Shown here: one piece after another, positions 1-64,000 of the stretch | Position numbering within the stretch: position 1 is the first letter of the stretch | Layout of the letters: each line of letters opens with the position of its first letter | Assembly: GCA_016929645.1 (NCBI GenBank) | Contig: JAFGIK010000026.1 | Location: forward strand, 14,288 to 78,287 | DNA from: Candidatus Dojkabacteria bacterium | GTDB lineage: Bacteria > Patescibacteriota > Dojkabacteria > SC72 > JAFGCJ01 | Reading direction: 5' to 3' | Length of the DNA: 64,000 bases | Position numbers and translations under genes: made by a program | Notes under the pieces: model-generated | The model's database searches: none | Seen by the model: the letters and a program-made list of their open reading frames with translations, nothing else | What the model was told of the DNA's origin: nothing

Positions 1-179
1 TTACACATCCCAAAGCAAGAACAATAATTAGCACAAGTTTAAAATTTGATAATTTTGACTTTTTGATATTCTGCATTAATAATAAGATCTAGTCTTAATT
101 TAGAATATTTCTATTTTATCATAGGTCAAAGTACCTAAGCTATCTCACTTATTTACAACTATATTGAAGAGCAAATATC

Positions 180-953
180 ATGAACGAATATCTTGAATCT
201 TTCATCGCAGGTTTGATACAAGGAATTACAGAATTGCTACCAGTATCAAGCTCCGGACATTTACTTTTATTCTCAAATCTTACAGGAAATGAATTAAAAA
301 TTGCTGAAATAGCAGTCATCCATATTGGTACATTAATTTCTATTATGATTGCTTTCTACAAAGATATCCTAAAGTGCTTTAACTTAAAAATAGCAATCAA
401 AGTATTAATAAGCGCAATACCTGCAGGAATCATTGGTTTAGTAATCGAAGAATTACTCAATATCAATACTAATATTCCAATTTTAATAGTTCTCTCATTA
501 ATTGTCTGGGGTATTATTTTAATTGTAATCGATAAAAAAACTGCAACAATGAAATTTCGTACGACAGAGCTGAAAGACGTTTCACTTAAGCAGGCAATTA
601 TCATTGGCCTTGGACAGGTTTTAGCCCTGATCCCTGGTACATCAAGATCTGGAGTCACAACGATTTTCGGTATAATTTCCGGTCTTGATCCAAAACTAGC
701 ACTGAGCTACTCATTTCTTACGGGAATTCCTCTGCTTGCAGCCTCTGGCTTTTATGGTACATATAAAATGGTTACCTCAGATACAGGGACGTCCAACACA
801 ACGATTATATTTATCGCAACAGCCACAGCTTTAATTACCGGTATTTTTGCAGCATTTATATTAAAACAATATATAAATAAGAAAATATTTACCATATGTG
901 GATGGTACAGAATCGCAATCGGAATTATTCTTGCACTAGTGCTTATCTTCTAG
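180..953 (+). CDS. uppP: undecaprenyl-diphosphatase (UppP/BacA)
   Basis: 257 aa polytopic membrane protein; LPVSSSGHLLLF motif typical of BacA/UppP. Confidence 0.85.
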   Translation: MNEYLESFIAGLIQGITELLPVSSSGHLLLFSNLTGNELKIAEIAVIHIGTLISIMIAFYKDILKCFNLKIAIKVLISAIPAGIIGLVIEELLNINTNIPILIVLSLIVWGIILIVIDKKTATMKFRTTELKDVSLKQAIIIGLGQVLALIPGTSRSGVTTIFGIISGLDPKLALSYSFLTGIPLLAASGFYGTYKMVTSDTGTSNTTIIFIATATALITGIFAAFILKQYINKKIFTICGWYRIAIGIILALVLIF

Positions 954-1006
954 AAACTTCAGACTATTGAAATATTAATATATAGAGAATTAGACATAAT
1001 AGAGAC

Positions 1007-2614
1007 TTATCTAATCATGGCTAAAAGATCAATACCTGTCATGTCTTTAGTTTTCGGTAAACCCAACAAGGAAAGTACGGTCGGGGCAATATCAGCAAGA
1101 TTTCCTGTCTCAACAGATCCTGGACCTGTACCAATTCTGACAGATTTAGCCTTAGAGTCAAAACTTGCAATATCTACACATGCTATAAAAGGCACCGGAT
1201 TACATGTATGAGAAGTTTTGACTTCCATAGTAAGCTCATCTAACATTTCTTCACAATTACCATGATCAGAAGTCAGAATAAAAACACCGTCTTGCTTTGC
1301 CACTGCATCAAAAATACGTTTAACACATTTATCTACGAATTCAACAGCCTCTACAGTAGCTTTAAAGTTACCAGTGTGCCCAATCATATCAGGATTGGAA
1401 AGGTTAACGAAGACAAAGTTATACTTACCAGATAATATAGATTCAACTGCTGCATCAGTAACTTTCTCTGAACTCATATGAGGCGTTTTGGAATAGTCAT
1501 AGACATCAGGTGAAGAAATATGAATAAATTTTTCGCCAGGTCTTGGATCTTCATGCCCCCCATTAAGGAAAAATGTAACATGAGCATACTTTTCTGTTTC
1601 TCCGATATGTATTTGAGTTAATCCTGCATCACTAATCACTGAACTCAATGTATTATTTATGTATTGAGGCTCGTACAAAACATCTGCAGCAAGGTCATAA
1701 CAATAACCAGTCATAAGGTAGAATTTCACATCTTCGGGATATTGTTGTCTTTGAAAAAAAGGAAAGTCTTTGTTAACAAAGACTTTGGTTAACTGACGAA
1801 CACGATCTTCTCTATAATTATAAAAAAGGACAACGTCCCCACTTTTTACAACTCCAACAGGATTTACATCATTGCAAATTATTGTCGTTGGAATAAATGT
1901 CTGATCATTTTCTCCATTATTATAGCCCTCAAGCAGGACATCCATAGGATCAGTAGATTTTCTCTCTCCTAGTCCAACCATAGCCAAATATGCTTTTCGG
2001 GTTTGTTCCCATCTCTTGTCTCGATCCATAGCATATTGTCTGCCACTAATTGAAGCAATCCTTCCTACTCCAAGCTCCTGAATTTTAGCAAGAAGCATGT
2101 TCATATATATATAGCCATCCTTTAGACTAGTGTCACGACCATCAAGAATCACGTGGATAAATGGATTAACTTTTTTTTCTCTACATAGTTCCAGTATTTT
2201 GAACAAATGTTCAATATGAGCATGTACTCCAGCTGCACTTAGCAGACCAAGTAAATGAAAATCCTTTTTGCTTTCATGCAAATATTCAAAGATTTCAACA
2301 AGCTTAGGATTTTTCTTAAATTCACCAGTACGAATCGACTCATTAATAATTGGCAGATGATGATTAACAATTCTACCTGCACCAATATTCGTATGACCAA
2401 CCTCAGAGTTACCAGGATCCCCAGTCGTAAGCCCGACATCCTTACCAGAAGCTTTTAATAGAGTATGTGGAAATTGTGTCCAAAGATTATCCATGGTTGG
2501 AGTATTCGCAGAAATAATAGCGTTACCCATAGAACCAGTTCGAATTCCAAATCCATCAGCAACAACAAGAACACATAACTTTTTATTATCCTTTGTGCTT
2601 ATATTTGTATTCAT
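1007..2614 (-). CDS. gpmI: 2,3-bisphosphoglycerate-independent phosphoglycerate mutase
   Basis: 535 aa; N-terminal VLVVADGFGI and C-terminal LTSDHGNCE metal-site motifs of iPGM. Confidence 0.9.
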   Translation of the reverse strand: MNTNISTKDNKKLCVLVVADGFGIRTGSMGNAIISANTPTMDNLWTQFPHTLLKASGKDVGLTTGDPGNSEVGHTNIGAGRIVNHHLPIINESIRTGEFKKNPKLVEIFEYLHESKKDFHLLGLLSAAGVHAHIEHLFKILELCREKKVNPFIHVILDGRDTSLKDGYIYMNMLLAKIQELGVGRIASISGRQYAMDRDKRWEQTRKAYLAMVGLGERKSTDPMDVLLEGYNNGENDQTFIPTTIICNDVNPVGVVKSGDVVLFYNYREDRVRQLTKVFVNKDFPFFQRQQYPEDVKFYLMTGYCYDLAADVLYEPQYINNTLSSVISDAGLTQIHIGETEKYAHVTFFLNGGHEDPRPGEKFIHISSPDVYDYSKTPHMSSEKVTDAAVESILSGKYNFVFVNLSNPDMIGHTGNFKATVEAVEFVDKCVKRIFDAVAKQDGVFILTSDHGNCEEMLDELTMEVKTSHTCNPVPFIACVDIASFDSKAKSVRIGTGPGSVETGNLADIAPTVLSLLGLPKTKDMTGIDLLAMIR

Positions 2615-2705
2615 AACAACTTTTCTGATAATGTAAAACAGCGCAATTTAATATAATATATAATACATTGTACATTGAATTCTACTATTAATAAAAAGAT
2701 AAAGA

Positions 2706-3791
2706 ATGAGAGATATTATTAAAGAAACAAAGGAAAAGATATCAAAAATAAAAATAGCATTAAGCCTGGATGAAAAAGTTGATGAAATGAAAAATCTTGA
2801 GTTACAGACTTCAGATCAACATTTCTGGGATAATCCAAAGGAAGCTCAAAGTATCATGCAGAAAATTAACGAGACAAAAGATAAAGCTGACATAATAAAC
2901 TCAATCGAAACCAAATTATCTGAAATTGAAGAACTGGATGAAATGCTAGAGAAAGATCCAGATCCTCAAATAGAATTAGATATTGACAAGGAACTTGCCG
3001 ATATTACCCAAATACTTGGTAAATTTGAATTAGAACAATTTCTCTCTGGCAAATACGACATCAATAATGCAATAGTATCAATACACGCAGGCCAGGGTGG
3101 AACTGAGGCCAACGATTGGGCAGAGATGTTACTTAGGATGTATCTGAGATATGCAGAAAGACAAAAATGGCAGACAAATATAATACACCAAGTTAGAGGC
3201 GAAGAGGCAGGGCTATCCACTGTTACTTTTGAAGTAATAGGTAAATTTGCTTACGGTTACCTAAAAAGGGAAAAAGGCACTCACAGACTTGTCCGATTAT
3301 CTCCCTACAACGCACAAAATTTAAGACAAACTTCATTTGCCGGAGTTGAAGTATTACCAATGATGGAAGAGAAAGACGCATCAGATTTTGTTATCCCCGA
3401 GTGTGATCTTGAATATAAAGCTGTAAAAGCAACCGGACCTGGAGGCCAACATGTCAACAAGGCATCTACTGCAATAGTTCTAACTCATAAACCCACAGGA
3501 ATCACAGTTCACTCTTCAAGACGTAGCCAGCATCAAAACAGAGAGACGGCCTTGTATATTTTAAAATCCAGATTATGGGAGTTAGAAGAAGATAAAAAAG
3601 ACCAAGAAAGAAAAAAAATGAAAGGTGAACACAAAATTGCAGCCTGGGGAAATCAAATAAGAAATTACGTTCTGCACCCGTACAAACTTGTTAAAGATTT
3701 GCGCACAAAAGTTGAAAGCAATAGTCCAGATTCTGTGCTAAATGGAGAGCTTGATCCATTTATTGATGCTGGCATTAGATTAGTGGCATAA
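2706..3791 (+). CDS. prfB: peptide chain release factor 2 (continuous ORF, no +1 frameshift seen)
   Basis: GGQ motif (ATGPGGQHVNKAST) and SPY tripeptide region; 361 aa. Confidence 0.85.
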   Translation: MRDIIKETKEKISKIKIALSLDEKVDEMKNLELQTSDQHFWDNPKEAQSIMQKINETKDKADIINSIETKLSEIEELDEMLEKDPDPQIELDIDKELADITQILGKFELEQFLSGKYDINNAIVSIHAGQGGTEANDWAEMLLRMYLRYAERQKWQTNIIHQVRGEEAGLSTVTFEVIGKFAYGYLKREKGTHRLVRLSPYNAQNLRQTSFAGVEVLPMMEEKDASDFVIPECDLEYKAVKATGPGGQHVNKASTAIVLTHKPTGITVHSSRRSQHQNRETALYILKSRLWELEEDKKDQERKKMKGEHKIAAWGNQIRNYVLHPYKLVKDLRTKVESNSPDSVLNGELDPFIDAGIRLVA

Positions 3792-3800
3792 TATACAAAG

Positions 3801-4820
3801 ATGATACATTTCGACCAAGTATCAAAATTTTATAACCCTGACATAGTAGCACTAAAAGATGCCTCTTTTAACATAGATACTGGAGAATTTTTATTTATCG
3901 TAGGTCATTCAGGAGCAGGAAAATCAACAATTATAAGATTACTTATTAGAGAAGAACTCCCAACCAAAGGACAGATTAAGTTCGACGACATTGATCTTTC
4001 AGCGTTAAATCGGAAGACATTACCATTATATCGACAAAAAATCGGAGTTGTTTTTCAGGATTACAAACTTTTGGAAAATAAAACCATCAAAGAAAACATC
4101 GAATTTGCTTTAGAAATAACCGAGACACCAGATAATGAAATTAAAGATACAACCGATTACTTACTTGAAATAGTTAAACTACAAGATAGACGAGACGTAT
4201 TTCCTTCTCAATTATCTGGAGGAGAAAAACAAAGAGCAGGAATTGCCAGAGCAATTGCAAATGACCCAACAATATTAATAGCTGATGAACCTACAGGAAA
4301 TCTTGATCCAGAGACAGCAGGAGAAATAATGGAGCTGTTACAAAAAATCAATAATTGGGGAACAACTGTTATTATTGCAACACACGCAAAAGAAATTGTT
4401 GATCAGATGCAAAAGAGAGTTATTAGGCTAGAGAAAGGCCAAATAGTCAGCGATATGCTAGGATTTTATCAAAACGAAAAAAAATCCAACAAAGCAAAAG
4501 AAAGTAAACCAAATAACAACAATGAAATCAATTTAGAAGTAAAGGAAAAGCAAGAGTCAACAAGAGAAGTTGACGAAGAGCAGGAACATGCAGAAAAAAA
4601 ATCTAAAAACGTGGAACAAGGATCCATATCAATAAGAGAGCTAAATATTTCTGAAAAGTTTATGAGAATCCTAGAAGAATCAAATATCACTACGATCGAC
4701 AAGTTACTAGATTTAAGCGACGAAGACTTAGGCCAAATAAAGGGATTAACAATGCACGATATTGAAGAAATTCTGTTAAAATTACAGGAATATATTACCG
4801 ATCAAACACAAAATGGCTAA
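3801..4820 (+). CDS. ftsE: cell division ATP-binding protein FtsE with about 110-aa C-terminal extension ending in an RpoA alpha-CTD-like helix-hairpin-helix domain
   Basis: Walker A GHSGAGKST, signature LSGGEKQR, 4-bp gap to prfB; C-terminal ISIRELNISEKFMRILEESNITTIDKLLDLSDEDLGQIKGLTMHDIEEI resembles alpha-CTD HhH. Confidence 0.8.
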   Translation: MIHFDQVSKFYNPDIVALKDASFNIDTGEFLFIVGHSGAGKSTIIRLLIREELPTKGQIKFDDIDLSALNRKTLPLYRQKIGVVFQDYKLLENKTIKENIEFALEITETPDNEIKDTTDYLLEIVKLQDRRDVFPSQLSGGEKQRAGIARAIANDPTILIADEPTGNLDPETAGEIMELLQKINNWGTTVIIATHAKEIVDQMQKRVIRLEKGQIVSDMLGFYQNEKKSNKAKESKPNNNNEINLEVKEKQESTREVDEEQEHAEKKSKNVEQGSISIRELNISEKFMRILEESNITTIDKLLDLSDEDLGQIKGLTMHDIEEILLKLQEYITDQTQNG

Positions 4821-5811
4821 ATCAAAAAATAAAGCAACAAAGCCCACACAAAATATAAATACTAAGCATGAAAAACTGACAAAGAAACAGATATTTTCAA
4901 GAATTTTCAGAAATACACGCAAAAATATACTAAGAAATAAATGGCTATCGCTTGCTACAATAATTGTAGTTACAATAACATTCACCATAGCTACACTATT
5001 TCTTGCGCTTACTGTAATTTCAAGCCGTACCATAAGTGTTTTCGAGCAAAAAGCACCAATCATAATCTATTTCGAAAATGACACTGAAGAAAAACTAATC
5101 CAAGACGTAAAAAAACAGATTGAGGACACAGGTTTAGTAAGTGAAGTTGATTACCTCGATAAAGAGCAAGCACTTGAAAGATACAAAAGTTATTATGATG
5201 AATACCCAACTCTTGTCGAATCCTCAACAACAGAAGATGTTCTCCCCACTCTACTGGTAAAACCTAAAAGTATTGAAAACATGCCAGAGCTCAGCGACAT
5301 TTGTAACGACATAAAAAGCAATACTTCAGAGATCAACGATATTTGGTATTTCAAAGATGTAGTTGATACACTTCGCGGAATATCAAAAGTTATCAAAATT
5401 GGTGGGGCCATACTTGTAGTAAGTCTTTCTTTAATGTCTATCGTATTAATATTGATTGCTATTGGATTTAATATTAATTCGCATCGAAAAGAGATCGAAG
5501 TTATGAATTTAATAGGTTCTACAGATTTTTATATCAAGATTCCATTTTTATTAGAGGGTATGTTCTACGGAATTTCTGGTTCACTCATTGCAGTTATCAC
5601 AATTCTAGTATTGTGGTATGGTTCAATATTTCTTATGCGAGACAATAATCTATTCGTCCTCGTTTCCGGATTGTTTACTGATATACAGATGACTTATCTC
5701 AAGGAATTTAATATAATATTCTTGCTTACATTAATTTTAAGCGAGATCCTTGCAGGTTCTCTAATCGGTTTTCTTAGCAGTCAACTTGCTATAAGAAAAT
5801 ACCTAAAATGA
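4813..5811 (+). CDS. ftsX: cell division permease FtsX
   Basis: 332 aa, overlaps ftsE stop by 8 nt, 4 C-terminal TM helices with large periplasmic loop. Confidence 0.75.
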   Translation: MAKSKNKATKPTQNINTKHEKLTKKQIFSRIFRNTRKNILRNKWLSLATIIVVTITFTIATLFLALTVISSRTISVFEQKAPIIIYFENDTEEKLIQDVKKQIEDTGLVSEVDYLDKEQALERYKSYYDEYPTLVESSTTEDVLPTLLVKPKSIENMPELSDICNDIKSNTSEINDIWYFKDVVDTLRGISKVIKIGGAILVVSLSLMSIVLILIAIGFNINSHRKEIEVMNLIGSTDFYIKIPFLLEGMFYGISGSLIAVITILVLWYGSIFLMRDNNLFVLVSGLFTDIQMTYLKEFNIIFLLTLILSEILAGSLIGFLSSQLAIRKYLK

Positions 5812-7133
5812 AGAAACTGAATGTAGTTTACAAATTAATCGTTTTCTCAATATTTATTGTCCTTAGTTTCCTATTCCTTTCAAACTACGTATTAACCAAA
5901 ACGGAAGCCTACGATACAACTTGCCCTTCAGAAATGACTGATGAAGAGTGCCTTGAATATCTACAGGAACAGGCGAATCTTATTGGGCAAGAAAAAAGTG
6001 GCATTCAGAATTCCATCAACCAGGAAGACCTGGCTCAAATGGATTTAAGCCAGCAAATAGCTTATTTTGCAAATCAGGTAAAACAAACAGAGTTAGAAAT
6101 TTCAGAGAAAGAAGTTGAGGTAGAGTCATTAACCGTTGAAATCAGATTATTGAATAACGACATAAATGATCTTAACAATAGTATTGACACAATGACTCAG
6201 GAAATCAATACTTTGGAAACTGATGTAAGAGCTCGTACAAAAGAGAGCTACAAGATGACATATATCTCTCCTGTTCAGATTTTCATTGACTTTAACGATC
6301 TTGATAGCGTAATGATGCAAGTAAAGTTCCTTATGGAAAACAGGAAAAAAGATTTGCTGAAGATGGATGAATTAATTGCAGCAAAAGATGAGCTTGATAA
6401 ACAAGAAGAAGAGTTAAATCAAAAGAAAAAAGATGTCGAAGACAAGCGGCAATCGATGGAGACTACTCTTGCGGAACTTGCAACAGATAGAATCAATCTT
6501 GAATCACAAAAAGCACAACAACAGGTTCTACTTGCTGAGTCACAACGAAGAGAACAAGAATATCAGGCACAACTATCTTCATTAGAATCAATAGAAAATT
6601 CAGCGAATCAACAGATCGGACAATTGATCATGCGAATGTATGAACAAGGTCAGCTTGGAGATGGCACTACTGTGTCAACCGGCAATATCATAGGATTTCA
6701 AGGCCATACTGGATGTTCATTTGGATCCCATCTTCATTTTTCAGTAAATAGCGGAATCGCATACTCTGGTTGGGGATATTTTTATGGAGATATTAATCCT
6801 TATAACTACATTAACAGCAGTGTTCCTATGGTTGATTCAATCATCACACAAGGATATCACCAAGGTATGGCAGTAGACATGGTAAGCGGATCTGGAGGGA
6901 ATCAGTCAGGTGGAAGGTATTGTGTAAATCCAGGAGAACTTGCATGTGCACCGTCCTACGGAAATTGTAGCCAAGCATCATATATGTGGTTTACTCTTAG
7001 AGGAGAAGGTGCACCAATTAAGGCTATAGCTCCAGGAAAAGTTTACTATGGCGTTGAATCCTGGTATGGCGGGAAATTCGCTATGGTCGTACACGATAAT
7101 GGTTACGTAAGTATTTATCTGCACATTCAATAA
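5808..7133 (+). CDS. coiled-coil M23 family metallopeptidase (EnvC-like)
   Basis: Long coiled-coil N-terminal half then HTGCSFGSHLHF M23 motif; overlaps ftsX stop, classic ftsEX-envC arrangement. Confidence 0.75.
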   Translation: MKKLNVVYKLIVFSIFIVLSFLFLSNYVLTKTEAYDTTCPSEMTDEECLEYLQEQANLIGQEKSGIQNSINQEDLAQMDLSQQIAYFANQVKQTELEISEKEVEVESLTVEIRLLNNDINDLNNSIDTMTQEINTLETDVRARTKESYKMTYISPVQIFIDFNDLDSVMMQVKFLMENRKKDLLKMDELIAAKDELDKQEEELNQKKKDVEDKRQSMETTLAELATDRINLESQKAQQQVLLAESQRREQEYQAQLSSLESIENSANQQIGQLIMRMYEQGQLGDGTTVSTGNIIGFQGHTGCSFGSHLHFSVNSGIAYSGWGYFYGDINPYNYINSSVPMVDSIITQGYHQGMAVDMVSGSGGNQSGGRYCVNPGELACAPSYGNCSQASYMWFTLRGEGAPIKAIAPGKVYYGVESWYGGKFAMVVHDNGYVSIYLHIQ

Positions 7134-7205
7134 AAGACTTACGACTCTATTTCTCTTTTTTCCTGATTTTACGTTTTTTTAATAATAGCCAATTACAATA
7201 TTGGC

Positions 7206-8816
7206 ATGAACAAAAAATATTCCTTTAATAAAATCTCCCTTTTATTCTTCATTTTTACTTGGATACTGACATACAAACTGATTTATCCCAATCAGAAACT
7301 TTATGCATCAAGTAAAACCATTCTTATCAATGAAGTTTTGTATGACCCTCAAGGATCTGACAGCGGGTACGAGTGGATTGAGTTACTAAATATAGGCACA
7401 GATTCCGTTGATCTTGAAGGTTGGAGTATCGAAGTTGCAGGTTCTGAATTCAAGCCGCAGGCAGTACTGCCATCGTTCATCATAGAACCAAATGAAATTA
7501 TAGTTATCGGAGAGTCAAACGTAACTGAAGCCGACATACAAATTAGCTCGCTAAGTTTACAGAATGGTGGATCTACCACAGATGGAGTCAGATTACTCGA
7601 CAACAATTCTGTTGTGATAGACACTCTATTATATGACGATCCCAATACAAATAATCTAGTTGATGATAAGTCTACAATCGCTACCTCTTTTGCGCCTGAT
7701 GCTAAATCTGGAAATTCATTAGTTCGGACATCATCAAACGACACAGATAATTGCAATCATGACTTTTTAGAGACCTCCATACTTACACCTGGATATAAAA
7801 ATCTAATTATTCCAGAGGCAAGAATAGAAACAACTGTCCCTACTTATATCAATCAGCAAATAACAATAGACGGCAATATGTCATCCGACCCAGATGGACA
7901 AATCATAAAATGGATATGGACAATAAATACTGATAACTCAACTCAAAATTTCTATGAACCAACAATAAATGTAAAACTTTACCAGGAGCAGGAAGTTGAG
8001 ATTGTTCTGAAAGTTATTGATAATGATAACTTATCTAGCCAAACATCTACCACAATAGAGATTATAGAAGATCCAGACAACCCAATTATTCAGACGATCA
8101 GTGACATCAAGGATCTTGATTTGAAATCTGACGTTACAATACAAGGACAGATTACAACACCAACGGCTTCAATATACAAAGATGAAATTTACATACAGGA
8201 TAATACTGGAGGTATCCGCATAAAGACGAATGATCTGAAATTTGAATACAAACATAATTACATTGTTAAAGGATTTCTAGATACTAAAAGTGGTGAGGCT
8301 AGAATCAATGCTCAGGAAACAATACCCAAAGGACAGGAAATTCAAATCGAATCAGTCAAAATAGATCTACCTTCGGATATGAGTCAATATATCGGATCCC
8401 TGATAACAATTGAGGGGAAAATCAATTCCAGCCGCGGAGATTACCTTTATATAAAAAATGACGAGGACTCAAACATAAATATCTATTTTTCAAAATTACT
8501 TCATTTCACCAAACCTAAAGATGCAAAAAATAAAAGTTATCAAATCTCAGGAATTATATCCAGCTACGGAAAAGATGAAAACGATAATTTGAAACTCAGG
8601 CTAATGCCAAGATTACAGAGTGATATTGTACCACTGTCTTCACTAGGAAAAACTGGACAAAATTTAACATCAAAGATAGTTTTCTCTGTTATTTCATCGT
8701 TATTTTTAGTATACATAAATACAATCGACTCAAAAAAGAAATTTTCTGAAATATGGACACTCAAACCGTATTTTGATAAACTTCCAACCAAGACAAAGAT
8801 TATTACGAAAACTTAA
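7206..8816 (+). CDS. secreted lamin-tail-domain (LTD) protein with PKD-like and OB-fold regions
   Basis: Signal/TM N-terminus; ILINEVLYDPQGSDSGYEWIELLN is the LTD signature; repeated LTD core later. Confidence 0.6.
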   Translation: MNKKYSFNKISLLFFIFTWILTYKLIYPNQKLYASSKTILINEVLYDPQGSDSGYEWIELLNIGTDSVDLEGWSIEVAGSEFKPQAVLPSFIIEPNEIIVIGESNVTEADIQISSLSLQNGGSTTDGVRLLDNNSVVIDTLLYDDPNTNNLVDDKSTIATSFAPDAKSGNSLVRTSSNDTDNCNHDFLETSILTPGYKNLIIPEARIETTVPTYINQQITIDGNMSSDPDGQIIKWIWTINTDNSTQNFYEPTINVKLYQEQEVEIVLKVIDNDNLSSQTSTTIEIIEDPDNPIIQTISDIKDLDLKSDVTIQGQITTPTASIYKDEIYIQDNTGGIRIKTNDLKFEYKHNYIVKGFLDTKSGEARINAQETIPKGQEIQIESVKIDLPSDMSQYIGSLITIEGKINSSRGDYLYIKNDEDSNINIYFSKLLHFTKPKDAKNKSYQISGIISSYGKDENDNLKLRLMPRLQSDIVPLSSLGKTGQNLTSKIVFSVISSLFLVYINTIDSKKKFSEIWTLKPYFDKLPTKTKIITKT

Positions 8817-8832
8817 CTTAAGACTCGAAACC

Positions 8833-9627
8833 ATGAAGAAAAACAAAAAAGATGCAAAACCTGAGGTCCAAAAAACGAAAAACGTACGACAAGAAAACAA
8901 TCGAAATCAAGGTACACTTCAGAAGCTTAGGATAAAGATGCCTCAATCAAAATTATTTTCTTTTGGGATAAAGATATTAGTATGGTTCTTGATCTTCTTT
9001 ATCACCTTAATCATTGTTGACTACGCAGTTCAATATATTAACTATAGATCAAGTGCAGCTATCGTAAATGGAGAAAAGATCTCACAAAAGGATTTTTACA
9101 ACAAGTTGCAGGATATTTATGGTGAAGGAATCTCTGAAGCAATGATTGAAGAAGTTCTTATTTATCAAGAAGCAGAAAAACGAAATATATCAATATCCGA
9201 CGATGATCTTGATAAACGAATTAGAGATTTACAACAAGCTGCAGGAGGTAAGGATAAATTCGATGAAATGCTGAAGCAAAATGCTGACACAGAAGACGAA
9301 TTCCGCGAGAAAACAAGGCTTTCAATGACAATCGAAAAAATAATCGGAGATATCGAGGTTACTGACGATGACAAACAACAATACTACGAGACATATAAAG
9401 GCACTCTGTTCACTCCGGAAGGAGAGACTCTCGCATATGAAGATGTTGAAGACTCAATTGAGGTTTGGCTAAAAGAAGAGAAGTTTGATCAGGAGTATCA
9501 AAAATGGATCGCTGACGTAAAGAAAAACTCGGTAATAGTAAACAATATCAAGAACCCAAAAGACATAGAATTTTTAGGAGTAACCAGAAGTTTCATAAAA
9601 GAACTAATGGATAAAGAAGAAAAATAG
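8833..9627 (+). CDS. membrane-anchored SurA-N-domain chaperone-like protein (no PPIase domain seen)
   Basis: Start chosen at MKKNKK downstream of the track start to avoid overlap; single TM then SurA_N-like helical region. Confidence 0.5.
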   Translation: MKKNKKDAKPEVQKTKNVRQENNRNQGTLQKLRIKMPQSKLFSFGIKILVWFLIFFITLIIVDYAVQYINYRSSAAIVNGEKISQKDFYNKLQDIYGEGISEAMIEEVLIYQEAEKRNISISDDDLDKRIRDLQQAAGGKDKFDEMLKQNADTEDEFREKTRLSMTIEKIIGDIEVTDDDKQQYYETYKGTLFTPEGETLAYEDVEDSIEVWLKEEKFDQEYQKWIADVKKNSVIVNNIKNPKDIEFLGVTRSFIKELMDKEEK

Positions 9628-9713
9628 AAGCACTAGATTTTAGTATTAATATTAACAAAACACTCTACTTCATCCTAAGTCACACAAGAAATCTGGTCAC
9701 TTAATACAATGAG

Positions 9714-10298
9714 TTATGCTTCACGTGGCTCTACAATTCCATATTCACCATCAGAAATCTTGTAAACCATGCAAAAGATGCCTTTCTCCTTATGCTTAAA
9801 TAAGAAGCATTCTTTGCCAAGGAGTTCCATATGCTCAATAGCTTCAGCTTCATACATTGGGGTGCTATCATCCATAACAAATCTCTGGGTTATTTTTGGA
9901 GAATAATTTACATAATCCATAGTATCATCAACAATATCAGTAGCATCTGTCTCGGAGGAATCGACCTTCCATGGAGATTTACCTTCCCATTGACGAAACT
10001 TATCTTTATATCGCTTTACTTTTCGGGCAAGAATATCTGTTGTTTCATCTACTAGAGCATAAACATCACTACCTGACTTTTCTACGCGAGCAATGGCTTT
10101 CGGCAGATGCATAGTTATATCAATTTTAAAATCTTTGTCTACCCCACGTGCTGCAACATGTTCAGTACATTCGACTCGAATAGATGTACAAATGTTATAA
10201 ATACGTTCGTATTTTGTTATTTTATCTTCAATATATGTTCGAATGGCATCGGTAATATCCATACCATTTCCACTGATCTGAATTTCAGGAAGTGACAT
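9714..10298 (-). CDS. hpf: ribosome hibernation promoting factor, long form
   Basis: N-terminal RaiA/HPF domain (ITDAIRTYIEDKI...) plus C-terminal dimerisation domain. Confidence 0.85.
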   Translation of the reverse strand: MSLPEIQISGNGMDITDAIRTYIEDKITKYERIYNICTSIRVECTEHVAARGVDKDFKIDITMHLPKAIARVEKSGSDVYALVDETTDILARKVKRYKDKFRQWEGKSPWKVDSSETDATDIVDDTMDYVNYSPKITQRFVMDDSTPMYEAEAIEHMELLGKECFLFKHKEKGIFCMVYKISDGEYGIVEPREA

Positions 10299-10328
10299 AA
10301 AAAATCTATCTTAATATATTATTTATTC

Positions 10329-10610
10329 TTACTGTTTATATACTAAATCACCCTTTTTGACGACTCCGCTGACTTTCATACCAAAATCCTTTTCTGCTTC
10401 GGCTTCTGTAATATCAGCACCATCAACCTGCATTGAATCTACAGATTGCTCGACAAGAACATTTCCATCTTTGTCATAGATCTTGATCTGATCACCAACA
10501 GTCATCTTTTCTAGAGGATGAACTACTGCAACAGAAATCTTGTCGAAAAAGTGAACAATCACTCCAACTTTTGTACCTTCAAAAGAGGCCTGATTTCCTG
10601 TTTCGTCCAT
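10329..10610 (-). CDS. hypothetical small beta-rich protein
   Basis: 93 aa ORF co-directional with hpf; no recognisable family. Confidence 0.4.
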   Translation of the reverse strand: MDETGNQASFEGTKVGVIVHFFDKISVAVVHPLEKMTVGDQIKIYDKDGNVLVEQSVDSMQVDGADITEAEAEKDFGMKVSGVVKKGDLVYKQ

Positions 10611-10755
10611 TAGTATAAATATTAAAACTTAGTAATATTTATACTAACATTAACAATGCAGTTATTCAACACGGAAAATAAAAATTATAAGCTTTGAAAA
10701 AAATGGTAGGAAAAGTGTACAGTTCTTATATCTCTATTATCAATTTTTGATTAAC

Positions 10756-10815
10756 CGTGTCCTTTAGCTCCAACTCTTGAATTGCACTCATGGTGCGAAG
10801 CTAAAGGACACGGAA
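10756..10815. repeat. perfect 14-bp inverted repeat (CCGTGTCCTTTAGC / GCTAAAGGACACGG) around a 32-bp spacer
   Basis: Read directly; lies just 3' of the GC-rich small gene on the minus strand; no U-tract, so not a classical terminator. Confidence 0.6.
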
Positions 10816-10832
10816 ATGGCGGCGCAAGGATT

Positions 10833-11090
10833 TTAATTGCACCAAGAGGAAAGAACTATCGCCCCGACGAGGGCGATAGGTAGGGCGAAGAGTGGGAAAT
10901 TCCATATGTTATGAGTTATTACCAAGCTAAGGGGCGCCCCTATGACCGCTCCAAGTGGGAGCAATGGTAACGTCCAATAGACCACTCTCTTTAGCCACTC
11001 GATTCGCTTCTCGCGGCGGATAGTATTGAGCTCAGAGAGCCAATGGCTAATGTTCCTATCTTCTTGACTATAGTCTTCGTTGTCGTCCAT
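10833..11090 (-). CDS. small two-TM membrane protein encoded in a GC-rich (about 50 percent) block, likely horizontally acquired
   Basis: ATG at 11090 with strong SD GGAGGTG 5 nt upstream (track uses GTG at 11096); codon usage GC3-rich unlike neighbours. Confidence 0.5.
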   Translation of the reverse strand: MDDNEDYSQEDRNISHWLSELNTIRREKRIEWLKRVVYWTLPLLPLGAVIGAPLSLVITHNIWNFPLFALPIALVGAIVLSSWCN

Positions 11091-11198
11091 ACTCACCTCC
11101 TATTTTTTTCAAGAGCATAATAATTATACCACACTATGGGGTGTATCTCAACAGGGACGAAACCGGGAAAGTTGCTCTGTGATCCACTCAATTCTTAT

Positions 11199-12047
11199 CT
11201 ACTCCTTTTGACACTGTTCGCAAATAAACGTATCCCTGCCAGAAAATTTATATTTTATGATCTTTGTTCCACATCTAGGACACTTTTTTCCATTCATTCG
11301 ATAAACGTTCATAAAATCACGCTCCTGTTCGGAAACCTCTACCCCACCCGTTTTCTCGGAAATAACTTCAATTGAATCATTAATTACTTCAACAATAGCT
11401 TGCCATAAAACCATAATCTTATTTGATTCAATAAGTTTTTTTACAGTGGTTTGTGGATGAATTCTGGCTTCCCACAAAGCCTCGTCTGCATAAGCATTAC
11501 CTATACCAGAAATAACCTTCTGGTCCATCAGCGCAGGTTTGATACTTGATCTTTCTTTATGCAATAAAGCTTTTTGAAAATTCTCCAAGGTAAAATCAGA
11601 AGATAAAGGATCTATACCAAGCTTTTGCTTTAGCATTTTTGAGTGTTTATTTTTTTCTTCGTCCTCAAGCTCAATTTTCATCCAGCCACTCCAATCCTTT
11701 ATCAATAGTGTTTTTCCATTAGCAAACGTTAATTTACAGACAAATTTGTCAAATTCACCAGAATCCCAACAGTAATCACCATGAAGCATCAAGTGAACAA
11801 CTAATGAAGAGCTATCTGAGAAATCAGGTAATTTTGATGATTTCTCTGGTCCAAAGTCAAAAATTAAAATCTTCCCATATCTTCTTATATCGAGTAGCTT
11901 CTTGTTTAGAACCGCTGTACGGACATCAGGAAACTTAGCATTTTTAATAACTTTTTCATTTTCCACCAGAATATCGCTCAAGGTAAGACCTTTAACAGCA
12001 CTCAAAATATTTCTTTTAGCAACCTCCAAATCAACAATTTCTGGCAT
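11199..12047 (-). CDS. formamidopyrimidine/endonuclease VIII family DNA glycosylase (Fpg/Nei)
   Basis: N-terminal MPE..., C-terminal zinc finger CPRCG...CEQC, 282 aa. Confidence 0.8.
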   Translation of the reverse strand: MPEIVDLEVAKRNILSAVKGLTLSDILVENEKVIKNAKFPDVRTAVLNKKLLDIRRYGKILIFDFGPEKSSKLPDFSDSSSLVVHLMLHGDYCWDSGEFDKFVCKLTFANGKTLLIKDWSGWMKIELEDEEKNKHSKMLKQKLGIDPLSSDFTLENFQKALLHKERSSIKPALMDQKVISGIGNAYADEALWEARIHPQTTVKKLIESNKIMVLWQAIVEVINDSIEVISEKTGGVEVSEQERDFMNVYRMNGKKCPRCGTKIIKYKFSGRDTFICEQCQKE

Positions 12048-12065
12048 GACTACAATAATTTAAGA

Positions 12066-13133
12066 TTATTTCCAAACTCCAGCTATCTTGGAACCACATT
12101 TCTTACAAATGCCCTTATTAATATCAAGACTTTCATGTACTCTAACCTCAACATAGTCTCGTTCCACCAATAATTCATCGCAATTATAGCAATATGTATT
12201 AAAGTTTTCATTTTTCCAGGAATTTTTGCTGTATACATAGTGCAGACCGGCCTTTTTTCCTATATCATAGGCCTTAGAAAGAGAATCTCCAGAGGTCATA
12301 GGTTTATCAAGTAATTTATAATCCGGATGAAAAGCTGTAACAAACCATGGAATATCGACACTAATATTTGCTATAAAATCGGCAATTTTTTTAAGTTCAG
12401 AACTAGAGTCATTTTCTCCAGGAATCAAAAGTGTCACTAACTCAACCCATATTCCTTTTTCATATAGAGTTTTTATATTTTCAAGTACTGGCTCAAGGTT
12501 AGCCTTACAATGTTTTCTATAGAACTTATCAGAAAATGACTTTATATCAATATTTGCTGCATCAATACAATCTGACATCTCTTCTATAACTTCATTTGTC
12601 ATGTATCCATTACTGACAAAGACATTTTTAATGCCTTTTTGTTTTGCAAGTTTAGCTGTATCTAAAGCGTATTCAGCAAAAATCGTCGGCTCATTGTATG
12701 TGTATGCAATACAATCGAAGTCACTTTGCATACAGTATTCAATAATTTGCATGGGAGACATATCATACCCATATTTAGTTACTTCTATTCCAAGATCTTT
12801 AAGATTATTCTTTTTTTGCAGTTTATGTTGCATCTCTTTGGAAAGTTGAGATATATCCCAGTTTTGACAAAAGTCGCAGCCAAAATTACAACCAAGGGTA
12901 CCGATAGAAAGTGCATTTGATCCAGGTCTAAAATGATAAAACGGTTTTTTTTCAATAGGGTCCAGATGAACAGCCGCTGCATTTCCATAGACAAGAGAAA
13001 GAAGTATTCCTTGGTGATTTTGCCTTGTGCCACAAATACCAACAGCACCAGGAGCTATCTTGCATTGCCACTGGCAAGCGGTACAGGTTACAAAATCGTT
13101 TTCATTTTTCTTGTAAAACCTAGCTTCTTTCAT
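12066..13133 (-). CDS. amrS: AmmeMemoRadiSam system radical SAM enzyme
   Basis: CNFGCDFCQNW radical-SAM cluster plus extra N-terminal Cys motif (CTACQWQC, GICGTR); start taken at MKEARFYKK (track start 13205 would overlap upstream gene). Confidence 0.8.
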   Translation of the reverse strand: MKEARFYKKNENDFVTCTACQWQCKIAPGAVGICGTRQNHQGILLSLVYGNAAAVHLDPIEKKPFYHFRPGSNALSIGTLGCNFGCDFCQNWDISQLSKEMQHKLQKKNNLKDLGIEVTKYGYDMSPMQIIEYCMQSDFDCIAYTYNEPTIFAEYALDTAKLAKQKGIKNVFVSNGYMTNEVIEEMSDCIDAANIDIKSFSDKFYRKHCKANLEPVLENIKTLYEKGIWVELVTLLIPGENDSSSELKKIADFIANISVDIPWFVTAFHPDYKLLDKPMTSGDSLSKAYDIGKKAGLHYVYSKNSWKNENFNTYCYNCDELLVERDYVEVRVHESLDINKGICKKCGSKIAGVWK

Positions 13134-13749
13134 CAAAATCACTTTCCTTAAAATTAAGAACAGTATACAAAGATACTTCAAATTTGGTTTGTAAATTATT
13201 GTCATCGCTTTCGCTCAGATTGCCGTTTCTTAATCGCCAGTAATCAGCATCAAGTCCAGCTTTCATGCATAAATGAGAAAGAAATGTTTCAGCATCTGCT
13301 ATTTCATCCCATACTTGTGGTAAAAAAGTCGCTTTGTGTGGGCCTGACTTAATAACAACGCCAGGATGCTCTTTTTCTAGTTTTGCTAGCAACTCATCAA
13401 TTGAAGAATACTTAAATATTTCAGGTTTGGAAAGTATAGAAATCTCAATTTCGAGTTCATTGATCTCATTTTCTTGAACGCTATTAAACCTTGGATCATC
13501 AAAAGCTGCAGCAACAGCATTCTCTGACACGGCATCTTTAATAGAATTTACAGCAAAGATATTACCAATACATCCGCGTAATTTGCCACTTTCAGTTAAT
13601 GTGACAAAGACTCCTCTTCTTTCATATAAAACAGGAAAATCCTGTTCTTTAGGATTTTCATTGAGGTTGGTTTTCATACCAAGTTTTTCCATAATGGCAT
13701 GTCGAGCTAGCGCAAGAAGATATTTTTGCTCTGACATTTTTAATTTCAT
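13120..13749 (-). CDS. amrA: AMMECR1-domain protein (AmmeMemoRadiSam system protein A)
   Basis: LRGCIGNI motif of AMMECR1; directly upstream of radical SAM partner. Confidence 0.8.
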   Translation of the reverse strand: MKLKMSEQKYLLALARHAIMEKLGMKTNLNENPKEQDFPVLYERRGVFVTLTESGKLRGCIGNIFAVNSIKDAVSENAVAAAFDDPRFNSVQENEINELEIEISILSKPEIFKYSSIDELLAKLEKEHPGVVIKSGPHKATFLPQVWDEIADAETFLSHLCMKAGLDADYWRLRNGNLSESDDNNLQTKFEVSLYTVLNFKESDFDERS

Positions 13750-13779
13750 AATGTTTTAATAAGAAATTATTCTGCCTGG

Positions 13780-14604
13780 TTAAGACTTTTCATCACTTAT
13801 AAATGCAATTGCTGCATATCCCACAACATGGTCATAGTCCCCTGATGATGAAGCCGAGGTATCATACTTAAGTAAAAGTGGCTTCCAGTTGTTTTTTCGA
13901 GCAATCTCAAGAAGTATCAGTATTGGTAATTTCCCACAGGCATTGCCAATCCTTTCAAATGCAGAAATGTCCAGAGATAAGATATGATTTATTGTCTGCT
14001 GGTCAATTTCTGTGGCAGATTCCTCTATCATGTAATGAGAAAGATCAGAACTAACAATCAGATAATCATTATTATTCATTTTATTGACTATCGATTTTGC
14101 AGCTTTTTGATAATCGACATCTCCAATTATAAGCGGAATTATTTCATACTTTGATTTTCCCATGACTTCCTGAATAAACGGAATCTGTACCTCAATAGAA
14201 TGTTCCCGTTTGTGAGCCTCGTTATCTTCAACAAACATATCCTCATCCAGAAGTTCAAAGACTTTGTTTGAAACTGTTGATGATGACAAGGGAGATTGCC
14301 ATTTTTTAGCAGTGGACACAATAATTTTATCAGTTACAACTTGATGAGATGGCCCCAAAATCCAAAAATTGTAAGGCAAAGAATTATCTGAATTCAACGA
14401 TTCCAAGGCTTTATATCCAGCTGCAGCAACTTGTGCTGAGTAGATGTAACCTGCATGAGGCACAATAAGCGCTTTTATTTTAAATGGATTTGAAAAAGGC
14501 TTAGTTTTCTTAAGAAAACTTGATAATAAAGTATCTAGCTCCTTTGAATTACTCGGATAAAAGCTACCTGCAAAAGTTGTAGTTCTAACTGGTTCTCTTT
14601 GCAT
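13780..14604 (-). CDS. amrB: MEMO1-family protein (AmmeMemoRadiSam system protein B)
   Basis: FAGSFYP ... VPHAGYIYS motifs of Memo. Confidence 0.8.
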   Translation of the reverse strand: MQREPVRTTTFAGSFYPSNSKELDTLLSSFLKKTKPFSNPFKIKALIVPHAGYIYSAQVAAAGYKALESLNSDNSLPYNFWILGPSHQVVTDKIIVSTAKKWQSPLSSSTVSNKVFELLDEDMFVEDNEAHKREHSIEVQIPFIQEVMGKSKYEIIPLIIGDVDYQKAAKSIVNKMNNNDYLIVSSDLSHYMIEESATEIDQQTINHILSLDISAFERIGNACGKLPILILLEIARKNNWKPLLLKYDTSASSSGDYDHVVGYAAIAFISDEKS

Positions 14605-15163
14605 TAGTCATATTAAATATACCATATCCCAATATTGTTATGATAAATAGTGAGCCAACAAGAAGAAGAGCAAAATTACCATCAGGTGTAAATTTCTCCT
14701 TAATATCATACTCTGATGATAAATAATCAATCACTGGCTGATCTCCAGAAATCCATTCATCCTTACTTATCACAAGAAACGGTACACCGATCTCATCCAT
14801 TGCCACTTCGTTATCTGAAGTATACTGAAGAAACTTATCATTAGCCGTGGAGTCCAAAGTTGTATTTCGGATATCAAAATCGCCCTCTAATCCATTTGTT
14901 TCAATAAAGCCTTTGACTTTAGCACAATGAGGACAACCTTCTTGAACATAGAGTATATACTTTTTTTCTGTATCAAAATTGTCAAAGGTCCCACCACTTG
15001 GATTTTCATCTGCGATATCAGAATCGGGATTTGAGTCAGATTCAGACTGATCAGAGACTGACGTATCAGATTGAGCATAGATCCTATTTGCAAAAGCTAA
15101 AGATGAAAATAAACACAAAAACAGAGCAAAAACCAAAAACTTATATTTAGTAGGATTCTTCAT
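14585..15163 (-). CDS. secreted/membrane-anchored thioredoxin-fold protein (CPHC glutaredoxin-like)
   Basis: Signal peptide, acidic linker, YVQEGCPHCAKVK active site, C-terminal TM; overlaps Memo start by 20 nt. Confidence 0.55.
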   Translation of the reverse strand: MKNPTKYKFLVFALFLCLFSSLAFANRIYAQSDTSVSDQSESDSNPDSDIADENPSGGTFDNFDTEKKYILYVQEGCPHCAKVKGFIETNGLEGDFDIRNTTLDSTANDKFLQYTSDNEVAMDEIGVPFLVISKDEWISGDQPVIDYLSSEYDIKEKFTPDGNFALLLVGSLFIITILGYGIFNMTNAKRTS

Positions 15164-15250
15164 TGAATGAAATAATTTTATTTTATTGTTAAAATGGTTC
15201 GTTACTTTATCAATCCGTAACCAAAAGATTAATTTTGCGTTAATTTATAA

Positions 15251-16216
15251 ATGACATTTGTAAATTTTGTAAATTACCTAATAGACACGATTATAGCATT
15301 GGCGACAATTACGGCAATATCAATTGTCGTAATAAATATGTTCTCAAGAAATATCAAAGAAAAATTACACACAAGATTAAGAACATTTATTAAAATGTTA
15401 AATATCCCAGCCATCTTCTGTTTATTGTTAATATCATACTCAGTACTAATCGAACCCTTTACTCTAGTTAAGGTCGAACAGGACATTGACCTTGAAGATT
15501 TCGAGGAAAATCCAACAAAGATAATATTAATATCGGATCTACATGTTGGCATATATCAAAATGGATCAAAATTGAAAAGTGTCGTAGAAGAGATTAATGC
15601 GCAAAAGGATGCAGATTATGTATTAATAATTGGAGATGTTGTGAACAGCACTGACAAATATTTTGACGAACTGGATGAGCTTGAAAATATTGATAAAAGC
15701 AAACAGGTGTATTTTGCTTATGGAAATCACGACTATCAAAAAGATGGAAATGACAAGATCATTGTTCCTGGACTAGAAGAAAAACTCATCTCATTGGACA
15801 TTATTCCGCTGAAAAACGAATACATTACAATCGAAAATGGGATAAAGATAGGGGGAATTCTTGATGTTTGGACAGAAAAACAAGATTATTCATTCATTAA
15901 TGATATTGAAGAAGAAAACACGATGATTCTCATGTGCCACAATCCTGATTGTGTTATAGAACTCAATAAAGACAAAGACCTGAAGAATAAAGTTGATCTT
16001 GTGGTATCAGGACACACCCATGGTGGAGAAATGCGACTGCCAATAATTGGATCCATCGCACCACAAGGACTTCCAACCGAACTACCAGATCGTTATGACA
16101 AACACGAACAAAACTATAACGGAATACGAATGTTTATAACGTCAGGTATAGGAAACATAGGTGTAAGAGCAAGACTTGCAAATCCTCCGGAAGTTGTAAT
16201 TTTAACAATTAAGTAA
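15251..16216 (+). CDS. membrane-anchored calcineurin-like metallophosphoesterase
   Basis: DLHVG, GDVVN, GNHDY, GHTHGG motifs. Confidence 0.75.
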   Translation: MTFVNFVNYLIDTIIALATITAISIVVINMFSRNIKEKLHTRLRTFIKMLNIPAIFCLLLISYSVLIEPFTLVKVEQDIDLEDFEENPTKIILISDLHVGIYQNGSKLKSVVEEINAQKDADYVLIIGDVVNSTDKYFDELDELENIDKSKQVYFAYGNHDYQKDGNDKIIVPGLEEKLISLDIIPLKNEYITIENGIKIGGILDVWTEKQDYSFINDIEEENTMILMCHNPDCVIELNKDKDLKNKVDLVVSGHTHGGEMRLPIIGSIAPQGLPTELPDRYDKHEQNYNGIRMFITSGIGNIGVRARLANPPEVVILTIK

Positions 16217-16860
16217 TGAATAAAAGATTAATCAGAAAAGGCATAACAATAACACTCATCATCATAGCAATGATCTTCTTTATGTCACCAGCTTTTATAT
16301 ATTTTTCAGAAAAATCACAAATATACAGCAACATCAATGATCTGCCCCAAAAAGATGTGGCAATAGTTTTCGGTGCTGGCATAAATTCAGAAGGAGTACC
16401 TTCAGATATGCTTAAAGACAGATTATTAACTGCCGTTGATGTTTACACACAAGGCAAAGCAAAGAAAATCCTAGTTTCAGGAGACAATCGGTTCGAGCAT
16501 TATAATGAGCCGCAAGCTATGTTTGATTTTTTAGTAGAACTTGGAATTCCAGAAGAAGACATCATTAAGGACTATGCAGGAAGAAGAACATATGACACAT
16601 GCTACAGAGCAAACGAGATATTCGAAGTAGACAACGCAATATTAGTAACTCAGGGATATCATTTACCAAGAGCACTTTACCTTTGCAATAGTCTTGGCAT
16701 AAAAAGTGTCGGTATATCAGCATCAAGACAAGAGTACAGATACGAATTATATAATAGTACAAGAGAAACGTTAGCTTTATACAAAAGCCTTCTAGACATA
16801 ATGATCTTAAAACCCAAACCGGTACTTGGTCCAAAATTACCTATCGATACTTCGAAATAA
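16216..16860 (+). CDS. SanA/ElyC-like DUF218 membrane protein
   Basis: N-terminal TM, AIVFGAGINSEG...ILVSGDN pattern of DUF218. Confidence 0.7.
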   Translation: MNKRLIRKGITITLIIIAMIFFMSPAFIYFSEKSQIYSNINDLPQKDVAIVFGAGINSEGVPSDMLKDRLLTAVDVYTQGKAKKILVSGDNRFEHYNEPQAMFDFLVELGIPEEDIIKDYAGRRTYDTCYRANEIFEVDNAILVTQGYHLPRALYLCNSLGIKSVGISASRQEYRYELYNSTRETLALYKSLLDIMILKPKPVLGPKLPIDTSK

Positions 16861-16910
16861 CAGACAAATAATCTCGATTTACTGAAATATTTCAAATTAT
16901 CTAGTTTTGT

Positions 16911-17249
16911 CTAACTGAGATGAGATTCTACAATCTTTTTATAATCATCCTTTTGGCGAAGACCAATGAGCTGATCTACAACTTGACCACCTTTGAAAAC
17001 AAGAACTGATGGAATACTCATAATATTATATTTACCCGCAGTTTCTTTATTTTCATCTACATTCATTTTACCAACAACTATTTTATCTCCCATTTCTTCT
17101 GCAAGTTCTTCAATAATTGGACCAAGCATCTGGCAAGGCATACACCATGCAGCCCAAAAGTCTACAAGCACAACTTTTTCAGAATTCAATACTTGATCTT
17201 CAAAATTATCATCAGTTAATACCATATGTGACATTACATTAATTTTCAT
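16911..17249 (-). CDS. trxA: thioredoxin
   Basis: 112 aa, WAAWCMPCQM active site. Confidence 0.85.
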   Translation of the reverse strand: MKINVMSHMVLTDDNFEDQVLNSEKVVLVDFWAAWCMPCQMLGPIIEELAEEMGDKIVVGKMNVDENKETAGKYNIMSIPSVLVFKGGQVVDQLIGLRQKDDYKKIVESHLS

Positions 17250-17413
17250 AATTTATTTAAATACATTGTATCATACCACTCAAAACTTGTACTAAAAAAA
17301 TATGTACGTGACTGTCAAAAAAACCTATATTGTAAGTATAATATTAGTATAGACTTAGTATAAAAAAAGAAGTAACATCAGCCACAAGGTCAATTTTTTT
17401 TAATCAGCAAATA

Positions 17414-18424
17414 ATGAAAAAAATTCTAGTAATCGGTGGAGGAACCGGCACTTTTGTAGTACTATCATCTTTGACACATGATCCAGAACTTGATCTTGAT
17501 GCAATAGTAACAGTTACAGATAGCGGAGGAAGCACAGGTAAACTTAGGGATCAGTATGGATATCTCCCAGTAGGAGACCTTCGCCAATGCCTTGTAGCCC
17601 TGTCAAATCTAAATGGTTATAACAAGATTCTCAGATATTTAATGGTTCATAGATTCGAAAAGGGTGATTTACAAGGACATAACTTTGGGAACCTTTTTCT
17701 TATAGCCCTTACAGACATTCTAGGATCCGAAGAAAAAGCAATCCAGTTTGCTTCACGTCTATTCCAAGTAAAAGGTCATATCATCCCCATATCTAAAGGA
17801 AATGTCGATCTTGTAGCCCATTATGAAGACGGTACAACTTTAGTCGGAGAAAAATATATTGATGAACCGGATATTGAAAAGCACGATTTATCAAAAAGAA
17901 TCATCGACCTTAAGATTCAACCGACAACTAAAATAAATCCCGATGCCCAAAAAGCCATTTTAGAAGCAGATATTATAATAACAGGACCAGGAGATCTATA
18001 TTCAAGCATTTGCTCAAATTTTGTTGTACCAGGAGCCAAAGCTGCCATGGTCAAAACAAAAGCAAAGTTCATTTATATTCTAAACATTATGACGAAATAT
18101 GGACAAACTACAAATTACACCGCATCTGAACACGTAGAAGAGCTCATCAAGTACTCTGGAAAAGTTCCAGATTTCGTAATCGTCAACAACAGGAAAATAC
18201 CGAAGGCTACTGAAAAAAAATATCAGGAAGAAATGGCAATACAAGTGATTGATGACTTAACCAAATTAAAGAAAAAATATGATTTTAAGATAATAAGAGA
18301 AGATTTGATCTCAAAAGTACAAACAAGAAGACTGAAGCAAGATAGAGTTAAGCGAAGTTTATTAAGACATGATAGCACAAAAATAGCCAAGATAGTTAAG
18401 CAAATCGTTGCAGGTAAAATGTAA
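17414..18424 (+). CDS. YvcK/CofD-family gluconeogenesis factor (UPF0052)
   Basis: ILVIGGGTG ... DSGGSTGKLR motifs. Confidence 0.8.
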   Translation: MKKILVIGGGTGTFVVLSSLTHDPELDLDAIVTVTDSGGSTGKLRDQYGYLPVGDLRQCLVALSNLNGYNKILRYLMVHRFEKGDLQGHNFGNLFLIALTDILGSEEKAIQFASRLFQVKGHIIPISKGNVDLVAHYEDGTTLVGEKYIDEPDIEKHDLSKRIIDLKIQPTTKINPDAQKAILEADIIITGPGDLYSSICSNFVVPGAKAAMVKTKAKFIYILNIMTKYGQTTNYTASEHVEELIKYSGKVPDFVIVNNRKIPKATEKKYQEEMAIQVIDDLTKLKKKYDFKIIREDLISKVQTRRLKQDRVKRSLLRHDSTKIAKIVKQIVAGKM

Positions 18425-18497
18425 ATTATTCTTTTTGTAAAATTTTCCAAAAAGTTAGGCTAAACTATTCTTACTGGTTTATTCCACTGACATTTAA

Positions 18498-19697
18498 TTA
18501 TTCCTCTGTCTTATGCTCAACTCTGGAATCTTCATAGGTCAAGATGTTAGACTCATCAAATTCAACATTCTGCAGTACCAATCTACTTTTACCATAAAGT
18601 TCAATTGTTGTATTTGATAAATCTGAATTCTTTATTGTCAGGATAGAATTATCGAATACTTGTATTTTGTTTGAATAACCGTCAAACATTTCAAATTTGA
18701 TATCATCAAAAGTCACTTCTGCACTACCGGAAATTATGCATTCATCGCAATATAGTTTGGATTTATTTATTCCTAAGTTAGAATCATCATATATATAAAT
18801 TTGACCAATACTGCCATCATTCAAGATTAAACTGTCGTCACCTCGTAGCAAAAACTCTGCCATCAATATGTTTGAATTTTGCCAGGATAAATCCGACCCT
18901 AAATCATCAAAGCTTCCATTGTTTGAATCAAATATCTCGGAAAGATTAATCTCTTTTTCATCAGCTAACAATCCATTCACAAGAAAAGAGACAACAACAT
19001 AGGAAGAATCAACAATATTTACATCATTACCTTTAGCCATAAGTATTTTATAAAAAGGGATATTTGAGCTTTTTGATTCGAATTTCCATCCGCTCTCAGA
19101 TTCGAGCTGCATATCAATATTTTCACCAGATTTTAAATCTTTAAATGTTTCTTTTTCATCAGAAGAAAAAGCTGGGATCAACGTCGAGTCTTCAATATAA
19201 ACTATAGAATTGCCGTATACTCTCACCTCTCCAATTTCGCTGTCATAAGCGGTAAGTTTTGAACGATTGTTCAATGTTATCCATGAATTATCTTTAATTG
19301 AAGAGTTTTTTATTTCAATCTGAGGATTTTTATCGTCTCTTTGAGATAGGGAGAAAAAGTATCTAAAATTTTCACTAGTGATCGATGAATTAACAATCTT
19401 AAGTTTAGTATCACCTTCAACAAAAAAACCAAATAGATTATCAGCTTTTGAATCTATTGAAACCGAAGAATCTTCTATCATTAACGACCCTTTATCGTAA
19501 ATTAGAACATTTTCGGATATGATTTTGTCTTCATTTGATATTTTTTCCTGGCCTTTTGCAATTTCCCAGCCAAGATCTGGAGAATACAGAAGGCCAAAGA
19601 GTACCATTCCGACAATAATTAGTAGCACAACAACAATATCTGTAATAGCGTGACGTTTAAAATTATCTGGAATTTTGAATTTGAAATTTTTTAACAT
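18498..19697 (-). CDS. hypothetical membrane-anchored beta-rich (possible beta-helix) protein
   Basis: N-terminal TM then Ser/Asn-rich repetitive beta-strand pattern; no family recognised. Confidence 0.4.
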   Translation of the reverse strand: MLKNFKFKIPDNFKRHAITDIVVVLLIIVGMVLFGLLYSPDLGWEIAKGQEKISNEDKIISENVLIYDKGSLMIEDSSVSIDSKADNLFGFFVEGDTKLKIVNSSITSENFRYFFSLSQRDDKNPQIEIKNSSIKDNSWITLNNRSKLTAYDSEIGEVRVYGNSIVYIEDSTLIPAFSSDEKETFKDLKSGENIDMQLESESGWKFESKSSNIPFYKILMAKGNDVNIVDSSYVVVSFLVNGLLADEKEINLSEIFDSNNGSFDDLGSDLSWQNSNILMAEFLLRGDDSLILNDGSIGQIYIYDDSNLGINKSKLYCDECIISGSAEVTFDDIKFEMFDGYSNKIQVFDNSILTIKNSDLSNTTIELYGKSRLVLQNVEFDESNILTYEDSRVEHKTEE

Positions 19698-19835
19698 TTT
19701 TATAATTTTGAGATTAGTAAATTACTTCTACGCGTTAAGTAAAAAATCCATTACAACAGGATACTATCACAATTTTAACTAAATTTTTATTAAAAAAAGT
19801 TTATAAGGAACAGTCAGTGATATAATTAACTTTTA

Positions 19836-20612
19836 ATGAATGCCGAAATACTCAAAATTAATGAAAAACTAATAATTGTTAACAAACCAATAGGACTACC
19901 AACAACTTACAAAAATGAAAATGAATCAAAATCTGATTGTGTTGTTAAACAAATTGGTGAAAAATATCCAGAAATCTACAAAGTGCATGGATACAAAAAG
20001 AATGAAGGTGGACTTATATATCGATTAGATAACGACACTAGCGGAATTATTCTATTAGCGAGAGACCAGACAACTTTTGATTATTACAAAGAGAAACAGG
20101 AACACAATAAATTACTCAAAAGTTACCTTGCGATATCTATTATCTCAAAAGAAGGAATTTCAGATATTTCAATAGTGAGCAAAGATAAGTTTGCTATCAA
20201 CCCGCAAAAAATAGCGGACGATTTACCCAGTTCATGGCCTAAAGATTTTTCACTAGACTTGATCGAAAATCAATCACAGGATACTTTTGGTACAAATAGC
20301 TCAAAGTTTGCCAAAATCGATATACCCATTGCACACTCTCACAAAAGCAGTAAACGAATGATAGCAGTGATAAATCCAGGTTATAAATTCAAAGGAAAAC
20401 CAATAGAGACTACAACATTTGTAAGGGTTATCAAAACAATTAATAATCAAGCTTTTATTGAAGCTAAAATTACAAAAGGCTGCAGACATCAAATCAGAGT
20501 CCACTTAAAATCCATTGGATTACCGATTGTTGGCGATAAACTTTATGCACCAGAAAATCAAAGACTAGAGAAAATGCGGTTGCACTGCTATATGGTTGAA
20601 ATCATTGATTAG
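19836..20612 (+). CDS. RluA-family pseudouridine synthase
   Basis: YRLDNDTSGIILLARD catalytic motif. Confidence 0.75.
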   Translation: MNAEILKINEKLIIVNKPIGLPTTYKNENESKSDCVVKQIGEKYPEIYKVHGYKKNEGGLIYRLDNDTSGIILLARDQTTFDYYKEKQEHNKLLKSYLAISIISKEGISDISIVSKDKFAINPQKIADDLPSSWPKDFSLDLIENQSQDTFGTNSSKFAKIDIPIAHSHKSSKRMIAVINPGYKFKGKPIETTTFVRVIKTINNQAFIEAKITKGCRHQIRVHLKSIGLPIVGDKLYAPENQRLEKMRLHCYMVEIID

Positions 20613-20737
20613 CAAGGCAAATCAGTTTATGTGACACAGCTTCAACTTATAATTAGAAGCCACAACCGATGGAAGAAAAGTGCGTACTGAAAGAAGACTA
20701 TTTCAATAAAATCAGATTTTCTACTTGTGAAAAACTT

Positions 20738-21376
20738 CTATACTTTTTCCCCACATTCTGGGCAAAACTTTGCATTTTCGGTTAATTTTGCTCCACATTT
20801 TTTGCATTTATCATCAGTTACCAATTTTTCCCCACACTCAGGACAGAACTTTGAGTGTGCCTTAACAGATGCATTACATTTTGGACAAGAGGCTTTTTTC
20901 ATATCATTCCAATCCTTTTCACCAAGATGTTTTTCTTCTTCAGACATTCTTGCATGAGCAAAAGCCTCTTCCTGGGAATGTTGAGCTTGGGCAGCTGCCA
21001 TTTCTTCACCAAGCTGAGGAGCACACCCTTTGCAAAGTCCACGCTCCTCGTTCCAACATACTTCCTTACAGACCCAGGTACCACATCTTTTACACTGTGC
21101 AAATTTTGGTGCGATCTCCTCTACTGCATCCTGAAGAGCTTTATCATGCTGAGGTCCAGCAGCCATTCTGTGAATATCATCTGAAGTTGCAGATACATCT
21201 GATGCTGCACCTCCAAATAAATTACCAACAATATTCAATGCCCCGGAGATAGCTCCTGTTGCGGATTTCTTAAAACTGCTCATATAGCCATTACCACATT
21301 TCTCGCAGATAAACTTGAATTGGTAACCAGAATCAGTTGATAGATCTTGATAATTATCAGTAAAGGGAATATTCAT
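20738..21376 (-). CDS. zinc-ribbon repeat protein
   Basis: Repeated CPKC/CPECGEKL zinc-ribbon motifs at both ends; explains nucleotide repeats seen on + strand 20727-20860. Confidence 0.55.
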   Translation of the reverse strand: MNIPFTDNYQDLSTDSGYQFKFICEKCGNGYMSSFKKSATGAISGALNIVGNLFGGAASDVSATSDDIHRMAAGPQHDKALQDAVEEIAPKFAQCKRCGTWVCKEVCWNEERGLCKGCAPQLGEEMAAAQAQHSQEEAFAHARMSEEEKHLGEKDWNDMKKASCPKCNASVKAHSKFCPECGEKLVTDDKCKKCGAKLTENAKFCPECGEKV

Positions 21377-21507
21377 AATTTTATAATTATTATCTAATTT
21401 AGCTTTGACAGAAACATTTTAACTTAAAAACCGAAAGCTTGCTATATTACTAACAATTTAACAGAAATTCAACAGGACAAAAGCACACACATTTAATAAA
21501 ATCTTCA

Positions 21508-22242
21508 TTATATTCTAATAAAATCTGGGAAGGGCTCTTTCTTCATTACGGTCCATACATTATTTATATAGTTTAGTACGAAATAGTTTTGAGCCAAATG
21601 AAGCCAAAACGCCCCTCGACGAGTAAGTTGAATTGTTCCATTAACTTTTTCACAGAGTTTTAATAAAAGGAAAATTTTAAGAAGGAGATCTATCTTCCAG
21701 GTTTTAATATTTTCATACTCACTTAATGTAAACTTTGTTTCATAGAGCCTCCAATAAAACCAATACCAATCAGATAAACTTTTTAATATTGGCATATCAA
21801 TTGCAATTGGTAATCTGTTATTCATTAACCTTTTTTCATAATCACGAACCGAAAAAGTATTAAAGTAAAAAATATTATCAAACCTTGACGCAGCACCAGC
21901 TCCAATACCTAAGTATTTGTCTCTAGTAACTGAAGAATATTTTAAATTTCCTGAATTTTTATTAAAGCTCCAAACTGAGGTCATCTCATATTTGTTTTTT
22001 TGGAAAAAATCATAAATTATATTGTAAAATCGATACCTTTTAGAAAAGCCTGGCATTTTAACTTTTTTAATTTTTAAATACTCACCAATTGATGAATACG
22101 GAAAAGTAAACAATGGATAAACGGTCACCTGATTAACATTCATTTTAGAAATTTTTTCCAGATCATTTTTTAAATCTTGCTCGGTCTGACCGGGGAATGA
22201 AAACATCAAATCGGCATTTATACTTCCAAACTTAGTCCCGGT
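21508..22242 (-). pseudogene. HemN/HemW-like radical SAM protein, C-terminal fragment only (no CxxxCxxC domain)
   Basis: INADLMFSFPGQT ... NQVTVYPL ... YLGIGAGAASR match HemN C-half; frame closes with stop at 22243-22245 right where the radical SAM core should begin. Confidence 0.55.
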
Positions 22243-22252
22243 TCATTCGCCA

Positions 22253-22804
22253 ATGGGAGCTATGTCATTAATTTGCAAAAAGCTGTACCCAAAATGCAAT
22301 CAAGTCTTTGTTGGACCATGTATTACCAAGAAAAATGAAGCCGCAGAAATTGGAGGAATTGATCTTGCAATTACATTTAAGGAACTATCCGAGTATTTTG
22401 ATAAAAATCCCATTGATATAAAAACCGTGCACAAAAAGAGTTTTAACAAATTTTATAACGATTACACCAAAATTTATCCTGTATCAGGAGGACTTTCTGA
22501 CACACTACATCATGAAAAAGTTCTTGATGGAAATCAAATATTAGTCATGGACGGAATTGCAAATCTCATGCCAGTATTCAATGAATTTAAAGATGGATTT
22601 TACAAAGACTATCTGTTTCTAGATTGCCTAAGCTGCAACGGAGGTTGCATTGCAGGACCAGGGATAAACAACACTCTGGATTTAGAATCCAGAAGAAAAA
22701 AGGTTCTAGCGTATAAGAATTTTGCAATGAATAATGAAAAAGATTTAGAAAGACGTGGCATGGTTCATGATGCAGATGGAATTGATTTTAAAAGGATATT
22801 CTAA
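22253..22804 (+). pseudogene. [FeFe]-hydrogenase-like H-cluster domain, C-terminal fragment (L2 and L3 motifs only)
   Basis: VGPCITKKNEAAE resembles MPCxxKxxE and LDCLSCNGGCIAGPG resembles EVMACPGGCxxGGG; L1 TSCCP region absent, frame closes 60 nt upstream. Confidence 0.45.
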
Positions 22805-22982
22805 GCCCCTCCCAAAACGAAACAAAAGTTGTATAAATGTATTAATGATAAATTAACCTCAAAATTTATAATTTCTCAATATCGAGACAAACCATTGACC
22901 CATAATGTATTTTAATGTACTATTTGGTCAAGCAAAATCAAAAAATACAAATTTCTATATAAAATATCAGGAATATAGAATC

Positions 22983-25145
22983 ATGGCAGAAGATAAAGAC
23001 CTTGGCCCAAAGATTAAAACACCCCTTAGAGAAAACCTTGCAGTACCTAGTGAAACATTACGCGAAATTTATGATGCTGTAGAAACAGGACAAAATCCTA
23101 ATGCACCAGAGGAATTGTTTTATAACGATATAGAAATTGATAGATCCAAAATCCTACCTCAACAGGATTTTAATGAAGAACACACTACTAATCCAGAACA
23201 TTTAGCACAAAGAATACAAGGAGTCTTAGTTAGAACCGGAGCCTTTATTGATATAAAAAAACTTGAAGCTGCAAGAGAAGAGGCTGCAGCACAAGGAGCG
23301 CAAGGCGGACATTTTAGAGATGAAAGAGGAGACTTAACTTTGCTCAAACAAGAACCACATGACAGACTAGCACAGGTCATTGATGAGAATACAATACCAA
23401 CATCATTATCGGATTTATTTGATGCAGAGAACAGCCCAGTAACAAGTTCATACACATCAAGAACTAAAATACACCAAGGTCGGGACATAGGTTATTCAAA
23501 AGGAAAAGCTGGAATTCATATTCATACCGCCCAGACTGATAGATTTGTGTTTACAGAAGGTGCATGGGAAATAGTGCTTGTTGATATGAGGCAAGTGTCA
23601 CCAAGCTACGGTACAAGAGTCTGTCTTTCTTTTGATGCAAGTCAGGAAAATCAGCTTGCACTTGTAATACCTCCAGGAATCGCCCACACAATTGCATGCT
23701 TTAGAGAGGCTCCTGATGGTAAAGAATATGCAACACTGGTAAACTTTCCAACACTCGGATATAGCGAACTACCTCCAAGTATAGCAAAAGGAAATTATTC
23801 ACCTCAAACAGCAATCAGGGCAATGGAAGGAAGGCTTGATCCAACTAGAGTCATTGCAAATAGTGGTAATAAAACTGAAGCTGGAACAACGTTTAACTGG
23901 CTTTTATATCAAAGATGGCTATTAAACAGGGCAAAGCTAGAAGAAAGGAAAGAGGAGGAAAATACCAGAAATATTGTATTAGCTGGAGGATCAAATGGGC
24001 TTCTTGGTTCACTCATCGAACAAGAACTTTGGAAAAATGGTTTTGTAACAGAATCTGCATCCAGATATCAAGCTTTAGATGCAGATGGCATAAACATGAG
24101 AATAGATCTAACAAAACTATCTGAAGATCAAATCGTTGAATGGTTACTAGGATCGAATGCACAGGCCGTTATATTAACAGCTGCATGGACAGATGTTCCA
24201 GCAAGCATAGCATTAGCTTCATTTATAAATAAATATCAAGAAGAACTTACCATTGCAGGTATTCATGGGACAGACCCTGTAAGTGAGATAAATATTAATT
24301 TTGTTGTCAGGCTAGCAAACGCAATAAAGAAAGCAAGGGAAATCTACGGCAGGCAAATCAAACTTGTACTGCCACAAACAACAATGGCATCAATTGGCAC
24401 AATTCTAAATGCGAATTATTATGCAAGAACTAAAGCAGTTGGTATACAACAAGCACAACAAATTCTTGGTAATAATGCGTTAGTAGCAACATTTGGTTAT
24501 CCGTACGTAATCGATGCTGCACAGATACCACAATCTGCCAAATCAATGACTTTACACAAGAGAATAGAACAAGTAGTTAGGGCTATTAGGCAAGAAGGCT
24601 CTTCTGCAGTCAGTGCTTTTTTTAACGACGCCATAGATCTAACAGATATGAATCCTGTTCTTGCAAATATCTTGCAGTACATTACAAATCCGAAACAAGA
24701 ACCTAATCCTCTAGATCAAAGACTAAATTGGGTTTCAACTCTAGAACTATGCAATCTTATAGCAGACGTATACGTTTCACTATACGGAGGAGATATTGAC
24801 GAAGTGAAAAAATTATCGATTACATCAGCTTCAATGAGCGGATATAAACCAACAAATGGTGATTTATTAAGATATAACAACGCAACAGGAGAATGTAGTA
24901 ATCCTGTATATGCATGGATTACTAATGCTGTTCGAGTGATTAAACAGAAATTAAGAATAGACATCGACTTATTACAATTCATCAAAGAAGAAGCTAACTA
25001 CAGCAAAGCATATCCAAGCTTTTCGAGCTTTAATCAAGATCCTACAACTGCTTCAACTTATAGAATAAAATTAATAAACGACATAATAAGAATAATGGTA
25101 CAGAAATACGGAGCGGCAACAGTCTCCCAGGACAAGCAAGATTAA
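22983..25145 (+). CDS. large protein with RmlC-like cupin (dTDP-sugar 3,5-epimerase-like) and RmlD-like NAD(P)-binding reductase regions plus about 190-aa N-terminal extension
   Basis: GIHIHTAQ...VIPPGIAHT cupin pattern; NIVLAGGSNGLLGSLIEQEL...AVILTAAWTDV Rossmann pattern; start at ATG 22983 with AGGAA upstream. Confidence 0.55.
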   Translation: MAEDKDLGPKIKTPLRENLAVPSETLREIYDAVETGQNPNAPEELFYNDIEIDRSKILPQQDFNEEHTTNPEHLAQRIQGVLVRTGAFIDIKKLEAAREEAAAQGAQGGHFRDERGDLTLLKQEPHDRLAQVIDENTIPTSLSDLFDAENSPVTSSYTSRTKIHQGRDIGYSKGKAGIHIHTAQTDRFVFTEGAWEIVLVDMRQVSPSYGTRVCLSFDASQENQLALVIPPGIAHTIACFREAPDGKEYATLVNFPTLGYSELPPSIAKGNYSPQTAIRAMEGRLDPTRVIANSGNKTEAGTTFNWLLYQRWLLNRAKLEERKEEENTRNIVLAGGSNGLLGSLIEQELWKNGFVTESASRYQALDADGINMRIDLTKLSEDQIVEWLLGSNAQAVILTAAWTDVPASIALASFINKYQEELTIAGIHGTDPVSEININFVVRLANAIKKAREIYGRQIKLVLPQTTMASIGTILNANYYARTKAVGIQQAQQILGNNALVATFGYPYVIDAAQIPQSAKSMTLHKRIEQVVRAIRQEGSSAVSAFFNDAIDLTDMNPVLANILQYITNPKQEPNPLDQRLNWVSTLELCNLIADVYVSLYGGDIDEVKKLSITSASMSGYKPTNGDLLRYNNATGECSNPVYAWITNAVRVIKQKLRIDIDLLQFIKEEANYSKAYPSFSSFNQDPTTASTYRIKLINDIIRIMVQKYGAATVSQDKQD

Positions 25146-25191
25146 TAATAAAGATTACAAATATCTAGAAAAAAGACTCAAAATAACAAAG

Positions 25192-25740
25192 CTATATTTT
25201 CATTATTTCCTTGATAACATCATCATATCGTTTCTTGATCTCACCTTTGAATATACCATCAGTGATCTTGAGCTTCATTAATTCTTCATCAGTGAACTTT
25301 TTACCATTTTTCTCAAGAAGTTTTATAGATAATGCCTTTGTTAAGACTAATTTATCACCAACAAGATTCTTAACCCTATTAAATACGGATTTATACCCAT
25401 ACTCCGTATCTTTGTCTTCATCGCCTCCCCCACACATAGTAATAAATGCCAACTTTTTGATATCATTTTTAAATTTTTTTATAAATCCAATAACTGGAGA
25501 AATTAATTGACCTGTCCAAATTGGACTGCATAAAATAACCAGATCATAGTCAGCTGGATTATGATTCATAGATCGTATGCCAGCACCAAGTTTGAAAAAA
25601 GACATCAAAAGAAGAGGAATAAGACCTTTAGGAACAGGATTAATTTCTTCAACATCACATTTCAGATCTTTAGCTATTTTATTTGCAAGATATTTATTAT
25701 TGCCAGATTTTGAATAGTAACACACAAGTATTTTTTTCAT
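25192..25740 (-). CDS. flavodoxin-like fold protein
   Basis: MKKILVCYYSKSGNN... and LVILCSPIWTGQL. Confidence 0.7.
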   Translation of the reverse strand: MKKILVCYYSKSGNNKYLANKIAKDLKCDVEEINPVPKGLIPLLLMSFFKLGAGIRSMNHNPADYDLVILCSPIWTGQLISPVIGFIKKFKNDIKKLAFITMCGGGDEDKDTEYGYKSVFNRVKNLVGDKLVLTKALSIKLLEKNGKKFTDEELMKLKITDGIFKGEIKKRYDDVIKEIMKI

Positions 25741-25772
25741 AATAATCGTTAGGAATTTTCAACCAAAATTAG

Positions 25773-25934
25773 TTATTTAACAATGCCTCTCTTCCTCATC
25801 TCTGCTAAAAGCTTTTCTGGAATACCACGACACGAACAATTTTTAGCATGCTCTTGGTGCCATTTTATTCTTTGTTCTATCGTGGGGTTTTTGGGCATTT
25901 TGTTTTTAAGATGCCAAGCTTTGTTGAGATTCAT
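25773..25934 (-). CDS. small conserved Cys-containing protein, 53 aa (not in supplied ORF track)
   Basis: Translates MNLNKAWHLKNKMPKNPTIEQRIKWHQEHAKNCSCRGIPEKLLAEMRKRGIVK; 33 nt upstream of flavodoxin gene on same strand; possible start at internal MPKNPT. Confidence 0.4.
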   Translation of the reverse strand: MNLNKAWHLKNKMPKNPTIEQRIKWHQEHAKNCSCRGIPEKLLAEMRKRGIVK

Positions 25935-26165
25935 TGATATTAAGATGAATGTAAATTTACATAATCAAGACAACATAAATACACAATATAATATTACTCA
26001 AAAGCCGTAAGAAGGCAATAAGATCTTAAGTAACAGGGAATACTCGCTCACAATATGGACAAGCGATGATGTAAAAATCGCAAATTACTGAACTATTAAA
26101 GATTGAAAGACAGAGATAATATCTCCACCCCTAAACCTAACAAAACATATATAATAAATAGTTAA

Positions 26166-27152
26166 ATGATATCAATAAATCCAATAAAACAATTATTAAA
26201 AAACGAGTATGGGCTTGATTGGTTCAAATTAGAAAACCTTCATGGTCATACAGACATGATATACAAAGTAACAACCCACAGGCACAAGTATGTTTTAAAA
26301 GTTTCTCTAAACAGAAAAATGTCAAAACGCCGATTTGAAAGCCAGATTAATTATATTCAATATTTACAAAATCACGACATTCTCTCACCCAAAATAATAA
26401 AACCATGCACAGGCAATTTATACACAACGATTAAGGATTATAGAAATAGGTACTCTGCTTTATTTGAATATATTGATAATTTATACAGTCCAAACTTATC
26501 CAAACCATCAGAAGCAAGGGAATATGCAAAATATATCGGAAACCTACATAAAATCTCTCATAAATACAATAATAAGCACTACTGGTATTACGATCCAATT
26601 TCGGAAGAGACTAGAAAATTAAAATACCTGGAAAAATTCGTAAAAAAATCCAAACGAAAATACCTCGCAAAACTAATAAAAATAAAGAAAGACAACATTT
26701 CAAGATATAAAAAATTAAGACCCAAACTTGGTAAGACAATGCTTTTAAATGATTTAAGCGAAGGAAATATCTTCAAAATAAATAATAATTATATATTTAT
26801 TGACTGGAATATCGCAGCAACAGGATATTTTGCAGATGAAATTGCATGGATAATCACATGGTTTTTCATCAAGAAAAATAACATGAAACATCTTTCAAAA
26901 TTTCTTGATGAATACTTGAAACATTTTCCATTAAACAGCATAGAATTGGAACTTCTAACCTTTATGCCAATTAGTTACGCTTATACAATGTGGGATAACT
27001 TCGAAGAATGTAAGACAAAGGAATTATTTAGAGAGCAGGAAAAGAAGATTCTGGATTCATCAAAAATACTGGAACAGCTTATCAGACAAGTTTCAACCTC
27101 TTTATCCCACCACCGAGCAACATACATATCCCATTCTCACGACGAACAATAA
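26166..27152 (+). CDS. APH/ChoK-like phosphotransferase family protein
   Basis: NDLSEGNIFKI...IFIDWNIAATGYFADEIAW (Brenner/DxD-like motifs). Confidence 0.6.
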   Translation: MISINPIKQLLKNEYGLDWFKLENLHGHTDMIYKVTTHRHKYVLKVSLNRKMSKRRFESQINYIQYLQNHDILSPKIIKPCTGNLYTTIKDYRNRYSALFEYIDNLYSPNLSKPSEAREYAKYIGNLHKISHKYNNKHYWYYDPISEETRKLKYLEKFVKKSKRKYLAKLIKIKKDNISRYKKLRPKLGKTMLLNDLSEGNIFKINNNYIFIDWNIAATGYFADEIAWIITWFFIKKNNMKHLSKFLDEYLKHFPLNSIELELLTFMPISYAYTMWDNFEECKTKELFREQEKKILDSSKILEQLIRQVSTSLSHHRATYISHSHDEQ

Positions 27153-27263
27153 GTATTTTACGAAAGATGATATTATTGAGATAATTCAAATATAGATATC
27201 TTTGAAGTCTAGCCAAATTCACGTCAAAGATTTTGAATATTTTAATTAATAATTAATAAATCT

Positions 27264-28031
27264 ATGGAAAAACAATTCAAAGGATTAAATAGATTCAATA
27301 TATTTATGGGGGCATTACATTTGCTACAAGCTCTTGCAGTCTATTTCATAAGTGATCCTGATAAAGGCATCGTTCCAATAACCATTAATTATCTAGAATA
27401 TGATCAAATCGCTGCAAAATTATTACCTGCAACTAAAGAAGTATTTTCAGTAAATTTGGCTTGGTTTGTTGTTATCTTTTTTCTGTTAAGCTCTGTTGCT
27501 CACTTTTTCATTGGAACTATTTATATGAGTAAATACGAATCAGATCTAAAACTCGGGATTAACAAAGTTAGATGGTTCGAATATTCACTTAGTGCAAGTG
27601 TCATGATGATAGCAATAAGCTTACTATCTGGGATCTATGATTTATCAAGTCTTATTATGATTTTTACACTTGACGCACTTATGAATCTATTAGGACTTGC
27701 AATGGAAAAAGAAAATCAAGGGAAATCAAAGCTGAATTGGTTAACTTTTATACTCGGCTGTATAGCAGGAATTGTCCCATGGATTGTTTACGGAATTTAT
27801 GTTTATGGGGCAAGTCAATATGGAGGAGGAAATATTCCAGATTTCGTTTATTGGATTTACGTGTCTATCTTTTTGTTCTTTAATAGTTTTGCTGTAAATA
27901 TGTTTTTGCAATATAAGAAAATTGGACCTTGGAAAGATTATCTGTATGGAGAAAAGGTATATATTATATTAAGCTTGGTAGCAAAGTCTTTACTTGCATG
28001 GCAGGTATTTGCTGGAACATTGAGACCATAG
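27264..28031 (+). CDS. heliorhodopsin (7-TM retinal protein)
   Basis: Recalled heliorhodopsin motifs all present: N-terminal FNxxxGxxHLLQ, VRWFEYSLSASVM, GCIAGIVPW, FLFFNSFA, YIILSLVAKSLLAWQVF (Schiff-base Lys). Confidence 0.75.
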   Translation: MEKQFKGLNRFNIFMGALHLLQALAVYFISDPDKGIVPITINYLEYDQIAAKLLPATKEVFSVNLAWFVVIFFLLSSVAHFFIGTIYMSKYESDLKLGINKVRWFEYSLSASVMMIAISLLSGIYDLSSLIMIFTLDALMNLLGLAMEKENQGKSKLNWLTFILGCIAGIVPWIVYGIYVYGASQYGGGNIPDFVYWIYVSIFLFFNSFAVNMFLQYKKIGPWKDYLYGEKVYIILSLVAKSLLAWQVFAGTLRP

Positions 28032-28049
28032 GGTTAGAAAAATAGGGAA

Positions 28050-28470
28050 AAAATGCCGAGAATGTTGAAGTTGCTAATGGGTATATCTCCACTTGCGGAA
28101 GCTGGATTCACTTTCCGCTCATTTCATTCGCTTCAAGTATGTATCGTGTCAGCCACTCGTCTTTGCTAATGCTCGACTCGTGGGACACAGCTCTGCACTA
28201 CGTCTCTTTTCGTTACTTACTCACTTTGTTCGTAAAACTCAAAGTACTCAGCACTCCTGTCGACACCCAATCATTCTCGCTTTGCTCGAATTCTTGGGTC
28301 TCCAGTTGCGAACCTGTTTCTGGTTCTCAACAGAATCTAACAAGTACCTTAGGAATACAACACTACGTATTCCCAAGGTATTGCCAAACGTTAGGATTTC
28401 ATGATGCCAAATTCCTAAAGCGAAAAATTGAAATGTGTTGAATTTAAGAGGTTTTGAGAATTTTTATAAT
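28050..28470. ncRNA. candidate structured non-coding RNA of unknown class (GC-rich island)
   Basis: About 48 percent GC vs about 33 percent background; several nested perfect/near-perfect helices (e.g. 12-bp CCUUAGGAAUAC/GUAUUCCCAAGG); only overlapping multi-frame ORFs without RBS. Confidence 0.3.
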
Positions 28471-28479
28471 GGTAAACCA

Positions 28480-28550
28480 TTGCGGGACCAGGATTCGAAC
28501 CTGGACTAGGCGCTTCAGAGGCGCCCGTCCTACCATTAGACGATCCCGCA
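28480..28550 (-). tRNA. tRNA-Gln (anticodon CUG)
   Basis: Hand-folded cloverleaf: acceptor UGCGGGA/UCCCGCA (U1-A72), 3-bp D-stem, anticodon stem GGCGC/GCGCC loop CUCUGAA, T-arm CCAGG-UUCGAAU-CCUGG. Confidence 0.85.
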
Positions 28551-28806
28551 GTTCAATAAGTAAATTTTAAAAAAGCTTAGAACATCTATCAACTAAAAGT
28601 AATTTTAGCAGCAAATACAATAAATCAACAGAATTGTACCACAAAATAATAAATTATCTCATACATCAATTTGCCTCGAATGCAACTCACTAATTACTAA
28701 TAATGAGCCAATTAAATTCGCATAATTTTTAAAACTTGCAAAAAATTTTAAATTTCATTATTATGTCCTGTTGATTGCCGATTTTTATATACAAAATTCA
28801 ATATTT

Positions 28807-29571
28807 ATGGCAAATAAGTCAATAATTACAGTACAAGATCTAAGAAAAACATACGGCGACTTAAAAGCTGTGGACGGTGTGTCATTTGAAGTATATGAAA
28901 ATGAGATTTTTGGAATCCTTGGACCTAACGGAGCTGGTAAAACAACCACTCTTGAAATGATTGAAGGCCTTAAGCAAATTGATGAAGGTATTGTTGAAAT
29001 AGACGGTATAAATGTTGCACAAAAACCCGAAGCCGTAAAAAAAATAGTTGGAATACAACTTCAGTCTTCTGCCTATTTTGAATATTTGAATATTACTGAG
29101 CTTTTAGATCTTTTCGGTACTTTCTACAAGAGGAAGATCGATGCAAAGGACTTAATTGACAAGGTTAATCTGGAAGGTAAAGAAAAATCATACGTAAAAC
29201 AGTTATCAGGAGGTCAACAACAAAGGATGTCCATAGCTTCGTCATTGGTAAATGATCCAAAAGTTTTATTCCTTGACGAACCGACAACTGGTCTTGACCC
29301 TCAAGCAAGAAGATCCCTTTGGGACTTGATTGAAGAGATTCGAAATACAGATAAAAAAACAATTGTTCTTACAACCCATTACATGGATGAAGCTGAACAA
29401 TTATGTGACCGAGTAGCAATAATGGATGATGGCAAGATTATAACAATTGATACACCAGCAAATTTAATTAAAAATCTATTAAGTAAAGGCTTTAAGCCAA
29501 GAAAAAGAAAATTCGAAGCAACATTAGAAGATGTATTTCTTGACCTTACGGGGAAAAAACTTAGAGATTAG
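28807..29571 (+). CDS. ABC transporter ATP-binding protein
   Basis: Walker A GPNGAGKTT, LSGGQQQR, Walker B LFLDEPT; start at MANKS. Confidence 0.85.
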   Translation: MANKSIITVQDLRKTYGDLKAVDGVSFEVYENEIFGILGPNGAGKTTTLEMIEGLKQIDEGIVEIDGINVAQKPEAVKKIVGIQLQSSAYFEYLNITELLDLFGTFYKRKIDAKDLIDKVNLEGKEKSYVKQLSGGQQQRMSIASSLVNDPKVLFLDEPTTGLDPQARRSLWDLIEEIRNTDKKTIVLTTHYMDEAEQLCDRVAIMDDGKIITIDTPANLIKNLLSKGFKPRKRKFEATLEDVFLDLTGKKLRD

Positions 29572-29630
29572 AACAGAATCATAAAAACGAACTAAATAAT
29601 TTACAAAAAGTAATTAACAAATTATAAAAA

Positions 29631-30725
29631 ATGAGTGAATTAAGTGTATTTTGGAAACTTACAAAAGCAAATATATTGATGTACATCCGTGACCGTGGTG
29701 CAATCTTTTGGTCGCTATTTTTTCCATTCATGATTATTGGAATCTTTGGTCTACTTGATTTCGGAAACATGGGAACAATGAATATCGGACTTGTGTACGA
29801 TGACACCACAAAAATGTATGCTGAATCACTTGAAGATATTTTAAAAGAAGATCAGAATTACAAATTTCACACAGGTTCAAAAGAACATGAAATGAACGAG
29901 TTGGAGAATGACAACAGAATAACAGTTCTCGAATTCACCAAAAAAGATAACGGCCAACTTGAAGTTAAAAGCTATACTGGCAAACAAAATGAGAATTATG
30001 GATTTATCGTAACAATGGTTTCAGAAAAGATTTTACTTGAGATGTCCCTTGCCCAACAGCAAATACAAAATCCCGTTGTAACCCAACAAGAAACAGTAAA
30101 CACCAACAATCTTAGAAATATCGACTATGTCGTCCCAGGAGTTATTGCAATGACTCTCATGCAAGGAAGTTTATTCACAGTAATTGGTACAATCGTTGGC
30201 AACAGAGAAAAAGGCATATTAAAAAGAATCTTTGCTACACCACTTGATAAGACTACATTCCTCGTATCGAATGTAGTAAGCCGAACTGTTATTGCTATGA
30301 TGCAGGTTGCAATTTTACTAATTGTTTCCTGGATTGTATTTAAAATCAAAATTGTTGGAAGCGTGCCATTAGTTGCAATTCTTTCAATACTTGGATGTTT
30401 GGTATTCTTATCCATGGGATTTTTAGTATCTGGAATTGCAAAAACATCCGAAGCTGCAAGATCGATGGTAATGCCATTCCAAATGATTATGATGTTTACA
30501 GGTGGTGTTTACTTTGATAGAAGCGTGCTACCAGGCTGGCTATACGACATTACAGCATATTCACCATTAACATACCTTTCAGACAGCTTGAAAGATGTGA
30601 TGGTTAAAGGTTACGGACTTGGTGATGCAAGTGTGAGAACTACATTGATAGCCTTATCAATTTGGTTAGTCGTACTCATCGTAATATCAGTACGAACCTT
30701 CAAGTGGGAAGATAACGGCAAATAA
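29631..30725 (+). CDS. ABC-2 family transporter permease
   Basis: N-terminal TM, large loop, 5 C-terminal TMs; follows ATPase gene. Confidence 0.75.
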   Translation: MSELSVFWKLTKANILMYIRDRGAIFWSLFFPFMIIGIFGLLDFGNMGTMNIGLVYDDTTKMYAESLEDILKEDQNYKFHTGSKEHEMNELENDNRITVLEFTKKDNGQLEVKSYTGKQNENYGFIVTMVSEKILLEMSLAQQQIQNPVVTQQETVNTNNLRNIDYVVPGVIAMTLMQGSLFTVIGTIVGNREKGILKRIFATPLDKTTFLVSNVVSRTVIAMMQVAILLIVSWIVFKIKIVGSVPLVAILSILGCLVFLSMGFLVSGIAKTSEAARSMVMPFQMIMMFTGGVYFDRSVLPGWLYDITAYSPLTYLSDSLKDVMVKGYGLGDASVRTTLIALSIWLVVLIVISVRTFKWEDNGK

Positions 30726-30782
30726 CAAGCAAGTATTTACAAATTATTACGACTTACTATAAATCAGTTATTTAGTGCGCTA

Positions 30783-32357
30783 TCAATTTTTCAAAAATTC
30801 AATTGCATCGTTCACAAACTTTTCGCATTTCTTAATACCAAGAACTTCCATACACTCAAACAATGGAGGGCTTTGATATCTTCCAGTAATTGCAACACGC
30901 AACGTCATAAACATATGTCCATGCTTCCAACCACATTCATCAGCATAGCCTCTAACAGCATTTTCCCATGTCTCATGCTGCCAACCTTGCTCTAAAACAG
31001 GCTTCAGTTTATCCCAAAGCCCAGATAAAATTTTAACCTTATCACCTTCTCCAAACTTATCAAAATCTTCTTTTATATAATTCAACTTATCATCATAAAA
31101 GAAATCTATTGCACCAGGAAGTTCAGCAAGGTAGACAAGCCTTTCATAGACAAGGTTTAATGCTTTTTTAAAATAATCGAAATCAGATTCCCATAGCGGA
31201 AGAAGTCTTGTTATTGAGTCTTTAAGCTCGTCTTCCCAAGCTTCGTGTTCATCAAACTTATCAGCGATAAACTCTGCAAGAACATAATTTTTTGCCCAAA
31301 ATACAACTTTTTCAGCAAGTACATCAATGCCTAATCTTCTTATATGCAACCCATTAAAGTGATCAAGCTTGTTTTGATCAAATTTTGCATTACTCTTCTT
31401 CATCCTTGTCACATCAAATAATTTGATCATATCTTCAAGAGTATAGAATTCATCCTCCCTTGCATCCTCGGGTTTTGGAGCCCAGCCACATAATACAAGA
31501 TAGTTAAGTACAGCTTCAGGAAGATAGCCTTTCCTCAGATAAGCGACACCAGGCATTGCTCCTTTTCTCTTACTGAGTTTCCCTTTACCATCTGGATTAA
31601 GAAGATGTGGAGTATGGACCCACTTTGGAGGTATCCAACCAAGAGATTCATACAGAAAAACATCCCGTGTCGTCTGAGTCAAATATTCTCGACCACGAAA
31701 AACGTGTGTTATACCCATATAATGATCATCAACAACCGATCCAAAATGATAGGTAGGAAAACCATCAGATTTCAACAAAATCATGTCATCAATTTCTTTG
31801 TTATTTACTCGGATTTTTCCATAAATCACATCTTCAAAAACAATAGAATCAGATAAAGGAAATTTCATCCTAACAACATATTTCTCACCAGCTTCAATTT
31901 TCTTTTTAACATCATCTGCAGATAAATCACGACAGTGCCTATCGTACATTGGCTTCTGGTGATTTTCTATCTGGCTCTGACGAAGCTTTTCAAGTCTTTC
32001 CTCTGGACAAAAACAATAATATGCAGCACCTTTTTCAACAAGCTCATTAGCATGCTTCTGATAAATATCAAGCCGTTGAGATTGAACATAAGGACCATAC
32101 TCACCTCCTTGTACAGGACCTTCATTAAAAGTTATACCATATAGTTTTAAAGTCTCAATAATAGCCTCAGTACCACCTTCAACATAACGCTTACGGTCAG
32201 TATCTTCTATCCGAAGAATATTTACTCCATCATTATGACGAGCCATAAGATAGTTATTTAAAAAAGTTCGAAGATTCCCGGTATGAACTCTCCCTGTCGG
32301 ACTTGGAGCAGCTCGAACACGTACACCTCGAGATTCCATAGAAGTTTTTTTATCCAT
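30783..32357 (-). CDS. gltX: glutamyl-tRNA synthetase
   Basis: HIGH region APSPTGRVHTGN, KMSKS as KLSKRKG. Confidence 0.85.
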   Translation of the reverse strand: MDKKTSMESRGVRVRAAPSPTGRVHTGNLRTFLNNYLMARHNDGVNILRIEDTDRKRYVEGGTEAIIETLKLYGITFNEGPVQGGEYGPYVQSQRLDIYQKHANELVEKGAAYYCFCPEERLEKLRQSQIENHQKPMYDRHCRDLSADDVKKKIEAGEKYVVRMKFPLSDSIVFEDVIYGKIRVNNKEIDDMILLKSDGFPTYHFGSVVDDHYMGITHVFRGREYLTQTTRDVFLYESLGWIPPKWVHTPHLLNPDGKGKLSKRKGAMPGVAYLRKGYLPEAVLNYLVLCGWAPKPEDAREDEFYTLEDMIKLFDVTRMKKSNAKFDQNKLDHFNGLHIRRLGIDVLAEKVVFWAKNYVLAEFIADKFDEHEAWEDELKDSITRLLPLWESDFDYFKKALNLVYERLVYLAELPGAIDFFYDDKLNYIKEDFDKFGEGDKVKILSGLWDKLKPVLEQGWQHETWENAVRGYADECGWKHGHMFMTLRVAITGRYQSPPLFECMEVLGIKKCEKFVNDAIEFLKN

Positions 32358-32506
32358 TTAAATCGAAAAAAAAATTAAAATGACACAACACCATCAATTA
32401 CTTGTATAATAGGCAGAAGTTTAGATCAAAAAGTGAACAGCAACAAACCGATAACATATAAAAAATTAGTATTGTTGCTACATTTCACAACTGATATTAT
32501 TATATC

Positions 32507-33784
32507 ATGACTTTAACAGAAGCTGCGGCATTCACAAAAAAATCTGTTTATTTTATAGGCATACCGTTTCTTGCAATTACCCTGGTATGGATTGTTTATC
32601 GTACGCTTGTTCCGAATTCAGATCTACCAGATAACTACATAACACCAGATTACATGTGTGGACCATTAGACACGATCACAATTGACTCGTTACCAGTATC
32701 CAAGTCAGACACAACTATATCAATCGAGACAACATCAGGAGCAATACCTGACTTACCAACAGTCGTTAATGTATTTGAATACGCCCACCCGGGAGCAAGT
32801 CTATCCGCACTCCAAGAATCCCAAATAATCGCTCAAAACCTCAATTTCGACATGGAAGCTTACACAAGACCAACAACTACAGAATATCAATGGACTGATA
32901 CTGATACAGCCAAAACACTAGTCGTTGAGACTGGAAACTTAAATTTCGACCTAAAAACAGATTTTTCCAATCCAAATGTAGAACTTAACTCAAAAACATT
33001 ACCATCAAGCACGGAGCGTGCAATAGAAATTGCCACAACTTACCTGCAGAGTAGAAGCCTATTAACACGAGATTATTATGATGGATATCAAAAGGCATAC
33101 TTAATCAAACTAACTGCAGATGGTCAAATGCGTGAAGCAACATCAATCTCAGAAGCCCAAATGATAAGGGTTGATTTCTTTCGAAAAAAAGACCTTATTA
33201 CAATAGACCCGACACTTGCGCAAACAGAACAAATCGGATCATCAATCCAAAACGAACTAGAAGACGATCAAACAACAACTGATCAAGGTTCAACAGATGT
33301 TAAAAAGTATACAACAGACATACTTAATGATAGTCCAATATTCGGAAATATTTCAGTTTACATAGGCGGTCAAATGGGAGAATATAATTCTGATTATCAA
33401 ATTCTCGGAATAAACTATGTTAATTGGTATCTTGCTGATCAACCTTGTGGTACCTATAAATTAATCAGTCCAGATGAAGCTGTTAAAAAAGTCCAGGATG
33501 GAGAGGCAGCACTTGTTAACTTAGTTGTAAAAAACGGTGATCATATTGCCCCTCACGAAAATAAGGTTGTAACAGATATGCTTATACTTGATGTCAGTCT
33601 TGACTATTATGATACAAAAGAAAAACAATATTATCTTCAGCCAATATACGTAATTAAAGGTGAAGCAGAACTTGATACAGGAGAGTTTGCTGATTTTTAT
33701 TATTATGTTCCGGCAATAGACTATGATTCAATTCCAGAAGATGCTGGAATCGCACCAGTCGAAGAAGAGACACAAAATCCCTAA
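32507..33784 (+). CDS. hypothetical membrane-anchored secreted protein
   Basis: N-terminal TM; no family recognised. Confidence 0.4.
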   Translation: MTLTEAAAFTKKSVYFIGIPFLAITLVWIVYRTLVPNSDLPDNYITPDYMCGPLDTITIDSLPVSKSDTTISIETTSGAIPDLPTVVNVFEYAHPGASLSALQESQIIAQNLNFDMEAYTRPTTTEYQWTDTDTAKTLVVETGNLNFDLKTDFSNPNVELNSKTLPSSTERAIEIATTYLQSRSLLTRDYYDGYQKAYLIKLTADGQMREATSISEAQMIRVDFFRKKDLITIDPTLAQTEQIGSSIQNELEDDQTTTDQGSTDVKKYTTDILNDSPIFGNISVYIGGQMGEYNSDYQILGINYVNWYLADQPCGTYKLISPDEAVKKVQDGEAALVNLVVKNGDHIAPHENKVVTDMLILDVSLDYYDTKEKQYYLQPIYVIKGEAELDTGEFADFYYYVPAIDYDSIPEDAGIAPVEEETQNP

Positions 33785-33861
33785 GATACTAAAAATATTC
33801 TTTTTAAGCCAAAATTCTGATAGGAATTCAAGAAGAAACACCATTTGTCAAAAGTATAAAC

Positions 33862-35211
33862 TTACTCACAACGATAGTTTTCTCTTACCCAGTTTATTAA
33901 TGTTTTCGATTCCTCATATCTATCCTCCGAATTCAAAACAATCGTTATAAAATCAGGATTATCATCAACATAGGTAACTAAACACAAACCAGCATTTTCA
34001 GTATAACCAGATTTCAAACCAATCACTCCATCGACCTCCCACAACAGATAATTCGTAGAATCAACAACCTCTTCACGACCATATGAAGTTGTCACTATAA
34101 CAGATGCTTTAGATACAGTCTCAGAAATGAAACTGTTTTTCATAGCAGTAACAGACAATACTGCAATATCCCTGAGACTTGAATACTGCTTATCGTTATC
34201 AAAGCCAATAGGGTTTTCAATCAAAGTATCTTTCATACCAAGATCCCTGGCCTTCTTATTCATAGCTTCAACAAAAGAATTCACACCTCCAGGATAATTC
34301 TGAGCAAGAACGTACATTGCATCATTTCTCGAGCCTACAAGCGCTGCAGACAACAATTCTCTAACAGAGAGTGTTTCACCAATCTCAATATCTAGACCAC
34401 TGCCTTGGGCGTCTACAGGCTCAAGAAGAGCAAGTTCCTGATCCATGTCATGATAGTACTCAAGTGCTACAAGAGAACTCAAAAGCTTAACAATACTTGC
34501 AAACGAGACCTTTTCGTTTTCGTTTTTCGATGCTATTACATCAAAATTATCAGCATAAAAAACAAAATAGCTTTGAGCATTAACCTCTGGGGTATCTGTG
34601 CCAACATTTTCGCAACGTGGGTGAAAATCTGGAAGAATACCCTCATCTACCAACAAAGGTTCTACTGGTGGTGTCAGCGGTCCAATGTATTCTCTGGAAG
34701 GTATGTTCTCAAAATATAGATAGGAGAGAATAGCTAATCCTAAAAATATTATAAATAACAATAAACTCCAGATAATTCCTCTTAAACTAGTATTTTTTGA
34801 TTTATCATTAATGGTTTCAGTCCCAGAACTTATTTCCTGATTATTCATCAACGCATTTTCTTCTTTATCTATAGGTGTTTGATTACTTTTCGTTTTAAGA
34901 TTTGTTTTAGCAATTGTTTTTTTATTTGTTTTGATATTTGTTTTAATAACTGATTTTTGAAGAGTTTTAATGGAAGCCGTTTCAATATCAGCACTAACTT
35001 CAGGATCACTCCAACTACGGTCCATATCACCATCTAGATTATCCTTTATATCATGAGAATCTTGACTTTCAGCTAAGTTTGTTTCATCTGCACTAAATGA
35101 AGACGCGGTCTTTGTCGATTTCTGATCTGCCCCATCATCTTCAATATTAGCCTTAATACGACTAATAAGGTCTTTTTTACTTTGTCTATTAAATCCTCCG
35201 TCAGCTGGCAT
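33862..35211 (-). CDS. D-alanyl-D-alanine carboxypeptidase (S11, PBP5-like) with long disordered N-terminal region and TM
   Basis: SIVK (SxxK), SRN (SxN), KSG (KTG) motifs in order. Confidence 0.7.
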   Translation of the reverse strand: MPADGGFNRQSKKDLISRIKANIEDDGADQKSTKTASSFSADETNLAESQDSHDIKDNLDGDMDRSWSDPEVSADIETASIKTLQKSVIKTNIKTNKKTIAKTNLKTKSNQTPIDKEENALMNNQEISSGTETINDKSKNTSLRGIIWSLLLFIIFLGLAILSYLYFENIPSREYIGPLTPPVEPLLVDEGILPDFHPRCENVGTDTPEVNAQSYFVFYADNFDVIASKNENEKVSFASIVKLLSSLVALEYYHDMDQELALLEPVDAQGSGLDIEIGETLSVRELLSAALVGSRNDAMYVLAQNYPGGVNSFVEAMNKKARDLGMKDTLIENPIGFDNDKQYSSLRDIAVLSVTAMKNSFISETVSKASVIVTTSYGREEVVDSTNYLLWEVDGVIGLKSGYTENAGLCLVTYVDDNPDFITIVLNSEDRYEESKTLINWVRENYRCE

Positions 35212-35345
35212 TAAGTAATATTTAATAAATAACTAGTGTATATATTAATAAAAATGAAAGGATATGGCTAATAAAGATAATAATCTTACCATAACAATGT
35301 TTCGGTAAAATTCAAAAGGATCTGGCTGGTTAATGGAGTCAAATT

Positions 35346-35382
35346 ATGGTGGCAAGTTTTGTTAAACAAAACTTGCCACCAT
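35346..35382 (-). terminator. perfect 16-bp hairpin (ATGGTGGCAAGTTTTG-TTAAA-CAAAACTTGCCACCAT) 3' of aspS; weak U-tract
   Basis: Read directly. Confidence 0.4.
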
Positions 35383-35407
35383 AAAACAATATCCGAACCC
35401 AACAACA

Positions 35408-37300
35408 TTACTGTTTAAAATCAGAATCCTTGGATACCGGATTTGGCTCTGCGATCTTTATTAAATCCGACGCCTTCATGATTATTGATCTATCACGTCT
35501 ACCAGCATTAAACGCTACCTTTTCCTTTTCCCAGAAAGATTTATCAATATATGTCTCAATCTCGAACAATTTTCCAAAAGGTGGAACAGCTCCAACTTTT
35601 ACCCCAAGCTCTGACTCAACAAACTCAGGGTCAGCAAACTTAAGCTTTTCGCCTACAACAGCAGAAGCTTTTTTCATATCAAGCTTCTTATCCGCAGGTA
35701 TACAGACCATAACAAGGCCTCCATCAGGTTTGGTCAAAATCATCGCTTTTGGTGCAATATCCATAGGGGTATTTCGCACTTCAGCCGCCTCTTCCGAAGT
35801 TTTTACAGATCGATGTTCGATTACTTCATATTTAACATCCTCAGAATCAAGCAATCTTTTCAATCTGACAAAAATCACATCACTTTCCTCACCTATATTA
35901 ACAGCCAATCCTAATTCTTTTAGGTGGTCGGGATTTGCAATAGATGGTGCATCCATAACAGATGTTCTACCACGTCTTGTCATTGGAAAGGCAATTGTTT
36001 CTTTTAGAGATTGCTCATTTGCAAGAAGCATGATAATTCTATCAACACCCAGAGCTAATCCTCCATGAGGTGGGGTTCCGAGTTCAAAGGCCTTTACCAT
36101 ATGTCCGATAGCTTTCATCATATCTTCCTCAGAATATCCCATTATCTTGTAAGTCGCTTTCAATACTTCAGGATCATGCGCACGGATACTTCCACCACCT
36201 ACTTCAAGACCATTACAAACAAGGTCATACTGAGTTGTCATTATTTTATCAATATTTTCACCTTTTAAGTGCCATTCTATATGCTCATCAACTGGTTTGC
36301 TAAATGGGTTATGAGTAAATACCCAGCCACTTCTACTTTCTTCAACTTCACTTGCGTCCTTTCGGTCAACTTTCTTGAAAAAAGGAAACTTCACAACCCA
36401 AGCAAATGCAAGTACATTAGCTTTTTTCTCCTCTTCTGTTCTTAGATCAAACTTATCTGCACCATATTTTTTTATCGCTTCATCATAAGGAATTACAGGG
36501 AATGGATCTTCTTTCAATTTAGATCCAACAGCTTTTACAGCCGCTTTGACAGAATTTTCAACAGCACTCATAACCTCAGATTCATTAACAAAACTCATTT
36601 CTAAATCAAGTTGTGTAAATTCGAATCCTCGATCAAACTTCAAATCTTCATCTCGAATACATCTGGCTAACTGAAAATATCTATCTACACCAGCAGTCAT
36701 AAGTAGTTGTTTGTATTGTTGCGGGCTTTGAGGCAAGGCATAAAATTTGCCGGGAGCCATCCTTGATGGGACAAGGAAATTTCGAGCTCCCTCAGATGTT
36801 CCCATAGACAGAAGTGGGGTCTCTACTTCTGTAAAATCCTGTTCAAAAAAACCTTCTCTTAATGATCTAACAAAATTTGACCTCATAACGAGAATATTGT
36901 GCATTCGTTCTCTTCGTAAATCCAGATATCGATATTTCAACCTTAATTCTTCATCGATTTCATACCCATCACTTTTTACAGGAATTGGTAGTTCTTTGCA
37001 TTTATTAAGAACTTTATATTCAGAGACATCGATTTCAATTGTTCCTGTAACTAAATCCTTATTGACACTGTTTTCTGGTCTTTTATTTACTTTTCCAATA
37101 ATTTCAATAACTGATTCATCAGAAAGCTTATCCCCTTTTTTAGTAATAACACATTGGATAATACCTAACTTATCCCGAAGATCAACAAAAGTTACACGTC
37201 CATGATCACGCAGTGTATCAACCCATCCTTGTAGTTTTATAGTTTCTCCAACTTTCTCATTTGCTTGTGCAGTAAGAGTTCTTGATAAATTTGGATTCAT
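35408..37300 (-). CDS. aspS: aspartyl-tRNA synthetase (short form, apparently lacking GAD insertion) fused to C-terminal YbaK/ProX-like aminoacyl-tRNA deacylase domain
   Basis: Class II motif 2 FRDEDLKFDRGFEFTQLDLEMSF, motif 3 GGGSIR...GLALGVDR; C-terminal about 160 aa with GAVPPFG signature of YbaK/ProX. Confidence 0.85.
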   Translation of the reverse strand: MNPNLSRTLTAQANEKVGETIKLQGWVDTLRDHGRVTFVDLRDKLGIIQCVITKKGDKLSDESVIEIIGKVNKRPENSVNKDLVTGTIEIDVSEYKVLNKCKELPIPVKSDGYEIDEELRLKYRYLDLRRERMHNILVMRSNFVRSLREGFFEQDFTEVETPLLSMGTSEGARNFLVPSRMAPGKFYALPQSPQQYKQLLMTAGVDRYFQLARCIRDEDLKFDRGFEFTQLDLEMSFVNESEVMSAVENSVKAAVKAVGSKLKEDPFPVIPYDEAIKKYGADKFDLRTEEEKKANVLAFAWVVKFPFFKKVDRKDASEVEESRSGWVFTHNPFSKPVDEHIEWHLKGENIDKIMTTQYDLVCNGLEVGGGSIRAHDPEVLKATYKIMGYSEEDMMKAIGHMVKAFELGTPPHGGLALGVDRIIMLLANEQSLKETIAFPMTRRGRTSVMDAPSIANPDHLKELGLAVNIGEESDVIFVRLKRLLDSEDVKYEVIEHRSVKTSEEAAEVRNTPMDIAPKAMILTKPDGGLVMVCIPADKKLDMKKASAVVGEKLKFADPEFVESELGVKVGAVPPFGKLFEIETYIDKSFWEKEKVAFNAGRRDRSIIMKASDLIKIAEPNPVSKDSDFKQ

Positions 37301-37345
37301 GAATTTTTAATTAAAAATTATTTTCATAAAAGATAGCAACCTGAT

Positions 37346-37397
37346 TAAAAAAAAAAGTCGTCTTTTTTGATAGCAATTACTATCAAAAAGGACGACT
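37346..37397 (-). terminator. rho-independent terminator of recJ (18-bp stem, CAAUU loop, followed by U10 on minus strand)
   Basis: AGTCGTCTTTTTTGATAG-caatt-ACTATCAAAAAGGACGACT preceded on + strand by A10. Confidence 0.65.
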
Positions 37398-37569
37398 TTG
37401 TCGTGGTGCCACCTTTATTCCTTCAAAAGTTTTACCTCTATGAAGCTCTAATAACAAATATCTAACATGTCACGTAAATTTTGTGAGCTTGCACCGTCCT
37501 CACTCGCTTAAGATTGATTATATCACAAAGTTCATGTCACTCCATACAAAACAGATAAAAATCTAATCC

Positions 37570-39291
37570 TTATGATTCTTCTTCAAATTTCCTAATGTCT
37601 TCAACTCTAAATTGTAGATTTTTTTCACCATTCCACTCGTTTGACTCGAGGTAGCCAACCATATCAACTCGATCACCACTTACCAACTGATCGAACCAAA
37701 ACCCACCATTAAAATATATACATGAAAGCATCCCTGAGTTATGACCCCGGACAAGTAGTTTTAAATGATTATTTTCCTTGCCAAGAAGCTTAGAACTAAT
37801 TATCACTGCATCATTAATCCAGAATACTGGTTTACGATTTCCATAACCAAAAGGTTTTAACATTTCACAAACATCAAGAATTTCCCACTCAAGATCTCCT
37901 ACATCAACAATCACATCAGCAGAAATCTCTTTTACAAAGTTTTCTTCTGTAAGTTCTTTTTCTGCATAAGCTTGTAATTTAGTCTTAAATATTTCCAGAT
38001 TTTTCTCAGACAAAGTAAACCCTGCTGCTTGATTATGACCTCCATAACGATCAAGGAATTCACTATTCTCTTCAATTGCATTGATAATACTAAATCCATT
38101 GATACTTCTTGCTGAACCTTTCACCTCTTTGCCTGTATTTGTTGCAACAATAACAGGACGATTATATTGTTCCTGCAATTTTCCAGCAACAATCCCAATT
38201 ATCCCTTCTGGCCAATCATTGCCACATGCAAAATATAGATGCTTGCCAAGACCATCACGCTCAACAAGAGCTCTCGATTCATTAAAAATCTCCTCTGTAA
38301 TTTTTTGCCGCTCAGTATTAAGCTGTCCAAGCTTCATGGCAATTGTTCTTGCCGTAGAATCTTTTTTTGTAACAAACAAACGAAGGGCATCTGTCGCATC
38401 ACCCATCCGTCCAGCTGCATTAATTCGTGGACCAAGAATATATCCCATTGTACCCGTAGTAATTTCTTCTGGAGTTACACCCGATTGCTCTGCTAACATG
38501 CGAAATCCAATACTAGGATTTTTGTTAACTTTCTTAATACCCTCGTTGACTAAAACTCGATTTTGCCCAGAAATAGGCATCAAATCGCAAACTATAGAAA
38601 AAGCAACAAGATCTATACCGGAAACTTTTTCGAATTTGAAATTATCTGGATCTCTTAACTTTTCAAGTGCACAAACAAGATACCAGGCAACAGCAGCACC
38701 AGACAAATAAGGATTAGAAAAGTTCTTGTCAGGATACAACGGATGTACAATCGGAACGTTTTTCGGAAGTTTTTTACCTGGTTCATGATGGTCAGTTATA
38801 ACAAAATCCAATTTTCGCTCCGAATTTTTAGTACTCGAGTACTTATTAATCGTTTCAACATCTCGAATACCACAGTCAACAGTTATTACCAGTTCAGCTT
38901 TTTTGTTAATTAGTTTTTGAATGCTCCCCTCAGTAATTCCATAACCATCATCAGTTCTTGTAGGAATAAAAGGCAAAACTTTAGCTTGTCTTTCATTATA
39001 AAGATAATTCCATAAAATCGCTGTTGCACATACACCATCAACATCATAATCCCCATGAATAAAGATTCTTTTTTGTTCTTTTATTGCTTTTTCAATACTT
39101 TCTGCAGCTAATTTCACATCAAAAAGATTAAGCGGATCATCAAGTTGATCAATGACAGGATTCAGAAATAACTTTGCTTCGGAAAGCCTTCTAAAACCCC
39201 GATTAAACAAGAGTTGACGTAAAATCGGATTAAATTCAGATAATTCAGCATCAACCTCATCAGTAATTTTCACAGGCTCAACCCAATTCAT
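37570..39291 (-). CDS. recJ: single-stranded-DNA-specific exonuclease RecJ
   Basis: DHH family motifs HGDYDVDGV, DHH, C-terminal OB domain. Confidence 0.85.
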   Translation of the reverse strand: MNWVEPVKITDEVDAELSEFNPILRQLLFNRGFRRLSEAKLFLNPVIDQLDDPLNLFDVKLAAESIEKAIKEQKRIFIHGDYDVDGVCATAILWNYLYNERQAKVLPFIPTRTDDGYGITEGSIQKLINKKAELVITVDCGIRDVETINKYSSTKNSERKLDFVITDHHEPGKKLPKNVPIVHPLYPDKNFSNPYLSGAAVAWYLVCALEKLRDPDNFKFEKVSGIDLVAFSIVCDLMPISGQNRVLVNEGIKKVNKNPSIGFRMLAEQSGVTPEEITTGTMGYILGPRINAAGRMGDATDALRLFVTKKDSTARTIAMKLGQLNTERQKITEEIFNESRALVERDGLGKHLYFACGNDWPEGIIGIVAGKLQEQYNRPVIVATNTGKEVKGSARSINGFSIINAIEENSEFLDRYGGHNQAAGFTLSEKNLEIFKTKLQAYAEKELTEENFVKEISADVIVDVGDLEWEILDVCEMLKPFGYGNRKPVFWINDAVIISSKLLGKENNHLKLLVRGHNSGMLSCIYFNGGFWFDQLVSGDRVDMVGYLESNEWNGEKNLQFRVEDIRKFEEES

Positions 39292-39314
39292 TGGAAATTG
39301 TTAACAGATTTTAG

Positions 39315-40004
39315 TTATTGTTCTATCTTATCAGAATATTTTTGTAAAATATAATCAATTGAATCCCAACTGAAACCTCGATACTGAAGCCTACTTATTA
39401 ACTTTTGTTTTTTAATGGCCTTATTTTTCGCAATCTTTAAGTATACCTCTTCAGCAAGTTCATTTTCTGTCGTACCTTCGGATTTTAGCGACTCAATAAT
39501 CTCATTAGAAATTCCTTTTTGTCCAAGTTCAAATTGAATTGCATTCCAACCTCTTTTACTACTTTGCTGTCTACTTGACACTAACCACTTTGCAAAATCC
39601 TCATCATCAAGATATTTTCGCTCTTTCAGCTTGCTAATAACTCTTTCTATAATATTTTGTTTTACCTCATTATCCTTAAACTCCTCCACATTAACAGAAC
39701 TCTTAGAAAGAGTCCTAGATTTGACAATATTTTGCAAAATCCTGGGATAAACCTGTATTAGATGGTATCTTAACTCTTTTTCAGAATGTGGTCTGCGAGC
39801 AATTTTCTCAACAGCCCTGTTAAGCAACAAGACAGAAATTTCTTCAACAAATATTTTATGAATATCATCCGAGGAAATATTATATCCTTTGTAAAGATTG
39901 AAACTTGAAAATACGGACAAAGAGATCCCGCAGAAAAATTCACCATCAATAAAAATATTAACTCTATCTTTATTCTTCTGCGATGTGATCTCTGTTATTC
40001 GCAC
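39315..40004 (-). CDS. recX: recombination regulator RecX
   Basis: 229 aa helical repeat protein downstream of recA. Confidence 0.75.
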   Translation of the reverse strand: MRITEITSQKNKDRVNIFIDGEFFCGISLSVFSSFNLYKGYNISSDDIHKIFVEEISVLLLNRAVEKIARRPHSEKELRYHLIQVYPRILQNIVKSRTLSKSSVNVEEFKDNEVKQNIIERVISKLKERKYLDDEDFAKWLVSSRQQSSKRGWNAIQFELGQKGISNEIIESLKSEGTTENELAEEVYLKIAKNKAIKKQKLISRLQYRGFSWDSIDYILQKYSDKIEQ

Positions 40005-40024
40005 ATTTATAATTGGTCTATGAT

Positions 40025-41128
40025 TTAGACACTAAGCACATAGTAAAGATTAACACCATAACTTTCTTCATCAGTGATAATACCAAGTTTGTCAAAAATT
40101 GCTGCCTTATATGAATACATACTTCCCCAGAAACCACTATACGTATACTCAAAAACAGTCATACCATCACTTCCTGCAAGATCTTCTGCAACAGCAATCG
40201 CATCCTCCATTGTACCAACCTCATCTACTAGTCCATTATCATATGCCTGGGTCCCAGTATAAATACGTCCATCAGCAAGTTCATAAACTGTATCACGATC
40301 CATATCTCTTCCATCAACGATAGCATTAACAAACTGTTCATACGATTCATCAACAATCTCTTGAAAGATTTCATCACCTTCAGCAGCTTTATCGTCCTGA
40401 TTAAACACAACGTTTGAATCTTTAAAATTACCAGAAGTATAAACCTTACTCTCTATTCCAAGCTTATCGTATAATCCATCCATACTTTGAAGTTCCATTA
40501 TTACACCAATACTTCCTGTCAAGGAAGCGGGATGAGCAACAATTTTGTCAGATCCTGCTGCTATATAATAACCACCAGATGCACCCATACTCGAAATCCA
40601 TGTAATTACAGGTTTCTTTTCTGATGCTTCTGAAACAGCTCTGTAGATCAAGTCACTTGCAACAACTTCACCGCCAGGAGTATTCATATTCAAAATAATT
40701 GCTTTCACACTATCATCTTCAAGAGCCATATTTAGTTCGCTTTCTACTCGGTCAGGAGTAACACCACTAGAAGAAAACAGTGAGCTTGAATCATCCATTC
40801 CAATAACCCCTTCAATATTTATTACAGCAATTTTATCCTCAGATCCTTCATAAAGTACATTTTCATTGGCACTTGTCGATAAATCTCCACTCGCAGAAGC
40901 TAATAATACAATAAAGGCGATAAATGCCCCACCAATAAGTAAAAGTAAGCCACAACCAATACCACCCACAATCAAGCAACCTTTGTTTGATTTTTTAGGT
41001 GCCTCACTTGATACTGGAATTGAAGCATTAACCGTACCACTTTGATTACTACTGGTAGTAGATTTTTCTACCTCGACAGATTCACCAGCATTCAAAGATT
41101 TAGATTCTTTTTCTTTATCCATCTGCAT
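40025..41128 (-). CDS. sppA: signal peptide peptidase SppA (S49)
   Basis: N-terminal TM; SMGASGGYYIAAG serine motif. Confidence 0.75.
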   Translation of the reverse strand: MQMDKEKESKSLNAGESVEVEKSTTSSNQSGTVNASIPVSSEAPKKSNKGCLIVGGIGCGLLLLIGGAFIAFIVLLASASGDLSTSANENVLYEGSEDKIAVINIEGVIGMDDSSSLFSSSGVTPDRVESELNMALEDDSVKAIILNMNTPGGEVVASDLIYRAVSEASEKKPVITWISSMGASGGYYIAAGSDKIVAHPASLTGSIGVIMELQSMDGLYDKLGIESKVYTSGNFKDSNVVFNQDDKAAEGDEIFQEIVDESYEQFVNAIVDGRDMDRDTVYELADGRIYTGTQAYDNGLVDEVGTMEDAIAVAEDLAGSDGMTVFEYTYSGFWGSMYSYKAAIFDKLGIITDEESYGVNLYYVLSV

Positions 41129-41426
41129 AAAATCGATCCTCTAAACTAATTTTAATGAAAGCATCATGAAAATATTGCTATCTGATATATCATAAGTCAT
41201 GTCCTGACTAATAGCGAAATAAGAGCAGATATCAAGACACTTTGATGCCGACACATCATCCACTAACAGTGGACTGGCTTCATACATTAATTAAGAAACC
41301 AATGTCATAATAGTATAATCAAAATTAGCAGAATTTGTAAAGTAAGACTCAACCTTAGATATAAATATTGAATCTTAATTCTTCAGATAATTTTTTGATA
41401 CAATCACAATTTTAGATTTTGTAGAT

Positions 41427-42461
41427 TTACTTAGCCACTTCTCTTACTTTTTTTTCAACCTCGATCGCTAGTTTTTTATCTTCTTTTAATAAGGAAATCG
41501 CAGACTCCTGACCTTGAGCAATATTCTTATCACCGTACTTGACCCAAGCTCCACTTTTCGAAAAAACTCCATATTTAACAGCAGCATCAAAAAGGCTACT
41601 TTCTTTATCAATCCCATGGGGATACCTAATCGTAAACGTTGCTTCACGAAATGGTGCAGCTACCTTATTTTTGACAATCTTAACTTTGCGAATATGTCCA
41701 ACAACTTGATCACCTTCAAGGATCTTCTCCTTTTGTCTTATATCCATCCTTATAGAAGAGTAAAATTTCAAAGCATTTCCACCAGTAGTTGTCTCAGGAT
41801 TTCCAAACATAACCCCGATCTTCATTCGAATTTGATTAAGGAATATGACGGTAGTATTAGTCTTACCACAAATAGCAGTTATTTTTCTTAGAGCTTGAGA
41901 CATTAATCTTGCTTGAAGTCCCATGTGACTATCACCCATATCGCCTTCAATCTCAGCCCTCGGGGTCAATGCTGCAACAGAGTCTATTACGATAACATCA
42001 ATAGCAGAAGATCGAACAAGAGTCTCCAATATTTCTAAAGCCTGCTCACCAAAATCTGGCTGAGAAATATATAACTCTGCAATATCAACACCAATGCTTT
42101 TAGCGTAAACAGGATCTAAAGCGTGTTCTGCGTCAATAAAAGCAACCTTACCACCTTGCTTCTGTGCTTCAGCTAAAATATGCAAGGCCAAAGTTGTCTT
42201 GCCTGAGGATTCTGGACCAAAAATTTCGATAATTCGGCCACGGGGAATACCTCCGACACCAAGTGCTAAGTCAAGTGAAATCGCACCTGTGGAAATAACA
42301 TCCACATCTACTTTACTTCTTGAACCAAGTTTCATTATTGAACCCTTACCAAATTGACGCTCAATATGCTCTACTGCGGCAGAGATTGCTTTAGATTTAT
42401 TCTGGTCTTCAGGATTCTGGGCAGATTTTTCTTCGCTTTTTTTCGGTTTATTTGTTGTCAT
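41427..42461 (-). CDS. recA: recombinase RecA
   Basis: Walker [10 protein letters not shown], whole-length RecA similarity. Confidence 0.95.
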
Positions 42462-42611
42462 ATAAAAATATATATTAATTTAAATCCGAAAAAAGAATAA
42501 CAAAAATAATCTATTTTGGTCAAAAACAAGTCTATGCTATAATGAATTTTTAATTAATATTATGGAAAAACCCATCAGACAAAGATAATTATAATATAGG
42601 ATAAATAACAC

Positions 42612-43040
42612 ATGACCCGAATTAAAACCGAACTTAAAATAGAAGAGAGTTCCAGTCAGCAAATAGCTAAGAAATTAAAAGAGCCAGTAAACGGTTTTCT
42701 TGATTTTTTAAATAAATATTCAATTATATCTTTCTCTATAGGTGTAATTGTCGGCCAAGCAACCAAAGATACCGTAAATATTCTTGTGTCTGGCATTATT
42801 AGTCCTGCAATACAGCTTGTTATGCCAAATATTGATTTGACAGAATTTACTGTCAATATTAATAAATCTGAATTTCAGATTGGATTGTTCATGAATTCAC
42901 TAATACAAATGCTTATTGTTATGGCTATTGTTTACATTGTTGTTGGAATAATTTTCAAAAGACGAGACTTACTAAAAATTCCAACAAAAAAATTACCAAA
43001 AAAATCGAGCAAAACAAAGCCCATTGAAACACAAGAATAA
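42612..43040 (+). CDS. mscL: large-conductance mechanosensitive channel
   Basis: 142 aa, two TMs, N-terminal FLDFLNKYSIISFSIGVIVGQA pattern. Confidence 0.7.
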   Translation: MTRIKTELKIEESSSQQIAKKLKEPVNGFLDFLNKYSIISFSIGVIVGQATKDTVNILVSGIISPAIQLVMPNIDLTEFTVNINKSEFQIGLFMNSLIQMLIVMAIVYIVVGIIFKRRDLLKIPTKKLPKKSSKTKPIETQE

Positions 43041-43069
43041 TGTTACTTTAGTTTAGAATACTCGTAAAA

Positions 43070-44380
43070 ATGAAACAACCCGATAATAATGCTACTTTTT
43101 CAAGTGATACAAAGATGGAAAATATAAAAGAAGAGAAAGAATTAAAACACGATAAACCAAAAGAATCAGAAAAATCTGGTCGAAATTCAAAGGTTGAGTC
43201 TAAAATTGAACCTAAAACTTCTATAACAACAGAAAATACACAAAAGTTAAAATCAGAAGCCCCAACTCCCAAGAAAAAGAAAAAAAATCATGTGTTTAGG
43301 ACAATACTTTTAGTCTTAATTCCTGGAGTACTTGTTCTTGCATTAAAAGTTCAGGCTGACACAAGATTACATTTAGATAACATTGAAAGAACAAGGGAAG
43401 GGATTGAATACTATTATTTTAATGGATGGCCAATTGATGACATATATTCTGATTTTGAGGAAACTTATCCTGAAGATAACACTTTTGCACTATTGTTAAG
43501 CACATATAGCAATCAAAGGCCAGAGACATTTACTAATAAATTAGACAATTCAATCAACTTCGAACTTACTACAATAGAGACATCTCTTCATGATTTAGAC
43601 CAAAGAACAACTCAATTTTATGTTGATGAAATTGCCCAGGATACTTCGGAAATTGAGAAAACAAGAGCGGAAATATCTGAAGGTTTAGAATTAAACAATT
43701 ATTACCAAATAACATCCTCTCTTGGCGAATACGGGATTGAGATTTCTGAATTGGACAAAAAACAAAGGACTGAACTTGATGCTAGAATTACTGATAAACT
43801 TAACACAATCGAAGACATTGCTTTCATGGCAGGATTTTATGACTTGAATTTAGGTCATTATGTAGATGAATCCCAGCAGATTAATCTAAATGAACAGGAT
43901 GAACTTCAAAAATACTATCAACTGGAAGACTTAAAAAACAAAGCAGCTGCTGAATTCGATAATGCAATTTTAGCAAGAGGTGGTCAAATATCAGAGGGAC
44001 AAAGAATTTTCATTGTAATTCGATCTCAACACATGTATATGGTCGAAGATTATGAAATAATATACGATATGCCTATGTCATCAGGAAAATATGGCCATGC
44101 TACTGCACTTGGAGAATTTCAGGTATACGAGAAAGTACCAATGGCCTGGGGTATTTGGGAAATATGGATGCCCTACTGGTTGACGATTTACTATTCGGGC
44201 GGATCAGAAAATGGAATTCATGGCATCCCAATTTCACCTATAAATGGCAGATGGAGCAACTGGGATAATGTTGTCGGAGTGCAACCAATCACATACGGCT
44301 GCATCATGCCTCATGATTGGGATGCAAAATATATTTACGATTGGGCTGAAGTCGGCACACCTGTCAGTATAGTCTGGTAA
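43070..44380 (+). CDS. membrane-anchored L,D-transpeptidase (YkuD domain) protein
   Basis: C-terminal HGIPIS...TYGCIMP matches L,D-TPase His/Cys catalytic region. Confidence 0.6.
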   Translation: MKQPDNNATFSSDTKMENIKEEKELKHDKPKESEKSGRNSKVESKIEPKTSITTENTQKLKSEAPTPKKKKKNHVFRTILLVLIPGVLVLALKVQADTRLHLDNIERTREGIEYYYFNGWPIDDIYSDFEETYPEDNTFALLLSTYSNQRPETFTNKLDNSINFELTTIETSLHDLDQRTTQFYVDEIAQDTSEIEKTRAEISEGLELNNYYQITSSLGEYGIEISELDKKQRTELDARITDKLNTIEDIAFMAGFYDLNLGHYVDESQQINLNEQDELQKYYQLEDLKNKAAAEFDNAILARGGQISEGQRIFIVIRSQHMYMVEDYEIIYDMPMSSGKYGHATALGEFQVYEKVPMAWGIWEIWMPYWLTIYYSGGSENGIHGIPISPINGRWSNWDNVVGVQPITYGCIMPHDWDAKYIYDWAEVGTPVSIVW

Positions 44381-44390
44381 ATAAAGTACT

Positions 44391-44666
44391 TTATTTACTT
44401 TGTCCAGCTATACTTGAACTTGCTTTACCCATAGCTTTATATACAACCATATAATAGACCAGTGCACCTATCGTACTTCCTAAAAGAACTATAAGCATCC
44501 ACATTGTTCTATCATTTTGGTTTTTATTCGGAAATTCATCAACCTTTCTTTGAACAAGATCTATAACCATCCAAATCCAGAAAGATAATCCAGCAAGAAT
44601 AAAAATAGCAACTACGCCAAATATACACATTGGGAAAGCCATAAAAATAAGCGGAAGAAAAGCCAT
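44391..44666 (-). CDS. small two/three-TM membrane protein (PLDc_N-like)
   Basis: 91 aa hydrophobic ORF. Confidence 0.4.
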   Translation of the reverse strand: MAFLPLIFMAFPMCIFGVVAIFILAGLSFWIWMVIDLVQRKVDEFPNKNQNDRTMWMLIVLLGSTIGALVYYMVVYKAMGKASSSIAGQSK

Positions 44667-44716
44667 ACGTTTATATATTAAAATTAATCTATTTAAATAT
44701 TATAATAGCATCACTT

Positions 44717-45754
44717 ATGAAATACCAATATCTTGATATATTAGATTTAAATTTTCCATCATTCAGACAAAAACAGCTAAATCATGCTGTTTTTGTCAAT
44801 CTTATTGATAATTTTGAAAATTTATCAACATTCTCGAAAGATGATCGAGAGAAACTTTCACAAAAATTCTCTTTCCCATTTATATCCCCTTTAAACAATA
44901 AGGTTTCATCTGATGACCAGGTAATTAAAAAAGTATTCTCTTGTCAGGATAATCTTAATTTCGAGGCGGTTCTCCTTCGTCATGAAAAAAATAGGAATAC
45001 TGTTTGTGTTTCAACTCAAATTGGATGTCCACTTAAATGCCAATTCTGCGCCACAGGAAGTATGGGATTTACAAGAAATTTGACAGCTCAGGAAATTGTC
45101 GATCAGGTTCTTTATTTTTCACGTTTTTTATCAAAATTTAATGATAAAGTTACGAATATAGTATTTATGGGTATGGGAGAGCCTTTTCTTAATCCGAAAA
45201 ATGTTACAAATGCTGTAGAAATCCTCACAGATCCTAATCAATTCAATTTCGGCTCAAGAAGAATAACCATTTCATCAGTTGGAATTATTAAGCCAATGGA
45301 AGATTTTTTCACTAAATTTCCTCAGGTAAATCTTGCTATAAGTTTGCATTCTGCCAACACAGAGATAAGATCGCAAATTATGCCGAGTACAAACGCAGAT
45401 TCTTTAAAAGATCTAGCAATTTTTATAAAACGACATATTCATAAAAATAATAGACGTATGACACTAGAATACCTTATGCTGGAGAACATCACCGATCGGG
45501 ATATTGATATTGATTATTTATCAAGATTTTTCGAAGAGATAGGAAAGAACGCACACAAATTAGTGCATGTTAACCTTATCCCATTCAATAAAACAGGAAC
45601 ATCAACATTTAAGCCAACAAATCCCAGTAAAATAACTTTATTTAGAAGCAAATTGAGTAGTAAAGGAATAAACGTAACAATTCGGAAAAGCCTTGGTCAA
45701 GAAAAAAATGCTGCATGTGGAATGTTGGCGCTAAAGCAATTAAAGTCAATCTAA
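44717..45754 (+). CDS. rlmN: 23S rRNA/tRNA m2A methyltransferase RlmN (radical SAM)
   Basis: GCPLKCQFCATG and MGMGEPFLN motifs. Confidence 0.8.
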   Translation: MKYQYLDILDLNFPSFRQKQLNHAVFVNLIDNFENLSTFSKDDREKLSQKFSFPFISPLNNKVSSDDQVIKKVFSCQDNLNFEAVLLRHEKNRNTVCVSTQIGCPLKCQFCATGSMGFTRNLTAQEIVDQVLYFSRFLSKFNDKVTNIVFMGMGEPFLNPKNVTNAVEILTDPNQFNFGSRRITISSVGIIKPMEDFFTKFPQVNLAISLHSANTEIRSQIMPSTNADSLKDLAIFIKRHIHKNNRRMTLEYLMLENITDRDIDIDYLSRFFEEIGKNAHKLVHVNLIPFNKTGTSTFKPTNPSKITLFRSKLSSKGINVTIRKSLGQEKNAACGMLALKQLKSI

Positions 45755-45787
45755 TACTAATAGAGCATCAAGCAAAGCGGTAAGCTA

Positions 45788-47905
45788 CTATCGCACAAAC
45801 ATTTTCACATCAACACAAATCGCACGATCAATAGTCACAAGTACAGGATTTAAATCAAGACTAATTATTTCTGGATAAGCAATGAGCATTTTTTGTACAG
45901 CGTCAATCGTGTTCAAAACTTTATCAAAGGCTAATACATCTTTGCCACGAGCACCTTTAATTATCTTCCAAATTGCAGTCCTCTCCAACTTCTTTTCAAT
46001 AAATTCACTGGAGCTTGGAATCAATATTTGTTCAAGATCCTTGTAAATTTCGGTATAAATACCACCAGTTCCAAACATAAGTAAATGTCCAAGGCCAGTA
46101 TTGTCAGAATATACTTGTTTGGAACCATCCCTATTGGCACCGATAAAAAACTCTTTCTCAAATTTAATTTGCTCCTGTACCAATATAGAGGGTCTGTTGT
46201 TACCTGTTTTTTCCTGAATATCTGTTGCTAATTGATAAAAATTTGCTCTTAATGCTGCATCATCCTGAATATTAAAATAAATCGCCTTAAAATCAGTTTT
46301 ATGAACAATATCTGCAGTTGTAGCCTTCATCACAACAGGGAAACAGCTCTTTGCGAATGCAGCAACTTCTTCAATATTTGAGCTTACAAACTGTTTAGGT
46401 AAATCAAGACCGAATTCAGTTGCAATACTTGCCACAACGTTTTCAAATAATACTCCAGTTTCATGACTTGAATTTTGAATAATTTCATGGTGAAACTTAC
46501 CTTCAGTATACGCCGTGTCAATTGGTATAAATCGTGGATGTTCATTTTTTTCATCTTTATAACGGCCATACTCGTACATGCACGAAATAACATCAACAGC
46601 TTCACGAATAGAGTCGAAAACCGGAACTTTTGCATCGTACATCCGTTGTATGCCAAAAGATACATATTTTCCTCCTAAAAATACAGCATAAATAGGTTTT
46701 TTAGAGAATTTCGCACTCTCGATAATTAGTTTTGCAGTATCCTCTATCTGAGTTACAAGTTGAGGAGTCAGGATTATCAATATGCTATCAACATTATCAT
46801 CATGAATTAATGTTTCAATAGGTAATTTGTATCGTGCAGCAAGCGCATCACCGATAACATCAATAGGATTAAGAACGCTAGCTGTATCTGGAAGGCTATC
46901 TTTGATAGATTTTCTAGATTCTTCCGAAATTTCAGCCATCTTCAAACCTGATTTTAAAATAGTATCTGTAGCAATTATTCCCGGACCTCCAGCATTTGTA
47001 ACAATTGCTACATTTGGTCCTTTAGGAATATGCGTCCAGGAAAATCCCATTAAAAGATTAAACATTTCATTCTCTCCATTAACCTGAATTATTCCAGATT
47101 GATTCAGCGCAGTTTTTACAGTTTTCACAGATCCTGCAAGAGAACCTGTATGAGAAGCAATTGCTTTTTGTGCTTGTTCAGTCTCACCTGCTTTTAGCAT
47201 AACAATAGGTTTATTTGAGCTTGATGCAATATCCAGTATTTGCCTTCCCCCATCAAGTTCTTCAAGATATGCACCAATTACGCTCACTTTTTCGTGATTA
47301 ACAAAATACTTTATCAAATCAACTTCAGACACATCACTCTTATTGCCAAGTGAAACAAAGTTCGAAAATCCGAGATTTCTCGATAAGGACATGTCAAGAA
47401 TAGCTGTACATACAGCACCTGATTGAGACAAAAAAGCAATATTTCCTTCAATTGGATTGGATGCAGCAAAAGATGCATTAATCTTAGTCAAAGGGTTGAT
47501 CATCCCGAGACAATTAGGTCCCAGAAGTCTGATACCTGCTTTTTTCACTTTATTTGAAATTCGCTGCTCAAGAGCTTTACCTTCTTCATTAAGCTCACCA
47601 AATCCAGCAGAGATGATAATTACTGATTTAACATTTTTCTCAATACATTCATCTACAACTGGCTCGACAAATTGTGAAGGAATTGCAATACAAACAAGAT
47701 CTATCTCTTCACCCACAGCTTTAATAGAAGGATAAACTTTACGATCAAATAGCTCCTGGTACTTTGGATTTATTATAAAAATATCGCCCTCAAAACCAGC
47801 AGAAATAATGTTCAAGAGAAGGATCGATCCAATTTTTCCCGGATCAGAAGATACACCAACGATCGCAACAGATTTTGGATTGAGAAGAGAATCAAGATTA
47901 TTCAT
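45788..47905 (-). CDS. ADP-forming acetyl-CoA synthetase (acetate--CoA ligase, fused alpha/beta subunits)
   Basis: N-terminal CoA-binding KSVAIVGVSSDPGKIGS, succinyl-CoA-synthetase-like middle, ATP-grasp C-terminus; 705 aa. Confidence 0.8.
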   Translation of the reverse strand: MNNLDSLLNPKSVAIVGVSSDPGKIGSILLLNIISAGFEGDIFIINPKYQELFDRKVYPSIKAVGEEIDLVCIAIPSQFVEPVVDECIEKNVKSVIIISAGFGELNEEGKALEQRISNKVKKAGIRLLGPNCLGMINPLTKINASFAASNPIEGNIAFLSQSGAVCTAILDMSLSRNLGFSNFVSLGNKSDVSEVDLIKYFVNHEKVSVIGAYLEELDGGRQILDIASSSNKPIVMLKAGETEQAQKAIASHTGSLAGSVKTVKTALNQSGIIQVNGENEMFNLLMGFSWTHIPKGPNVAIVTNAGGPGIIATDTILKSGLKMAEISEESRKSIKDSLPDTASVLNPIDVIGDALAARYKLPIETLIHDDNVDSILIILTPQLVTQIEDTAKLIIESAKFSKKPIYAVFLGGKYVSFGIQRMYDAKVPVFDSIREAVDVISCMYEYGRYKDEKNEHPRFIPIDTAYTEGKFHHEIIQNSSHETGVLFENVVASIATEFGLDLPKQFVSSNIEEVAAFAKSCFPVVMKATTADIVHKTDFKAIYFNIQDDAALRANFYQLATDIQEKTGNNRPSILVQEQIKFEKEFFIGANRDGSKQVYSDNTGLGHLLMFGTGGIYTEIYKDLEQILIPSSSEFIEKKLERTAIWKIIKGARGKDVLAFDKVLNTIDAVQKMLIAYPEIISLDLNPVLVTIDRAICVDVKMFVR

Positions 47906-48191
47906 TTACCAATTGTTTCCTTTAATTGAAATAAATTGACATTAGATCAGAGTAAATAAAGGGCTTTATACTAGGTCAACTATAAATTACATCTACATTT
48001 TACTTATAATACAATACCAATAGATAAATTGTAACATAAGTCTATTTTTACAAAGAAAAGTCTAATAATAATATAGAACAAGTATTAAATCGAGACAAGA
48101 ATACATTGATAATTCGTTTTTAATATAGATAAAATTTTCAGGATTTTTTTAATATTTAATGTTAAAATAAAAATTTAAGGAATACTAAATA

Positions 48192-49064
48192 ATGAGCAAA
48201 GACAAATTTAACGCAATATGGGTTTCACATTCTTCAATAAGCGACTTTTTAAAATGCCCTAGAGCATACTATTTGAAAAACGTATATAAAGACCCAGTAA
48301 CAAACCATAAAGTTCAAATCATCACACCTTCACTGGCACTGGGTCAAGTTGTGCATGAAGTTATTGAATCATTATCCATTATCCCTACTCAGAGACGTTT
48401 TGAGGAGCCATTATCAGCAAAATTCGAAAGGGCCTGGACTAAGGTTTCCGGCAAAAAAGGCGGTTTTAATAGCGAAGAACAAGAGCAGGCATTTAAAAAA
48501 CGTGGAGAAATCATGATAGATCGAGTAAAAAATAATCCAGGTCCACTCAATAAACTTGCAGTAAAAATACAGATGGATCTACCACATTATTGGATGTCAG
48601 AGGAAGATAACATCATACTTTGCGGTAAAATCGATTGGCTGGAATATTTTAAGGATTCAGATAGCGTTCACATTATTGATTTTAAGACAAGCAAACATGA
48701 GGAAAAAGAAGATTCCATGCAATTACCTATATATCACCTACTTGTAAGAAATTGCCAAGGCCGAGAGGTTCAAAAAGCAAGTTATTGGTACCTTGATAAA
48801 GATGACAGCCCAGTAGAACAACAGCTGCCAGATGTTGAAATATCCGAAAAAAATATCCTTGCTATAGCAAAGAAAATCAAACTTGCACGACAATTGGATA
48901 GTTTTAAATGCCCAAATGGCGACGATGGCTGCTTTGCCTGCAAACCATTTGAAAAAATAGTTAAAGGTATGGCAGAAAAAGTCGGAATTAATGACTATAA
49001 TCAGGACATTTATATTGTTGAACAAGACAACGAATCTGAAGAGCAACAAAGTTTAGTGCTGTAG
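48192..49064 (+). CDS. PD-(D/E)xK (Cas4/RecB-like) nuclease with Fe-S cysteine set
   Basis: C22 plus C-terminal CPNGDDGCFAC; IIDFKTSK D/E-K motif. Confidence 0.6.
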   Translation: MSKDKFNAIWVSHSSISDFLKCPRAYYLKNVYKDPVTNHKVQIITPSLALGQVVHEVIESLSIIPTQRRFEEPLSAKFERAWTKVSGKKGGFNSEEQEQAFKKRGEIMIDRVKNNPGPLNKLAVKIQMDLPHYWMSEEDNIILCGKIDWLEYFKDSDSVHIIDFKTSKHEEKEDSMQLPIYHLLVRNCQGREVQKASYWYLDKDDSPVEQQLPDVEISEKNILAIAKKIKLARQLDSFKCPNGDDGCFACKPFEKIVKGMAEKVGINDYNQDIYIVEQDNESEEQQSLVL

Positions 49065-49154
49065 AACGTAAGACTCAGGTATGACAACTCTTTCGAATGT
49101 AGAATAAAATCAATAAAATCGCTTATTTATTAAGATTTCCCCTTCAAAAACTCA

Positions 49155-49679
49155 TTAATCTAGCTCTTCAACTGACAAGATTTGATTGTTGTTGTTCGCC
49201 CTAGCGATATAATATATTGAATATGTCTTATCAGCGACAAAAATATCGTTATAGAAAGGCAAATATATAAAATCTACATTATCAATAACCATAAAGTTCA
49301 AGTGCATATATGATCTCCCAAGCTGGACAGATTTCTGCTCAAATCTTGGCTTTCCTGTAGCAACTTTAACTTCGGTAGAATTTGATATACTTATTAACGA
49401 AATAAACATTACCACACCTACGATAAGCGATCCGAAGAAAACTGTAAGTCCTGCAATAAAATACCCCATTTTATTTTCGCTGTAGTTATAAATGGAATAT
49501 ACGTAAAGACCGAAAAACACTGAAGTAGAAACAAAACCGATACCCAAACTAACAATTAACCCCAGAATTGAACTCATCCGAAAACGTCCTTTTTGACCAT
49601 CAGAAATTTGACCAGCTTTATTCATTTGTAGATCAGATTCATTAAATCTAAAGTGTTTTTGTAGATTTGTTGTATACAT
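49155..49679 (-). CDS. hypothetical membrane protein
   Basis: 174 aa, 3 predicted TMs. Confidence 0.4.
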   Translation of the reverse strand: MYTTNLQKHFRFNESDLQMNKAGQISDGQKGRFRMSSILGLIVSLGIGFVSTSVFFGLYVYSIYNYSENKMGYFIAGLTVFFGSLIVGVVMFISLISISNSTEVKVATGKPRFEQKSVQLGRSYMHLNFMVIDNVDFIYLPFYNDIFVADKTYSIYYIARANNNNQILSVEELD

Positions 49680-49811
49680 TAAGGATTATTATACCATTTA
49701 AGATAAGCCATCTATTCAAAGAAAATAAAATCGAGATTAATACTCTACTCAAGACCCAGTAGTACACCCCATAGGTTTATTAACGGGGATACGTTCATAC
49801 TTTACAGATTA

Positions 49812-49840
49812 TTGACTTGATCGCTCGTTAATTGTATAAT
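49812..49840 (+). promoter_or_regulatory. sigma70-like promoter: -35 TTGACT, 17-nt spacer, extended -10 TGTATAAT
   Basis: Read directly about 55 nt upstream of the 49897 start. Confidence 0.4.
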
Positions 49841-49896
49841 ACCAACATATTTCAACTCGACATAATTAATATATATTAATTTATTAAGCTTTACAT

Positions 49897-52800
49897 ATGA
49901 AGCACTTTCGTAAGAACGTTGCAAAGATAATTGCAACAACGTTCATTTTATTTCTAGTCTCAAACCAGGTTTCACCTCTGATTGTTTTTGCTAATGAGGA
50001 AAACATCCAAGAAAATCAGGAAAACGTTGACGAATCTTCAACAACAGAGACATCGACAGACGATTCAGTAGACTCTGAAGTAACAACAACAGAGGCGAAT
50101 ACTGAAGAAGTCACAGAGAACCAAACAGAAGATACAGATGAATCTGAAACTCCTGTTGAGGAATCAACAGACTTGTCAGTTACTGAGACAGAGATTTCAA
50201 ATTCTGACGAAATTGAGACTAATATTGAACAGAATGATATTTTAGAGCCAATGCAATCAGATGTCTCTCCAAGTGCGGCAGGAAATAGTCCAATAACTGT
50301 CTATCTTGGTGACCCAATAAACATGTACGATGACGTACTAAATATGTACGTTATTGCAGAAAACGAAGTTGATCCTTCTGATCCTATCGTTTCTTTCACT
50401 TATAATATTCTCGGAACAGGACTAAACGGAACATTAAATAACGAAGTAACAACAGCATTGACTTGTATCATTAATGGACAAGCAGAAGGTGATCTTGGAG
50501 TAGATAATTGTGTGGCAATAGAAGGATCTAGATCCGTTTATAATATTCCTACCGGAACATACGATATACAAGTATGTGCATACGATGCTGCTGGAGATGT
50601 GGGATGTACAACAGATAGTATTATTGTCGAAAGACCAGTTGGCACGGAGCTAATGACTTACGGAATTCCTGAGGGATATCCAGTCACAGCTTTTCAAGCA
50701 AATGCTACTGCTGGAAATCCTTACGGTTTAACTCTTTATCTTGAATCAAGAATTACCCTTCCTGGTGCAGTATTCGACTGGGCTCCGATGTTCGATGAAT
50801 ACATCCCGGCAGGGACAACAACACTCTTCAATCAAGATGATATTATTGCTGCGACTATCGAAAGAGTCTATGGCGTAAGTGGATACGGATATAATCAATT
50901 CGATTCAAGCGTTTTACCAGAAGGACATTACGAATACAGATACGTATTGGTTGATGATTTTAATAGCTGGTCAAGAAGTATCTATTCACATCCTGGGTAT
51001 AACATTATTGATATGGCAGCAATAGGATTCCCTATGGATAGTAATAGTGATGGATATTCAAGAGAATCACAGTATGCAACTGCATATTACTTTAACTTCC
51101 AACCAGGAAATGTACCTCCAATAATTGATTTTGGTTCAAGCCAGACTATATTTGAAAATGAAGATGTAACATTCCCAGCAAGTTTCTATGACCCAAGTTA
51201 TAGAGCTAGCAGTCCTTTCTGGGGTGGAGCAAACGAACCAGATGACGCACCATGGACAGTTACTGTTGATTATGGTGATGGAGATACTTATGTTGATACT
51301 TATAATACCGACGGAATACTATCAATACCTAACCATACATACAGCGCTATTGGTACCTACACTGCTACACTTCAAATTTGTGAAGCTTCATATAACAGCG
51401 CAGGTTCATGGAATGGTGGCGGTTTATGGGGAAGTATCCAATGGGGAGATGGAGCATGTAGCACATCAACTATTACAGTAAATGTTATAAAAAATGTACC
51501 AGAAGTTGCGATAAGTGCTAATCCAGGATTTTCTGTACAAGAAGGAACAACTGTTACCTTAACAGCAAATGTAACCAACGGAGACGCACCTATATCTTAC
51601 GCATGGAGTGGTGATTGTATTGGTACAACTGACGAAGTTACACTTCCAGATACACCTGGAACATACACATGTACAGTGACTGTCACAGATAGTGATGGAG
51701 ATACTGATTCTGATACCGTTACAGTAGTTGTAAATGAAAATGTACCTACCGTTACAATAGAGGCACTACCTAGTGCAACAGTATACGAAGGTACAAATGT
51801 AATGATAATTGCTCATGCAGATGGCGAAGATACACCATTAACATATTTATGGTCAGGAGATCCTGTTTGTGATGGCGAAGTTGATACAAATGTAGCAATC
51901 CCAGGAGTTACTGGAGTATACACATGTACAATTACAGTTACCGATAGTGATGGCGATACTGCAACAGCAACTATTACAATAACTGTTCTAAACGAAACAC
52001 CAGTTCTTTCAGTGATTGCTAACCCTGGATTTACCGTTAACGAAGGTACAGATGTTACACTTATAGCTTCAGTTGCAAATAGTCACCCAGGTGATGTATA
52101 CGCATGGAGTGGCGATTGTAGTGGAGATACAAACACCGCAGTAGTTCCAGGAATCACAGGAGTATACACATGTACAATCACAGTTACTGATAGAGATGGT
52201 GATGTTGAATCTCAGACTGTTACGGTAACAGTTAACAATAGTGTTCCTACAGTTGCAATTACTGCAAACCCAGGAACAACCGTATATACAGGTACAACAG
52301 TAGTACTTATAGCTAATGCAAGTGGTGTAAATACACCTTTAACATACAACTGGAGAGGTAACTGTGCAGGTAGCAATACTACCGAGACTACAGTGCCAAA
52401 TACACCAGGAACCTATACTTGTTACGTAGATGTTACTGATGCAGATGGAGACATGGCAACAGCATCAATTACAATAACAGTATTGGCAAATCCAGTAGTT
52501 GTTCAACCTACCCAACCAATTGTTACACCAGTTCAGGCAGAAGAAGACGAAGATACAGAGGAAGAAGATAGCGATGTTTTAGGAGAAGAAGATGAAAATG
52601 ATGGAGACAACAACAATGACACATGCGAAGTTGACGCAACTATTAATGGATACGTCTACTACGACAAAAATGGTAATGGCAAGAAAGATGACGATGAGAA
52701 CGGAGTAAAAGATGTAAAGGTCACTATCTACTATCTTGATGATGACGGAAAACGAGTTGTTGTTGACGAAGTTAATACTGATACTGATGGATATTGGGAG

Positions 52801-53055
52801 ACAGAAGTCTGCCATGGTAACTATTGGGTAGAAGTTGATACATCAACATTACCAGATAATGTAGATGTTGACGGAGACAGCAAAGTCGAAGTTAAAGTCA
52901 GTAAAGATGATGAAAAGAATATCACATTTGAAGTCAAAGACAGTGATAACAAGTCTTGGTTCAATGCATGGTATTGCTTGATTCCTCTTCTCTTACTTGT
53001 AGCTGCGGGTATTGGATATGTTGTCCTTACAAACAGCAAGAAAGAAGATAAATAA
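49897..53055 (+). CDS. giant cell-surface protein: signal peptide, acidic linker, 6 PKD/Ig-like repeats, Asp-rich Ca-binding-like (SdrD B / Cna B-like) module, C-terminal TM anchor
   Basis: Repeated ...YAWSGDC.G.T....VP.TPGTYTCT.TVTD.DGD... units; DKNGNGKKDDDENG; C-terminal hydrophobic stretch. Confidence 0.65.
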   Translation: MKHFRKNVAKIIATTFILFLVSNQVSPLIVFANEENIQENQENVDESSTTETSTDDSVDSEVTTTEANTEEVTENQTEDTDESETPVEESTDLSVTETEISNSDEIETNIEQNDILEPMQSDVSPSAAGNSPITVYLGDPINMYDDVLNMYVIAENEVDPSDPIVSFTYNILGTGLNGTLNNEVTTALTCIINGQAEGDLGVDNCVAIEGSRSVYNIPTGTYDIQVCAYDAAGDVGCTTDSIIVERPVGTELMTYGIPEGYPVTAFQANATAGNPYGLTLYLESRITLPGAVFDWAPMFDEYIPAGTTTLFNQDDIIAATIERVYGVSGYGYNQFDSSVLPEGHYEYRYVLVDDFNSWSRSIYSHPGYNIIDMAAIGFPMDSNSDGYSRESQYATAYYFNFQPGNVPPIIDFGSSQTIFENEDVTFPASFYDPSYRASSPFWGGANEPDDAPWTVTVDYGDGDTYVDTYNTDGILSIPNHTYSAIGTYTATLQICEASYNSAGSWNGGGLWGSIQWGDGACSTSTITVNVIKNVPEVAISANPGFSVQEGTTVTLTANVTNGDAPISYAWSGDCIGTTDEVTLPDTPGTYTCTVTVTDSDGDTDSDTVTVVVNENVPTVTIEALPSATVYEGTNVMIIAHADGEDTPLTYLWSGDPVCDGEVDTNVAIPGVTGVYTCTITVTDSDGDTATATITITVLNETPVLSVIANPGFTVNEGTDVTLIASVANSHPGDVYAWSGDCSGDTNTAVVPGITGVYTCTITVTDRDGDVESQTVTVTVNNSVPTVAITANPGTTVYTGTTVVLIANASGVNTPLTYNWRGNCAGSNTTETTVPNTPGTYTCYVDVTDADGDMATASITITVLANPVVVQPTQPIVTPVQAEEDEDTEEEDSDVLGEEDENDGDNNNDTCEVDATINGYVYYDKNGNGKKDDDENGVKDVKVTIYYLDDDGKRVVVDEVNTDTDGYWETEVCHGNYWVEVDTSTLPDNVDVDGDSKVEVKVSKDDEKNITFEVKDSDNKSWFNAWYCLIPLLLLVAAGIGYVVLTNSKKEDK
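51480..52490 (+). repeat. about 250-nt tandem coding repeats (PKD-like domains) inside the surface protein gene
   Basis: Recurring cacatgtaca.t.ac.gt.ac.gatag.gatgg.gat blocks. Confidence 0.6.
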
Positions 53056-53085
53056 GAGATCTTTCTGATTAAGAGATAGCAAGAA

Positions 53086-53115
53086 GGGAGCGGCCGCAAG
53101 GCCGCTCCCTCTTTT
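53086..53115 (+). terminator. GC-rich rho-independent terminator (GGGAGCGGCC-GCAA-GGCCGCTCCC + TCTTTT), likely bidirectional
   Basis: Perfect 10-bp GC stem followed by U-tract, 30 nt after the 53055 stop; convergent gene 53184-53669 ends opposite. Confidence 0.7.
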
Positions 53116-53183
53116 ATGATCAAATATCCAACGGTCAATACGGCCGGTGGATTACTCCCTTATCAACCACCCCACTCTGGGCC

Positions 53184-53669
53184 CTATACTAAACCCTCAA
53201 CATCTTTAATAAAATCAACAACACCTTTCTCAATCCTTGTGGTCAATTCTTCTTGATTATCAAAATCAGGGTCTTCAACTAAAGTGTATTCAAGAATCGA
53301 ATCGTAGCCATCAAGACTTGGCGGCGTACGGTATTTTCCAAGATCCTTTTTCTGCATCAGATCCAAATATTTTTTTTGTACGTTTTTATTATATCCTGAC
53401 AACCATACCTCAAATCTAGTATCTTCATGAATAAAAACTACTGCAATTTTTAATTTTTTCGACTTAAGAGATTCAGGAATTATTGAGAAATACGTCATAT
53501 CCATATACCCTTGATAAAGTCCTCCTGGTAGCGATAGATTAGCATATTGTTTTTGAAAATATGTCTTCAGCTTCAACATATACTTTAAAATTTCCCGATA
53601 GGCTGTAGGAACATCACCTTTTTGCATTTGGAGTCTGTATTCTTGAATATTGTCATTTATTGATTTCAT
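53184..53669 (-). CDS. hypothetical protein
   Basis: 161 aa, last gene of minus-strand cluster; family not recognised. Confidence 0.45.
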   Translation of the reverse strand: MKSINDNIQEYRLQMQKGDVPTAYREILKYMLKLKTYFQKQYANLSLPGGLYQGYMDMTYFSIIPESLKSKKLKIAVVFIHEDTRFEVWLSGYNKNVQKKYLDLMQKKDLGKYRTPPSLDGYDSILEYTLVEDPDFDNQEELTTRIEKGVVDFIKDVEGLV

Positions 53670-53756
53670 ATCGAATTGGAGGATGATAAATTAATATATT
53701 TAATTATAGCAATTATGAAACCATAGCATAGCAAATCAACACCACTCCACCCAAAA

Positions 53757-54422
53757 TCAATCCCAGCTCCACAAATATTTTTTATATTTTTGATTTAAAT
53801 TTTCATCACCCTTAAAAACACATCCATCTTTTACATAAAATGGTTCTTCATTATAACTTTTTCTTGAGAAAATGCCTCGGAAAATATCCGAAAGAACCGC
53901 AGCGTCATCGTAATAAATGCACAGAGTCCCAGGAAAACCACCTGTCAGCATACTTGGCCTTTTACGGGAATAAACGATTTTAGGCAGGAAAAAGCCGACT
54001 TGAAGCTCCTGACCTATTCCGTTTGAGCTCAGGTTATAATCATACACAACTACCTCTGATGTTAGAATTCTTGAAAAATCAAGATCAACAATTTCTTCTG
54101 GAGATAACCCATGATCAGTTTTGGTCTTTCTTTCATATCTTTTTAATGATTTTCCAGGATTCGTTTTCTCATAGGGTGCCCAAATATCCCAACCCAGAGA
54201 TCGTATATGAGAAGTGACAAAATTTCGTTCCTGCTCATAAAGTGGCGTATAATTCTCATGGTTTGAGAAAGAAACACTGTGGTATATGGAATTTGGAGTA
54301 AAAGAAAAGGCATCCTGGAGATTAGATTTGTCATGAAGAGTTCTAAGAAAAAGATTGAGAAATTTCTTCTGGACTTTACATCGAGTATTTATATATTTTT
54401 CCCAATTTAAGTTGCTTACCAT
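53757..54422 (-). CDS. hypothetical protein
   Basis: 221 aa; no family recognised. Confidence 0.45.
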   Translation of the reverse strand: MVSNLNWEKYINTRCKVQKKFLNLFLRTLHDKSNLQDAFSFTPNSIYHSVSFSNHENYTPLYEQERNFVTSHIRSLGWDIWAPYEKTNPGKSLKRYERKTKTDHGLSPEEIVDLDFSRILTSEVVVYDYNLSSNGIGQELQVGFFLPKIVYSRKRPSMLTGGFPGTLCIYYDDAAVLSDIFRGIFSRKSYNEEPFYVKDGCVFKGDENLNQKYKKYLWSWD

Positions 54423-54507
54423 AATTTCATTTTTTTAAATTGTTTTAGTGAAATTTTCTAAATCATATATATCAAGCCATGAGATGCAGATTTTAGATTT
54501 TCGAAGA

Positions 54508-54759
54508 TTAGTTCGAAAAAGTTGCAAATAATGCTATAACAGCACTGAGCATAGAAGAAATCGCAGAGATAAGAGCTATTATCCAAAGTTGATGTTCTCT
54601 AATTGATCGTTCCGCCTCAATAACTCGTCGCTGAAGCTCAGAGTCATCAGCTCTCTTGTGTCTACCCATACTACTACAAGTTATTGCATCGCCTTGAGTA
54701 TCAACACCTAATCTACGGGCATATTCTTCAAGTTTTTCACCCTCTAGCAATTTTTTCAT
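54508..54759 (-). CDS. small C-terminally TM-anchored protein
   Basis: 83 aa, charged N-terminus, hydrophobic tail. Confidence 0.4.
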   Translation of the reverse strand: MKKLLEGEKLEEYARRLGVDTQGDAITCSSMGRHKRADDSELQRRVIEAERSIREHQLWIIALISAISSMLSAVIALFATFSN

Positions 54760-54778
54760 ATTTTAGGAGATTAATAAG

Positions 54779-55948
54779 TTAACTATTTTTCTCTAGCCAT
54801 GCCTTCACTTCCACTATAGCATATTCTTGCAACTCCTCTATATTTACCAATTCTATCTTTTCATTAAATTTCTCCAGAAGGTCGTAGTGATTCAGATTGC
54901 TTTCATAACATATTGAATGAGGAACATTTTCTTTTTTAACTGCAAATACAATTTTTCTAATCCCTGCCCAATAAGCTCTCGACAAACACATTAAGCATGG
55001 CTCCATTGAGGCATACAACATGCAATCAGTAAGTTGTTCATTAAGCTCGTTTATTGCTATATCAATTGATTTTGATTCTGGGTGAAAGTTGATCTTAGGA
55101 AACGAGGTCGAAGTTGTTTTTGATATTACCTTTCCGTCTTTTACTATAACTGCACCTGCAGGGAATGCTCCTTCATCATAGGATTGATGAGACATTTCTA
55201 TTGCCATTTTTAAATATTCTATGTCTTTATCGTTGTAATCATACTTCTTGATAACTTGAATTGTCCCTGATTTACTTGATCGTAAAATATCCAAAAATAA
55301 TTCAGCTATCTTTTCAGGCGACACAGCATCCTTTGCATATTCTGGAAACCATTTTGTATACTCTTCTGTCGCAGTGTCTGAAGGAGATATTCCGTTCACA
55401 TAGATTTTTTGGTCTTTAAGTTCATCAGCTAAACCGTATGTAAGATCTTCAAGAGCTTTCTTTGAGGCATAATATGGAATCCAACCTTTGCCACCGTTCT
55501 CAAAAGTACCTGAAAGGTTAATAATATGGGAACCTTTATTCATGTATGGTAATAGTCCGTGAATAATTAGGGATGGGGCAGTAAAGCCTACCGAGTATGT
55601 ATCTGTTATTACTTTTTCACCAAAGGTTTCAAAATCTTTTCCTGCAAATACTTCCTTATCATCGTGCCAGATACCCGCAATATTTAAAATAGCATCTATT
55701 CCCGAGTAATTTCCTGCCTTGCAATTATCAATTACTTCATTAAGAAATCCCTTGATATTAAGCTCATCAGTTAGGTCAACTGTATAATATTCAGCTTCGC
55801 CTCCTTTTGATTTAATGTCTCTCACTATTTGGTCTAGTTTGTTGCTGCTTCTCGCAACAAGCAATACCCTATAGCCGTTCTTTGCAAGTTTATTGGCAAC
55901 AGCTTTCCCTATGCCTGTACTTGCTCCAGTTATTATTGCTGTTTTCAT
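54779..55948 (-). CDS. fusion: N-terminal SDR oxidoreductase + C-terminal CDA-fold (cytidine/nucleotide deaminase-like) zinc deaminase
   Basis: TGASTGIGKAV and YxxxK (YYASKKA) for SDR; HPE ... PCLMC zinc-binding pair for deaminase. Confidence 0.65.
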   Translation of the reverse strand: MKTAIITGASTGIGKAVANKLAKNGYRVLLVARSSNKLDQIVRDIKSKGGEAEYYTVDLTDELNIKGFLNEVIDNCKAGNYSGIDAILNIAGIWHDDKEVFAGKDFETFGEKVITDTYSVGFTAPSLIIHGLLPYMNKGSHIINLSGTFENGGKGWIPYYASKKALEDLTYGLADELKDQKIYVNGISPSDTATEEYTKWFPEYAKDAVSPEKIAELFLDILRSSKSGTIQVIKKYDYNDKDIEYLKMAIEMSHQSYDEGAFPAGAVIVKDGKVISKTTSTSFPKINFHPESKSIDIAINELNEQLTDCMLYASMEPCLMCLSRAYWAGIRKIVFAVKKENVPHSICYESNLNHYDLLEKFNEKIELVNIEELQEYAIVEVKAWLEKNS

Positions 55949-56024
55949 TGATTATCTTAAATATCTTAATTAATTAGACTAATTGTTCAGCAAATTATTG
56001 CCTATTAGATTAGTCAAAGGATTA

Positions 56025-56291
56025 TCAGAAATTTTTATATAAACGAACCTGACTCTTTTTTAGGTAACCACTATTTCTAAGTGTATTTATGGTTTCCATA
56101 CTATCTTTAACAAATCCTATATGAGAATCTGTTTTTAAAGGTATATATCCAATAATACCACATCTTTTGCCGTCGATATTAATAATATGATAGATGGAAT
56201 ATTCAGAAGGGTGAACAATTTTATCCCGATCTGAGATCGTTTGGTAATAATTTATATCAAAATCTACAAGCTCAATTTCCATTTCTTGCAA
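56025..56291 (-). CDS. hypothetical small protein
   Basis: 88 aa ORF within co-directional cluster. Confidence 0.35.
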   Translation of the reverse strand: MQEMEIELVDFDINYYQTISDRDKIVHPSEYSIYHIINIDGKRCGIIGYIPLKTDSHIGFVKDSMETINTLRNSGYLKKSQVRLYKNF

Positions 56292-56349
56292 TGATAGAAA
56301 TATAAATTGTATCTAAAGTATTTATGATTAATTGATTGTTGCTGGCACT

Positions 56350-57153
56350 CTACTCCACAACACAAGATCCTGTACTATCTATCACAGTCATATTCTTTCC
56401 ATGATTCCACATAAAATCAAAAACTTTTTTCTGCATTTCACTAAGTTTTGTATTATAAATTTCCACACCCCAGATTCCTCTTTGAGTTACGCCGTACAGA
56501 CAATAAACGTTATTATAAATCATTAGCTCGACCGACATATCAATAATGCTTGAATCAATATACCTGATATCCCATAAACCAAGAAATTCTGTAACGTCAG
56601 TCCAACCTTTAACTGCCTTTTCATTTGTAAGTTCTCTGTACTTAATATTATTCTTAACATATTCTGCCCTAACGCTGTCATAAAAACCGAAATCTAAATA
56701 TGGAGATAGCTCAGCAACTTCAAAAAGTCTTATTTCTTGTTCAGCTTTTTGAGAATTCCACATAATTTGCTTAAGACCAGCAATTCCAGAGTAGTGAACA
56801 ATTTTTGAGTCCTTTTCAACTCTGGAATATACCTTTGATAGAGTATCAATAGTTTTTTCCACCACCAGAGCTCTTTTTTTTAGAACATCTTTCTTTTCTT
56901 CAAGAATGCCAGCAAGAGAGTCTATTCTCCGAACAACATATATCGAAGATTTATTCTTATCTTTCTTATCAACAAGGGAGAGTTTTGCAAGATGACTCAA
57001 GGATTGACTAATTGCATAATGACTTAGCTTACTTTCATTAACCAATTGTGTAATCGTACGAGGTCCATGATTAATCAGATGCAAAAATATTGATGTTTCA
57101 TCTTTTGAGAGACCAAGTTTTTCAAGATACTCACGAATATAGATTTCTTTCAT
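56350..57153 (-). CDS. TrmB-like winged-helix transcriptional regulator (paralog 2)
   Basis: N-terminal YLEKLGLSKDETSIFLHLINHGPRTITQL wHTH; C-terminal domain shared with upstream paralog. Confidence 0.6.
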   Translation of the reverse strand: MKEIYIREYLEKLGLSKDETSIFLHLINHGPRTITQLVNESKLSHYAISQSLSHLAKLSLVDKKDKNKSSIYVVRRIDSLAGILEEKKDVLKKRALVVEKTIDTLSKVYSRVEKDSKIVHYSGIAGLKQIMWNSQKAEQEIRLFEVAELSPYLDFGFYDSVRAEYVKNNIKYRELTNEKAVKGWTDVTEFLGLWDIRYIDSSIIDMSVELMIYNNVYCLYGVTQRGIWGVEIYNTKLSEMQKKVFDFMWNHGKNMTVIDSTGSCVVE

Positions 57154-57965
57154 AACGAAATTTTCGTTTTACCAAAGTAATTAACTAACTTCATCGGCTT
57201 GGAGAACTTCCAAACAAGATCAAAAATATCCTTTTGCATATCAGCCAATGACTGATTATAGATTTCTACACAAAAAAGTTGACCTTCACTGTAGTCATAC
57301 ATACTATAAACATTATTATAAATAGCACATTCAAATATGATCGGTAACTGTTTTTTTTCAACATAGCGCACTTGCCAAAAATTTTTAACAAACTCATCTA
57401 CATCTGTAAACTCTTCAAAGTTACTAAGATTCGTAAGCTGATAATCCATTATTTTATTACGTACAAACTCAATTATTACTTCCCTACAAAAATTATCACT
57501 GGTAAAATCGTTTAGCATCGAAATTTCATATATTCTAAATTCATCTTTGGATTTAGTCTGATTCCATAATGCTTGCATAAAACCGTCATAGCCCTCATAG
57601 TATTTAACCTCAGTATCCTTGATATCATATTGAATTTTATCCGACAAAAACTCCATAACCCTAGGTAAATCATCCTCAAGGCTTTTCATTTCAACTTCGT
57701 CACCCCAGATTTTCATTTTAAGATCATCGTAAGAACATGTCTCAAAAAGAGTACTGTTTTCACCAATTACCTCTCTTACGAGCTGCTTTGAAATCAAATT
57801 ACGAAGGGCGCGATAAAGATTAGTTCTACTCGTATTCATATTCTTCTTAATGGTACTTACACTTGAAAGTCCAACCTTTAAAAGAAAGAAGTAAATATCA
57901 GCCTCTATTGGAGTTAAACCTAAAGATTTTTGGATTGTAGCATTACGATTATTCGTCTGAATCAT
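57150..57965 (-). CDS. TrmB-like winged-helix transcriptional regulator (paralog 1)
   Basis: LGLTPIEADIYFFLLKVGLSSVSTI wHTH; overlaps paralog 2 by 4 nt (ATGA). Confidence 0.6.
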   Translation of the reverse strand: MIQTNNRNATIQKSLGLTPIEADIYFFLLKVGLSSVSTIKKNMNTSRTNLYRALRNLISKQLVREVIGENSTLFETCSYDDLKMKIWGDEVEMKSLEDDLPRVMEFLSDKIQYDIKDTEVKYYEGYDGFMQALWNQTKSKDEFRIYEISMLNDFTSDNFCREVIIEFVRNKIMDYQLTNLSNFEEFTDVDEFVKNFWQVRYVEKKQLPIIFECAIYNNVYSMYDYSEGQLFCVEIYNQSLADMQKDIFDLVWKFSKPMKLVNYFGKTKISL

Positions 57966-58131
57966 AAGCCCTATAGTTATGTAAAGTTATGCATCAATTA
58001 TATCAGAAATAGTTCATCATGTCCACCGATATCATAGGACACGGAAATTTAAAACTTGTGATATTTCCTAGTACACCAAAATCAATGGTCAGAGTGCAAA
58101 AAAAAACAATAAGTATTATCATACTAAATAG

Positions 58132-58899
58132 ATGAATAATATATCCAAATCACAGAAGAAGACAGCACTCGTAACCGGAGCCTCTAGAGGTATAGGTAAA
58201 TCAATTGCAGAGGCACTTATCAATAACGGTTTTTTCGTCTATGCCACATACAATTCCACAGATATTTCAGATATGGAAAAAAAACATAAGGATAGTCTTG
58301 AATTTATCAAAGTTGATTTCAAATCTACACAGGATTTGCAAAAGTTTATTAAAAATATACAGAAACATAACTTTGATTTAGTTATTAACAATGCAGGGAT
58401 GTTCGAACAGGAAGTTTTTGATAAATACGATCACGATATCTGGTATAACACATTCCAAGTTAATCTACATACAGCCTTCGAAATATGCATAAATCTCATC
58501 GAAAACATTAAAGAAGATGGAAGTATTATTAACATCGCAAGCACTGATGGATATCAAGGATCATTTGGAAGTATGGCATACGCGGCAAGCAAAGCAGCAC
58601 TTCTAAATCTCACAAAAAGCCTGGCTAATAACTATGGAGCACTTGGAGTACGAGTAAACTCAATTTCTCCAGGATGGATAAACACATCAATGGCAACAGA
58701 TGCATCATACGAGGCTGCAAGTCTTTCTCCTCTTGGACGGAATGGTAAACCAGAGGAAATATCAGACGTTGTTTTGTGGCTTGCTTCCGACGCTGCGAGA
58801 TTTGTCACAGGATCTGATATAAAGGTCGATGGCGGATACACAAATGTGGACTACATTATGAAGAAAGAAGCAGAAGATATAAAGAATCAGGAACAATAG
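58132..58899 (+). CDS. SDR family oxidoreductase (FabG-like)
   Basis: TGASRGIGKSI, NNAG, YAASKAA motifs; divergent from TrmB pair. Confidence 0.8.
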   Translation: MNNISKSQKKTALVTGASRGIGKSIAEALINNGFFVYATYNSTDISDMEKKHKDSLEFIKVDFKSTQDLQKFIKNIQKHNFDLVINNAGMFEQEVFDKYDHDIWYNTFQVNLHTAFEICINLIENIKEDGSIINIASTDGYQGSFGSMAYAASKAALLNLTKSLANNYGALGVRVNSISPGWINTSMATDASYEAASLSPLGRNGKPEEISDVVLWLASDAARFVTGSDIKVDGGYTNVDYIMKKEAEDIKNQEQ

Positions 58900-59000
58900 C
58901 TTTGCTACAAAGTACTCAAACTAACTAAAGGAACACACATCCTAGCAATTCAGGGTATAATGTATAAAGAAGATATTACTTTTCTATATTCGCTGAAGTT

Positions 59001-59906
59001 ATGATTAAATTCCAGAAGAGCTCAACAGTATTAATCATCGTTATTTGTATCTTTGTATTTGTCGCTAATATTCCTTTTATTTACAAGACTGTTTCAATAA
59101 ATCTCGCTTCAAGTCCCTATAGGGATAGTATTCTTAACCAAAGAAGACATCCCAGAGCAGATCTTCAAACTGATAATAACCATTTGTCTAAAAATACATC
59201 GAAGGCACTTCAACTGGAGCAGTTAGATTTAAAAAATACTGAATATCCAAAAATACAGATAGATAGGGAGTATTGGATTTATATTAATTACTTAGAATCT
59301 GGAGAAAAACTTGCTGTGATCGCAGATGATCTTGATGCTGAATCTCAAACCTTGTCATTTTGGAAATATGATGGTTCTTCCTGGTTAAGATTAAATGAGT
59401 GTTCTAATTTAATCTTATTTGTAACAAAACCTAGCAAAGAAGCTCTTCAATCATATATAAATTACGAGGATTTCAATAATGATGGACTTACAGATGTCTC
59501 TGTTTTCATGAACCCAGGAAGCTCAGCAAATATGACATACAAGATTTGGGTCCAAGAATCAAATTGTTCTAGCTTTATTGCAACTTCAGAATTTGGACAA
59601 CCGCAAGTAAAGGATGGTCTACTAAGATCTATGTACTATTATGGTGCTGGAACTTATTTCACTATCGTTTACTATGATTGGAATGGTCTCACATTTTATC
59701 CTGTTAAAACGGTTACTATAACAACAAATGGCAAGATAGTTGGTAAAGATGACAATCATGATCTTTATGATTGGGAAGTAGTAATAAACAAAGTCGTTGA
59801 TTATGGTTCTTACCCATACGGTTACGTACAAAATGAACCTTGGGTACTTGAAGAAATTAGCAGGGAAGTATTTACATCAAAAGAATCAAGAGTTAATGAG
59901 TATTAA
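59001..59906 (+). CDS. hypothetical membrane-anchored protein
   Basis: N-terminal TM; no family recognised. Confidence 0.4.
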   Translation: MIKFQKSSTVLIIVICIFVFVANIPFIYKTVSINLASSPYRDSILNQRRHPRADLQTDNNHLSKNTSKALQLEQLDLKNTEYPKIQIDREYWIYINYLESGEKLAVIADDLDAESQTLSFWKYDGSSWLRLNECSNLILFVTKPSKEALQSYINYEDFNNDGLTDVSVFMNPGSSANMTYKIWVQESNCSSFIATSEFGQPQVKDGLLRSMYYYGAGTYFTIVYYDWNGLTFYPVKTVTITTNGKIVGKDDNHDLYDWEVVINKVVDYGSYPYGYVQNEPWVLEEISREVFTSKESRVNEY

Positions 59907-59981
59907 CACAAGTATGTAAAATAAATTCTATCAAAACCATCTGTTTCTTTACTTCTTTGTCTCATTCTCTATCAATGTATA

Positions 59982-60899
59982 CTACAACCAGTTAACTTTT
60001 ATTATGTGACTTGTAAAATCTGTTTTAAACCATAAGTCCCCATTTGAACTGTCAACTAGATATCTCGCTATCGTAACGGCATGAGTAGCTTGATCATCAG
60101 CAACAAGTTCGTAAACCCAGATTTGCCAATAATTACAAGATTTGTATCCTTCTCCGATTTCAACACGGAATTCAATACTTACTCGATCATCGTCAGATAC
60201 AGCTTTTATGTATTCCTGAATATATGGTAGATCCCTAATCAAATTTAAGGCTTCATCATAAGATATTACTGGCCCATTCATAGTCCCATTTGTGCATATG
60301 GGTTCTGAATACTCTTTGTATTCAAGTAAATCAATACTGTCGTTGTGTAAATCGTACTTAAAATAACCTTTTATTTCTCCATCACACATTATTGTTTGTA
60401 TTTCAATATCACCGCCATAATCACGAAATGGATATTTGCTAGTACGGCATAATCCGTCTATCCCAACTTCTTCATTTTTAGCATTCTTAGATTTAGTGAC
60501 TTCAGATACATTTGTCTCCGTGTTTTGTAAATCACTGTTTGACCAAGGCATTGTTGAAACGACTTCAAATCTACTTGGCATTCCACGTATCAACCACTCG
60601 TTGTAATTGAGCATAATGTTAAATTGTTTATAGGAGAACAGTAAAATAATTCCCAACAAACTTATTAGAACTTCAAGAGAAGCAATCTTATTTTTCTTCC
60701 CAGAAAAAAAAATTAGGACTAAAGATAGAACACCAGTAACACAAAATGGAATAATAAAATAATATGGCTCATATCCTGTGTGATTCGTCCCGTTAATGAT
60801 CGGCCATCCAACAATAGTCGCCAAAAGTAAAATATTTATGGCAAGAAATCCTATCTGAATATTATTTGAAACCTTTTGTTTTATTGATTTACTTAACAT
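59982..60899 (-). CDS. hypothetical multi-TM N-terminal domain protein
   Basis: Three N-terminal TMs then soluble domain; no family recognised. Confidence 0.4.
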   Translation of the reverse strand: MLSKSIKQKVSNNIQIGFLAINILLLATIVGWPIINGTNHTGYEPYYFIIPFCVTGVLSLVLIFFSGKKNKIASLEVLISLLGIILLFSYKQFNIMLNYNEWLIRGMPSRFEVVSTMPWSNSDLQNTETNVSEVTKSKNAKNEEVGIDGLCRTSKYPFRDYGGDIEIQTIMCDGEIKGYFKYDLHNDSIDLLEYKEYSEPICTNGTMNGPVISYDEALNLIRDLPYIQEYIKAVSDDDRVSIEFRVEIGEGYKSCNYWQIWVYELVADDQATHAVTIARYLVDSSNGDLWFKTDFTSHIIKVNWL

Positions 60900-60950
60900 A
60901 TATGTATTTTATCAAGACATGGTATAGGTTACCAACCTTAAGTTAATAGA

Positions 60951-60981
60951 TACCAGACCCGACTTGAACAGGCACCCCACT
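60951..60981 (-). other. tRNA-Pro-like 3' fragment (anticodon-loop GUGGGGUG fused to T-arm and acceptor 3' strand)
   Basis: Minus strand reads AGTGGGGTG-CCTG-TTCAAGT-CGGGT-CTGGTA; T-loop identical to tRNA-Pro at 61902-61975. Confidence 0.35.
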
Positions 60982-61115
60982 ACTCCCTTTTGGTAGATGT
61001 CTTAATCGGAAGAATCGTACTATGTACAAACATATTCTTCCTTCTATTGATACAACAGTCTCGTAATGTTCTAGAGCTTAAGAATAAGCGGAAGTTTTTA
61101 TTTGAGATTCCTGAG

Positions 61116-61613
61116 TTAATTTGAATATAACCCTTTATCAGTCATCTGAGATTTAAGTCCTTTGCGTGGGAATTTGATTCTTAAACCATTTGACAGTTTA
61201 AGTTTTAGCATCTGGAATCGATCTCTGTGTAAGGCACTTTTATCCCAATCCAAATTTGGATACAATTCAATCAACGTTTCAATCATATCTTTTGTTGTAA
61301 ATTCAACATGCTCCCAATCAGACTCCCTATTTTCTCCTTTTTCTGGTTCAATAACCTCTATAATATCTATTGAAAAATCATTATATTGAATAGGATTATT
61401 TAAAATGAATATCCCTATTCTTCTATCATTAAAAGTAGTTTCCTCACCAAGTAAGGAAATTGACAATAGTTCAGATTTAATTTTTTCATAATCCTCACTA
61501 GAAGAGGTTTGATATCCTAGATGATCTAAATCCAAATTATCTAAATTTATGCCTGCAGCATTAAAAGCTTGAAAAAATTTCTCAAGGAAATCTTTATATG
61601 AATCAATTAACAT
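61116..61613 (-). CDS. hypothetical protein
   Basis: 165 aa ORF between tRNA fragment sites. Confidence 0.4.
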   Translation of the reverse strand: MLIDSYKDFLEKFFQAFNAAGINLDNLDLDHLGYQTSSSEDYEKIKSELLSISLLGEETTFNDRRIGIFILNNPIQYNDFSIDIIEVIEPEKGENRESDWEHVEFTTKDMIETLIELYPNLDWDKSALHRDRFQMLKLKLSNGLRIKFPRKGLKSQMTDKGLYSN

Positions 61614-61843
61614 TATTTATCTTGTGTAAATTTAAAATATATTTGTTCGGAAGTAGTCTGATAACCTATTGAAAATTGGTAATGCCAGACGACTCTCGTT
61701 TCCCTCGCTAGATACATAGATAAAACCTGATCCATGTATCCACACCGATTGCCCTGCAAACTACTGAGTCTATAATCACCACAATGTACATTATATGTAT
61801 ATGGTCGGATGGCAACCCCACGGCTCCCTTTTAGATGTATAAA

Positions 61844-61885
61844 TCGGGGTGACTCGACTTGAACGAGCGACCCCACGCACCCCAT
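61844..61885 (-). pseudogene. 3' half of a second tRNA-Pro(GGG) (anticodon loop to discriminator)
   Basis: AUGGGGU-GCGUG-GGGUC-GCUCG-UUCAAGU-CGAGU-CACCCCG-A; acceptor strand complements the 5' half at 62015-62053. Confidence 0.55.
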
Positions 61886-61887
61886 TC

Positions 61888-61990
61888 TGTCAACTTACAA
61901 ATCGGGATGACCCGACTTGAACGGGCGACCTCACGCACCCCATGCGTGCGCACTAGCCAACTGTGCTACATCCCGATTTGTAAGTTGACA
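61888..61990. repeat. perfect 15-bp inverted repeats (TGTCAACTTACAAAT / ATTTGTAAGTTGACA) immediately flanking the intact tRNA-Pro, extending its acceptor stem to a 22-bp helix
   Basis: Read directly at 61888-61902 and 61976-61990. Confidence 0.7.
61902..61975 (-). tRNA. tRNA-Pro (anticodon GGG), intact
   Basis: Hand fold: CGGGAUG/CAUCCCG acceptor (C1-G72), D GCAC/GUGC, anticodon stem CACGC/GCGUG loop AUGGGGU, variable AGGUC, T-arm GCCCG-UUCAAGU-CGGGU, discriminator A. Confidence 0.85.
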
Positions 61991-62014
61991 TCTTTCCCCA
62001 ACATGGGAAACGTC

Positions 62015-62053
62015 TCCCCATGCGTGTGCTCTAGCCAAATGAGCTACACCCCG
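62015..62053 (-). pseudogene. 5' half of the second tRNA-Pro(GGG) (acceptor to anticodon loop)
   Basis: CGGGGUG-UA-GCUC-AUUUGGCUA-GAGC-A-CACGC-AUGGGGA; combines with 61844-61885 into a perfect cloverleaf. Confidence 0.55.
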
Positions 62054-62219
62054 ATTCAAAAATCAACATTTTCCCTCTACTCGAGGGGCATCTCCCCATA
62101 CTACGCACCGACCAATTTACCTAGAATTCAATACCATTTCATAAAATATTTACGATAATATCATAAAACAACAGTAATCTTACTAAATCAATACTAGTTA
62201 TCAATCAGCAATAAATCAC

Positions 62220-63266
62220 CTACCTCTTTATCTCAATTATTACTTGACTGGGAGAATCACTTTTGGAAATTTTGTATGTCGTTTCCTTTGTTAACTTAAA
62301 CGTATATGTGCTTGTTCCACTTGCAAATGATCCGGACATGCTTGGTGAAATGCCAGAAAGCTCGGTATCAATAACATTATCGGTTCCACAAATTGAATCC
62401 TTTTGTAAATTTGAAAATTTTACTGTAACCGTCTTATTGGTAGCATTATATGTCGCAGTAACTGGTGGAATTTTATTTGCTGAATTGGAAGATGTTTCCC
62501 AAACAAATTTCAGAACATCACCTTCAATAGCCCATGAGTATCTTACTAGGCTGACATCACCACTAGAGTTCACAGTTGAGAAAGTTTGGGTATTATTTGA
62601 AAAAACATTTGGGTCTGCAACGGCATCTGTATCATCTTCATCATCTGAGCCACTACTATCAAAATCACCAGAATCATCGTCAGCGGCATCATCAGGACCA
62701 TTACTCATATCTGGATAAATTACATCAAGCCAAACACTTAAGCCATCGCCTTCTCGCAATCTAAATTCGACATCACTATCAATTCCAATATTATAAATTG
62801 ACTCATTCTCATTACTGCTGATTGCATGATAAATATTTACAATACCATCTTGATTAACAGTTCTAGAGCTTTGATAGGCAATTCCACTGTTATCTGTTGA
62901 AACTCCTTTTATAATAACTTCAATATATCCAGATGCTGAATTTAAGCTAGCTGTAACCAAAGGCAATTTTGAACTGCTTGATTGGAATTTAAATTCAAAT
63001 TCATGGTAGTCCGCAACTCTAGAATCCTCAATCGAAACCAGATCATAGTCTACGTCTTCATCGTATTCACCGATGGCCTGTGCATCCATTGAAAAATCAA
63101 CAATGTCTTCAGTACCAGTATCTTTGTCATCGTTTGTGGAACTATCTGAATCGTTGCTGGAATCATCAGTAGTCTCATCTTTTTTACATCCACTGAAAAG
63201 CAAAGAGAAGGAAACAATTAATAAGATAAAAAATGAAGAAAATCTTTTCAATGAGAGTGATTTCAT
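62220..63266 (-). CDS. acidic low-complexity lipoprotein
   Basis: Lipobox LLFSGC after signal peptide; Asp/Ser-rich. Confidence 0.5.
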   Translation of the reverse strand: MKSLSLKRFSSFFILLIVSFSLLFSGCKKDETTDDSSNDSDSSTNDDKDTGTEDIVDFSMDAQAIGEYDEDVDYDLVSIEDSRVADYHEFEFKFQSSSSKLPLVTASLNSASGYIEVIIKGVSTDNSGIAYQSSRTVNQDGIVNIYHAISSNENESIYNIGIDSDVEFRLREGDGLSVWLDVIYPDMSNGPDDAADDDSGDFDSSGSDDEDDTDAVADPNVFSNNTQTFSTVNSSGDVSLVRYSWAIEGDVLKFVWETSSNSANKIPPVTATYNATNKTVTVKFSNLQKDSICGTDNVIDTELSGISPSMSGSFASGTSTYTFKLTKETTYKISKSDSPSQVIIEIKR

Positions 63267-63400
63267 TATTTAGCAAATTTAAATTTAACTAAAGATTAAG
63301 GCTTTTATGTAGAGTTTAATGCGATCAACTACTGCCTGTAATATTTATTATACTACAATTTTTAGCGACAAATTAATTTTAATCATTAACCTGAAAATTC

Positions 63401-64000
63401 TCACTGTTTCAAAAATTCACCAACCAGTCCACCTTTACTGGCTTCTACAATTTTCACTTTTTGAAAGGTTCCGATTTTGTCTGGATTAACATTATCAACA
63501 ATAACATCTGTCAAATCGTTACTCACTGCCTTTCGTGGGGATAAAACCAAAACAGTAACAGTCTTACCGACAAATCTTGTATTTCGTTTTTCAAATTCGC
63601 TAACTATAAAATCCTCAAGTTTTCGCTTTCTCTCCTTTTTCATTAACCTCGGTACATCATCATTCATCGTTGCACTTGCTGCAGGTGGTCGCGGAGAGTA
63701 TTCTGAAACATATGCCATTGAAAACTTAGATTTTTTTACTAAATCGAAAGTTTCATTGAAATCCTCTTCTGTTTCTCCAGGAAAGCCAACAATCACATCT
63801 GTGCTAAGCCTTACATTTGGGTACTTTTCATGAATATACTCAATAGTTCTAAAATAATCGTCTCTACTATAACCTCTATTCATCTTCTTCAATATCAAGC
63901 TAGAACCTGATTGAACCGGTAGATTAATGTATGAACATAATTTTTCGTTATCTTTCATCAGATCAACAATTCTACTTTCAAAATCTTTAGGATGTGAGGT
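63401..64000 (-). CDS. MiaB/RimO-family tRNA methylthiotransferase, 3' part only (gene continues beyond window end)
   Basis: LPVQSGSSLILKKMNRGY, GFPGETEEDF and C-terminal TRAM-like domain; reading frame open to window edge. Confidence 0.65.
   Translation of the reverse strand, partial: TSHPKDFESRIVDLMKDNEKLCSYINLPVQSGSSLILKKMNRGYSRDDYFRTIEYIHEKYPNVRLSTDVIVGFPGETEEDFNETFDLVKKSKFSMAYVSEYSPRPPAASATMNDDVPRLMKKERKRKLEDFIVSEFEKRNTRFVGKTVTVLVLSPRKAVSNDLTDVIVDNVNPDKIGTFQKVKIVEASKGGLVGEFLKQ

Follow-up and report, generated by a model that had tools for sequence, protein, structure and literature searches.

Does a reduced-genome bacterium carry a functional heliorhodopsin (HeR), and, if so, where would its retinal come from and which neighbouring gene product, if any, would receive its signal? 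These questions are raised by an open reading frame (ORF) in a stretch of DNA of 64,000 nucleotides, the whole of which is referred to here as the window. A sequence-only reading had called this ORF a heliorhodopsin on the strength of five motifs and had placed an APH-like kinase gene immediately upstream on the same strand. The ORF listing contains the frame exactly where it had been reported, and the sequence elements around it are as follows.

26166-27152, plus strand: near-orphan gene for an APH-fold phosphotransferase of 328 aa (PF01636, 34.2 bits; cut-off 23.2)
27157-27185, plus strand: weak promoter-like site, TTTACG-17-TG-GATAAT, with 9 of 12 consensus matches
27264-28031, plus strand: HeR coding sequence, an ATG-started ORF of 255 aa, identical to NCBI MBN1618020.1
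28040-28470, minus strand: GC-rich non-coding island, a candidate structured RNA, between the HeR stop codon and tRNA-Gln
28480-28550, minus strand: tRNA-Gln(CTG), convergent with HeR (Rfam, 64 bits, and ARAGORN)
28771-30725, plus strand: DrrA/DrrB-like ABC-2 exporter (Pfam ABC_tran and ABC2_membrane_3; PF12698/PF01061), made up of an ATPase (28771-29571) and a permease (29631-30725)

All five quoted motifs are present in the 255-aa translation, with FNIFMGALHLLQ at residues 11-22, RWFEYSLSASVM at 103-114, GCIAGIVPW at 165-173, FLFFNSFA at 203-210 and SLVAKSLLAWQ at 237-247. The family assignment built on them is upheld by searches of Pfam, NCBIfam, the PDB and Foldseek, in which the best matches are heliorhodopsins throughout and none belongs to another 7-TM family. 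The protein matches the Heliorhodopsin profile PF18761 over its full length (positions 1-242 of 242; 309.7 bits, E=1.5e-92; cut-off 26.7), and this is the sole Pfam family matched. The NCBIfam equivalog NF038020, "heliorhodopsin HeR", gives 317.1 bits relative to a cut-off of 100. Significant sequence matches in the PDB are confined to heliorhodopsins, namely TaHeR from Thermoplasmatales archaeon SG8-52-1 (6is6, E=5e-75; also 7u55) and the founding heliorhodopsin 48C12 (6su3, E=1.3e-51; 6uh3 and 9ljj likewise at about 1e-51; also 6su4). By its sequence, then, the ORF is a genuine, intact and full-length heliorhodopsin. Its codon and hexamer usage also looks native, with a hexamer score of 0.53 that is similar to those of other window genes, a comparison that is slightly circular in that HeR was among the 30 training genes.

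An AF2 model built from 49 close homologues is of moderate confidence (pLDDT 71.9, with helix G below 50) and has the architecture of this family. Seven helices are predicted at residues 2-29, 65-84, 101-122, 127-150, 159-186, 193-220 and 229-252, and strands at 36-47 and 52-64 form a long A-B beta-hairpin that is typical of heliorhodopsins. When this model was compared with the PDB by Foldseek, ranks 1 to 10 were all heliorhodopsins (E from 5.5e-19 to 5e-12, TM about 0.6), TaHeR being the best structural match, whereas type-1 rhodopsin structures were recovered only at E>0.03 and TM about 0.4.

The residues expected to surround a retinal chromophore were mapped by means of HMMER alignments. 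The lysine and glutamate that had been proposed as the Schiff-base residue and its counterion align with the reference positions K241 and E107 of 48C12, and the column of Glu106 is exactly the one that holds D in the TaHeR E108D mutant entry 7clj. The codons concerned are listed here.

27318-27320, plus strand: His19, equivalent to H23
27501-27503, plus strand: His80, the partner of His19, equivalent to H80/H82
27579-27581, plus strand: Glu106, predicted Schiff-base counterion (RWFEY), aligned to 48C12 E107 and TaHeR E108
27972-27974, plus strand: Ser237 of the SLVAK motif, aligned to 48C12 S237 and TaHeR S234
27984-27986, plus strand: Lys241, predicted retinal Schiff-base lysine (SLVAK), aligned to 48C12 K241 and TaHeR K238

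Ten residues of the query (H19, S76, H80, R103, E106, E148, Y226, E230, S237 and K241) correspond one-to-one to H23, S76, H80, R104, E107, E149, Y226, E230, S237 and K241 of 48C12, a set that includes the whole of the H23/H80 pair and of the R104/E149/Y226/E230 cluster. In an alignment of 74 HeRs that are 49-100% identical, these ten positions are invariant except for H19 and S76, each of which is at least 90% conserved. Invariance of the chromophore site down to 49% identity indicates purifying selection.

Comparison with the two structurally characterized proteins places the query nearest to TaHeR, with which it shares 51% identity over 245 aligned residues and the same length class; identity to 48C12 is 44%. 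The TaHeR residues H23, S78, H82, R105, E108, E150, E227, S234 and K238 are all conserved, and the C-terminal helices are almost identical (EKVYIILSLVAKS.LAWQVFAGTLRP). The two proteins nevertheless differ in origin, TaHeR being archaeal and the query bacterial (CPR), and in detail: the E-F loop of the query is longer by 5 residues (QYGGG) and its A-B loop by 2, and F172 of TaHeR is replaced by Ile170. Positions S112, N138 and Q213 of 48C12 are A111, D137 and M213 in the query, the last of these matching M210 of TaHeR.

The distribution of charged residues supports an inverted topology, in which, by the positive-inside rule, the N-terminus would be cytoplasmic and the C-terminus outside. The predicted cytoplasmic side (the N-terminus and the B-C, D-E and F-G loops) carries 14 K/R residues as against 4 outside, and the same bias holds across the 74 homologues, with means of 14.4 inside and 4.3 outside. 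A type-1 microbial rhodopsin (Bac_rhodopsin, PF01036) was considered as an alternative identity and was ruled out by the Pfam result, in which only PF18761 is matched, by the Glu counterion and by the N-in charge bias.

The guess that the host is of the CPR type proved correct. The HeR protein is an exact match of an NCBI entry labelled Candidatus Dojkabacteria bacterium, and so are six proteins from across the window, which match entries of the same contig, namely the APH protein, RecA, GluRS, AspRS, phosphoglycerate mutase and one hypothetical protein. Dojkabacteria is a candidate-phylum lineage formerly known as WS6. The remainder of the window has bacterial housekeeping content at about 35% GC, including RecA, RecX, RecJ, FtsEX, peptidoglycan enzymes and aminoacyl-tRNA synthetases.

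The accompanying suggestion that a heliorhodopsin is unexpected in such a host did not survive comparison with the literature. A survey of 1326 CPR genomes recovered 115 rhodopsin sequences from 86 of them, of which 17 are predicted proton pumps and the remainder are inferred HeRs, with 7 in Dojkabacteria (Chiriac et al. 2022, PMC9166423). SLVAK is among the commonest retinal motifs in these CPR HeRs (PMC9166423). An earlier study had delineated a CPR-dominated HeR cluster, C17, within whose CPR sub-cluster gene context is not conserved (Bulzu et al. 2021). The query shares its host radiation and the SLVAK motif with these published proteins and exhibits no substantive difference from them, although MBN1618020.1 itself may lie outside the set of Chiriac et al. 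Its NCBI entry is already titled "heliorhodopsin HeR [Candidatus Dojkabacteria bacterium]". The observation of a heliorhodopsin is therefore confirmed, yet it was already annotated in GenBank and was already known for Dojkabacteria. A protein search with the query recovers over 100 clusters that are 71-86% identical to it, many of them named Dojkabacteria, and a scan of species-representative genomes finds the clade to which it belongs (at least 69% identity) in about 30 genomes.

We consider that the gene most probably encodes a functional TaHeR-like heliorhodopsin that binds retinal at Lys241, functions in light sensing or regulation rather than as a pump, and uses scavenged retinal, and we assign this combination as a whole a probability of roughly 0.85. 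The protein would belong to a TaHeR-like, CPR-rich branch of the family and would span the membrane with seven helices, its N-terminus lying in the cytoplasm. Judging from residue conservation, Lys241 would hold all-trans-retinal as a protonated Schiff base, Glu106 would be its only counterion, and His19 and His80, which are conserved with the solved HeR structures, may form a nearby proton-accepting group. By analogy with TaHeR and 48C12, light would isomerize the retinal and generate a long-lived intermediate without any net transport of ions. The positively charged cytoplasmic loops might then relay a signal to a partner protein, and the heliorhodopsin would thus be a slow-cycling light sensor or regulator and not an energy pump. 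For retinal binding, for the photocycle and for the lack of transport alike, this picture is extrapolated from heliorhodopsins that are only 44-51% identical to the query. The roles that have been proposed for CPR HeRs are sensory or related to oxidative stress, and oxidative-stress signalling has been proposed for other monoderms as well (Chiriac et al. 2022, PMC9166423; Bulzu et al. 2021).

With regard to the supply of chromophore, no match to BCD/Blh, phytoene synthase, phytoene desaturase or lycopene cyclase was found among ORFs of at least 110 aa in the 64-kb window. Because no retinal or carotenoid gene lies nearby and CPR genomes generally lack the pathway, it is probable that retinal would be scavenged from a host or from the environment. 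Genomes whose only rhodopsin is a HeR mostly lack de novo retinal synthesis, and TaHeR takes up external retinal quickly. A comparable case among CPR retinal proteins is provided by the SacR rhodopsins of Saccharibacteria, which lack blh, load external retinal rapidly and probably depend on it (Jaffe et al. 2022, PMC9296517). Separately, two SDR genes are located in the window at 27-30 kb from HeR.

Known partners of heliorhodopsins elsewhere include glutamine synthetase, photolyase and an ABC exporter. Genes for photolyase, glutamine synthetase and histidine kinases, functions that have been linked to HeR, are absent from the 64-kb window. To survey gene context more widely, ORFs were called and clustered in a sample of 80 HeR loci from species genomes together with three long Dojkabacteria contigs, and the 59 immediate HeR neighbours across 33 clade loci were scanned with Pfam. 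None of the genes that flank HeR in the window recurs beside HeR in the clade, and no partner gene is encoded in a conserved position beside HeR in the Dojkabacteria-clade loci surveyed, a result that matches the unconserved gene context of the CPR sub-cluster of C17. An APH gene adjoins HeR in 2 of the 33 loci, the window and locus L004, and the ABC-2 pair is found beside HeR in none of the other 32. The survey is a useful negative, since it rules out both the kinase and the ABC exporter as conserved partners of HeR.

A different gene emerged at other loci. In 11 other CPR loci, the immediate same-strand neighbour of HeR encodes a highly conserved, unannotated soluble protein of 168 aa. The family has no match in Pfam, NCBIfam or the PDB, and it is not encoded in the 64-kb window. 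Where HeR signalling in CPR bacteria is concerned, we regard this HeR-adjacent protein as the more promising lead.

The arrangement downstream of HeR is dominated by the tRNA-Gln gene, which lies between HeR and the ABC genes and closes any transcription unit that includes HeR. The gap between HeR and the ABC genes measures 740 bp, and the consecutive accessions of the contig (HeR ending in 020, GluRS in 023) show that NCBI called no CDS within it. The linkage of HeR, tRNA-Gln(CTG) and GltX (GluRS) also occurs, with different fillers, at loci L018 and L009 of the Dojkabacteria clade and at L081 from Nomurabacteria. Between HeR and the tRNA lies the island of about 450 bp, whose GC content of 42-49% stands apart from the 19-34% of most other spacers in the genome and whose predicted fold is stronger on the minus strand (z=-5.67) than on the plus strand (z=-2.23). 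The island matches no Rfam family even at E<=10 and no tmRNA, and it contains no credible ORF, protein remnant or coding signal. Similar DNA is absent from the 85 fetched loci and from phages; k-mer scans returned nothing from viral contigs (22-mers) and chance matches only from metagenomes (20-mers). This element may be a structured RNA that is transcribed together with tRNA-Gln. A further GC-rich gap, at 10299-11198 (900 bp), was considered as a second copy of the island and was rejected, its composition being explained by small ORFs.

Upstream, the kinase gene noted in the sequence-only reading is indeed present on the same strand, 111 bp from HeR, and is assigned to PF01636. In NCBIfam the protein is weakly homoserine-kinase-like, and a single relative (P0122, 51% identical) was found in 5.8 billion clusters. 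This relative is encoded on a groundwater contig, L089, in the order frameshifted APH, tRNA-Gln, two unrelated genes and GluRS, the tRNA-Gln being 89% identical to window positions 28478-28551; HeR, an ABC transporter and the GC-rich island are all absent from the L089 locus. The presence of an APH homologue at a syntenic site that lacks HeR shows that the kinase is part of the local synteny whether or not HeR is there. The spacer of 111 bp upstream of HeR is AT-rich (21% GC) and contains the promoter-like site at 27157-27185, which would allow HeR to be transcribed independently of APH. This is only suggestive, as promoter-like sites in the region are no more numerous than in shuffled sequences.

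Two explanations tie the function of HeR to these neighbours. The protein might be a light-dependent regulator of the DrrAB-like exporter in the manner of OcHeR-OmrDE, in which OcHeR binds and up-regulates an ABC exporter; ABC transporters are moreover one of ten recurrent classes of HeR neighbour (Cho et al. 2024, PMC11109279). Like that system, the window has an exporter nearby, its ATPase and permease genes on the same strand just downstream, and the query retains K/R-rich cytoplasmic loops 1 and 3. The likeness weakens when the loci are compared. Whereas helR and the transporter genes form one operon in OcHeR-OmrDE, the convergent tRNA-Gln and the GC-rich island intervene here, so that HeR and the ABC genes would not be co-transcribed. 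OmrDE is a heterodimeric MDR half-transporter of the TmrAB type, whereas the neighbour of the query consists of a separate ATPase and an ABC-2 permease whose best NCBIfam matches, drrA and drrB, fall below their cut-offs. An association of this kind is not conserved in the clade: at L018 the order HeR, tRNA-Gln and GltX is kept with no transporter, and at L089 the slot is filled by different genes. We therefore rejected the exporter as an operon partner of HeR and consider its regulation by HeR improbable. It is highly unlikely that HeR and the upstream kinase constitute a two-gene, light-regulated phosphotransferase module, despite their shared strand and close spacing, the catalytic-loop-like D196-x4-N201 and "IDW" in the APH sequence, and the APH-family gene that a second Dojkabacteria genome (CP129478.1, locus L004) has at position -1 on the same strand. 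Between the APH proteins of the window and of L004, BLASTP finds hardly any alignable sequence (E=0.022 over 70 aa), so that the two are not orthologous; as a near-orphan, the kinase has a single homologue, which is frameshifted and has no HeR beside it; and the spacer with its promoter-like site lies between the two genes. With an APH neighbour at so few clade loci, the kinase was likewise rejected as a conserved HeR partner. A partner specific to this lineage could still be supposed, namely the kinase, the exporter or both, such that an episymbiont would employ host-derived retinal for light-gated phosphorylation or export. The only hint for it is that L004 has an APH-fold gene of independent origin in the corresponding position, and we hold such an arrangement to be improbable as well.

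Two other explanations concern what the protein itself does. Under one, HeR would be a light-driven or light-gated proton transporter resembling the viral V2HeR3, serving energy or pH control in a fermentative host. Proton transport by one viral HeR is reported (cited in PMC12873467 and PMC11109279), and type-1 rhodopsins do serve as pumps in CPR bacteria (PMC9296517). Those pumps, the SacR proteins, are outward proton pumps with a DTS motif and the opposite membrane orientation, whereas the query matches the HeR profile only. The query is also far closer to TaHeR and 48C12, with identical residues in the Schiff-base region, and the viral HeRs fall into separate groups. TaHeR and 48C12 themselves reportedly show no transport (Pushkarev 2018; Shihoya 2019). 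Of the explanations weighed here, proton transport is the one to which we give the least credence. Under the other, the role of HeR would be independent of light (structural, lipid-related or ligand-binding), or the gene would be an unused relic. Judging from record titles, many clade members come from bioreactor, anaerobic digester, AnMBR, sediment and groundwater MAGs, and TaHeR, too, is from a sediment archaeon; because light is scarce in many of these habitats, a purely light-driven role is not self-evident. A light-independent activity is also reported for one proteorhodopsin (PMC10730872). Set against this is the chromophore site, whose Lys, Glu, His and Ser positions are invariant or nearly so across the clade and beyond, as they should be if selection acts on retinal photochemistry. 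The nearest relatives of the query (85% identity) are from lake MAGs (ELA isolates), and a relic is difficult to reconcile with an intact ORF of native-looking codon usage. A light-independent or relic status is accordingly highly unlikely in our estimation, and a retinal-binding light sensor or regulator of the TaHeR type remains the preferred reading.

As a discovery the gene is of small value: publications of 2021-2022 already describe CPR HeRs, including those of Dojkabacteria. What it offers is confirmation, in that a verified HeR is present in a reduced-genome lineage with its chromophore residues intact and a local retinal pathway absent. A heliorhodopsin that has no such pathway nearby is in keeping with the idea that CPR bacteria rely on other organisms for their retinal.

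Between the heliorhodopsin (HeR) stop codon and tRNA-Gln (28480-28550), the window carries a GC-rich non-coding island, whose GC content of 42-49% stands out against an AT-rich genome.

28040-28470, minus strand, GC-rich non-coding island

The minus-strand fold of this island has a predicted free energy of -130 kcal/mol and z = -5.67 relative to shuffled sequences, and the plus-strand fold gives z = -2.23 on the same basis. No Rfam family matched the island, and tmRNA was ruled out as its identity. It lacks a coding signal, and the NCBI annotation places no CDS there. Comparison with 85 related loci and with phages gave no similar sequence, and neither did pattern scans of viral and metagenome data. 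The island is a candidate for an unknown structured RNA of ~400 nt that lies 3′ of tRNA-Gln. Three other intergenic stretches of the window also exceed typical spacers in GC content (0.38-0.52).

61614-61900 and 61977-62219, spacers flanking tRNA-Pro
53056-53183, spacer

A groundwater contig from a relative of the window genome (L089; ENA ERZ909569) preserves the order APH-fold phosphotransferase (APH), tRNA-Gln and, further on, GluRS.

L089 32-924, APH
L089 1308-1381, tRNA-Gln
L089 3198-3503, GluRS

HeR, the GC-rich island and the ABC transporter are all absent from this stretch of L089, and the slot adjoining tRNA-Gln is therefore variable. This difference could have arisen either by gain or by loss of HeR. 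A 1629-bp contig (LNGD01000252.1) binned to the methanogenic archaeon Candidatus Methanofastidiosum also encodes a HeR, which shares 78% identity with the Dojkabacteria protein. This contig is most simply explained as a mis-binned Dojkabacteria contig rather than as a source of an archaeal HeR.

Further domain matches were noted in genes elsewhere in the window.

3801-4820, plus strand, FtsE-like ABC ATPase bearing an RNA-polymerase alpha-CTD-like domain at its C-terminus (PF03118, residues 266-330); the genes for FtsX and an M23 peptidase come next
22253-22804, plus strand, 183-aa ORF that aligns to the Fe-only hydrogenase large-subunit domain over the domain's C-terminal part alone (positions 102-245 of 245)
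22905-25145, plus strand, 746-aa protein after this ORF, for which the RmlC-like cupin and RmlD-like matches are weak
35408-37300, minus strand, aspartyl-tRNA synthetase with an aminoacyl-tRNA editing domain of the YbaK/ProX type at its C-terminus (PF04073, residues 496-615), an uncommon fusion
54779-55948, minus strand, N-terminal short-chain dehydrogenase (SDR; adh_short) fused to a C-terminal cytidine/deoxycytidylate deaminase domain
58132-58899, second SDR

SDRs near HeRs have been suggested to act as retinol dehydrogenases, but both SDRs of the window are 27-30 kb from HeR.

In 11 of the 79 CPR HeR loci, a highly conserved soluble protein of ~168 aa (motifs HEDPRGWFQWYxRYYMGRR, RQIKRWKA and LHWAYDSRK) is encoded beside HeR on the same strand.

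+1 of HeR: L021:10775-11281, L023:4970-5476, L024:10961-11467, L026:10767-11273, L027:10767-11273, L034:946-1452, L046:3989-4495
-1 of HeR: L039:7546-8046, L042:9430-9936, L043:9440-9940
-2 of HeR: L012:9152-9652

The protein, which is not encoded within the 64-kb window and has no match in Pfam, NCBIfam or PDB, occurs in Dojkabacteria-type and Saccharimonadia-type genomes alike, and its family is possibly a partner of HeR.

A conserved context that differs from that of the window, where it is not seen, is common to the Saccharimonadia/UBA4664-type HeR loci (L046, L050-L055, L057, L058, L060, L063 and L064).

-3 of HeR, FtsW/RodA
-2 of HeR, staphylococcal-nuclease-like gene
-1 of HeR, ~170-aa protein with the motif ICPDF...GFDSVIISDDQAS and no Pfam match
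+2 or +3 of HeR, thioredoxin-reductase-like Pyr_redox_2 gene

This arrangement is consistent with the published link between HeR and oxidative stress.

Follow-up and report, generated by a model that had tools for sequence, protein, structure and literature searches.

The locus described here lies in a window of 64 kb (the whole stretch of DNA that was analysed, overall GC 0.346) from an uncultured Candidatus Dojkabacteria bacterium (CPR/Patescibacteria). A structured block is found there between two convergent units, a heliorhodopsin gene on the plus strand and a tRNA-Gln(CUG) gene on the minus strand. The tRNA gene, which a preliminary description of this DNA had placed beside the block, was confirmed at the expected position. 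The genes and the signal that frame the block are listed below.

27264-28031, plus strand: heliorhodopsin gene, with its stop codon at 28031 (Pfam PF18761, E = 1.5e-92)
28480-28550, minus strand: tRNA-Gln(CUG) (Rfam and ARAGORN; 98.5 bits with the Dojkabacteria tRNA-Gln model)
28564-28592, minus strand: sigma-70-like promoter TTGATA-17-TAAAAT, a consensus match only, about 14 nt upstream of tRNA-Gln

The tRNA-Gln(CUG) gene has no encoded CCA, and the bases that follow it are UGG. Four promoter-like sites were found in the scanned region versus 3.4 expected, and the site upstream of tRNA-Gln was the only one able to drive the tRNA together with its trailer; a consensus scan of the spacer between tRNA-Gln and the block revealed no dedicated promoter for the block. 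No site passing the criteria for an intrinsic terminator was detected on either strand of the scanned region around the block. The neighbouring genes identified by Pfam encode the heliorhodopsin, an APH-like kinase, a flavodoxin and an ABC transporter, and neither the ORF list nor Pfam placed an integrase, transposase, recombinase or Rep gene beside the block.

The jump in GC content that was originally noticed here was reproduced in 200-nt windows, which gave values of 0.455 (28000-28199), 0.46 (28100-28299) and 0.42 (28200-28399) compared to 0.24-0.35 in the flanks; the 157-nt centre of the block has a GC content of 0.48. When the minus-strand RNA of 28095-28440 was folded, a minimum free energy of -122.9 kcal/mol was obtained (z = -7.30), and 0 of 100 shuffled sequences folded as well. 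The plus-strand RNA of the same interval reached -94.4 kcal/mol (z = -4.62), which is 28.5 kcal/mol weaker, and for the whole 451-nt interval the z-scores were -4.39 (minus strand) versus -1.89 (plus strand). Furthermore, in a scan of the 64 kb with non-overlapping 300-nt windows on both strands (n = 424; mean z = -0.22, sd 1.49), the minus-strand window starting at 28120 ranked first among the 424 window/strand folds, with z = -7.4. The same strand bias was seen with DNA energy parameters (z = -5.92 for the minus strand versus -3.65 for the plus strand). The three nested helices reported in the preliminary description are all present in the sequence and in the minimum-free-energy fold; the helices as such thus stand, whereas the plus-strand sense in which they had been read does not, since the z-scores of the 28095-28440 folds (-7.30 versus -4.62) favour the strand of the tRNA. 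The block is a real, unusually well-structured and unclassified element, and the fold models favour the tRNA-Gln (minus) strand as the relevant one.

A second GC-rich region of the window, at 10720-11100 (GC 0.50), also folds well, with z of about -5 on both strands. It contains a 17-bp inverted-repeat hairpin at ~10755-10815 and, by eye, a small GC-rich minus-strand ORF with a ribosome-binding site (GGAGGTGAGTATG near 11090), and is probably a small membrane-protein gene with its terminator, not an RNA gene.

The predicted minus-strand fold of the block is built from an 18-bp closing stem, P1, which encloses five hairpins (A, B, M1, M2 and M3). Its parts are given below in the order of the RNA, with RNA positions numbered downward from window position 28480.

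28095-28435, minus strand: structured element as a whole, closing-stem domain plus 3' hairpin (minimum-free-energy folds, fold scan, shuffles)
RNA 2-45, minus strand: AU-rich spacer (minimum-free-energy fold)
28414-28435, minus strand: 5' arm of closing stem P1, CAUUUCA-AUUU-UUCGCUUUAGG (fold; inverted repeats I4/I5)
28335-28389 (RNA 92-146), minus strand: hairpin A, 24 bp, one bulge, 6-nt loop (fold; inverted repeat I1)
28305-28331 (RNA 150-176), minus strand: hairpin B, GUUG-A-GAACC / GGUUC-G-CAAC, 7-nt loop (fold)
28262-28302 (RNA 179-219), minus strand: hairpin M1, CCCAA-GA-AUUC-GA-GC-AAA-GC-GA-GAAU-GA-UUGGG (fold)
28195-28254 (RNA 227-286), minus strand: hairpin M2, M1-like architecture with an AAA tip (fold)
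28146-28188 (RNA 293-335), minus strand: hairpin M3, GUGUC-CCAC-GA-GUC...GAC-GA-GUGG-CU-GACAC (fold)
28120-28137, minus strand: 3' arm of closing stem P1, CUUGAAGCGAAUGAAAUG (fold; inverted repeats I4/I5)
28095-28118 (RNA 363-386), minus strand: 3' hairpin F, GCGGAA...UUCCGC followed by A, directly after P1 (fold)

P1 comprises 7 + 11 bp flanking a 4-nt bulge (RNA 46-52/355-361 and 57-67/344-354). The 12-bp hairpin singled out earlier is part of hairpin A, and downstream of the last minus-strand hairpins there are U-runs (GGCAUUUUUU).

The most distinctive feature of the 28095-28440 fold is a set of five tandem G·A/A·G 2x2 loops (5'-GA/5'-GA) flanked by C-G pairs. Such loops occurred on average 0.17 times, and at most twice, in 300 dinucleotide shuffles. 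Two of them lie in M1, two in M2 and one in M3. The symmetric internal loops of the fold are nearly all purine-purine, no A·C single mismatches occur within its helices, and G·U pairs are not enriched (11 versus ~16 in shuffles). Because the G·A loops turn into U·C mismatches on the complement, they account for most of the asymmetry between the minus- and plus-strand folds. All three M hairpins share the design of a helix, a tandem G·A/A·G loop and a further helix, and M1 and M2 have an extended design in common (helix, GA/GA, helix, GA/GA, two base pairs and an AAA loop). The 19-nt tips of M1 and M2 (AUUCGAGCAAAGCGAGAAU / UUACGAACAAAGUGAGUAA) differ at six positions, all of which fall within three base pairs, and all three pairs are compensated (AU/UA, UA/AU and GC/AU); the unpaired bases of the tips (GA, AAA and GA) are identical at 7 of 7 positions. 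In addition, the sequence similarity between M1 and M3 is significant (p = 0.004). From the compensated M1/M2 tips and the M1/M3 similarity, it follows that the element grew by internal duplication while pairing was kept. The compensated changes argue for constraint on a folded single strand, with a covariation-type signal that is limited to these paralogous tips inside the element. Against an RNA function, the pairing of the paralogous hairpins may also stem from recent duplication and not from selection.

The borders of the block carry marks of the adjacent tRNA gene, in the form of an imperfect direct repeat with the following two copies.

28456-28496, minus strand: direct-repeat copy 1, GAATCCTGGTCCCGCAA TGG..TTCTC, 17 nt of the tRNA-Gln 3' end plus 24 nt of trailer
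28058-28109, minus strand: direct-repeat copy 2, GAATCCAGCTTCCGCAA GTGG...TTCTC, its end 27 nt away from the stop codon of heliorhodopsin

The 17-mer at 28093-28109 on the minus strand (GAATCCAGCTTCCGCAA / GAAUCCAGCUUCCGCAA) equals the last 17 bases of tRNA-Gln with 3 mismatches. By calculation, 0.03 such matches are expected per window, an expectation weakened by a second 3-mismatch match (GAATCCTGTTCTTGCAA) at 24650-24666 on the plus strand, which lies inside a 746-aa ORF (22905-25145) and may be due to chance. When gaps are allowed in the alignment, the repeat reaches into the trailer and spans 41 nt in the copy on the tRNA side and 52 nt in the distant one, with only moderate significance (p about 0.02-0.06 by alignment shuffling). 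Between the two copies lie ~346 unique bases, essentially the domain closed by P1, and the block ends form imperfect inverted repeats with 79% complementarity. Hairpin F mirrors both strands of the tRNA-Gln acceptor stem, save for a single compensated pair (A-U in place of G-C), and also carries the discriminator A; its match to the Dojkabacteria tRNA-Gln covariance model was weak and confined to the acceptor stem (3.2 bits, E = 0.14-2.2). No 5' half of tRNA-Gln was found elsewhere in the window. The bracketing of the block by imperfect copies of the tRNA-Gln 3' end and trailer suggests that it arrived by insertion. An alternative reading of the block as internal tandem repeats was discarded, as TRF yielded only an 11-nt repeat.

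Another tRNA gene of the window is itself interrupted. A tRNA-Pro(GGG) at 61843-62053 on the minus strand is split in the anticodon loop into a 5' half (62053-62016) and a 3' half (61879-61843), which form a perfect 74-nt tRNA-Pro when joined in silico (ARAGORN). Its 136-nt insert holds an intact tRNA-Pro(GGG) at 61976-61901 with a different acceptor stem; a 14-nt inverted repeat without mismatches (TGTCAACTTACAAA / TTTGTAAGTTGACA) encloses this inner tRNA, and both junctions carry a duplicated ATGGGG. The arrangement is either a nested insertion or intron-like.

The organism is isolated, in that its best non-self GluRS match is 67% identical. In each of the six relatives that were examined, tRNA-Gln(CUG) is located downstream of GluRS, and the sequence after the tRNA varies from one to another. 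The most similar relative, L012, is fully syntenic over RecX, RecJ, AspRS, an S11 peptidase, GluRS, the ABC permease and the ABC ATPase; in this genome the ABC ATPase (72% identical) is followed by tRNA-Gln, 33 nt and then flavodoxin (40% identical). A segment of 2.7 kb in the window (25741-28479), which contains the block, the heliorhodopsin gene, the APH-like kinase and a 53-aa ORF, thus replaces the 33 nt of L012 (12641-12672), where the site at tRNA-Gln is empty; with a GluRS identity of 67%, L012 is a distant relative. In L014 and L003, a protein gene immediately follows tRNA-Gln, while L013 and L016 have another GC-rich block in common after tRNA-Gln, which cannot be aligned to the block in the window; the L016 block folds no better than shuffled sequences (z = 0.25). 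The L013 and L015 contigs end 52 nt and 69 nt after tRNA-Gln, respectively, and the Logan assembly of the same sample breaks within the block at 28286-28296. These assembly breaks are compatible with strain heterogeneity at the tRNA-Gln site and prove nothing by themselves. Taken together, the compared loci indicate that the tRNA-Gln 3' end is a variable site among Dojkabacteria.

Some of these related loci have sequences of interest in their own right. In L013 (9711-9762) and L016 (10073-10240), a conserved GC-rich and purine-rich sequence lies directly after tRNA-Gln (GUCCCGAGAG...CGAGGGUC), which by eye can fold into a hairpin that contains a tandem G·A loop (CCC-GA-G / C-GA-GGG). In L016, GluRS and tRNA-Gln are also separated by 400 nt of non-coding DNA (9594-9998), which has T-loop-like strings (GGTTCGATTAAATC and GGGGTTCAAATCTG) and no Rfam match at gathering thresholds. 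A similar hairpin-like sequence (GTCCCGAG...CGAGGG(A/G)) precedes small GIY-YIG-type nuclease ORFs in L044 (~3150-3260) and L092 (~7820-7900), whose starts were read by eye as MWYVYILEC... and MYSVYILEC..., and the L044 site is just downstream of a tRNA-Gln. The GTCCCGAG motif may be recurrent and linked to mobile nuclease genes near tRNAs.

No homologue of the block emerged in other genomes, and with it none of the covariation that the preliminary description had proposed to look for. Blastn, nhmmer and a covariance model found no homologue in the 0.5-0.8 Mb of related and tRNA-Gln loci that were fetched; the block has one copy in the 64 kb and no second in the 0.8 Mb of fetched loci. A covariance model of M1-M3 recovered only its self-match over 539 kb. 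Phages and plasmids gave no match with blastn in distant mode, and exact 24-25-mers of the block were absent from viral contigs; four matches of the motif CAAAGYGAG..CGARCAAAGYGAG in viral contigs turned out to be unrelated tandem repeats. Metagenomes returned nothing for an exact 36-mer of tRNA-Gln, and a 25-mer of its 5' part identified 120 metagenomic loci, mostly from high-GC phyla, none of which (0 of 120) has the block. Heliorhodopsin homologues of 76-85% identity lie in unrelated contexts with no conserved synteny and no block downstream. The block is therefore an orphan at a variable site. The heliorhodopsin itself is 85% identical to its best non-self match and has a different context in every relative examined; this identity, set against the 67% of GluRS, together with the differing contexts, suggests that heliorhodopsin moves horizontally among Dojkabacteria.

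The comparison with known RNA families proposed at the outset was performed and gave no matching family. Rfam 15 (4227 models, gathering thresholds) identified only the tRNA at this locus when applied to the whole window, and with E <= 10 and permissive filters the region 27950-28600 yielded only short, low-scoring matches to unrelated families, including a plastid 3'UTR hairpin and miRNA precursors. Six related loci gave tRNAs alone. SRP RNA, 6S, ROOL, GOLLD, OLE, HEARO, raiA, riboswitches and group I/II introns were rejected in the absence of an Rfam covariance match, and tmRNA was rejected because neither ARAGORN nor Rfam detected one and no tag-peptide-like frame is present; the output of relaxed ARAGORN on the block was noise. 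The view of the block as non-coding, highly structured and of no known class was thus upheld, whereas the suggestion of a divergent RNase P or another known large non-coding RNA was not. With no Rfam match and nothing homologous in relatives, orthologue-based support is absent.

A very divergent housekeeping RNA (RNase P RNA, tmRNA, SRP RNA or 6S) would account for the size of ~320-390 nt and for a closing helix like that of RNase P RNA or tmRNA, and the GGAAAGUG string is indeed present. However, RNase P RNA has no covariance-model match at gathering thresholds or at E <= 10, and the resemblance to its P4 strands dissolves on inspection: the CR-I-like and CR-V-like strings, GGAAAGUG (minus strand, 28109-28116, in the 3' hairpin) and ACAGAAUC (plus strand, 28331-28338), are on opposite strands and therefore cannot both be P4 strands of one RNA. 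Moreover, the block is missing from the tRNA-Gln site of the relatives, genomes in which an RNA of this kind should be detectable, and we consider a housekeeping RNA very improbable. Just as improbable is a protein-coding gene, or a pseudogene recently decayed from a foreign, GC-richer source. The two overlapping plus-strand frames that had been described do exist (28093-28404, 103 aa with a TTG start, and 28139-28441, 100 aa), and purines are frequent on the minus strand (A 0.315, G 0.26). But a C/T-rich strand alone yields open frames of this kind, all three minus-strand frames are rich in stop codons, and public gene callers placed no gene at the block on the partial contigs L001 and L002. 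We judged both ORFs to be spurious: they have no Pfam match, and homologues numbered 0 among 1.84 billion representative proteins and none among 5.8 billion clusters, so the conserved protein that would have spoken against a non-coding block did not appear.

The hairpin cluster could instead be a bidirectional terminator or insulator for the convergent tRNA-Gln and heliorhodopsin units. It is located exactly between the heliorhodopsin stop (28031) and the tRNA end (28480), both of its strands fold well, and minus-strand U-runs (GGCAUUUUUU) come after the last hairpins. This explanation is nonetheless improbable, since intrinsic-terminator criteria are passed nowhere on either strand, a length of 340 nt, six hairpins and a long-range closing stem of 18 bp far exceed the needs of termination, and nothing comparable exists in relatives with heliorhodopsin or tRNA-Gln. 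A stronger competitor, which we still hold to be unlikely on balance, is a mobile-element relic or miniature at the level of DNA, derived from an element that targeted tRNA-Gln, with the hairpins serving as DNA or single-stranded DNA recognition structures and any transcript being incidental; variants include a deleted integrative element, a cis-mobilisable att-flanked cassette, a MITE and the single-strand origin of an integrated rolling-circle element. In its favour are the direct repeat of the tRNA-Gln 3' end and trailer around ~346 unique bases, the P1 arms, readable as 18-22-bp imperfect terminal inverted repeats (I4/I5), a GC content that deviates from the genome, and the strand bias that persists with DNA parameters. 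The variability of the site (a gene after the tRNA in L012, L014 and L003, a different block in L013 and L016), the ends of the L013 and L015 contigs and the Logan break within the block, as well as the small structured insertion at the tRNA-Pro locus, fit it as well. Against it, there is no integrase, transposase or Rep gene nearby, no second copy in the 64 kb or in the 0.8 Mb of fetched loci, and no phage, plasmid or viral-contig match, and the repeat of 41-52 nt exceeds the length of a transposase target duplication. The compensated paralogous hairpins, which kept their unpaired bases, also suit selection on a single strand better than decay.

Our preferred explanation, held tentatively and at slightly less than an even chance, is that the block encodes a lineage-specific structured RNA of ~340 nt that forms the 3' trailer of tRNA-Gln and that entered as a small insertion without ORFs. 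The insertion would have taken place at the tRNA-Gln 3' end. Since no separate promoter is evident, transcription would proceed by read-through from the tRNA-Gln promoter, and the strand, the adjacency and the lack of a separate promoter-like site are all consistent with co-transcription with the tRNA. The 5' side of the RNA would be freed when the 3' end of the CCA-less tRNA is cut by RNase Z-type processing. The compact RNA would then persist, with its repeated G·A hairpins acting as putative protein-binding or tertiary-contact modules, and the acceptor-stem-like hairpin F after the closing stem might, speculatively, mark the 3' end. This trailer RNA and the mobile element considered above overlap, as a mobile mini-element may carry an RNA, and single-sequence folding of a block without homologues cannot prove function.

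A bolder proposal, which seems to us rather improbable, is that the block is the first of a new CPR class of small ORF-less elements that insert at tRNA 3' ends, are cut out by tRNA-processing enzymes of the host and yield a protein-recruiting RNA. Such an element would be expressed within the tRNA transcript, bounded by the real tRNA and, at its other end, by an acceptor-stem mimic, and would be excised as a compact RNA with repeated tandem-G·A hairpins for the recruitment of a protein of the host or of the element. Under this proposal, the nested tRNA-Pro insertion would be a second sign of tRNA-gene-targeted DNA in the lineage. Reduced CPR genomes have little non-coding DNA, and most such blocks prove functional. 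If it is a real RNA, the tRNA-Gln trailer would add a large structured RNA of no known class to a reduced CPR genome, with its unusual design of an 18-bp clamp and five tandem G·A motifs spread over three paralogous hairpins. Its location, with a tRNA on one side and a degenerate copy of the end of that tRNA on the other, ties RNA structure to insertion at tRNA sites, and, if true, the preferred explanation would provide a tangible starting point for understanding how small non-coding elements are acquired by CPR genomes. As an orphan of a single genome, the block has its value as a well-characterised candidate and not as a discovery.

Surveys of GC-rich intergenic regions have collected orphan structured-RNA candidates from AT-rich genomes (PMC8632094, PMC11109978). 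In these surveys, candidates were accepted on covariation among many representatives, whereas the block is a single representative; like those candidates, it is a GC-rich, ORF-poor intergenic region of an AT-rich genome with strong predicted structure (PMC8632094, PMC11109978). With islets and cis-mobilisable elements that carry att repeats at tRNA 3' ends, the block shares a bracketing repeat, a variable site and a deviant composition, but it has only ~346 unique bases, no integrase or other ORF, no second copy and no phage or plasmid relative. As regards a MITE, the block has imperfect inverted repeats of 79% complementarity, a flanking repeat that greatly exceeds the length of a target-site duplication, and one copy in the 64 kb.

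Large ornate bacterial RNAs such as ROOL, GOLLD, OLE, HEARO and raiA are often found near tRNAs or mobile DNA. The block is likewise large, multi-hairpin, non-coding and adjacent to a tRNA; unlike them, it matches no Rfam family and has repeated tandem G·A hairpins instead, and it is smaller than ROOL, GOLLD and OLE. Its five 5'-GA/5'-GA loops, flanked by C-G pairs, bear only a resemblance to the tandem sheared G·A motifs of k-turn and C/D-box-type protein-binding modules, and the 3-nt bulge that defines a k-turn is missing from them. Finally, we take the block to be comparable to the small RNAs derived from tRNA 3' external transcribed spacers, for example 3'ETS-leuZ of E. coli. Known RNAs derived from such spacers are short sponge RNAs, in contrast to the closed multi-hairpin domain of ~340 nt described here. 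Like 3'ETS-leuZ, the block sits immediately 3' of a tRNA, shares the strand of that tRNA and has no evident promoter of its own, and it would be released through putative processing of the tRNA 3' end.

Follow-up and report, generated by a model that had tools for sequence, protein, structure and literature searches.

A documented case in which mobile DNA breaks a tRNA gene and replaces it is tRNA-dependent lysogeny, found in the mycobacteriophage Fionnbharth and its relatives, where integrases with a core of ~10 bp disrupt the host tRNA and the element provides a same-isotype tRNA (Guerrero-Bustamante & Hatfull 2024, PMC10865867). In Islander-type integration at tRNA and tmRNA genes (PMC4383910), the tRNA is instead regenerated from a 3’ part borne by the element, and orphan 5’ halves are never found upstream. 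A 64-kb stretch of a Candidatus Dojkabacteria (Patescibacteria/CPR) genome, hereafter the window, contains a locus with points in common with both. In the reading that we favor, with a probability of roughly 0.55, the segment from 60.95 to 62.13 kb is a layered scar left by repeated site-specific insertions at tRNA-Pro(GGG), and the 7.8-kb gene block beside it lies outside this scar and is ordinary DNA. A preliminary description had proposed that this block is a tRNA-Pro-associated island bounded by two shared 9-mers, and had overlooked both the intact tRNA-Pro and the extra half-copies that surround it (Table 1).

Table 1. Positions of the tRNA-Pro array, the YecM module, the gene block, and the proposed left boundary in the window.
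Feature	Position	Strand	Evidence or description
Terminator-like hairpin after the gene for a 1052-aa PKD/Ig surface protein	53085..53110	+	11-bp stem, 9 GC pairs, T-run
Left 9-mer pair (TACTCCCTT, 6 nt, CACCCCACT), proposed left boundary	53153..53176	.	exact sequence match
Gene block, 7.8 kb	53184..60899	.	ORFs and Pfam hits
SDR-cytidine/dCMP-deaminase fusion gene	54779..55948	-	homologue comparison
Fragment C, decayed tRNA-Pro(GGG) 3’ half, anticodon-loop region to T arm	60950..60990	-	score 30-37, null maximum 21-24
DR2, ~40-nt gapped direct repeat, distal copy (made up of tRNA 3’ end CCGA, trailer, and first part of the old 3’ half)	60971..61009	-	repeat alignment
Conserved non-coding arm element, ~120 nt, ending as a degenerate tRNA-Pro T-loop-to-3’-end	61006..61129	-	nhmmer
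YecM/VOC-family gene, cargo of the 0.84-kb module	61116..61613	-	PF06185, E = 3.5e-22
DR1, proximal copy of the 40-nt repeat, including fragment D (GTGGGGTTGCC), start of the oldest 3’ half	61811..61847	-	
Outer tRNA-Pro(GGG) A, 3’ half, from the anticodon loop (ATGGGGT..)	61844..61885	-	repeat D2, score 68
Perfect 22-nt inverted repeat (61888-61909, 61969-61990), 100% complementary	61888..61990	-	repeat I2, folding
Intact inner tRNA-Pro(GGG) B	61902..61975	-	ARAGORN; Rfam tRNA model 56.4 bits, E = 3.8e-10
Cassette B leader (AGACG, hairpin, left arm)	61976..62015	-	homologous to leader A, p = 0.0002
Outer tRNA-Pro A, 5’ half, ending ..CGCATGGGG in the anticodon loop	62016..62053	-	repeat D1, score 56
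Cassette A leader (AGATG, hairpin, ..AAT)	62054..62093	-	
U1, degraded 5’ remainder of an earlier tRNA-Pro layer	62094..62131	-	p = 0.003-0.03, ATGGGG excluded

The intact tRNA gene (B) is flanked by half-copies in the same orientation: it sits within the anticodon loop of a split tRNA (A), which itself lies inside an older, decayed layer. Joined together, the halves of A form a tRNA with four perfect stems, and wherever these stems differ from those of B, at three pairs (5:68, 12:23, and 51:63), the change is compensated. ATGGGG is duplicated, with one copy at each junction, and the junction ATGGGG/AGAYG has been used twice, in both cases next to one of the two homologous leaders. The remnant U1 has ..GTATGGGG at its end and keeps phase with the 78-nt units. 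The insert in A is ~136 nt long, 74 nt of which are tRNA, and contains no ORF; the inverted repeat around B lengthens its acceptor stem by about 15 bp.

Each insertion would have cut the resident tRNA-Pro(GGG) in its anticodon loop after ATGGGG, probably through a recombinase acting on this short core, and the gene would not have been rebuilt. Instead, each insert would have brought a complete replacement tRNA-Pro(GGG) with a leader of ~40 nt and a trailer of ~15 nt. Because the next event would have struck the new intact copy, Russian-doll nesting would result, in the order U1; leader A and 5’ half A; leader B, tRNA B, and trailer; 3’ half A and trailer; and then the oldest 3’ half (D, C), the outer halves presumably no longer being functional. 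A small element bearing YecM would later have entered the trailer and the old 3’ half, and its integration may have left both the 40-nt direct repeat (DR1 and DR2) and the junction of the arm element with a tRNA 3’ end. The right-hand 9-mers would then represent what was once the anticodon-loop and variable region in the oldest 3’ half, now decayed, and the 7.8-kb block would start where host DNA resumes.

Layered tRNA-Pro(GGG) arrays recur in three independent metagenomic lineages, at the loci L008 (at least 3 layers), L010, and L069/L070, all of which also have a complete tRNA-Pro(GGG) on the inside. In layer 2 of L008, CATGGGGTGCG occurs at both junctions, and no clear core duplication was found at the junctions of L008 layer 1 or of L010. 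The outer layers are decayed to various degrees and therefore fit fossils. The arms flanking the inner tRNA vary in sequence between loci with their pairing kept. At L069, a 6.7-kb CRISPR-Cas block directly follows a tRNA-Pro fragment, and this block is absent from the near-identical L070; no distal repeat was found for this insertion. Within this group of bacteria, tRNA-Pro(GGG) is a true hotspot for insertion.

Several observations count against a layered scar. No recombinase gene was found in the window, L008, or L010, apart from an IS200-like Y1 transposase, TnpA (PF01797, E = 1.8e-41), at a distance of 112 nt from the pile in L008, itself full of hairpin insertions. IS200/IS605 and REP/RAYT elements use a Y1 (HUH) transposase and have subterminal hairpins at their ends; no Y1 transposase was found in the window or in L010. 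All of the inserts are ~100-140 nt, a size that random deletion of large prophages hardly explains, and their complementary arms, paired despite divergence, are left unexplained. In a folding test these arms made the inner tRNA more stable, though without specificity against the outer halves. No intact matching element was found in viral contigs.

The tRNA 3’ fragment named in the preliminary description is real, with an alignment score to the tRNA-Pro 3’ half well above the null maximum (fragment C in Table 1), but the right-hand 9-mers lie inside this fragment and its junction rather than merely adjacent to it. Both also fall within the 40-nt direct repeat that closes the 0.84-kb YecM module. 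The two copies of this repeat, DR1 (61847-61811) and DR2 (61009-60971), align with a score of 42, whereas 1000 shuffles gave null scores that averaged 19 (sd 2.9) and reached 33 at most. They are the best-supported repeat pair of the locus, and they bound the YecM module, not 7.8 kb. Flanking direct repeats of a tRNA 3’ end plus downstream sequence mark a tRNA-integrated remnant, and the YecM module has them. Copies of the arm element were found in L061 (two) and L066/L067 (nhmmer E 1e-29 to 4e-33), and in these other genomes it adjoins tRNA pieces or tRNA genes. In the window the element, with its tRNA-like 3’ end, occupies the distal junction of the YecM module, an arrangement conserved in L061 and L066, and we take it to be the module’s attR-type junction. 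The end of fragment C, ..GGGTCTGGTATC, resembles the ..TCTGGTATCCCCGA fragments of L069/L070. Because host DNA would resume at fragment C, and because DR1 and DR2 bound only the YecM module, we place the 7.8-kb block outside the scar.

The proposed island depends on its two 9-mers, each of which has exactly 2 copies in the window, at the positions described: TACTCCCTT at 53153-53161 and 60981-60989, and CACCCCACT at 53168-53176 and 60973-60981. On the left they stand in swapped order with a 6-nt gap; on the right they overlap by one shared base. The argument that this co-occurrence is unlikely by chance is true to a limited extent and was overstated. The co-occurrence is rare if conditioned on the tRNA fragment, with 0.014-0.11 double matches expected for a site of 46-61 nt, but across the AT-rich 64-kb window double 9-mer matches are common, with 136 site pairs sharing two different 9-mers within 30 nt where Markov simulations predict 103-138. 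If the estimate is made for these two C-rich 9-mers specifically, a post hoc choice, the expectation falls to ~1e-5. Allowing one mismatch, neither 9-mer is over-represented. The attL and attR sites of an integrated element carry one common core in identical order, and the swapped order argues against the suggested reciprocal att junctions. With the shared 9-mer core held fixed, similarity of the left site to tRNA- or att-like sequence is not significant (p = 0.03-0.8), and the left site contains no copy of the arm-element sequence found at the real junction. The left site lies 43 nt past a terminator-like hairpin, which the scan calls on the + strand only. On the favored reading the left pair would be coincidental or, at the most, a secondary core of short length; its exact C-rich matches, individually improbable, could mark a short-core site, and to that extent they too count against that reading.

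The content of the block is accessory-looking by ORFs and Pfam, as had been stated: DUF7000, 221-aa and 83-aa proteins, the SDR-deaminase fusion, an 88-aa protein, two TrmB-like regulators, an SDR (+), a 301-aa protein (+), and a 305-aa protein. None of the hallmarks of an island accompany it. A classical tRNA-integrated island holds a tyrosine or serine integrase gene, most often close to the end nearest the tRNA, and its presence varies among related genomes with breakpoints at the repeats. Pfam detected no recombinase among all ORFs of 53-64 kb, tblastn probes (an integrase, a Y1 transposase, and a GIY-YIG protein) had no match in the 64 kb, and PHROGs and PADLOC found no phage, mobile-element, or defence genes in the block. 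Atypical composition is typical of islands without strictly defining them, and here the block is ordinary, ranking 43 of 57 segments in tetranucleotide deviation with a GC content of 0.336 compared to 0.346 for the window. There are no close relatives: all of its proteins are singletons in 90%-identity clusters, exact-sequence look-ups returned no match, and the nearest syntenic loci have a lipoprotein of ~33% identity and share nothing downstream. Only the fusion gene has close homologues elsewhere (64-86% protein identity), in varied, unrelated neighbourhoods. DNA identity is 78.5% at the fusion gene, restricted to 54755-55948, and the housekeeping genes of the homologue loci are merely 37-44% identical. 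We regard the block as most likely unremarkable chromosomal DNA with rapid turnover that happens to adjoin an integration hotspot.

It is doubtful, though well short of implausible, that the block (about 53.15-60.95 kb) is instead an integrated element in its own right, or the final unit in a tandem array at tRNA-Pro, and has since lost its integrase. Its core, repeated at both ends, would be AGTGGGGTG, which departs from the anticodon-loop core by one substitution, and CACCCCACT is one base off the sequence with which 3’ half A meets its anticodon-loop junction (CACCCCATT, 61878-61886). Integration at a short core is documented (PMC10865867), the chance expectation for this specific pair is low, and the identity pattern of the fusion gene is transfer-like. 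Strain-specific cargo also stands behind the tRNA-Pro(GGG) arrays of relatives (L069 vs L070), and in L061 a homologous fusion-gene cluster lies between tRNA-Pro-derived pieces. The real cargo at L069, right after a tRNA-Pro fragment, counts against dismissing cargo here, and because that insertion also lacks a distal repeat, a poor left repeat does not exclude it. Against such an element stand the missing recombinase, mobile-element genes, and compositional signal, the non-significant likeness of the left site to tRNA-Pro once the core is given, and the frequency of double 9-mer coincidences. A single core, moreover, cannot explain the swapped order of the second 9-mer, and recurrence elsewhere is limited to one gene rather than the whole block. 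The right boundary proposed for the island does fall within recombination debris derived from tRNA-Pro, but the island itself is left without a recombinase, odd composition, or a supported left end.

A functional RNA architecture, in which the inner tRNA and its arms form an intron-like insert and two tRNAs are made from one transcript, is improbable. RNase P and RNase Z would free the inner tRNA, the arm helix would hold the outer halves together, and trimming and ligation would follow. All stems are kept in outer tRNA A and in L008 layer 1, the arms show covariation between loci (one pair, in L010, being G.U), and the layers are all co-oriented behind one promoter-like site. The predicted fold places the tRNA atop a 22-bp stem inside paired outer halves (dG -113.9, z = -6.0). 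The lineage, however, is bacterial (C1-G72 tRNA-Pro), and inspection of the junctions found no bulge-helix-bulge geometry. Junction positions and spacers vary between loci, both halves in the window carry ATGGGG, and decay is clear in the L010 outer 3’ half and in the deeper layers of L008 and the window. Rfam identified no group I intron or other RNA. The catalytic core of a group I intron (P3-P9) typically takes 200 nt or more and can be recognised with the Rfam model Intron_gpI; the insert has ~136 nt, and cmscan at E <= 1 over 50-64 kb gave tRNA only. Archaeal intron-containing, split, and permuted tRNAs (PMC4090602) share with this locus an interruption in or near the anticodon loop and a long helix formed by the flanks. 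They rely on bulge-helix-bulge splicing, with the motif at each exon-intron junction and a splicing endonuclease, whereas the window is bacterial, its insert is itself a complete tRNA, and its outer copies decay. An intron or split tRNA of this type was rejected: on inspection, the regions left unpaired from the anticodon stem to the arm helix measure 4x7 nt in L008 and 31x9 nt in the window, where the motif has 3-nt bulges separated by 4 bp.

Least probable of all is an origin of the pile by local duplication, slippage, template switching, or metagenome assembly artefact without site-specific insertion, for although the 78-nt and 58-nt units are tandem-like (D1, D2) and a quasi-repeat inside tRNA-Pro (TGGGGTGCG, TGGGGTCGC) could favour slippage, the identical junction was employed twice, comparable nesting with different sequences occurs in three other independent assemblies, and A and B appear to have diverged long ago under selection and to have been joined recently, because their leaders are just ~55% identical and yet both tRNAs have perfect stems with compensated changes.

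Among other systems, an integron attC cassette is bounded by RYYYAAC ... GTTRRRY around an imperfect hairpin, with an integron integrase close by. On inspection, the window arm ends TGTCAAC and GTTGACA fit this partly; the L008 and L010 arms do not, there is no integrase, and this candidate was rejected. Free-standing GIY-YIG homing endonucleases occur in tRNA gene clusters (T4 SegB, PMC2330249), and small GIY-YIG genes are likewise present in L061 and L071, among tRNA-Pro pieces or close to the fusion gene. Homing into an intact target could in principle explain repeated hits on the only intact copy, although the window has no such gene and the ~87-aa proteins have no obvious DNA-binding domain. 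Islander-type islands (PMC4383910) and the tRNA fragments that they leave (PMC9897764) resemble the locus in their direct-orientation 3’ fragments downstream of an intact tRNA, in the pattern of the YecM module (DR1, DR2, and the junction of arm and tRNA 3’ end), and in the strain-specific cargo of L069. They differ in that the window also has 5’ halves stacked upstream and has no integrase left. The 7.8-kb block departs from them as well, for such islands have an intact tRNA at one end and, at the other, a displaced tRNA 3’ fragment in direct repeat: its proximal end is the decayed fragment C, 0.9 kb off the intact tRNA, and its distal site, which is not detectably tRNA-derived, has no demonstrable displaced fragment.

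Of known systems, tRNA-dependent lysogeny is the closest precedent for the nested tRNA-Pro. There, an entire prophage that encodes a tyrosine integrase is inserted, at a core located in the 3’ half of tRNA-Lys. Here, inserts measure just ~100-140 nt (leader, tRNA, trailer, and complementary arms) and come without an integrase, the anticodon loop of tRNA-Pro provides the core, and events are stacked in as many as three or four nested layers. Nothing in the locus corresponds to the temperate phage or element, equipped with a tyrosine integrase and arm-type sites, of that system: no integrase was found in the window, L008, or L010, and no viral contig matched. What the two share is a tRNA split at a short core and not rebuilt, the halves of A flanking the insert in our case, with the core at both junctions (here ATGGGG) and incoming DNA that bears a complete tRNA of the same isotype, which in lysogeny becomes indispensable.

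The tRNA-Pro(GGG) locus that adjoins the 7.8-kb block proposed as a genomic island is a stack of nested gene copies, in which an intact inner tRNA (B) lies between the halves of an outer, split tRNA (A), with an older decayed 5' remnant (U1) on one side and the oldest 3'-half pieces (D and C) on the other. Joined together, the halves of A form a tRNA-Pro with four perfect stems that differs from B at nine positions, and all three of the stem differences are compensated (5:68, 12:23 and 51:63). The 40-nt leaders of A and B are homologous (p = 0.0002) yet only ~55% identical, and both start AGAYG right after ATGGGG. A third unit, 78 nt long and farther upstream, keeps the phase and bears a weak resemblance to tRNA (p = 0.003-0.03). 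The tRNA 3' fragment named in the preliminary description is real: fragment C aligns colinearly along the 3' half of tRNA-Pro, anticodon loop to T arm, with a score of 30-37 against a null maximum of 21-24.

Features of the nested tRNA-Pro(GGG) stack and of the 7.8-kb block in window coordinates, with the arms that flank the inner tRNA at the three nested loci
Feature	Position	Strand	Remark
Decayed 5' remnant U1	62131-62094	-	ends ..GTATGGGG
Leader A	62093-62054	-	
5' half A	62053-62016	-	ends ..CGCATGGGG
Leader B	62015-61976	-	
Intact tRNA B	61975-61902	-	Rfam 56.4 bits
Trailer of tRNA B	between tRNA B and 3' half A	-	16 nt
3' half A	61885-61844	-	begins ATGGGGTGCG..
Trailer of A	between 3' half A and fragment D	-	
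Fragment D	61832-61811	-	
YecM gene	between fragments D and C	-	
Fragment C	60990-60950	-	
DUF7000	53184-53669	-	7.8-kb block
Genes of 221 and 83 aa			7.8-kb block; no assigned family
SDR-cytidine-deaminase fusion	54779-55948	-	7.8-kb block
88-aa ORF			7.8-kb block
Two TrmB-like regulators	56350-57153, 57150-57965	-	7.8-kb block
SDR	58132-58899	+	7.8-kb block
Genes of 301 and 305 aa			7.8-kb block; no assigned family
Window arms			left TGTCAACTTACAAAT; right ATTTGTAAGTTGACA
L008 arms			left CCCCGAACCAAATTTT; right AAAATTTGGTTCGGGG
L010 arms			left TCTCGCACTGAA; right TTCAGTGCGGGA; one G.U pair

A perfect 22-nt inverted repeat (61888-61909/61969-61990) lengthens the acceptor stem of B, and the predicted fold is an inner cloverleaf on a 22-bp stem (dG -113.9 kcal/mol, z = -6.0). 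In folding calculations the arms lift the probability of the inner acceptor stem from ~0.3 to 0.996. Insulation of the inner tRNA against mispairing with the near-identical outer halves was considered and is not supported as a specific role of the arms, because the loss is equal when the outer halves are also shuffled. A 90-aa ORF (61613-61885, minus strand) begins at the anticodon-loop ATG of 3' half A; it was considered as an SSV-type split integrase and rejected, and is probably spurious since it has no Pfam match and apparently no slot in the NCBI locus-tag series (inferred from the numbering). Promoter-like sites on the minus strand occur upstream of the entire stack (62177-62204; TTGATA, 16 nt, TAAGAT) and between fragment C and the 305-aa gene (60906-60935; TTGGTA, 18 nt, TAAAAT, with TG), such sites being found in the number expected by chance.

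Nesting of this kind recurs on other contigs. In metagenome contigs, 11 loci match a degenerate pattern of the tRNA-Pro 3' half. Nine of them are apparently plain single genes within the ±160 nt inspected, or as far as the contig reaches where its end comes sooner (two loci are truncated by a contig end). The other two, L008 and L010, have the nested arrangement, with a 5' half, CGGGCYGTAGCGAAGYTGGCTATCGCGCATGCATGG, that breaks off in the anticodon loop, then one arm, a whole tRNA-Pro(GGG) and finally the arm complementary to the first. The arm sequences differ among the window, L008 and L010, and their pairing is kept. L008 has at least three layers, with the same arm type twice and a CATGGGGTGCG duplication at one junction, and its outer layers are broken where various hairpins have entered the D loop, anticodon stem and variable region. 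An IS200-like Y1 transposase gene (PF01797, E = 1.8e-41) lies 112 nt away, and together with the hairpins it may reflect REP/RAYT-like activity; layers and transposase gene occupy L008 3120-3680 and 3795-4193. Decayed outer copies are seen in the deeper layers of L008, in L010, where the outer 3' half is badly decayed, and in the window as U1 and D. At L010 the nested tRNA-Pro is followed by a free-standing YbaK-like gene; in the window, the aspartyl-tRNA synthetase (35408-37300, minus strand) has a C-terminal YbaK/Cys-tRNA(Pro) deacylase-like domain (residues ~482-619), an unusual fusion.

A variant arrangement is seen in the contig pair L069/L070. There, three tandem ~93-nt units, each opening with tRNA-Pro nt 1-13, precede an intact gene that is followed by several ..CCCGA fragments. 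At L061, a 21-nt palindromic motif, GGCSGACCAGCCTWTGGCTGG, occurs twice at a tRNA-Pro remnant, once within its T loop and once where its 5' part is missing. Viral contigs, searched for an intact tRNA-replacing element, yielded none: the 3'-half pattern had no match, and a 15-mer gave 44 matches there, 43 of them chance-like and not tRNA-like and one a tRNA-Pro on a 221-kb viral contig.

Larger cargo also occurs at these sites. In the window, a ~40-nt direct repeat bounds a 0.84-kb piece carrying the YecM gene, which is the best-supported inserted module. On the minus strand, DR1 (61847-61811) reads CCGATTTATACATCT and, after a three-position gap, AAAAGGGAGCCGTGGGGTTGCC, and DR2 (61009-60971) reads CCGATTAAGACATCTACCAAAAGGGAGTAGTGGGG-TGCC; this gapped repeat has a score of 42, whereas 1000 shuffles averaged 19 (sd 2.9) and never exceeded 33. 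Directly before DR2 lies a ~120-nt non-coding sequence (61129-61006, minus strand), here called the arm element, which ends as a degenerate tRNA-Pro from the T loop to the 3' end. Copies with ~75% identity (nhmmer E-values 1e-29 to 4e-33) bring its occurrence to three different genomes, always adjoining tRNA genes or fragments: L061 has two (5405-5527 and 8669-8791), one of them upstream of a GIY-YIG gene and then a partial tRNA-Pro, and in L066/L067 the element (L066 13256-13378) is directly upstream of tRNA-Leu and tRNA-Gln. In both L061 and L066 it is downstream of the SDR-deaminase gene cluster. It has no match in Rfam and is either the arm of an element (an att junction) or a small RNA outside the Rfam families. 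The DR1 end can be read as attL, composed of the tRNA A 3' end, its trailer and the start of the oldest 3' half, and the DR2 end as attR, in which the element arm is followed by a tRNA-like 3' end and that trailer again. Host DNA would then resume at the T arm of fragment C, which places the 7.8-kb block outside the recognisable scar.

A second case of cargo is provided by L069 and L070, which are ~98% identical and differ by a 6.7-kb block (L069 11795-18528) that is replaced by 42 nt in L070 (11812-11853). The block encodes Cas4, Cas1, Cas2, a CRISPR array and a 1115-aa protein without a Pfam match, which is possibly a Cas effector. It begins directly after a tRNA-Pro 3' fragment ending ..TCTGGTATCCCCGATTTTA, and no repeat was found at its far end. 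Window fragment C has this variant 3' end too, in truncated form (..GGGTCTGGTATC). Small GIY-YIG genes (~80-87 aa) adjoin the tRNA-Pro remnants in L061 (5550-5813), and three lie in tandem in L071 (6765-7605) near the SDR-deaminase fusion gene and a tRNA-Arg. A homing-endonuclease role for such genes in tRNA-gene turnover is conceivable.

The proposal of a 7.8-kb island rested on two 9-mers shared by its ends, and their positions are as claimed: TACTCCCTT at 53153-53161 and 60981-60989, and CACCCCACT at 53168-53176 and 60973-60981. Each has two copies and no more in the 64-kb window, in swapped order with a 6-nt gap on the left and with a 1-base overlap on the right. The generic argument that sharing two 9-mers is unlikely by chance is wrong in this AT-rich window, where 136 site pairs have two distinct 9-mers in common (on different diagonals and no more than 30 nt apart) against Markov expectations of 103, 115 and 138 at orders 1, 3 and 5, but when anchored on the 46-61-nt tRNA-fragment site only 0.014-0.11 other sites are expected with any two non-overlapping 9-mers. 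The coincidence is therefore moderately unusual and not decisive. For this C-rich pair alone the expectation is ~1e-5, a figure that reflects a post hoc choice. A wider motif family was rejected, as neither 9-mer is over-represented in the window with one mismatch allowed. On the minus strand, AAGGGAGTA of the preliminary description matches the decayed anticodon loop (ATGGGGTGC) of fragment C, and AGTGGGGTG matches its anticodon-stem and variable region; AGTGGGGTG also differs by one substitution from the anticodon-loop junction AATGGGGTG at 61886-61878. Debris of tRNA-Pro and the DR2 repeat account for the right half of the observation. The exact 9-mer pair on the left is unexplained.

The left site itself scores at the null mean against tRNA-Pro under strict scoring. 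A colinear 44-nt alignment (p = 0.0003-0.015 versus random window segments) had made it a candidate decayed tRNA-Pro 3' half, which was rejected because p rises to 0.03-0.8 once the shared core is held fixed. Past the 9-mers the left and right sites show no similarity, and there is no arm-element copy near 53 kb. A 34-nt imperfect inverted repeat (~76% identity; 53061-53093 and 60983-61016, plus-strand coordinates) joins the region just past the surface-protein stop codon to the right boundary; its score of 27 does not exceed what shuffles reach (maximum 29), and chance probably accounts for it.

ORFs and Pfam matches bear out the gene content reported for the block. The terminator at its left end, described as bidirectional, is a strong hairpin with a T-run (53085-53110), 43 nt short of the left site, but it is called as a terminator on the plus strand only. 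Composition, suggested as a check, is ordinary, with a GC content of 0.336 versus 0.346 for the window and a tetranucleotide deviation ranking 43rd of 57 equal-sized segments. No recombinase was detected by Pfam in 50-64 kb, tblastn probes for a Y1 transposase, a tyrosine integrase and a GIY-YIG protein had no match in the whole window, and the search for phage and defence genes in the block returned nothing beyond SDR and deaminase hits of a generic kind and a single marginal Csa3-like match. A discrete island here is possible though rather unlikely: the L069/L070 polymorphism raises its plausibility, which is lowered because the block failed every intrinsic test for an island. The block has nothing remarkable as a genomic island and is not proven to be one; it is the adjoining tRNA-Pro locus that is unusual.

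One gene of the block, rather than the whole, shows a transfer-like or unusually constrained pattern. Homologues of the SDR-deaminase fusion are 64-86% identical and occur in CPR contigs with a GC content of 0.28-0.42, in very varied neighbourhoods (nine look-ups) that include restriction-modification, SMODS/SLATT, cell-division, mur and mutS genes. In tblastn and blastn comparisons of the window with L057-L065 it is the sole common gene, with a DNA identity of 78.5% limited to 54755-55948 (minus strand), and the housekeeping genes in these loci are only 37-44% identical to those of the window, which suggests either single-gene horizontal spread or strong constraint. The 223-aa and 301-aa genes of L062 were considered as homologues of the 221-aa and 301-aa genes of the window and rejected, no homology being found. 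The fusion gene is repeatedly found beside restriction-modification, SMODS/SLATT or CRISPR-Cas genes. Three lineages have it close to tRNA-Pro(GGG) sequences: the window, L061, in which pieces derived from tRNA-Pro flank it on both sides, and L069/L070, where an intact tRNA-Pro is 325 nt downstream.

Bacterial-type AspRS, GltX, RecJ and SppA, a C1-G72/A73 tRNA-Pro and a lipobox protein all indicate that the host is a bacterium. The window proteins correspond to locus tags JW887_01690-01755, and all ten that were checked form singleton clusters at 90% identity. The lipoprotein upstream of tRNA-Pro has ~33% identical homologues in four loci (L004, L006, L009 and L012), upstream of plain tRNA-Pro genes, and no gene downstream of tRNA-Pro is common to these and the window. 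For closer relatives, a genome-contig scan gave one 38% match without a tRNA, a first metagenome scan and exact-sequence contig look-ups gave no match, and a lipoprotein search returned only the self-match. The best MiaB homologues are 52-53% identical, on 1-2 kb contigs.

A unit carrying a whole tRNA-Pro could give rise to such loci by inserting into a resident tRNA-Pro gene at a short core. Repeat insertions would nest, because the innermost copy alone keeps an intact target, and outer copies would then decay. We tentatively propose, with a probability of roughly 30%, a minimal selfish cassette of CPR genomes, ~100-140 nt in length, made up solely of a complete tRNA-Pro(GGG) with its leader and trailer, the ends pairing as a long helix. 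It would home into the resident tRNA-Pro gene at the anticodon loop (the D arm in some lineages) and be tolerated as it replaces the function that it destroys; repeated homing into the sole intact copy would yield Russian-doll tRNA genes, with larger cargo (the YecM module, the L069 CRISPR-Cas block and possibly the 7.8-kb block) at the same hotspot. If the small tRNA-only inserts are themselves mobile, they would form a new class of mobile element, extremely compact and self-compensating, the replacement tRNA would become an addictive gene, and genomes with a minimal tRNA set would have a source of tRNA gene turnover. In practice, nested tRNA loci will mislead tRNA annotation and island-finding software. 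We rate the nested scar as more interesting than the 7.8-kb block and not as a new category.

The literature searched held no description of nested bacterial tRNA genes with orphan 5' and 3' halves, and such a minimal cassette may be previously undescribed. In classical tRNA-targeted integration, the gene is rebuilt by an element-borne 3' part and only 3' fragments remain (PMC4383910, PMC9897764). That process cannot produce orphan 5' halves, whereas the stack in the window has orphan 5' and 3' halves. Closer is tRNA-dependent lysogeny, in which the core is ~10 bp, the gene is not reconstituted and the phage brings a tRNA of identical isotype (PMC10865867). Three features are outside the model's account, namely inserts of only ~100-140 nt, no recombinase nearby and covarying arms; the order of the pieces in the window fits a whole-tRNA unit inserted into a resident gene at a short core.

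Follow-up and report, generated by a model that had tools for sequence, protein, structure and literature searches.

A short-chain reductase fused to a TadA/GuaD-type zinc deaminase in Candidatus Dojkabacteria

Why does a Candidatus Dojkabacteria (CPR) genome join a short-chain dehydrogenase/reductase (SDR) to a zinc deaminase in a single gene, and what might the product do? Patescibacteria are ultra-small symbionts that are unable to make nucleotides and many cofactors, and to our knowledge their accessory enzymes mostly have no assigned function. The gene considered here occupies 54779..55948 on the minus strand of the window, the whole 64-kb stretch of DNA that was analysed, and the ORF list gives it an ATG start and 389 codons plus a stop. 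A first-pass annotation had described it as an unusual protein with an N-terminal SDR and a C-terminal deaminase, in the opposite order to RibD and with a different reductase fold. The Pfam domain scan and the motifs bear this description out. The adh_short model (PF00106) covers residues 2–200 (E 5e-36, 124.4 bits against a cutoff of 26.6), dCMP_cyt_deam_1 (PF00383) covers residues 241–336 (E 1.5e-16, 60.6 bits against a cutoff of 25), and MafB19-deam matches residues 244–370, with no match to PF01872, the reductase family of RibD. Pfam, the AF2 model, and Foldseek place the SDR domain at residues 1–235 (55244..55948, minus strand); Pfam, a domain model, and Foldseek place the CDA-fold zinc deaminase, of TadA/GuaD type, at residues 236–389 (54782..55243, minus strand). 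All motif positions were confirmed by translation of 54779..55948. The product is 100 per cent identical to P0001, and no common annotated family has this architecture: NCBI labels the protein only as ‘SDR family NAD(P)-dependent oxidoreductase [Candidatus Dojkabacteria bacterium]’.

The fusion gene encodes a genuine two-domain protein that is maintained by selection. An assembly or frameshift artefact was rejected, as about 22 independent clusters of metagenome proteins share the 384–401-aa architecture, at 49–100 per cent identity. Across this series, identity to the window protein drops in parallel in the SDR and deaminase halves (from 87/85 to 49/49 per cent), with both the junction and the catalytic residues conserved. 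These roughly 22 full-length clusters came from 5.8 billion proteins; a set of 1.84 billion contained one fusion representative. An exhaustive representative search returned no further independent SDR–deaminase fusion, and its two-stretch matches of 330–390 aa were tandem deaminase–deaminase proteins. No full-length fusion was among the matches when GTDB species-representative genomes were scanned with two exact peptide patterns, and a literature search found no description of the architecture. The distribution of the fusion is limited to a small group of ultra-small Patescibacteria centred on Dojkabacteria. Each half is a Patescibacteria (CPR)-specific family that is usually encoded by a separate gene, either an SDR of ~242 aa (with well over a thousand relatives) or a deaminase of ~150 aa.

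The SDR half has the cofactor-binding motif TGASTGIG (residues 7–14, 55907..55930, minus strand; >90 per cent conserved) and NIAG at residues 89–92, kept as NxAG across the SDR family. Its catalytic segment, LSGTFENGGKGWIPYYASK (55460..55516, minus strand), includes S146, Y159, and K163. Y159 and K163 (Y159-x3-K163) do not vary among the fusions, where conservation of S146 is at least 90 per cent; SGTFE-G-KGW-PY--SK is a hallmark of the SDR family. There is no Asn at any position in residues 100–130, so the Asn of the N-S-Y-K tetrad (helix alpha-E) is missing, and in the stretch where it is expected T117, V120, and G121 are invariant in the family. The AF2 model of the domain is a Rossmann fold (pLDDT >95), and its top Foldseek matches are NADP(H)-bound ketoreductases with a TMt of ~0.8. 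These structural neighbours, together with the nearly invariant Arg33 after strand 2 (ARSS, 55844–55855, minus strand), suggest that the cofactor is NADP(H). The window SDR scores far under the cutoffs of all NCBIfam SDR equivalogs.

In the deaminase half, HPE (residues 289–291, 55076..55084, minus strand) provides the zinc-ligand His and the catalytic Glu, and PCLMC (residues 317–321, 54986..55000, minus strand) provides two zinc-ligand cysteines, with C318 and C321 invariant. HxE is found in 98 of the 104 deaminase-family members, and HPE was seen again in independent assemblies. The H, E, C, and C residues are retained by the stand-alone deaminase family and by 19 of the 22 fusions, including the window protein. 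The catalytic Glu is replaced by Asp or Gly in three of the 22 (HSD in P0015, HAG in P0017, and HAD in P0023), which implies that deamination is dispensable in some members.

Two further positions bear on the substrate pocket. Ser280, in KTTS (residues 277–280, 55109..55120, minus strand), aligns with the substrate-binding Asn of the reference enzymes TadA, GuaD (N42), and FCY1, and this Ser is nearly invariant across the deaminase family; the TadA reference in the alignment was that of E. coli. CYESN (residues 347–351, 54896..54910, minus strand) contains a family-specific invariant Tyr-Glu. Its Glu, E349, aligns with D113 of Bacillus subtilis GuaD (BsGuaD), beside D114, in an alignment that is uncertain by +/-1 residue. 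Guanine and cytosine deaminases use a second acidic residue (BsGuaD D114, NeGD E143) (PMC11963756), and the position of E349 makes it a possible second proton shuttle. In the pocket, FPAG, Ser280, and YE are equally conserved in fusions and stand-alone deaminases. The secondary-structure order of the domain model (pLDDT 97.3) is that of the helix-4 division, as strands 4 and 5 are separated by helices and a C-terminal helix is present, and Foldseek aligns it at a TM of ~0.8 with TadA, plant guanosine deaminase, NE0047, and Msd. With a pI of 4.9 and a net charge of -9 (family median pI 5.5), the domain is strongly acidic, as is its C-terminal helix.

The two domains meet at GTIQVIKKYDYND (residues 228–240, 55229..55267, minus strand), where the last SDR strand runs into the first deaminase helix. 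In the full-length AF2 model (pLDDT 96.3, pTM 0.91), strand 229–233 leads straight to a helix starting at residue 240, and all fusions keep the junction (GTIQVIKKY-Y). The halves are thus predicted to be rigidly joined, with no flexible linker, and the confident fixed geometry between them points to a co-evolved interface. A PDB fold search with this model returned SDR structures only and no entry carrying both domains.

In neighbour-joining trees built without support values, the SDR halves of 21 of the 22 fusions form one clade, and stand-alone deaminases are interleaved with fusions in the deaminase tree. One stand-alone deaminase, P0128, begins with TIQVSNKHDYD, a relic of the fusion junction; tblastn detected no SDR remnants upstream of the stand-alone deaminase at locus L015. 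This pattern suggests that the fusion is old, arose once, and has since lost its SDR half repeatedly. At the loci examined, no stand-alone SDR gene lay next to a stand-alone deaminase gene, and the two did not share an assembly among 80 genome loci found with two exact peptide patterns. As the halves are mostly separate genes, were never found adjacent or in the same assembly, and include an SDR that seems to have been lost repeatedly, any coupling of their reactions would be at most facultative. The SDR in one stand-alone-deaminase operon (L019) was considered as a partner and rejected, being a different SDR with 28 per cent identity. We also rejected the idea that the C-terminal extension of 358-aa SDR relatives is a degenerate deaminase; the extension has no significant Pfam match either and may be ParB/Srx-like, a guess from a DGxHR motif.

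The surroundings of the gene in the window are not typical of the fusion. Two tandem TrmB-like HTH regulators with a 4-nt overlap (Pfam TrmB; 56350..57965, minus strand) lie upstream on the same strand. The best promoter-like site is at 58025–57997 and no terminator-like site occurs from there to the fusion, in a scan that overall performed at chance level; the regulators and the fusion may form a common transcription unit. The regulators are absent from six related loci (L001, L004, L024, L107, L108, and L109), and BLAST found nothing in common between the window neighbours and the orthologous loci L001 and L004. Beside fusions of 78–85 per cent identity, the TrmB pair, the ORFs of 88, 83, and 221 aa, and DUF7000 are not conserved. 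A weak DUF7000 match (28 per cent identity) recurs near a stand-alone deaminase. The first-pass annotation placed the gene in a putative island, a proposal that finds no backing here: the GC profile of the region is flat, searches returned no mobility, phage, or defence matches, and housekeeping genes (RecA, MscL, and acetyl-CoA synthetase) lie nearby; in an orthologous locus, too, the acetyl-CoA synthetase gene is ~6 kb away from the fusion. Searches of the window with defence and phage libraries gave generic domain similarity only. An anti-phage deaminase or defence system was rejected, as the PADLOC dCTPase match is limited to 37 residues (15.9 bits, E 0.001) and relatives score 18–32 bits against a cutoff of 400 for the NCBIfam antiphage_deaminase model.

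The immediate neighbourhood of the fusion is different in nearly every locus. The fusion and both stand-alone families recur beside a PF06821 serine hydrolase, Ldh_2, HAD, NUDIX, HIT, YfbR-like HD, and other SDR genes. PF06821 lies no more than 4 kb away in ~12 of 79 dereplicated loci (rough binomial P < 1e-5, assuming one copy per genome and independent loci), and it directly adjoins, in the same orientation, the SDR in three loci (L032, L035, and L065), the deaminase in one (L087, with a 4-nt overlap), and the fusion in another (L107). Ldh_2 adjoins both the deaminase (L019/L031) and the SDR (L028, L034), and NUDIX and HAD genes are found beside stand-alone SDRs and deaminases alike. One fusion with 85 per cent identity sits in a tight eight-gene cluster (PNPOx-fusion-SDR-HD(YfbR-like)-SDR-HAD-SerHyd-PhzF), of which SDR246 (61 per cent) and SerHyd (77 per cent) are orthologous to genes of the stand-alone-deaminase operon L019. 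The nucleotide-hydrolase type of these common neighbours favours nucleobase- or nucleoside-like substrates rather than pterins.

What, then, does the fusion do? It probably acts on nucleobase- or nucleoside-like small molecules. Our best explanation, in which we have about as much confidence as doubt, is a bifunctional small-molecule enzyme, an NADPH carbonyl reductase and a nucleobase/nucleoside-type deaminase with facultative coupling. The deaminase half would hydrolytically remove the exocyclic amino group of a nucleobase-, nucleoside-, or nucleotide-like compound and not act on tRNA, and the SDR half would carry out NADPH-driven carbonyl reduction of the same compound or of a neighbour in the pathway. 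Both halves would belong to a variable salvage and house-cleaning ‘toolbox’ kept in tight clusters by nucleotide-auxotrophic symbionts, along with the PF06821 serine hydrolase, HAD, NUDIX, HIT, YfbR-like HD phosphohydrolase, Ldh_2, further SDRs, and PNPOx-like and PhzF-like proteins. None of these partner genes is present in the 64-kb window. The fusion would most likely have arisen once and the SDR half have been lost several times later, which would make coupling of the two reactions advantageous and not obligatory.

It is somewhat unlikely, yet deserves the most serious attention among the alternatives, that the fusion is fortuitous: a stop codon lost between unrelated accessory neighbours would have left independent halves with unrelated substrates and no information about a pathway. 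Gene clusters in CPR genomes are packed extremely tightly, with 4-nt overlaps in many places, and the SDR half seems to have been lost repeatedly with no visible effect on the deaminase. In P0048 and P0105 the same ~242-aa SDR family carries an unrelated ~120-aa domain, attached at the identical junction, and the lack of co-occurrence of the stand-alone families among the genome loci matched by the two peptide patterns also fits an accidental union. Against this, the fusion persists to ~49 per cent identity with a conserved junction and equally conserved halves, its inter-domain geometry is fixed (pTM 0.91), and the same unusual neighbours accompany the fusion and both families across different CPR classes.

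Another reading, which we regard as improbable, is that the fusion is a ‘Rosetta stone’ of an undescribed two-step pathway specific to Patescibacteria, with SDR reduction and deamination by the Ser-for-Asn enzyme applied to one host-derived compound by one rigid body. The compound would be nucleoside- or pyrimidine/pterin-like and could be handed over directly between juxtaposed active sites, with the remaining salvage or detoxification steps supplied by the PF06821 hydrolase, the HD, HAD, NUDIX, and HIT phosphohydrolases, Ldh_2, and the PhzF-like and PNPOx-like proteins.

A divergent tRNA adenosine-34 deaminase (TadA) with an accessory SDR domain is very improbable. TadA is among the best matches in both sequence (1wwr, E 1e-13) and fold (TM 0.80–0.82), and its model is the sole NCBIfam match of the deaminase domain. 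Relatives are labelled ‘TadA’ by JGI via COG, and one stand-alone relative (L022) sits between the genes for an aspartyl/asparaginyl-tRNA synthetase and DnaJ. However, that NCBIfam match (NF008113) reaches 41.4 bits against a cutoff of 150 and covers only positions 8–109 of the 165 in the profile, with nothing past the PCxxC strand; guanine, guanosine, and other base deaminases are equally good matches. The conserved Asn after strand 2 of TadA (G-x-N) is Ser280 here, and acidity is pronounced in both the domain and its C-terminal helix. Several members have lost the catalytic Glu or a zinc Cys, which would not be tolerable in an essential TadA, and the distribution is sporadic, with small-molecule enzymes as neighbours. 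The only tRNAs within the window are tRNA-Gln and tRNA-Pro.

We give less credence still to a non-orthologous replacement of RibD or a pterin enzyme, in which a pyrimidine or pterin deaminase would be paired with an SDR in place of the DHFR-like RibD_C. RibD combines the same two chemistries, a stand-alone SDR-family member (L011/L012) overlaps a RibD_C/DHFR-like gene by 4 nt, and SDRs include known pterin reductases (sepiapterin reductase, PTR1, and FolM). Set against these points, TIGR00326 does not match the window domain and gives relatives 23–25 bits against a cutoff of 156, and no riboflavin, folate, or pterin genes occur in the window or in ~110 related loci. RibD deaminases also carry an insert with a conserved His inside the CxxC motif (PMC3239186), in place of the plain PCLMC seen here. 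Least probable of all is a deaminase domain that serves the SDR mainly by binding a ligand or by oligomerising, and not as a catalyst: domains of the TadA/GuaD type form obligate dimers (PMC3239186) and three of the 22 fusions have replaced the catalytic Glu, but the other 19, including the window protein, and the stand-alone family keep all four active-site residues, and the pocket is conserved as in the stand-alone enzymes.

The fusion physically links two abundant Patescibacteria-specific families, the ~242-aa SDR and the ~150-aa deaminase, whose substrate pocket is altered, and together with the common gene neighbours it gives a testable starting point for the substrates of both. An SDR joined to a TadA/GuaD-type deaminase is an architecture that is not in the published catalogue of deaminase domain architectures. 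If both reactions act on one metabolite, a deaminase–reductase enzyme would have been invented independently a second time, with RibD as the first case; otherwise the fusion is a rare, lineage-specific one and of limited consequence.

Among known systems, RibD is the obvious comparison, as it also places a zinc deaminase of the CDA fold and helix-4 division (HxE/PCxxC) and an NADPH-dependent reductase on one polypeptide. Its deaminase is N-terminal and its DHFR-like RibD_C domain (PF01872) is C-terminal, whereas the SDR is N-terminal in the fusion, which has no CxxC insert, no riboflavin-pathway context, and no match to the RibD model. The reductase half resembles classical NADP(H) SDR ketoreductases (FabG, the metagenomic SDR 3RKR, LanV/UrdMred, ActKR, and YciK) in its TGxxxGxG, NxAG, Ser-Tyr-Lys triad, and Arg after strand 2, at a TMt of ~0.8 and 22–28 per cent identity. 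Unlike them, it has no tetrad Asn, has its own GIWH and SGTFENG-KGW-PY motifs, and has a short C-terminus ending in the strand that leads to the deaminase.

The deaminase half shares the ~150-aa full fold (TM 0.77–0.80), HxE and PCxMC, and acidic character of B. subtilis GuaD (1WKQ), N. europaea NE0047, M. smegmatis Msd, Arabidopsis guanosine deaminase (7DBF), and yeast FCY1. Its ‘AYWA’ helix resembles that of GuaD, and its acidic E349 aligns, to within one residue, with the B. subtilis GuaD D113/D114 position. It differs from this group in sequence (19–27 per cent identity), in having Ser for the substrate-binding Asn (GuaD N42), and in its invariant FPAG, YE(S/G), and FNEKI motifs and SDR partner. 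GuaD is a domain-swapped obligate dimer in which a C-terminal Tyr reaches the neighbour’s site, and because of this swap 1wkq/1tiy superpose poorly on the deaminase monomer model (rmsd ~16 Å). TadA provides the best PDB sequence match (1wwr) and a similar fold, C-terminal helix included; the fusion deaminase, by contrast, lacks the post-strand-4 loop covered by the TadA model, has an acidic surface, and is not universally present. Among catalogued deaminases, an N-terminal Rossmann-type domain had been recorded in one clade only, that of the LmjF36.5940-like proteins (Iyer et al. 2011, PMC3239186). That clade, known from eukaryotes and Bdellovibrio, is derived from CDD/CDA enzymes of the C-terminal hairpin division, whereas the Dojkabacteria fusion pairs a true classical SDR with a deaminase of helix-4 topology, in which helices separate strands 4 and 5.

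The ORF at 54779..55948 (minus strand, ATG start) encodes a 389-aa protein in which, as the first-pass annotation had proposed, a short-chain dehydrogenase/reductase (SDR) is fused to a zinc deaminase. The HMM scan recovered both domains, with Pfam matches to adh_short (classical short-chain dehydrogenase/reductase; residues 2-200, E 5e-36) and to the zinc deaminase models dCMP_cyt_deam_1 (residues 241-336, E 1.5e-16) and MafB19-deam (residues 244-370), all well over gathering scores. Translation of the exact coordinates places TGASTGIG at residues 7-14, NIAG at 89-92, S146 and Y159-x3-K163 in the SDR, HPE at 289-291 and PCLMC at 317-321. Since domains and motifs agree, that description was right. 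A point that description did not include is that residues 100-130 hold no Asn, so the canonical N-S-Y-K tetrad is present without its Asn.

An NCBI entry from Candidatus Dojkabacteria bacterium is 100% identical and is annotated as 'SDR family NAD(P)-dependent oxidoreductase', nothing further. The same architecture does occur in other proteins, though it is rare: among 5.8 billion clustered proteins there are about 22 full-length fusion clusters (384-401 aa, 49-86% identity), all of metagenome origin, and when 1.84 billion representatives at 50% identity were scanned exhaustively with HMMER, a single full-length one (P0016) emerged. Other two-stretch HMMER matches of similar length were rejected as SDR fusions, being tandem deaminases. 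With one genome per GTDB species, searched by two exact peptide patterns, 80 loci each matched residues 1-235 or about 236-389, and none (0/80) matched both. Among the fusions, identity of the SDR and deaminase halves to the window protein falls together (from 87/85% to 49/49%), the SDR triad and cofactor motifs are kept in all, and the junction GTIQVIKKY-Y is likewise conserved. AlphaFold2, given an alignment of 101 sequences, returned a mean pLDDT of 96.3 and a pTM of 0.91. In this model the final SDR strand (229-233) is followed after six residues by the first deaminase helix (from 240), and therefore the domains have a fixed arrangement and are not tethered. The fusion is genuine, conserved and rigid with intact catalytic residues, is confined to a small Patescibacteria group, and is made of two lineage-specific families.

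The SDR half shares 50-57% identity with a highly abundant family of ~242-aa stand-alone SDRs from Microgenomatia and other Patescibacteria (hallmarks GIWH, SGTFENG-KGW-PY--SK and SPSDTAT). Arg33 after strand 2 and the best structural neighbours, which are NADP(H)-bound ketoreductases, point to NADPH as its cofactor. All NCBIfam SDR equivalogs scored far under cutoff. In P0048 and P0105 (loci L013 and L014) the same SDR family is joined at the same junction, KIKVIKK, to an unrelated C-terminal domain of ~120 aa carrying LLDGLHRL. This domain had no significant Pfam match and is not a deaminase; its motif prompts a guess at a ParB/Srx-like fold. At L011 (4480-5732) and L012, a stand-alone member overlaps by 4 nt the gene for a 174-aa RibD_C/DHFR-like reductase, and AAA/HNH and HAD genes come after the pair.

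Stand-alone Dojkabacteria proteins of ~150 aa share up to 79% identity with the deaminase half, and proteins of Paceibacteria and Saccharimonadia are related to it more distantly. Of two neighbour-joining trees, which carry no support values, the one of SDR halves groups 21 of the 22 fusions in a single clade, separate from stand-alone SDRs, and in the deaminase tree fusions interleave with stand-alone deaminases; the deaminase domain of the fusion P0016, for instance, is 88% identical to stand-alone P0126. Another stand-alone protein, P0128, starts with TIQVSNKHDYD, against TIQVIKKYDYN at the fusion junction, and this start is a relic of that junction. The simplest reading is a single fusion, then several losses of the SDR half. 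A word-indexed search with the deaminase half alone omitted P0001-P0025 despite up to 100% identity, an apparent tool quirk that affects reuse of the match lists.

In the window, the fusion belongs to a same-strand string of two TrmB-like genes, an 88-aa ORF, the fusion, an 83-aa ORF, a 221-aa ORF and DUF7000. The TrmB-like HTH regulators (56350-57965, minus strand; 271 and 267 aa) are tandem paralogues, 28% identical with a 4-nt overlap, and have in common a ~200-aa C-terminal domain without a Pfam match; a FabG-like SDR gene (58132-58899) lies opposite them across a divergent intergenic region. Scans that performed at chance level overall gave a single good promoter-like site, which precedes the first TrmB gene, and inside the string they found no terminator-like site. 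This context is not conserved at any orthologous locus. Nor is there an obvious island, as had been suggested: GC content is flat, RecA, MscL, L,D-transpeptidase and ADP-forming acetyl-CoA synthetase all lie within 13 kb (the last is also near the fusion in L001), and PADLOC and PHROGs found nothing specific in the region. The DUF7000 gene (53184-53669, minus strand; PF22526, E 2e-56) is three genes downstream of the fusion. A 28%-identical DUF7000 (L015, 7034-7510) lies two genes downstream of P0128, which could be loose synteny or chance. On the plus strand, 49897-53055 encodes a predicted 1052-aa surface protein, which has a signal-like segment at its N terminus and a transmembrane anchor at its C terminus and contains a low-complexity acidic region and no fewer than four repeats of ~90 aa (…TYTCTVTVTDSDGD…). 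The region's strongest terminator-like hairpin (53085-53110) comes after it.

We sorted all ORFs from about 79 dereplicated loci, each bearing the fusion, the stand-alone SDR or the stand-alone deaminase, into clusters. The two stand-alone genes never adjoined each other in these loci, and they have neighbours in common. In about 12 loci a PF06821 serine hydrolase is no more than 4 kb away (P < 1e-5); it is directly adjacent to and co-oriented with the SDR in L032, L035 and L065, with the deaminase in L087 (4-nt overlap) and with the fusion in L107 (19-nt gap). Ldh_2 (P 0.001-0.02) adjoins the deaminase (L019/L031) and the SDR (L028, L034); both P values are rough binomial estimates that treat loci as independent and take each genome to have a single copy. 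NUDIX and HAD genes also occur beside both stand-alone families. P0006, an 85%-identical fusion, belongs to a very tight cluster of eight genes (PNPOx-like, fusion, SDR, YfbR-like HD phosphohydrolase, SDR, HAD, PF06821 hydrolase, PhzF-like), whose HD protein is weakly similar to the 5'-deoxynucleotidase equivalog. Two genes of this cluster, for SDR246 and the hydrolase, have orthologues (61% and 77% identity) in L019, an operon with the stand-alone deaminase. L019 further carries Ldh_2, a HIT protein and a protein judged CYTH-like from its EIERKW motif. In L024, the HIT and 181-aa genes come after the fusion as well. Conserved neighbours of the window fusion itself were not found in orthologous loci, and none of these recurring partners lies within the 64-kb window.

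Three fusion loci have other features. In L109 (1049-9004; jgi 3300048839 Ga0498923_0000951) a defence-type block of N6_N4 methyltransferase, AAA ATPase, ResIII helicase and CBASS-like SMODS and SLATT_4 is directly upstream of, and partly overlaps, the PNPOx-fusion-SDR-HD-SDR-HAD-SerHyd-PhzF cluster described above. In L001 (10258-15440; ena:ERZ27247989 k141_3183146), from a Dojkabacteria-like CPR genome, there is a CasX locus: the gene next downstream of P0015, a fusion orthologue, encodes a 1115-aa protein that is a clear Cas12e/CasX (NCBIfam NF045604, 541 bits vs cutoff 200), and Cas4, Cas1 and Cas2 come after it. The upstream genes are identical in the sister contigs L002 and L003, which lack the insertion. 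In L004 (7717-7974), an 85-aa ORF just upstream of the orthologue P0017 is probably a decayed SDR gene, because its sequence resembles the C-terminal portion of a further SDR (…LKILTVNPGPTKTKM…). P0017 has HAG where the catalytic HxE is expected.

The reading we favour, at about even confidence, is a bifunctional enzyme for small molecules that would pair an NADPH-dependent carbonyl reductase with a nucleobase/nucleoside-type deaminase, reduction and deamination being coupled facultatively, as part of a variable toolbox of salvage or house-cleaning enzymes. The interpretation offered with the first-pass annotation is supported in part. The main rival, in which unrelated accessory genes of a compacted genome became fused by chance, is possible but clearly less probable.

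The H, C and C of the zinc site are essentially invariant across 104 aligned deaminase family members. Where GuaD (N42), TadA and FCY1 have a substrate-binding Asn, the family has a nearly invariant Ser (S280), and an invariant Tyr-Glu (Y348, E349) aligns, give or take one residue, to BsGuaD F112-D113, beside D114; guanine and cytosine deaminases of this fold require a second acidic residue (PMC11963756). The deaminase model (pLDDT 97.3) superposes equally, at a TM of about 0.8, on TadA, Arabidopsis guanosine deaminase, NE0047 and Msd, so the fold alone is silent on substrate. A divergent TadA is improbable: the domain reaches 41 bits with the TadA equivalog model (cutoff 150), and the match ends after the PCxxC strand; a pI of 4.9 and a net charge of -9 make it an acidic domain (the median pI of the family is 5.5); and the catalytic Glu, found in 98/104 members, is Asp in five and Gly in one, fusions accounting for three of these six. 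These features disfavour a tRNA substrate. A non-catalytic deaminase module, to which such losses are relevant, is the least credible reading, and a RibD or pterin-pathway analogue is also very unlikely; all three rank below fortuitous fusion.

For RibD, its model gives no match to the window deaminase, and the RibD-specific CxxC insert (PMC3239186) is missing. No solved structure spanning both domains was found (best TMq 0.54, SDR part alone), and literature searches returned no account of the architecture. The published catalogue of deaminase architectures includes RibD as well as a clade that derives from CDD and has a Rossmann domain at the N terminus, and an SDR-deaminase arrangement like that of the window protein is absent from it (PMC3239186). 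The SDR-deaminase fusion, rare and uncharacterised, combines known enzyme superfamilies in a new variant of domain architecture and offers helpful leads on two large Patescibacteria families.
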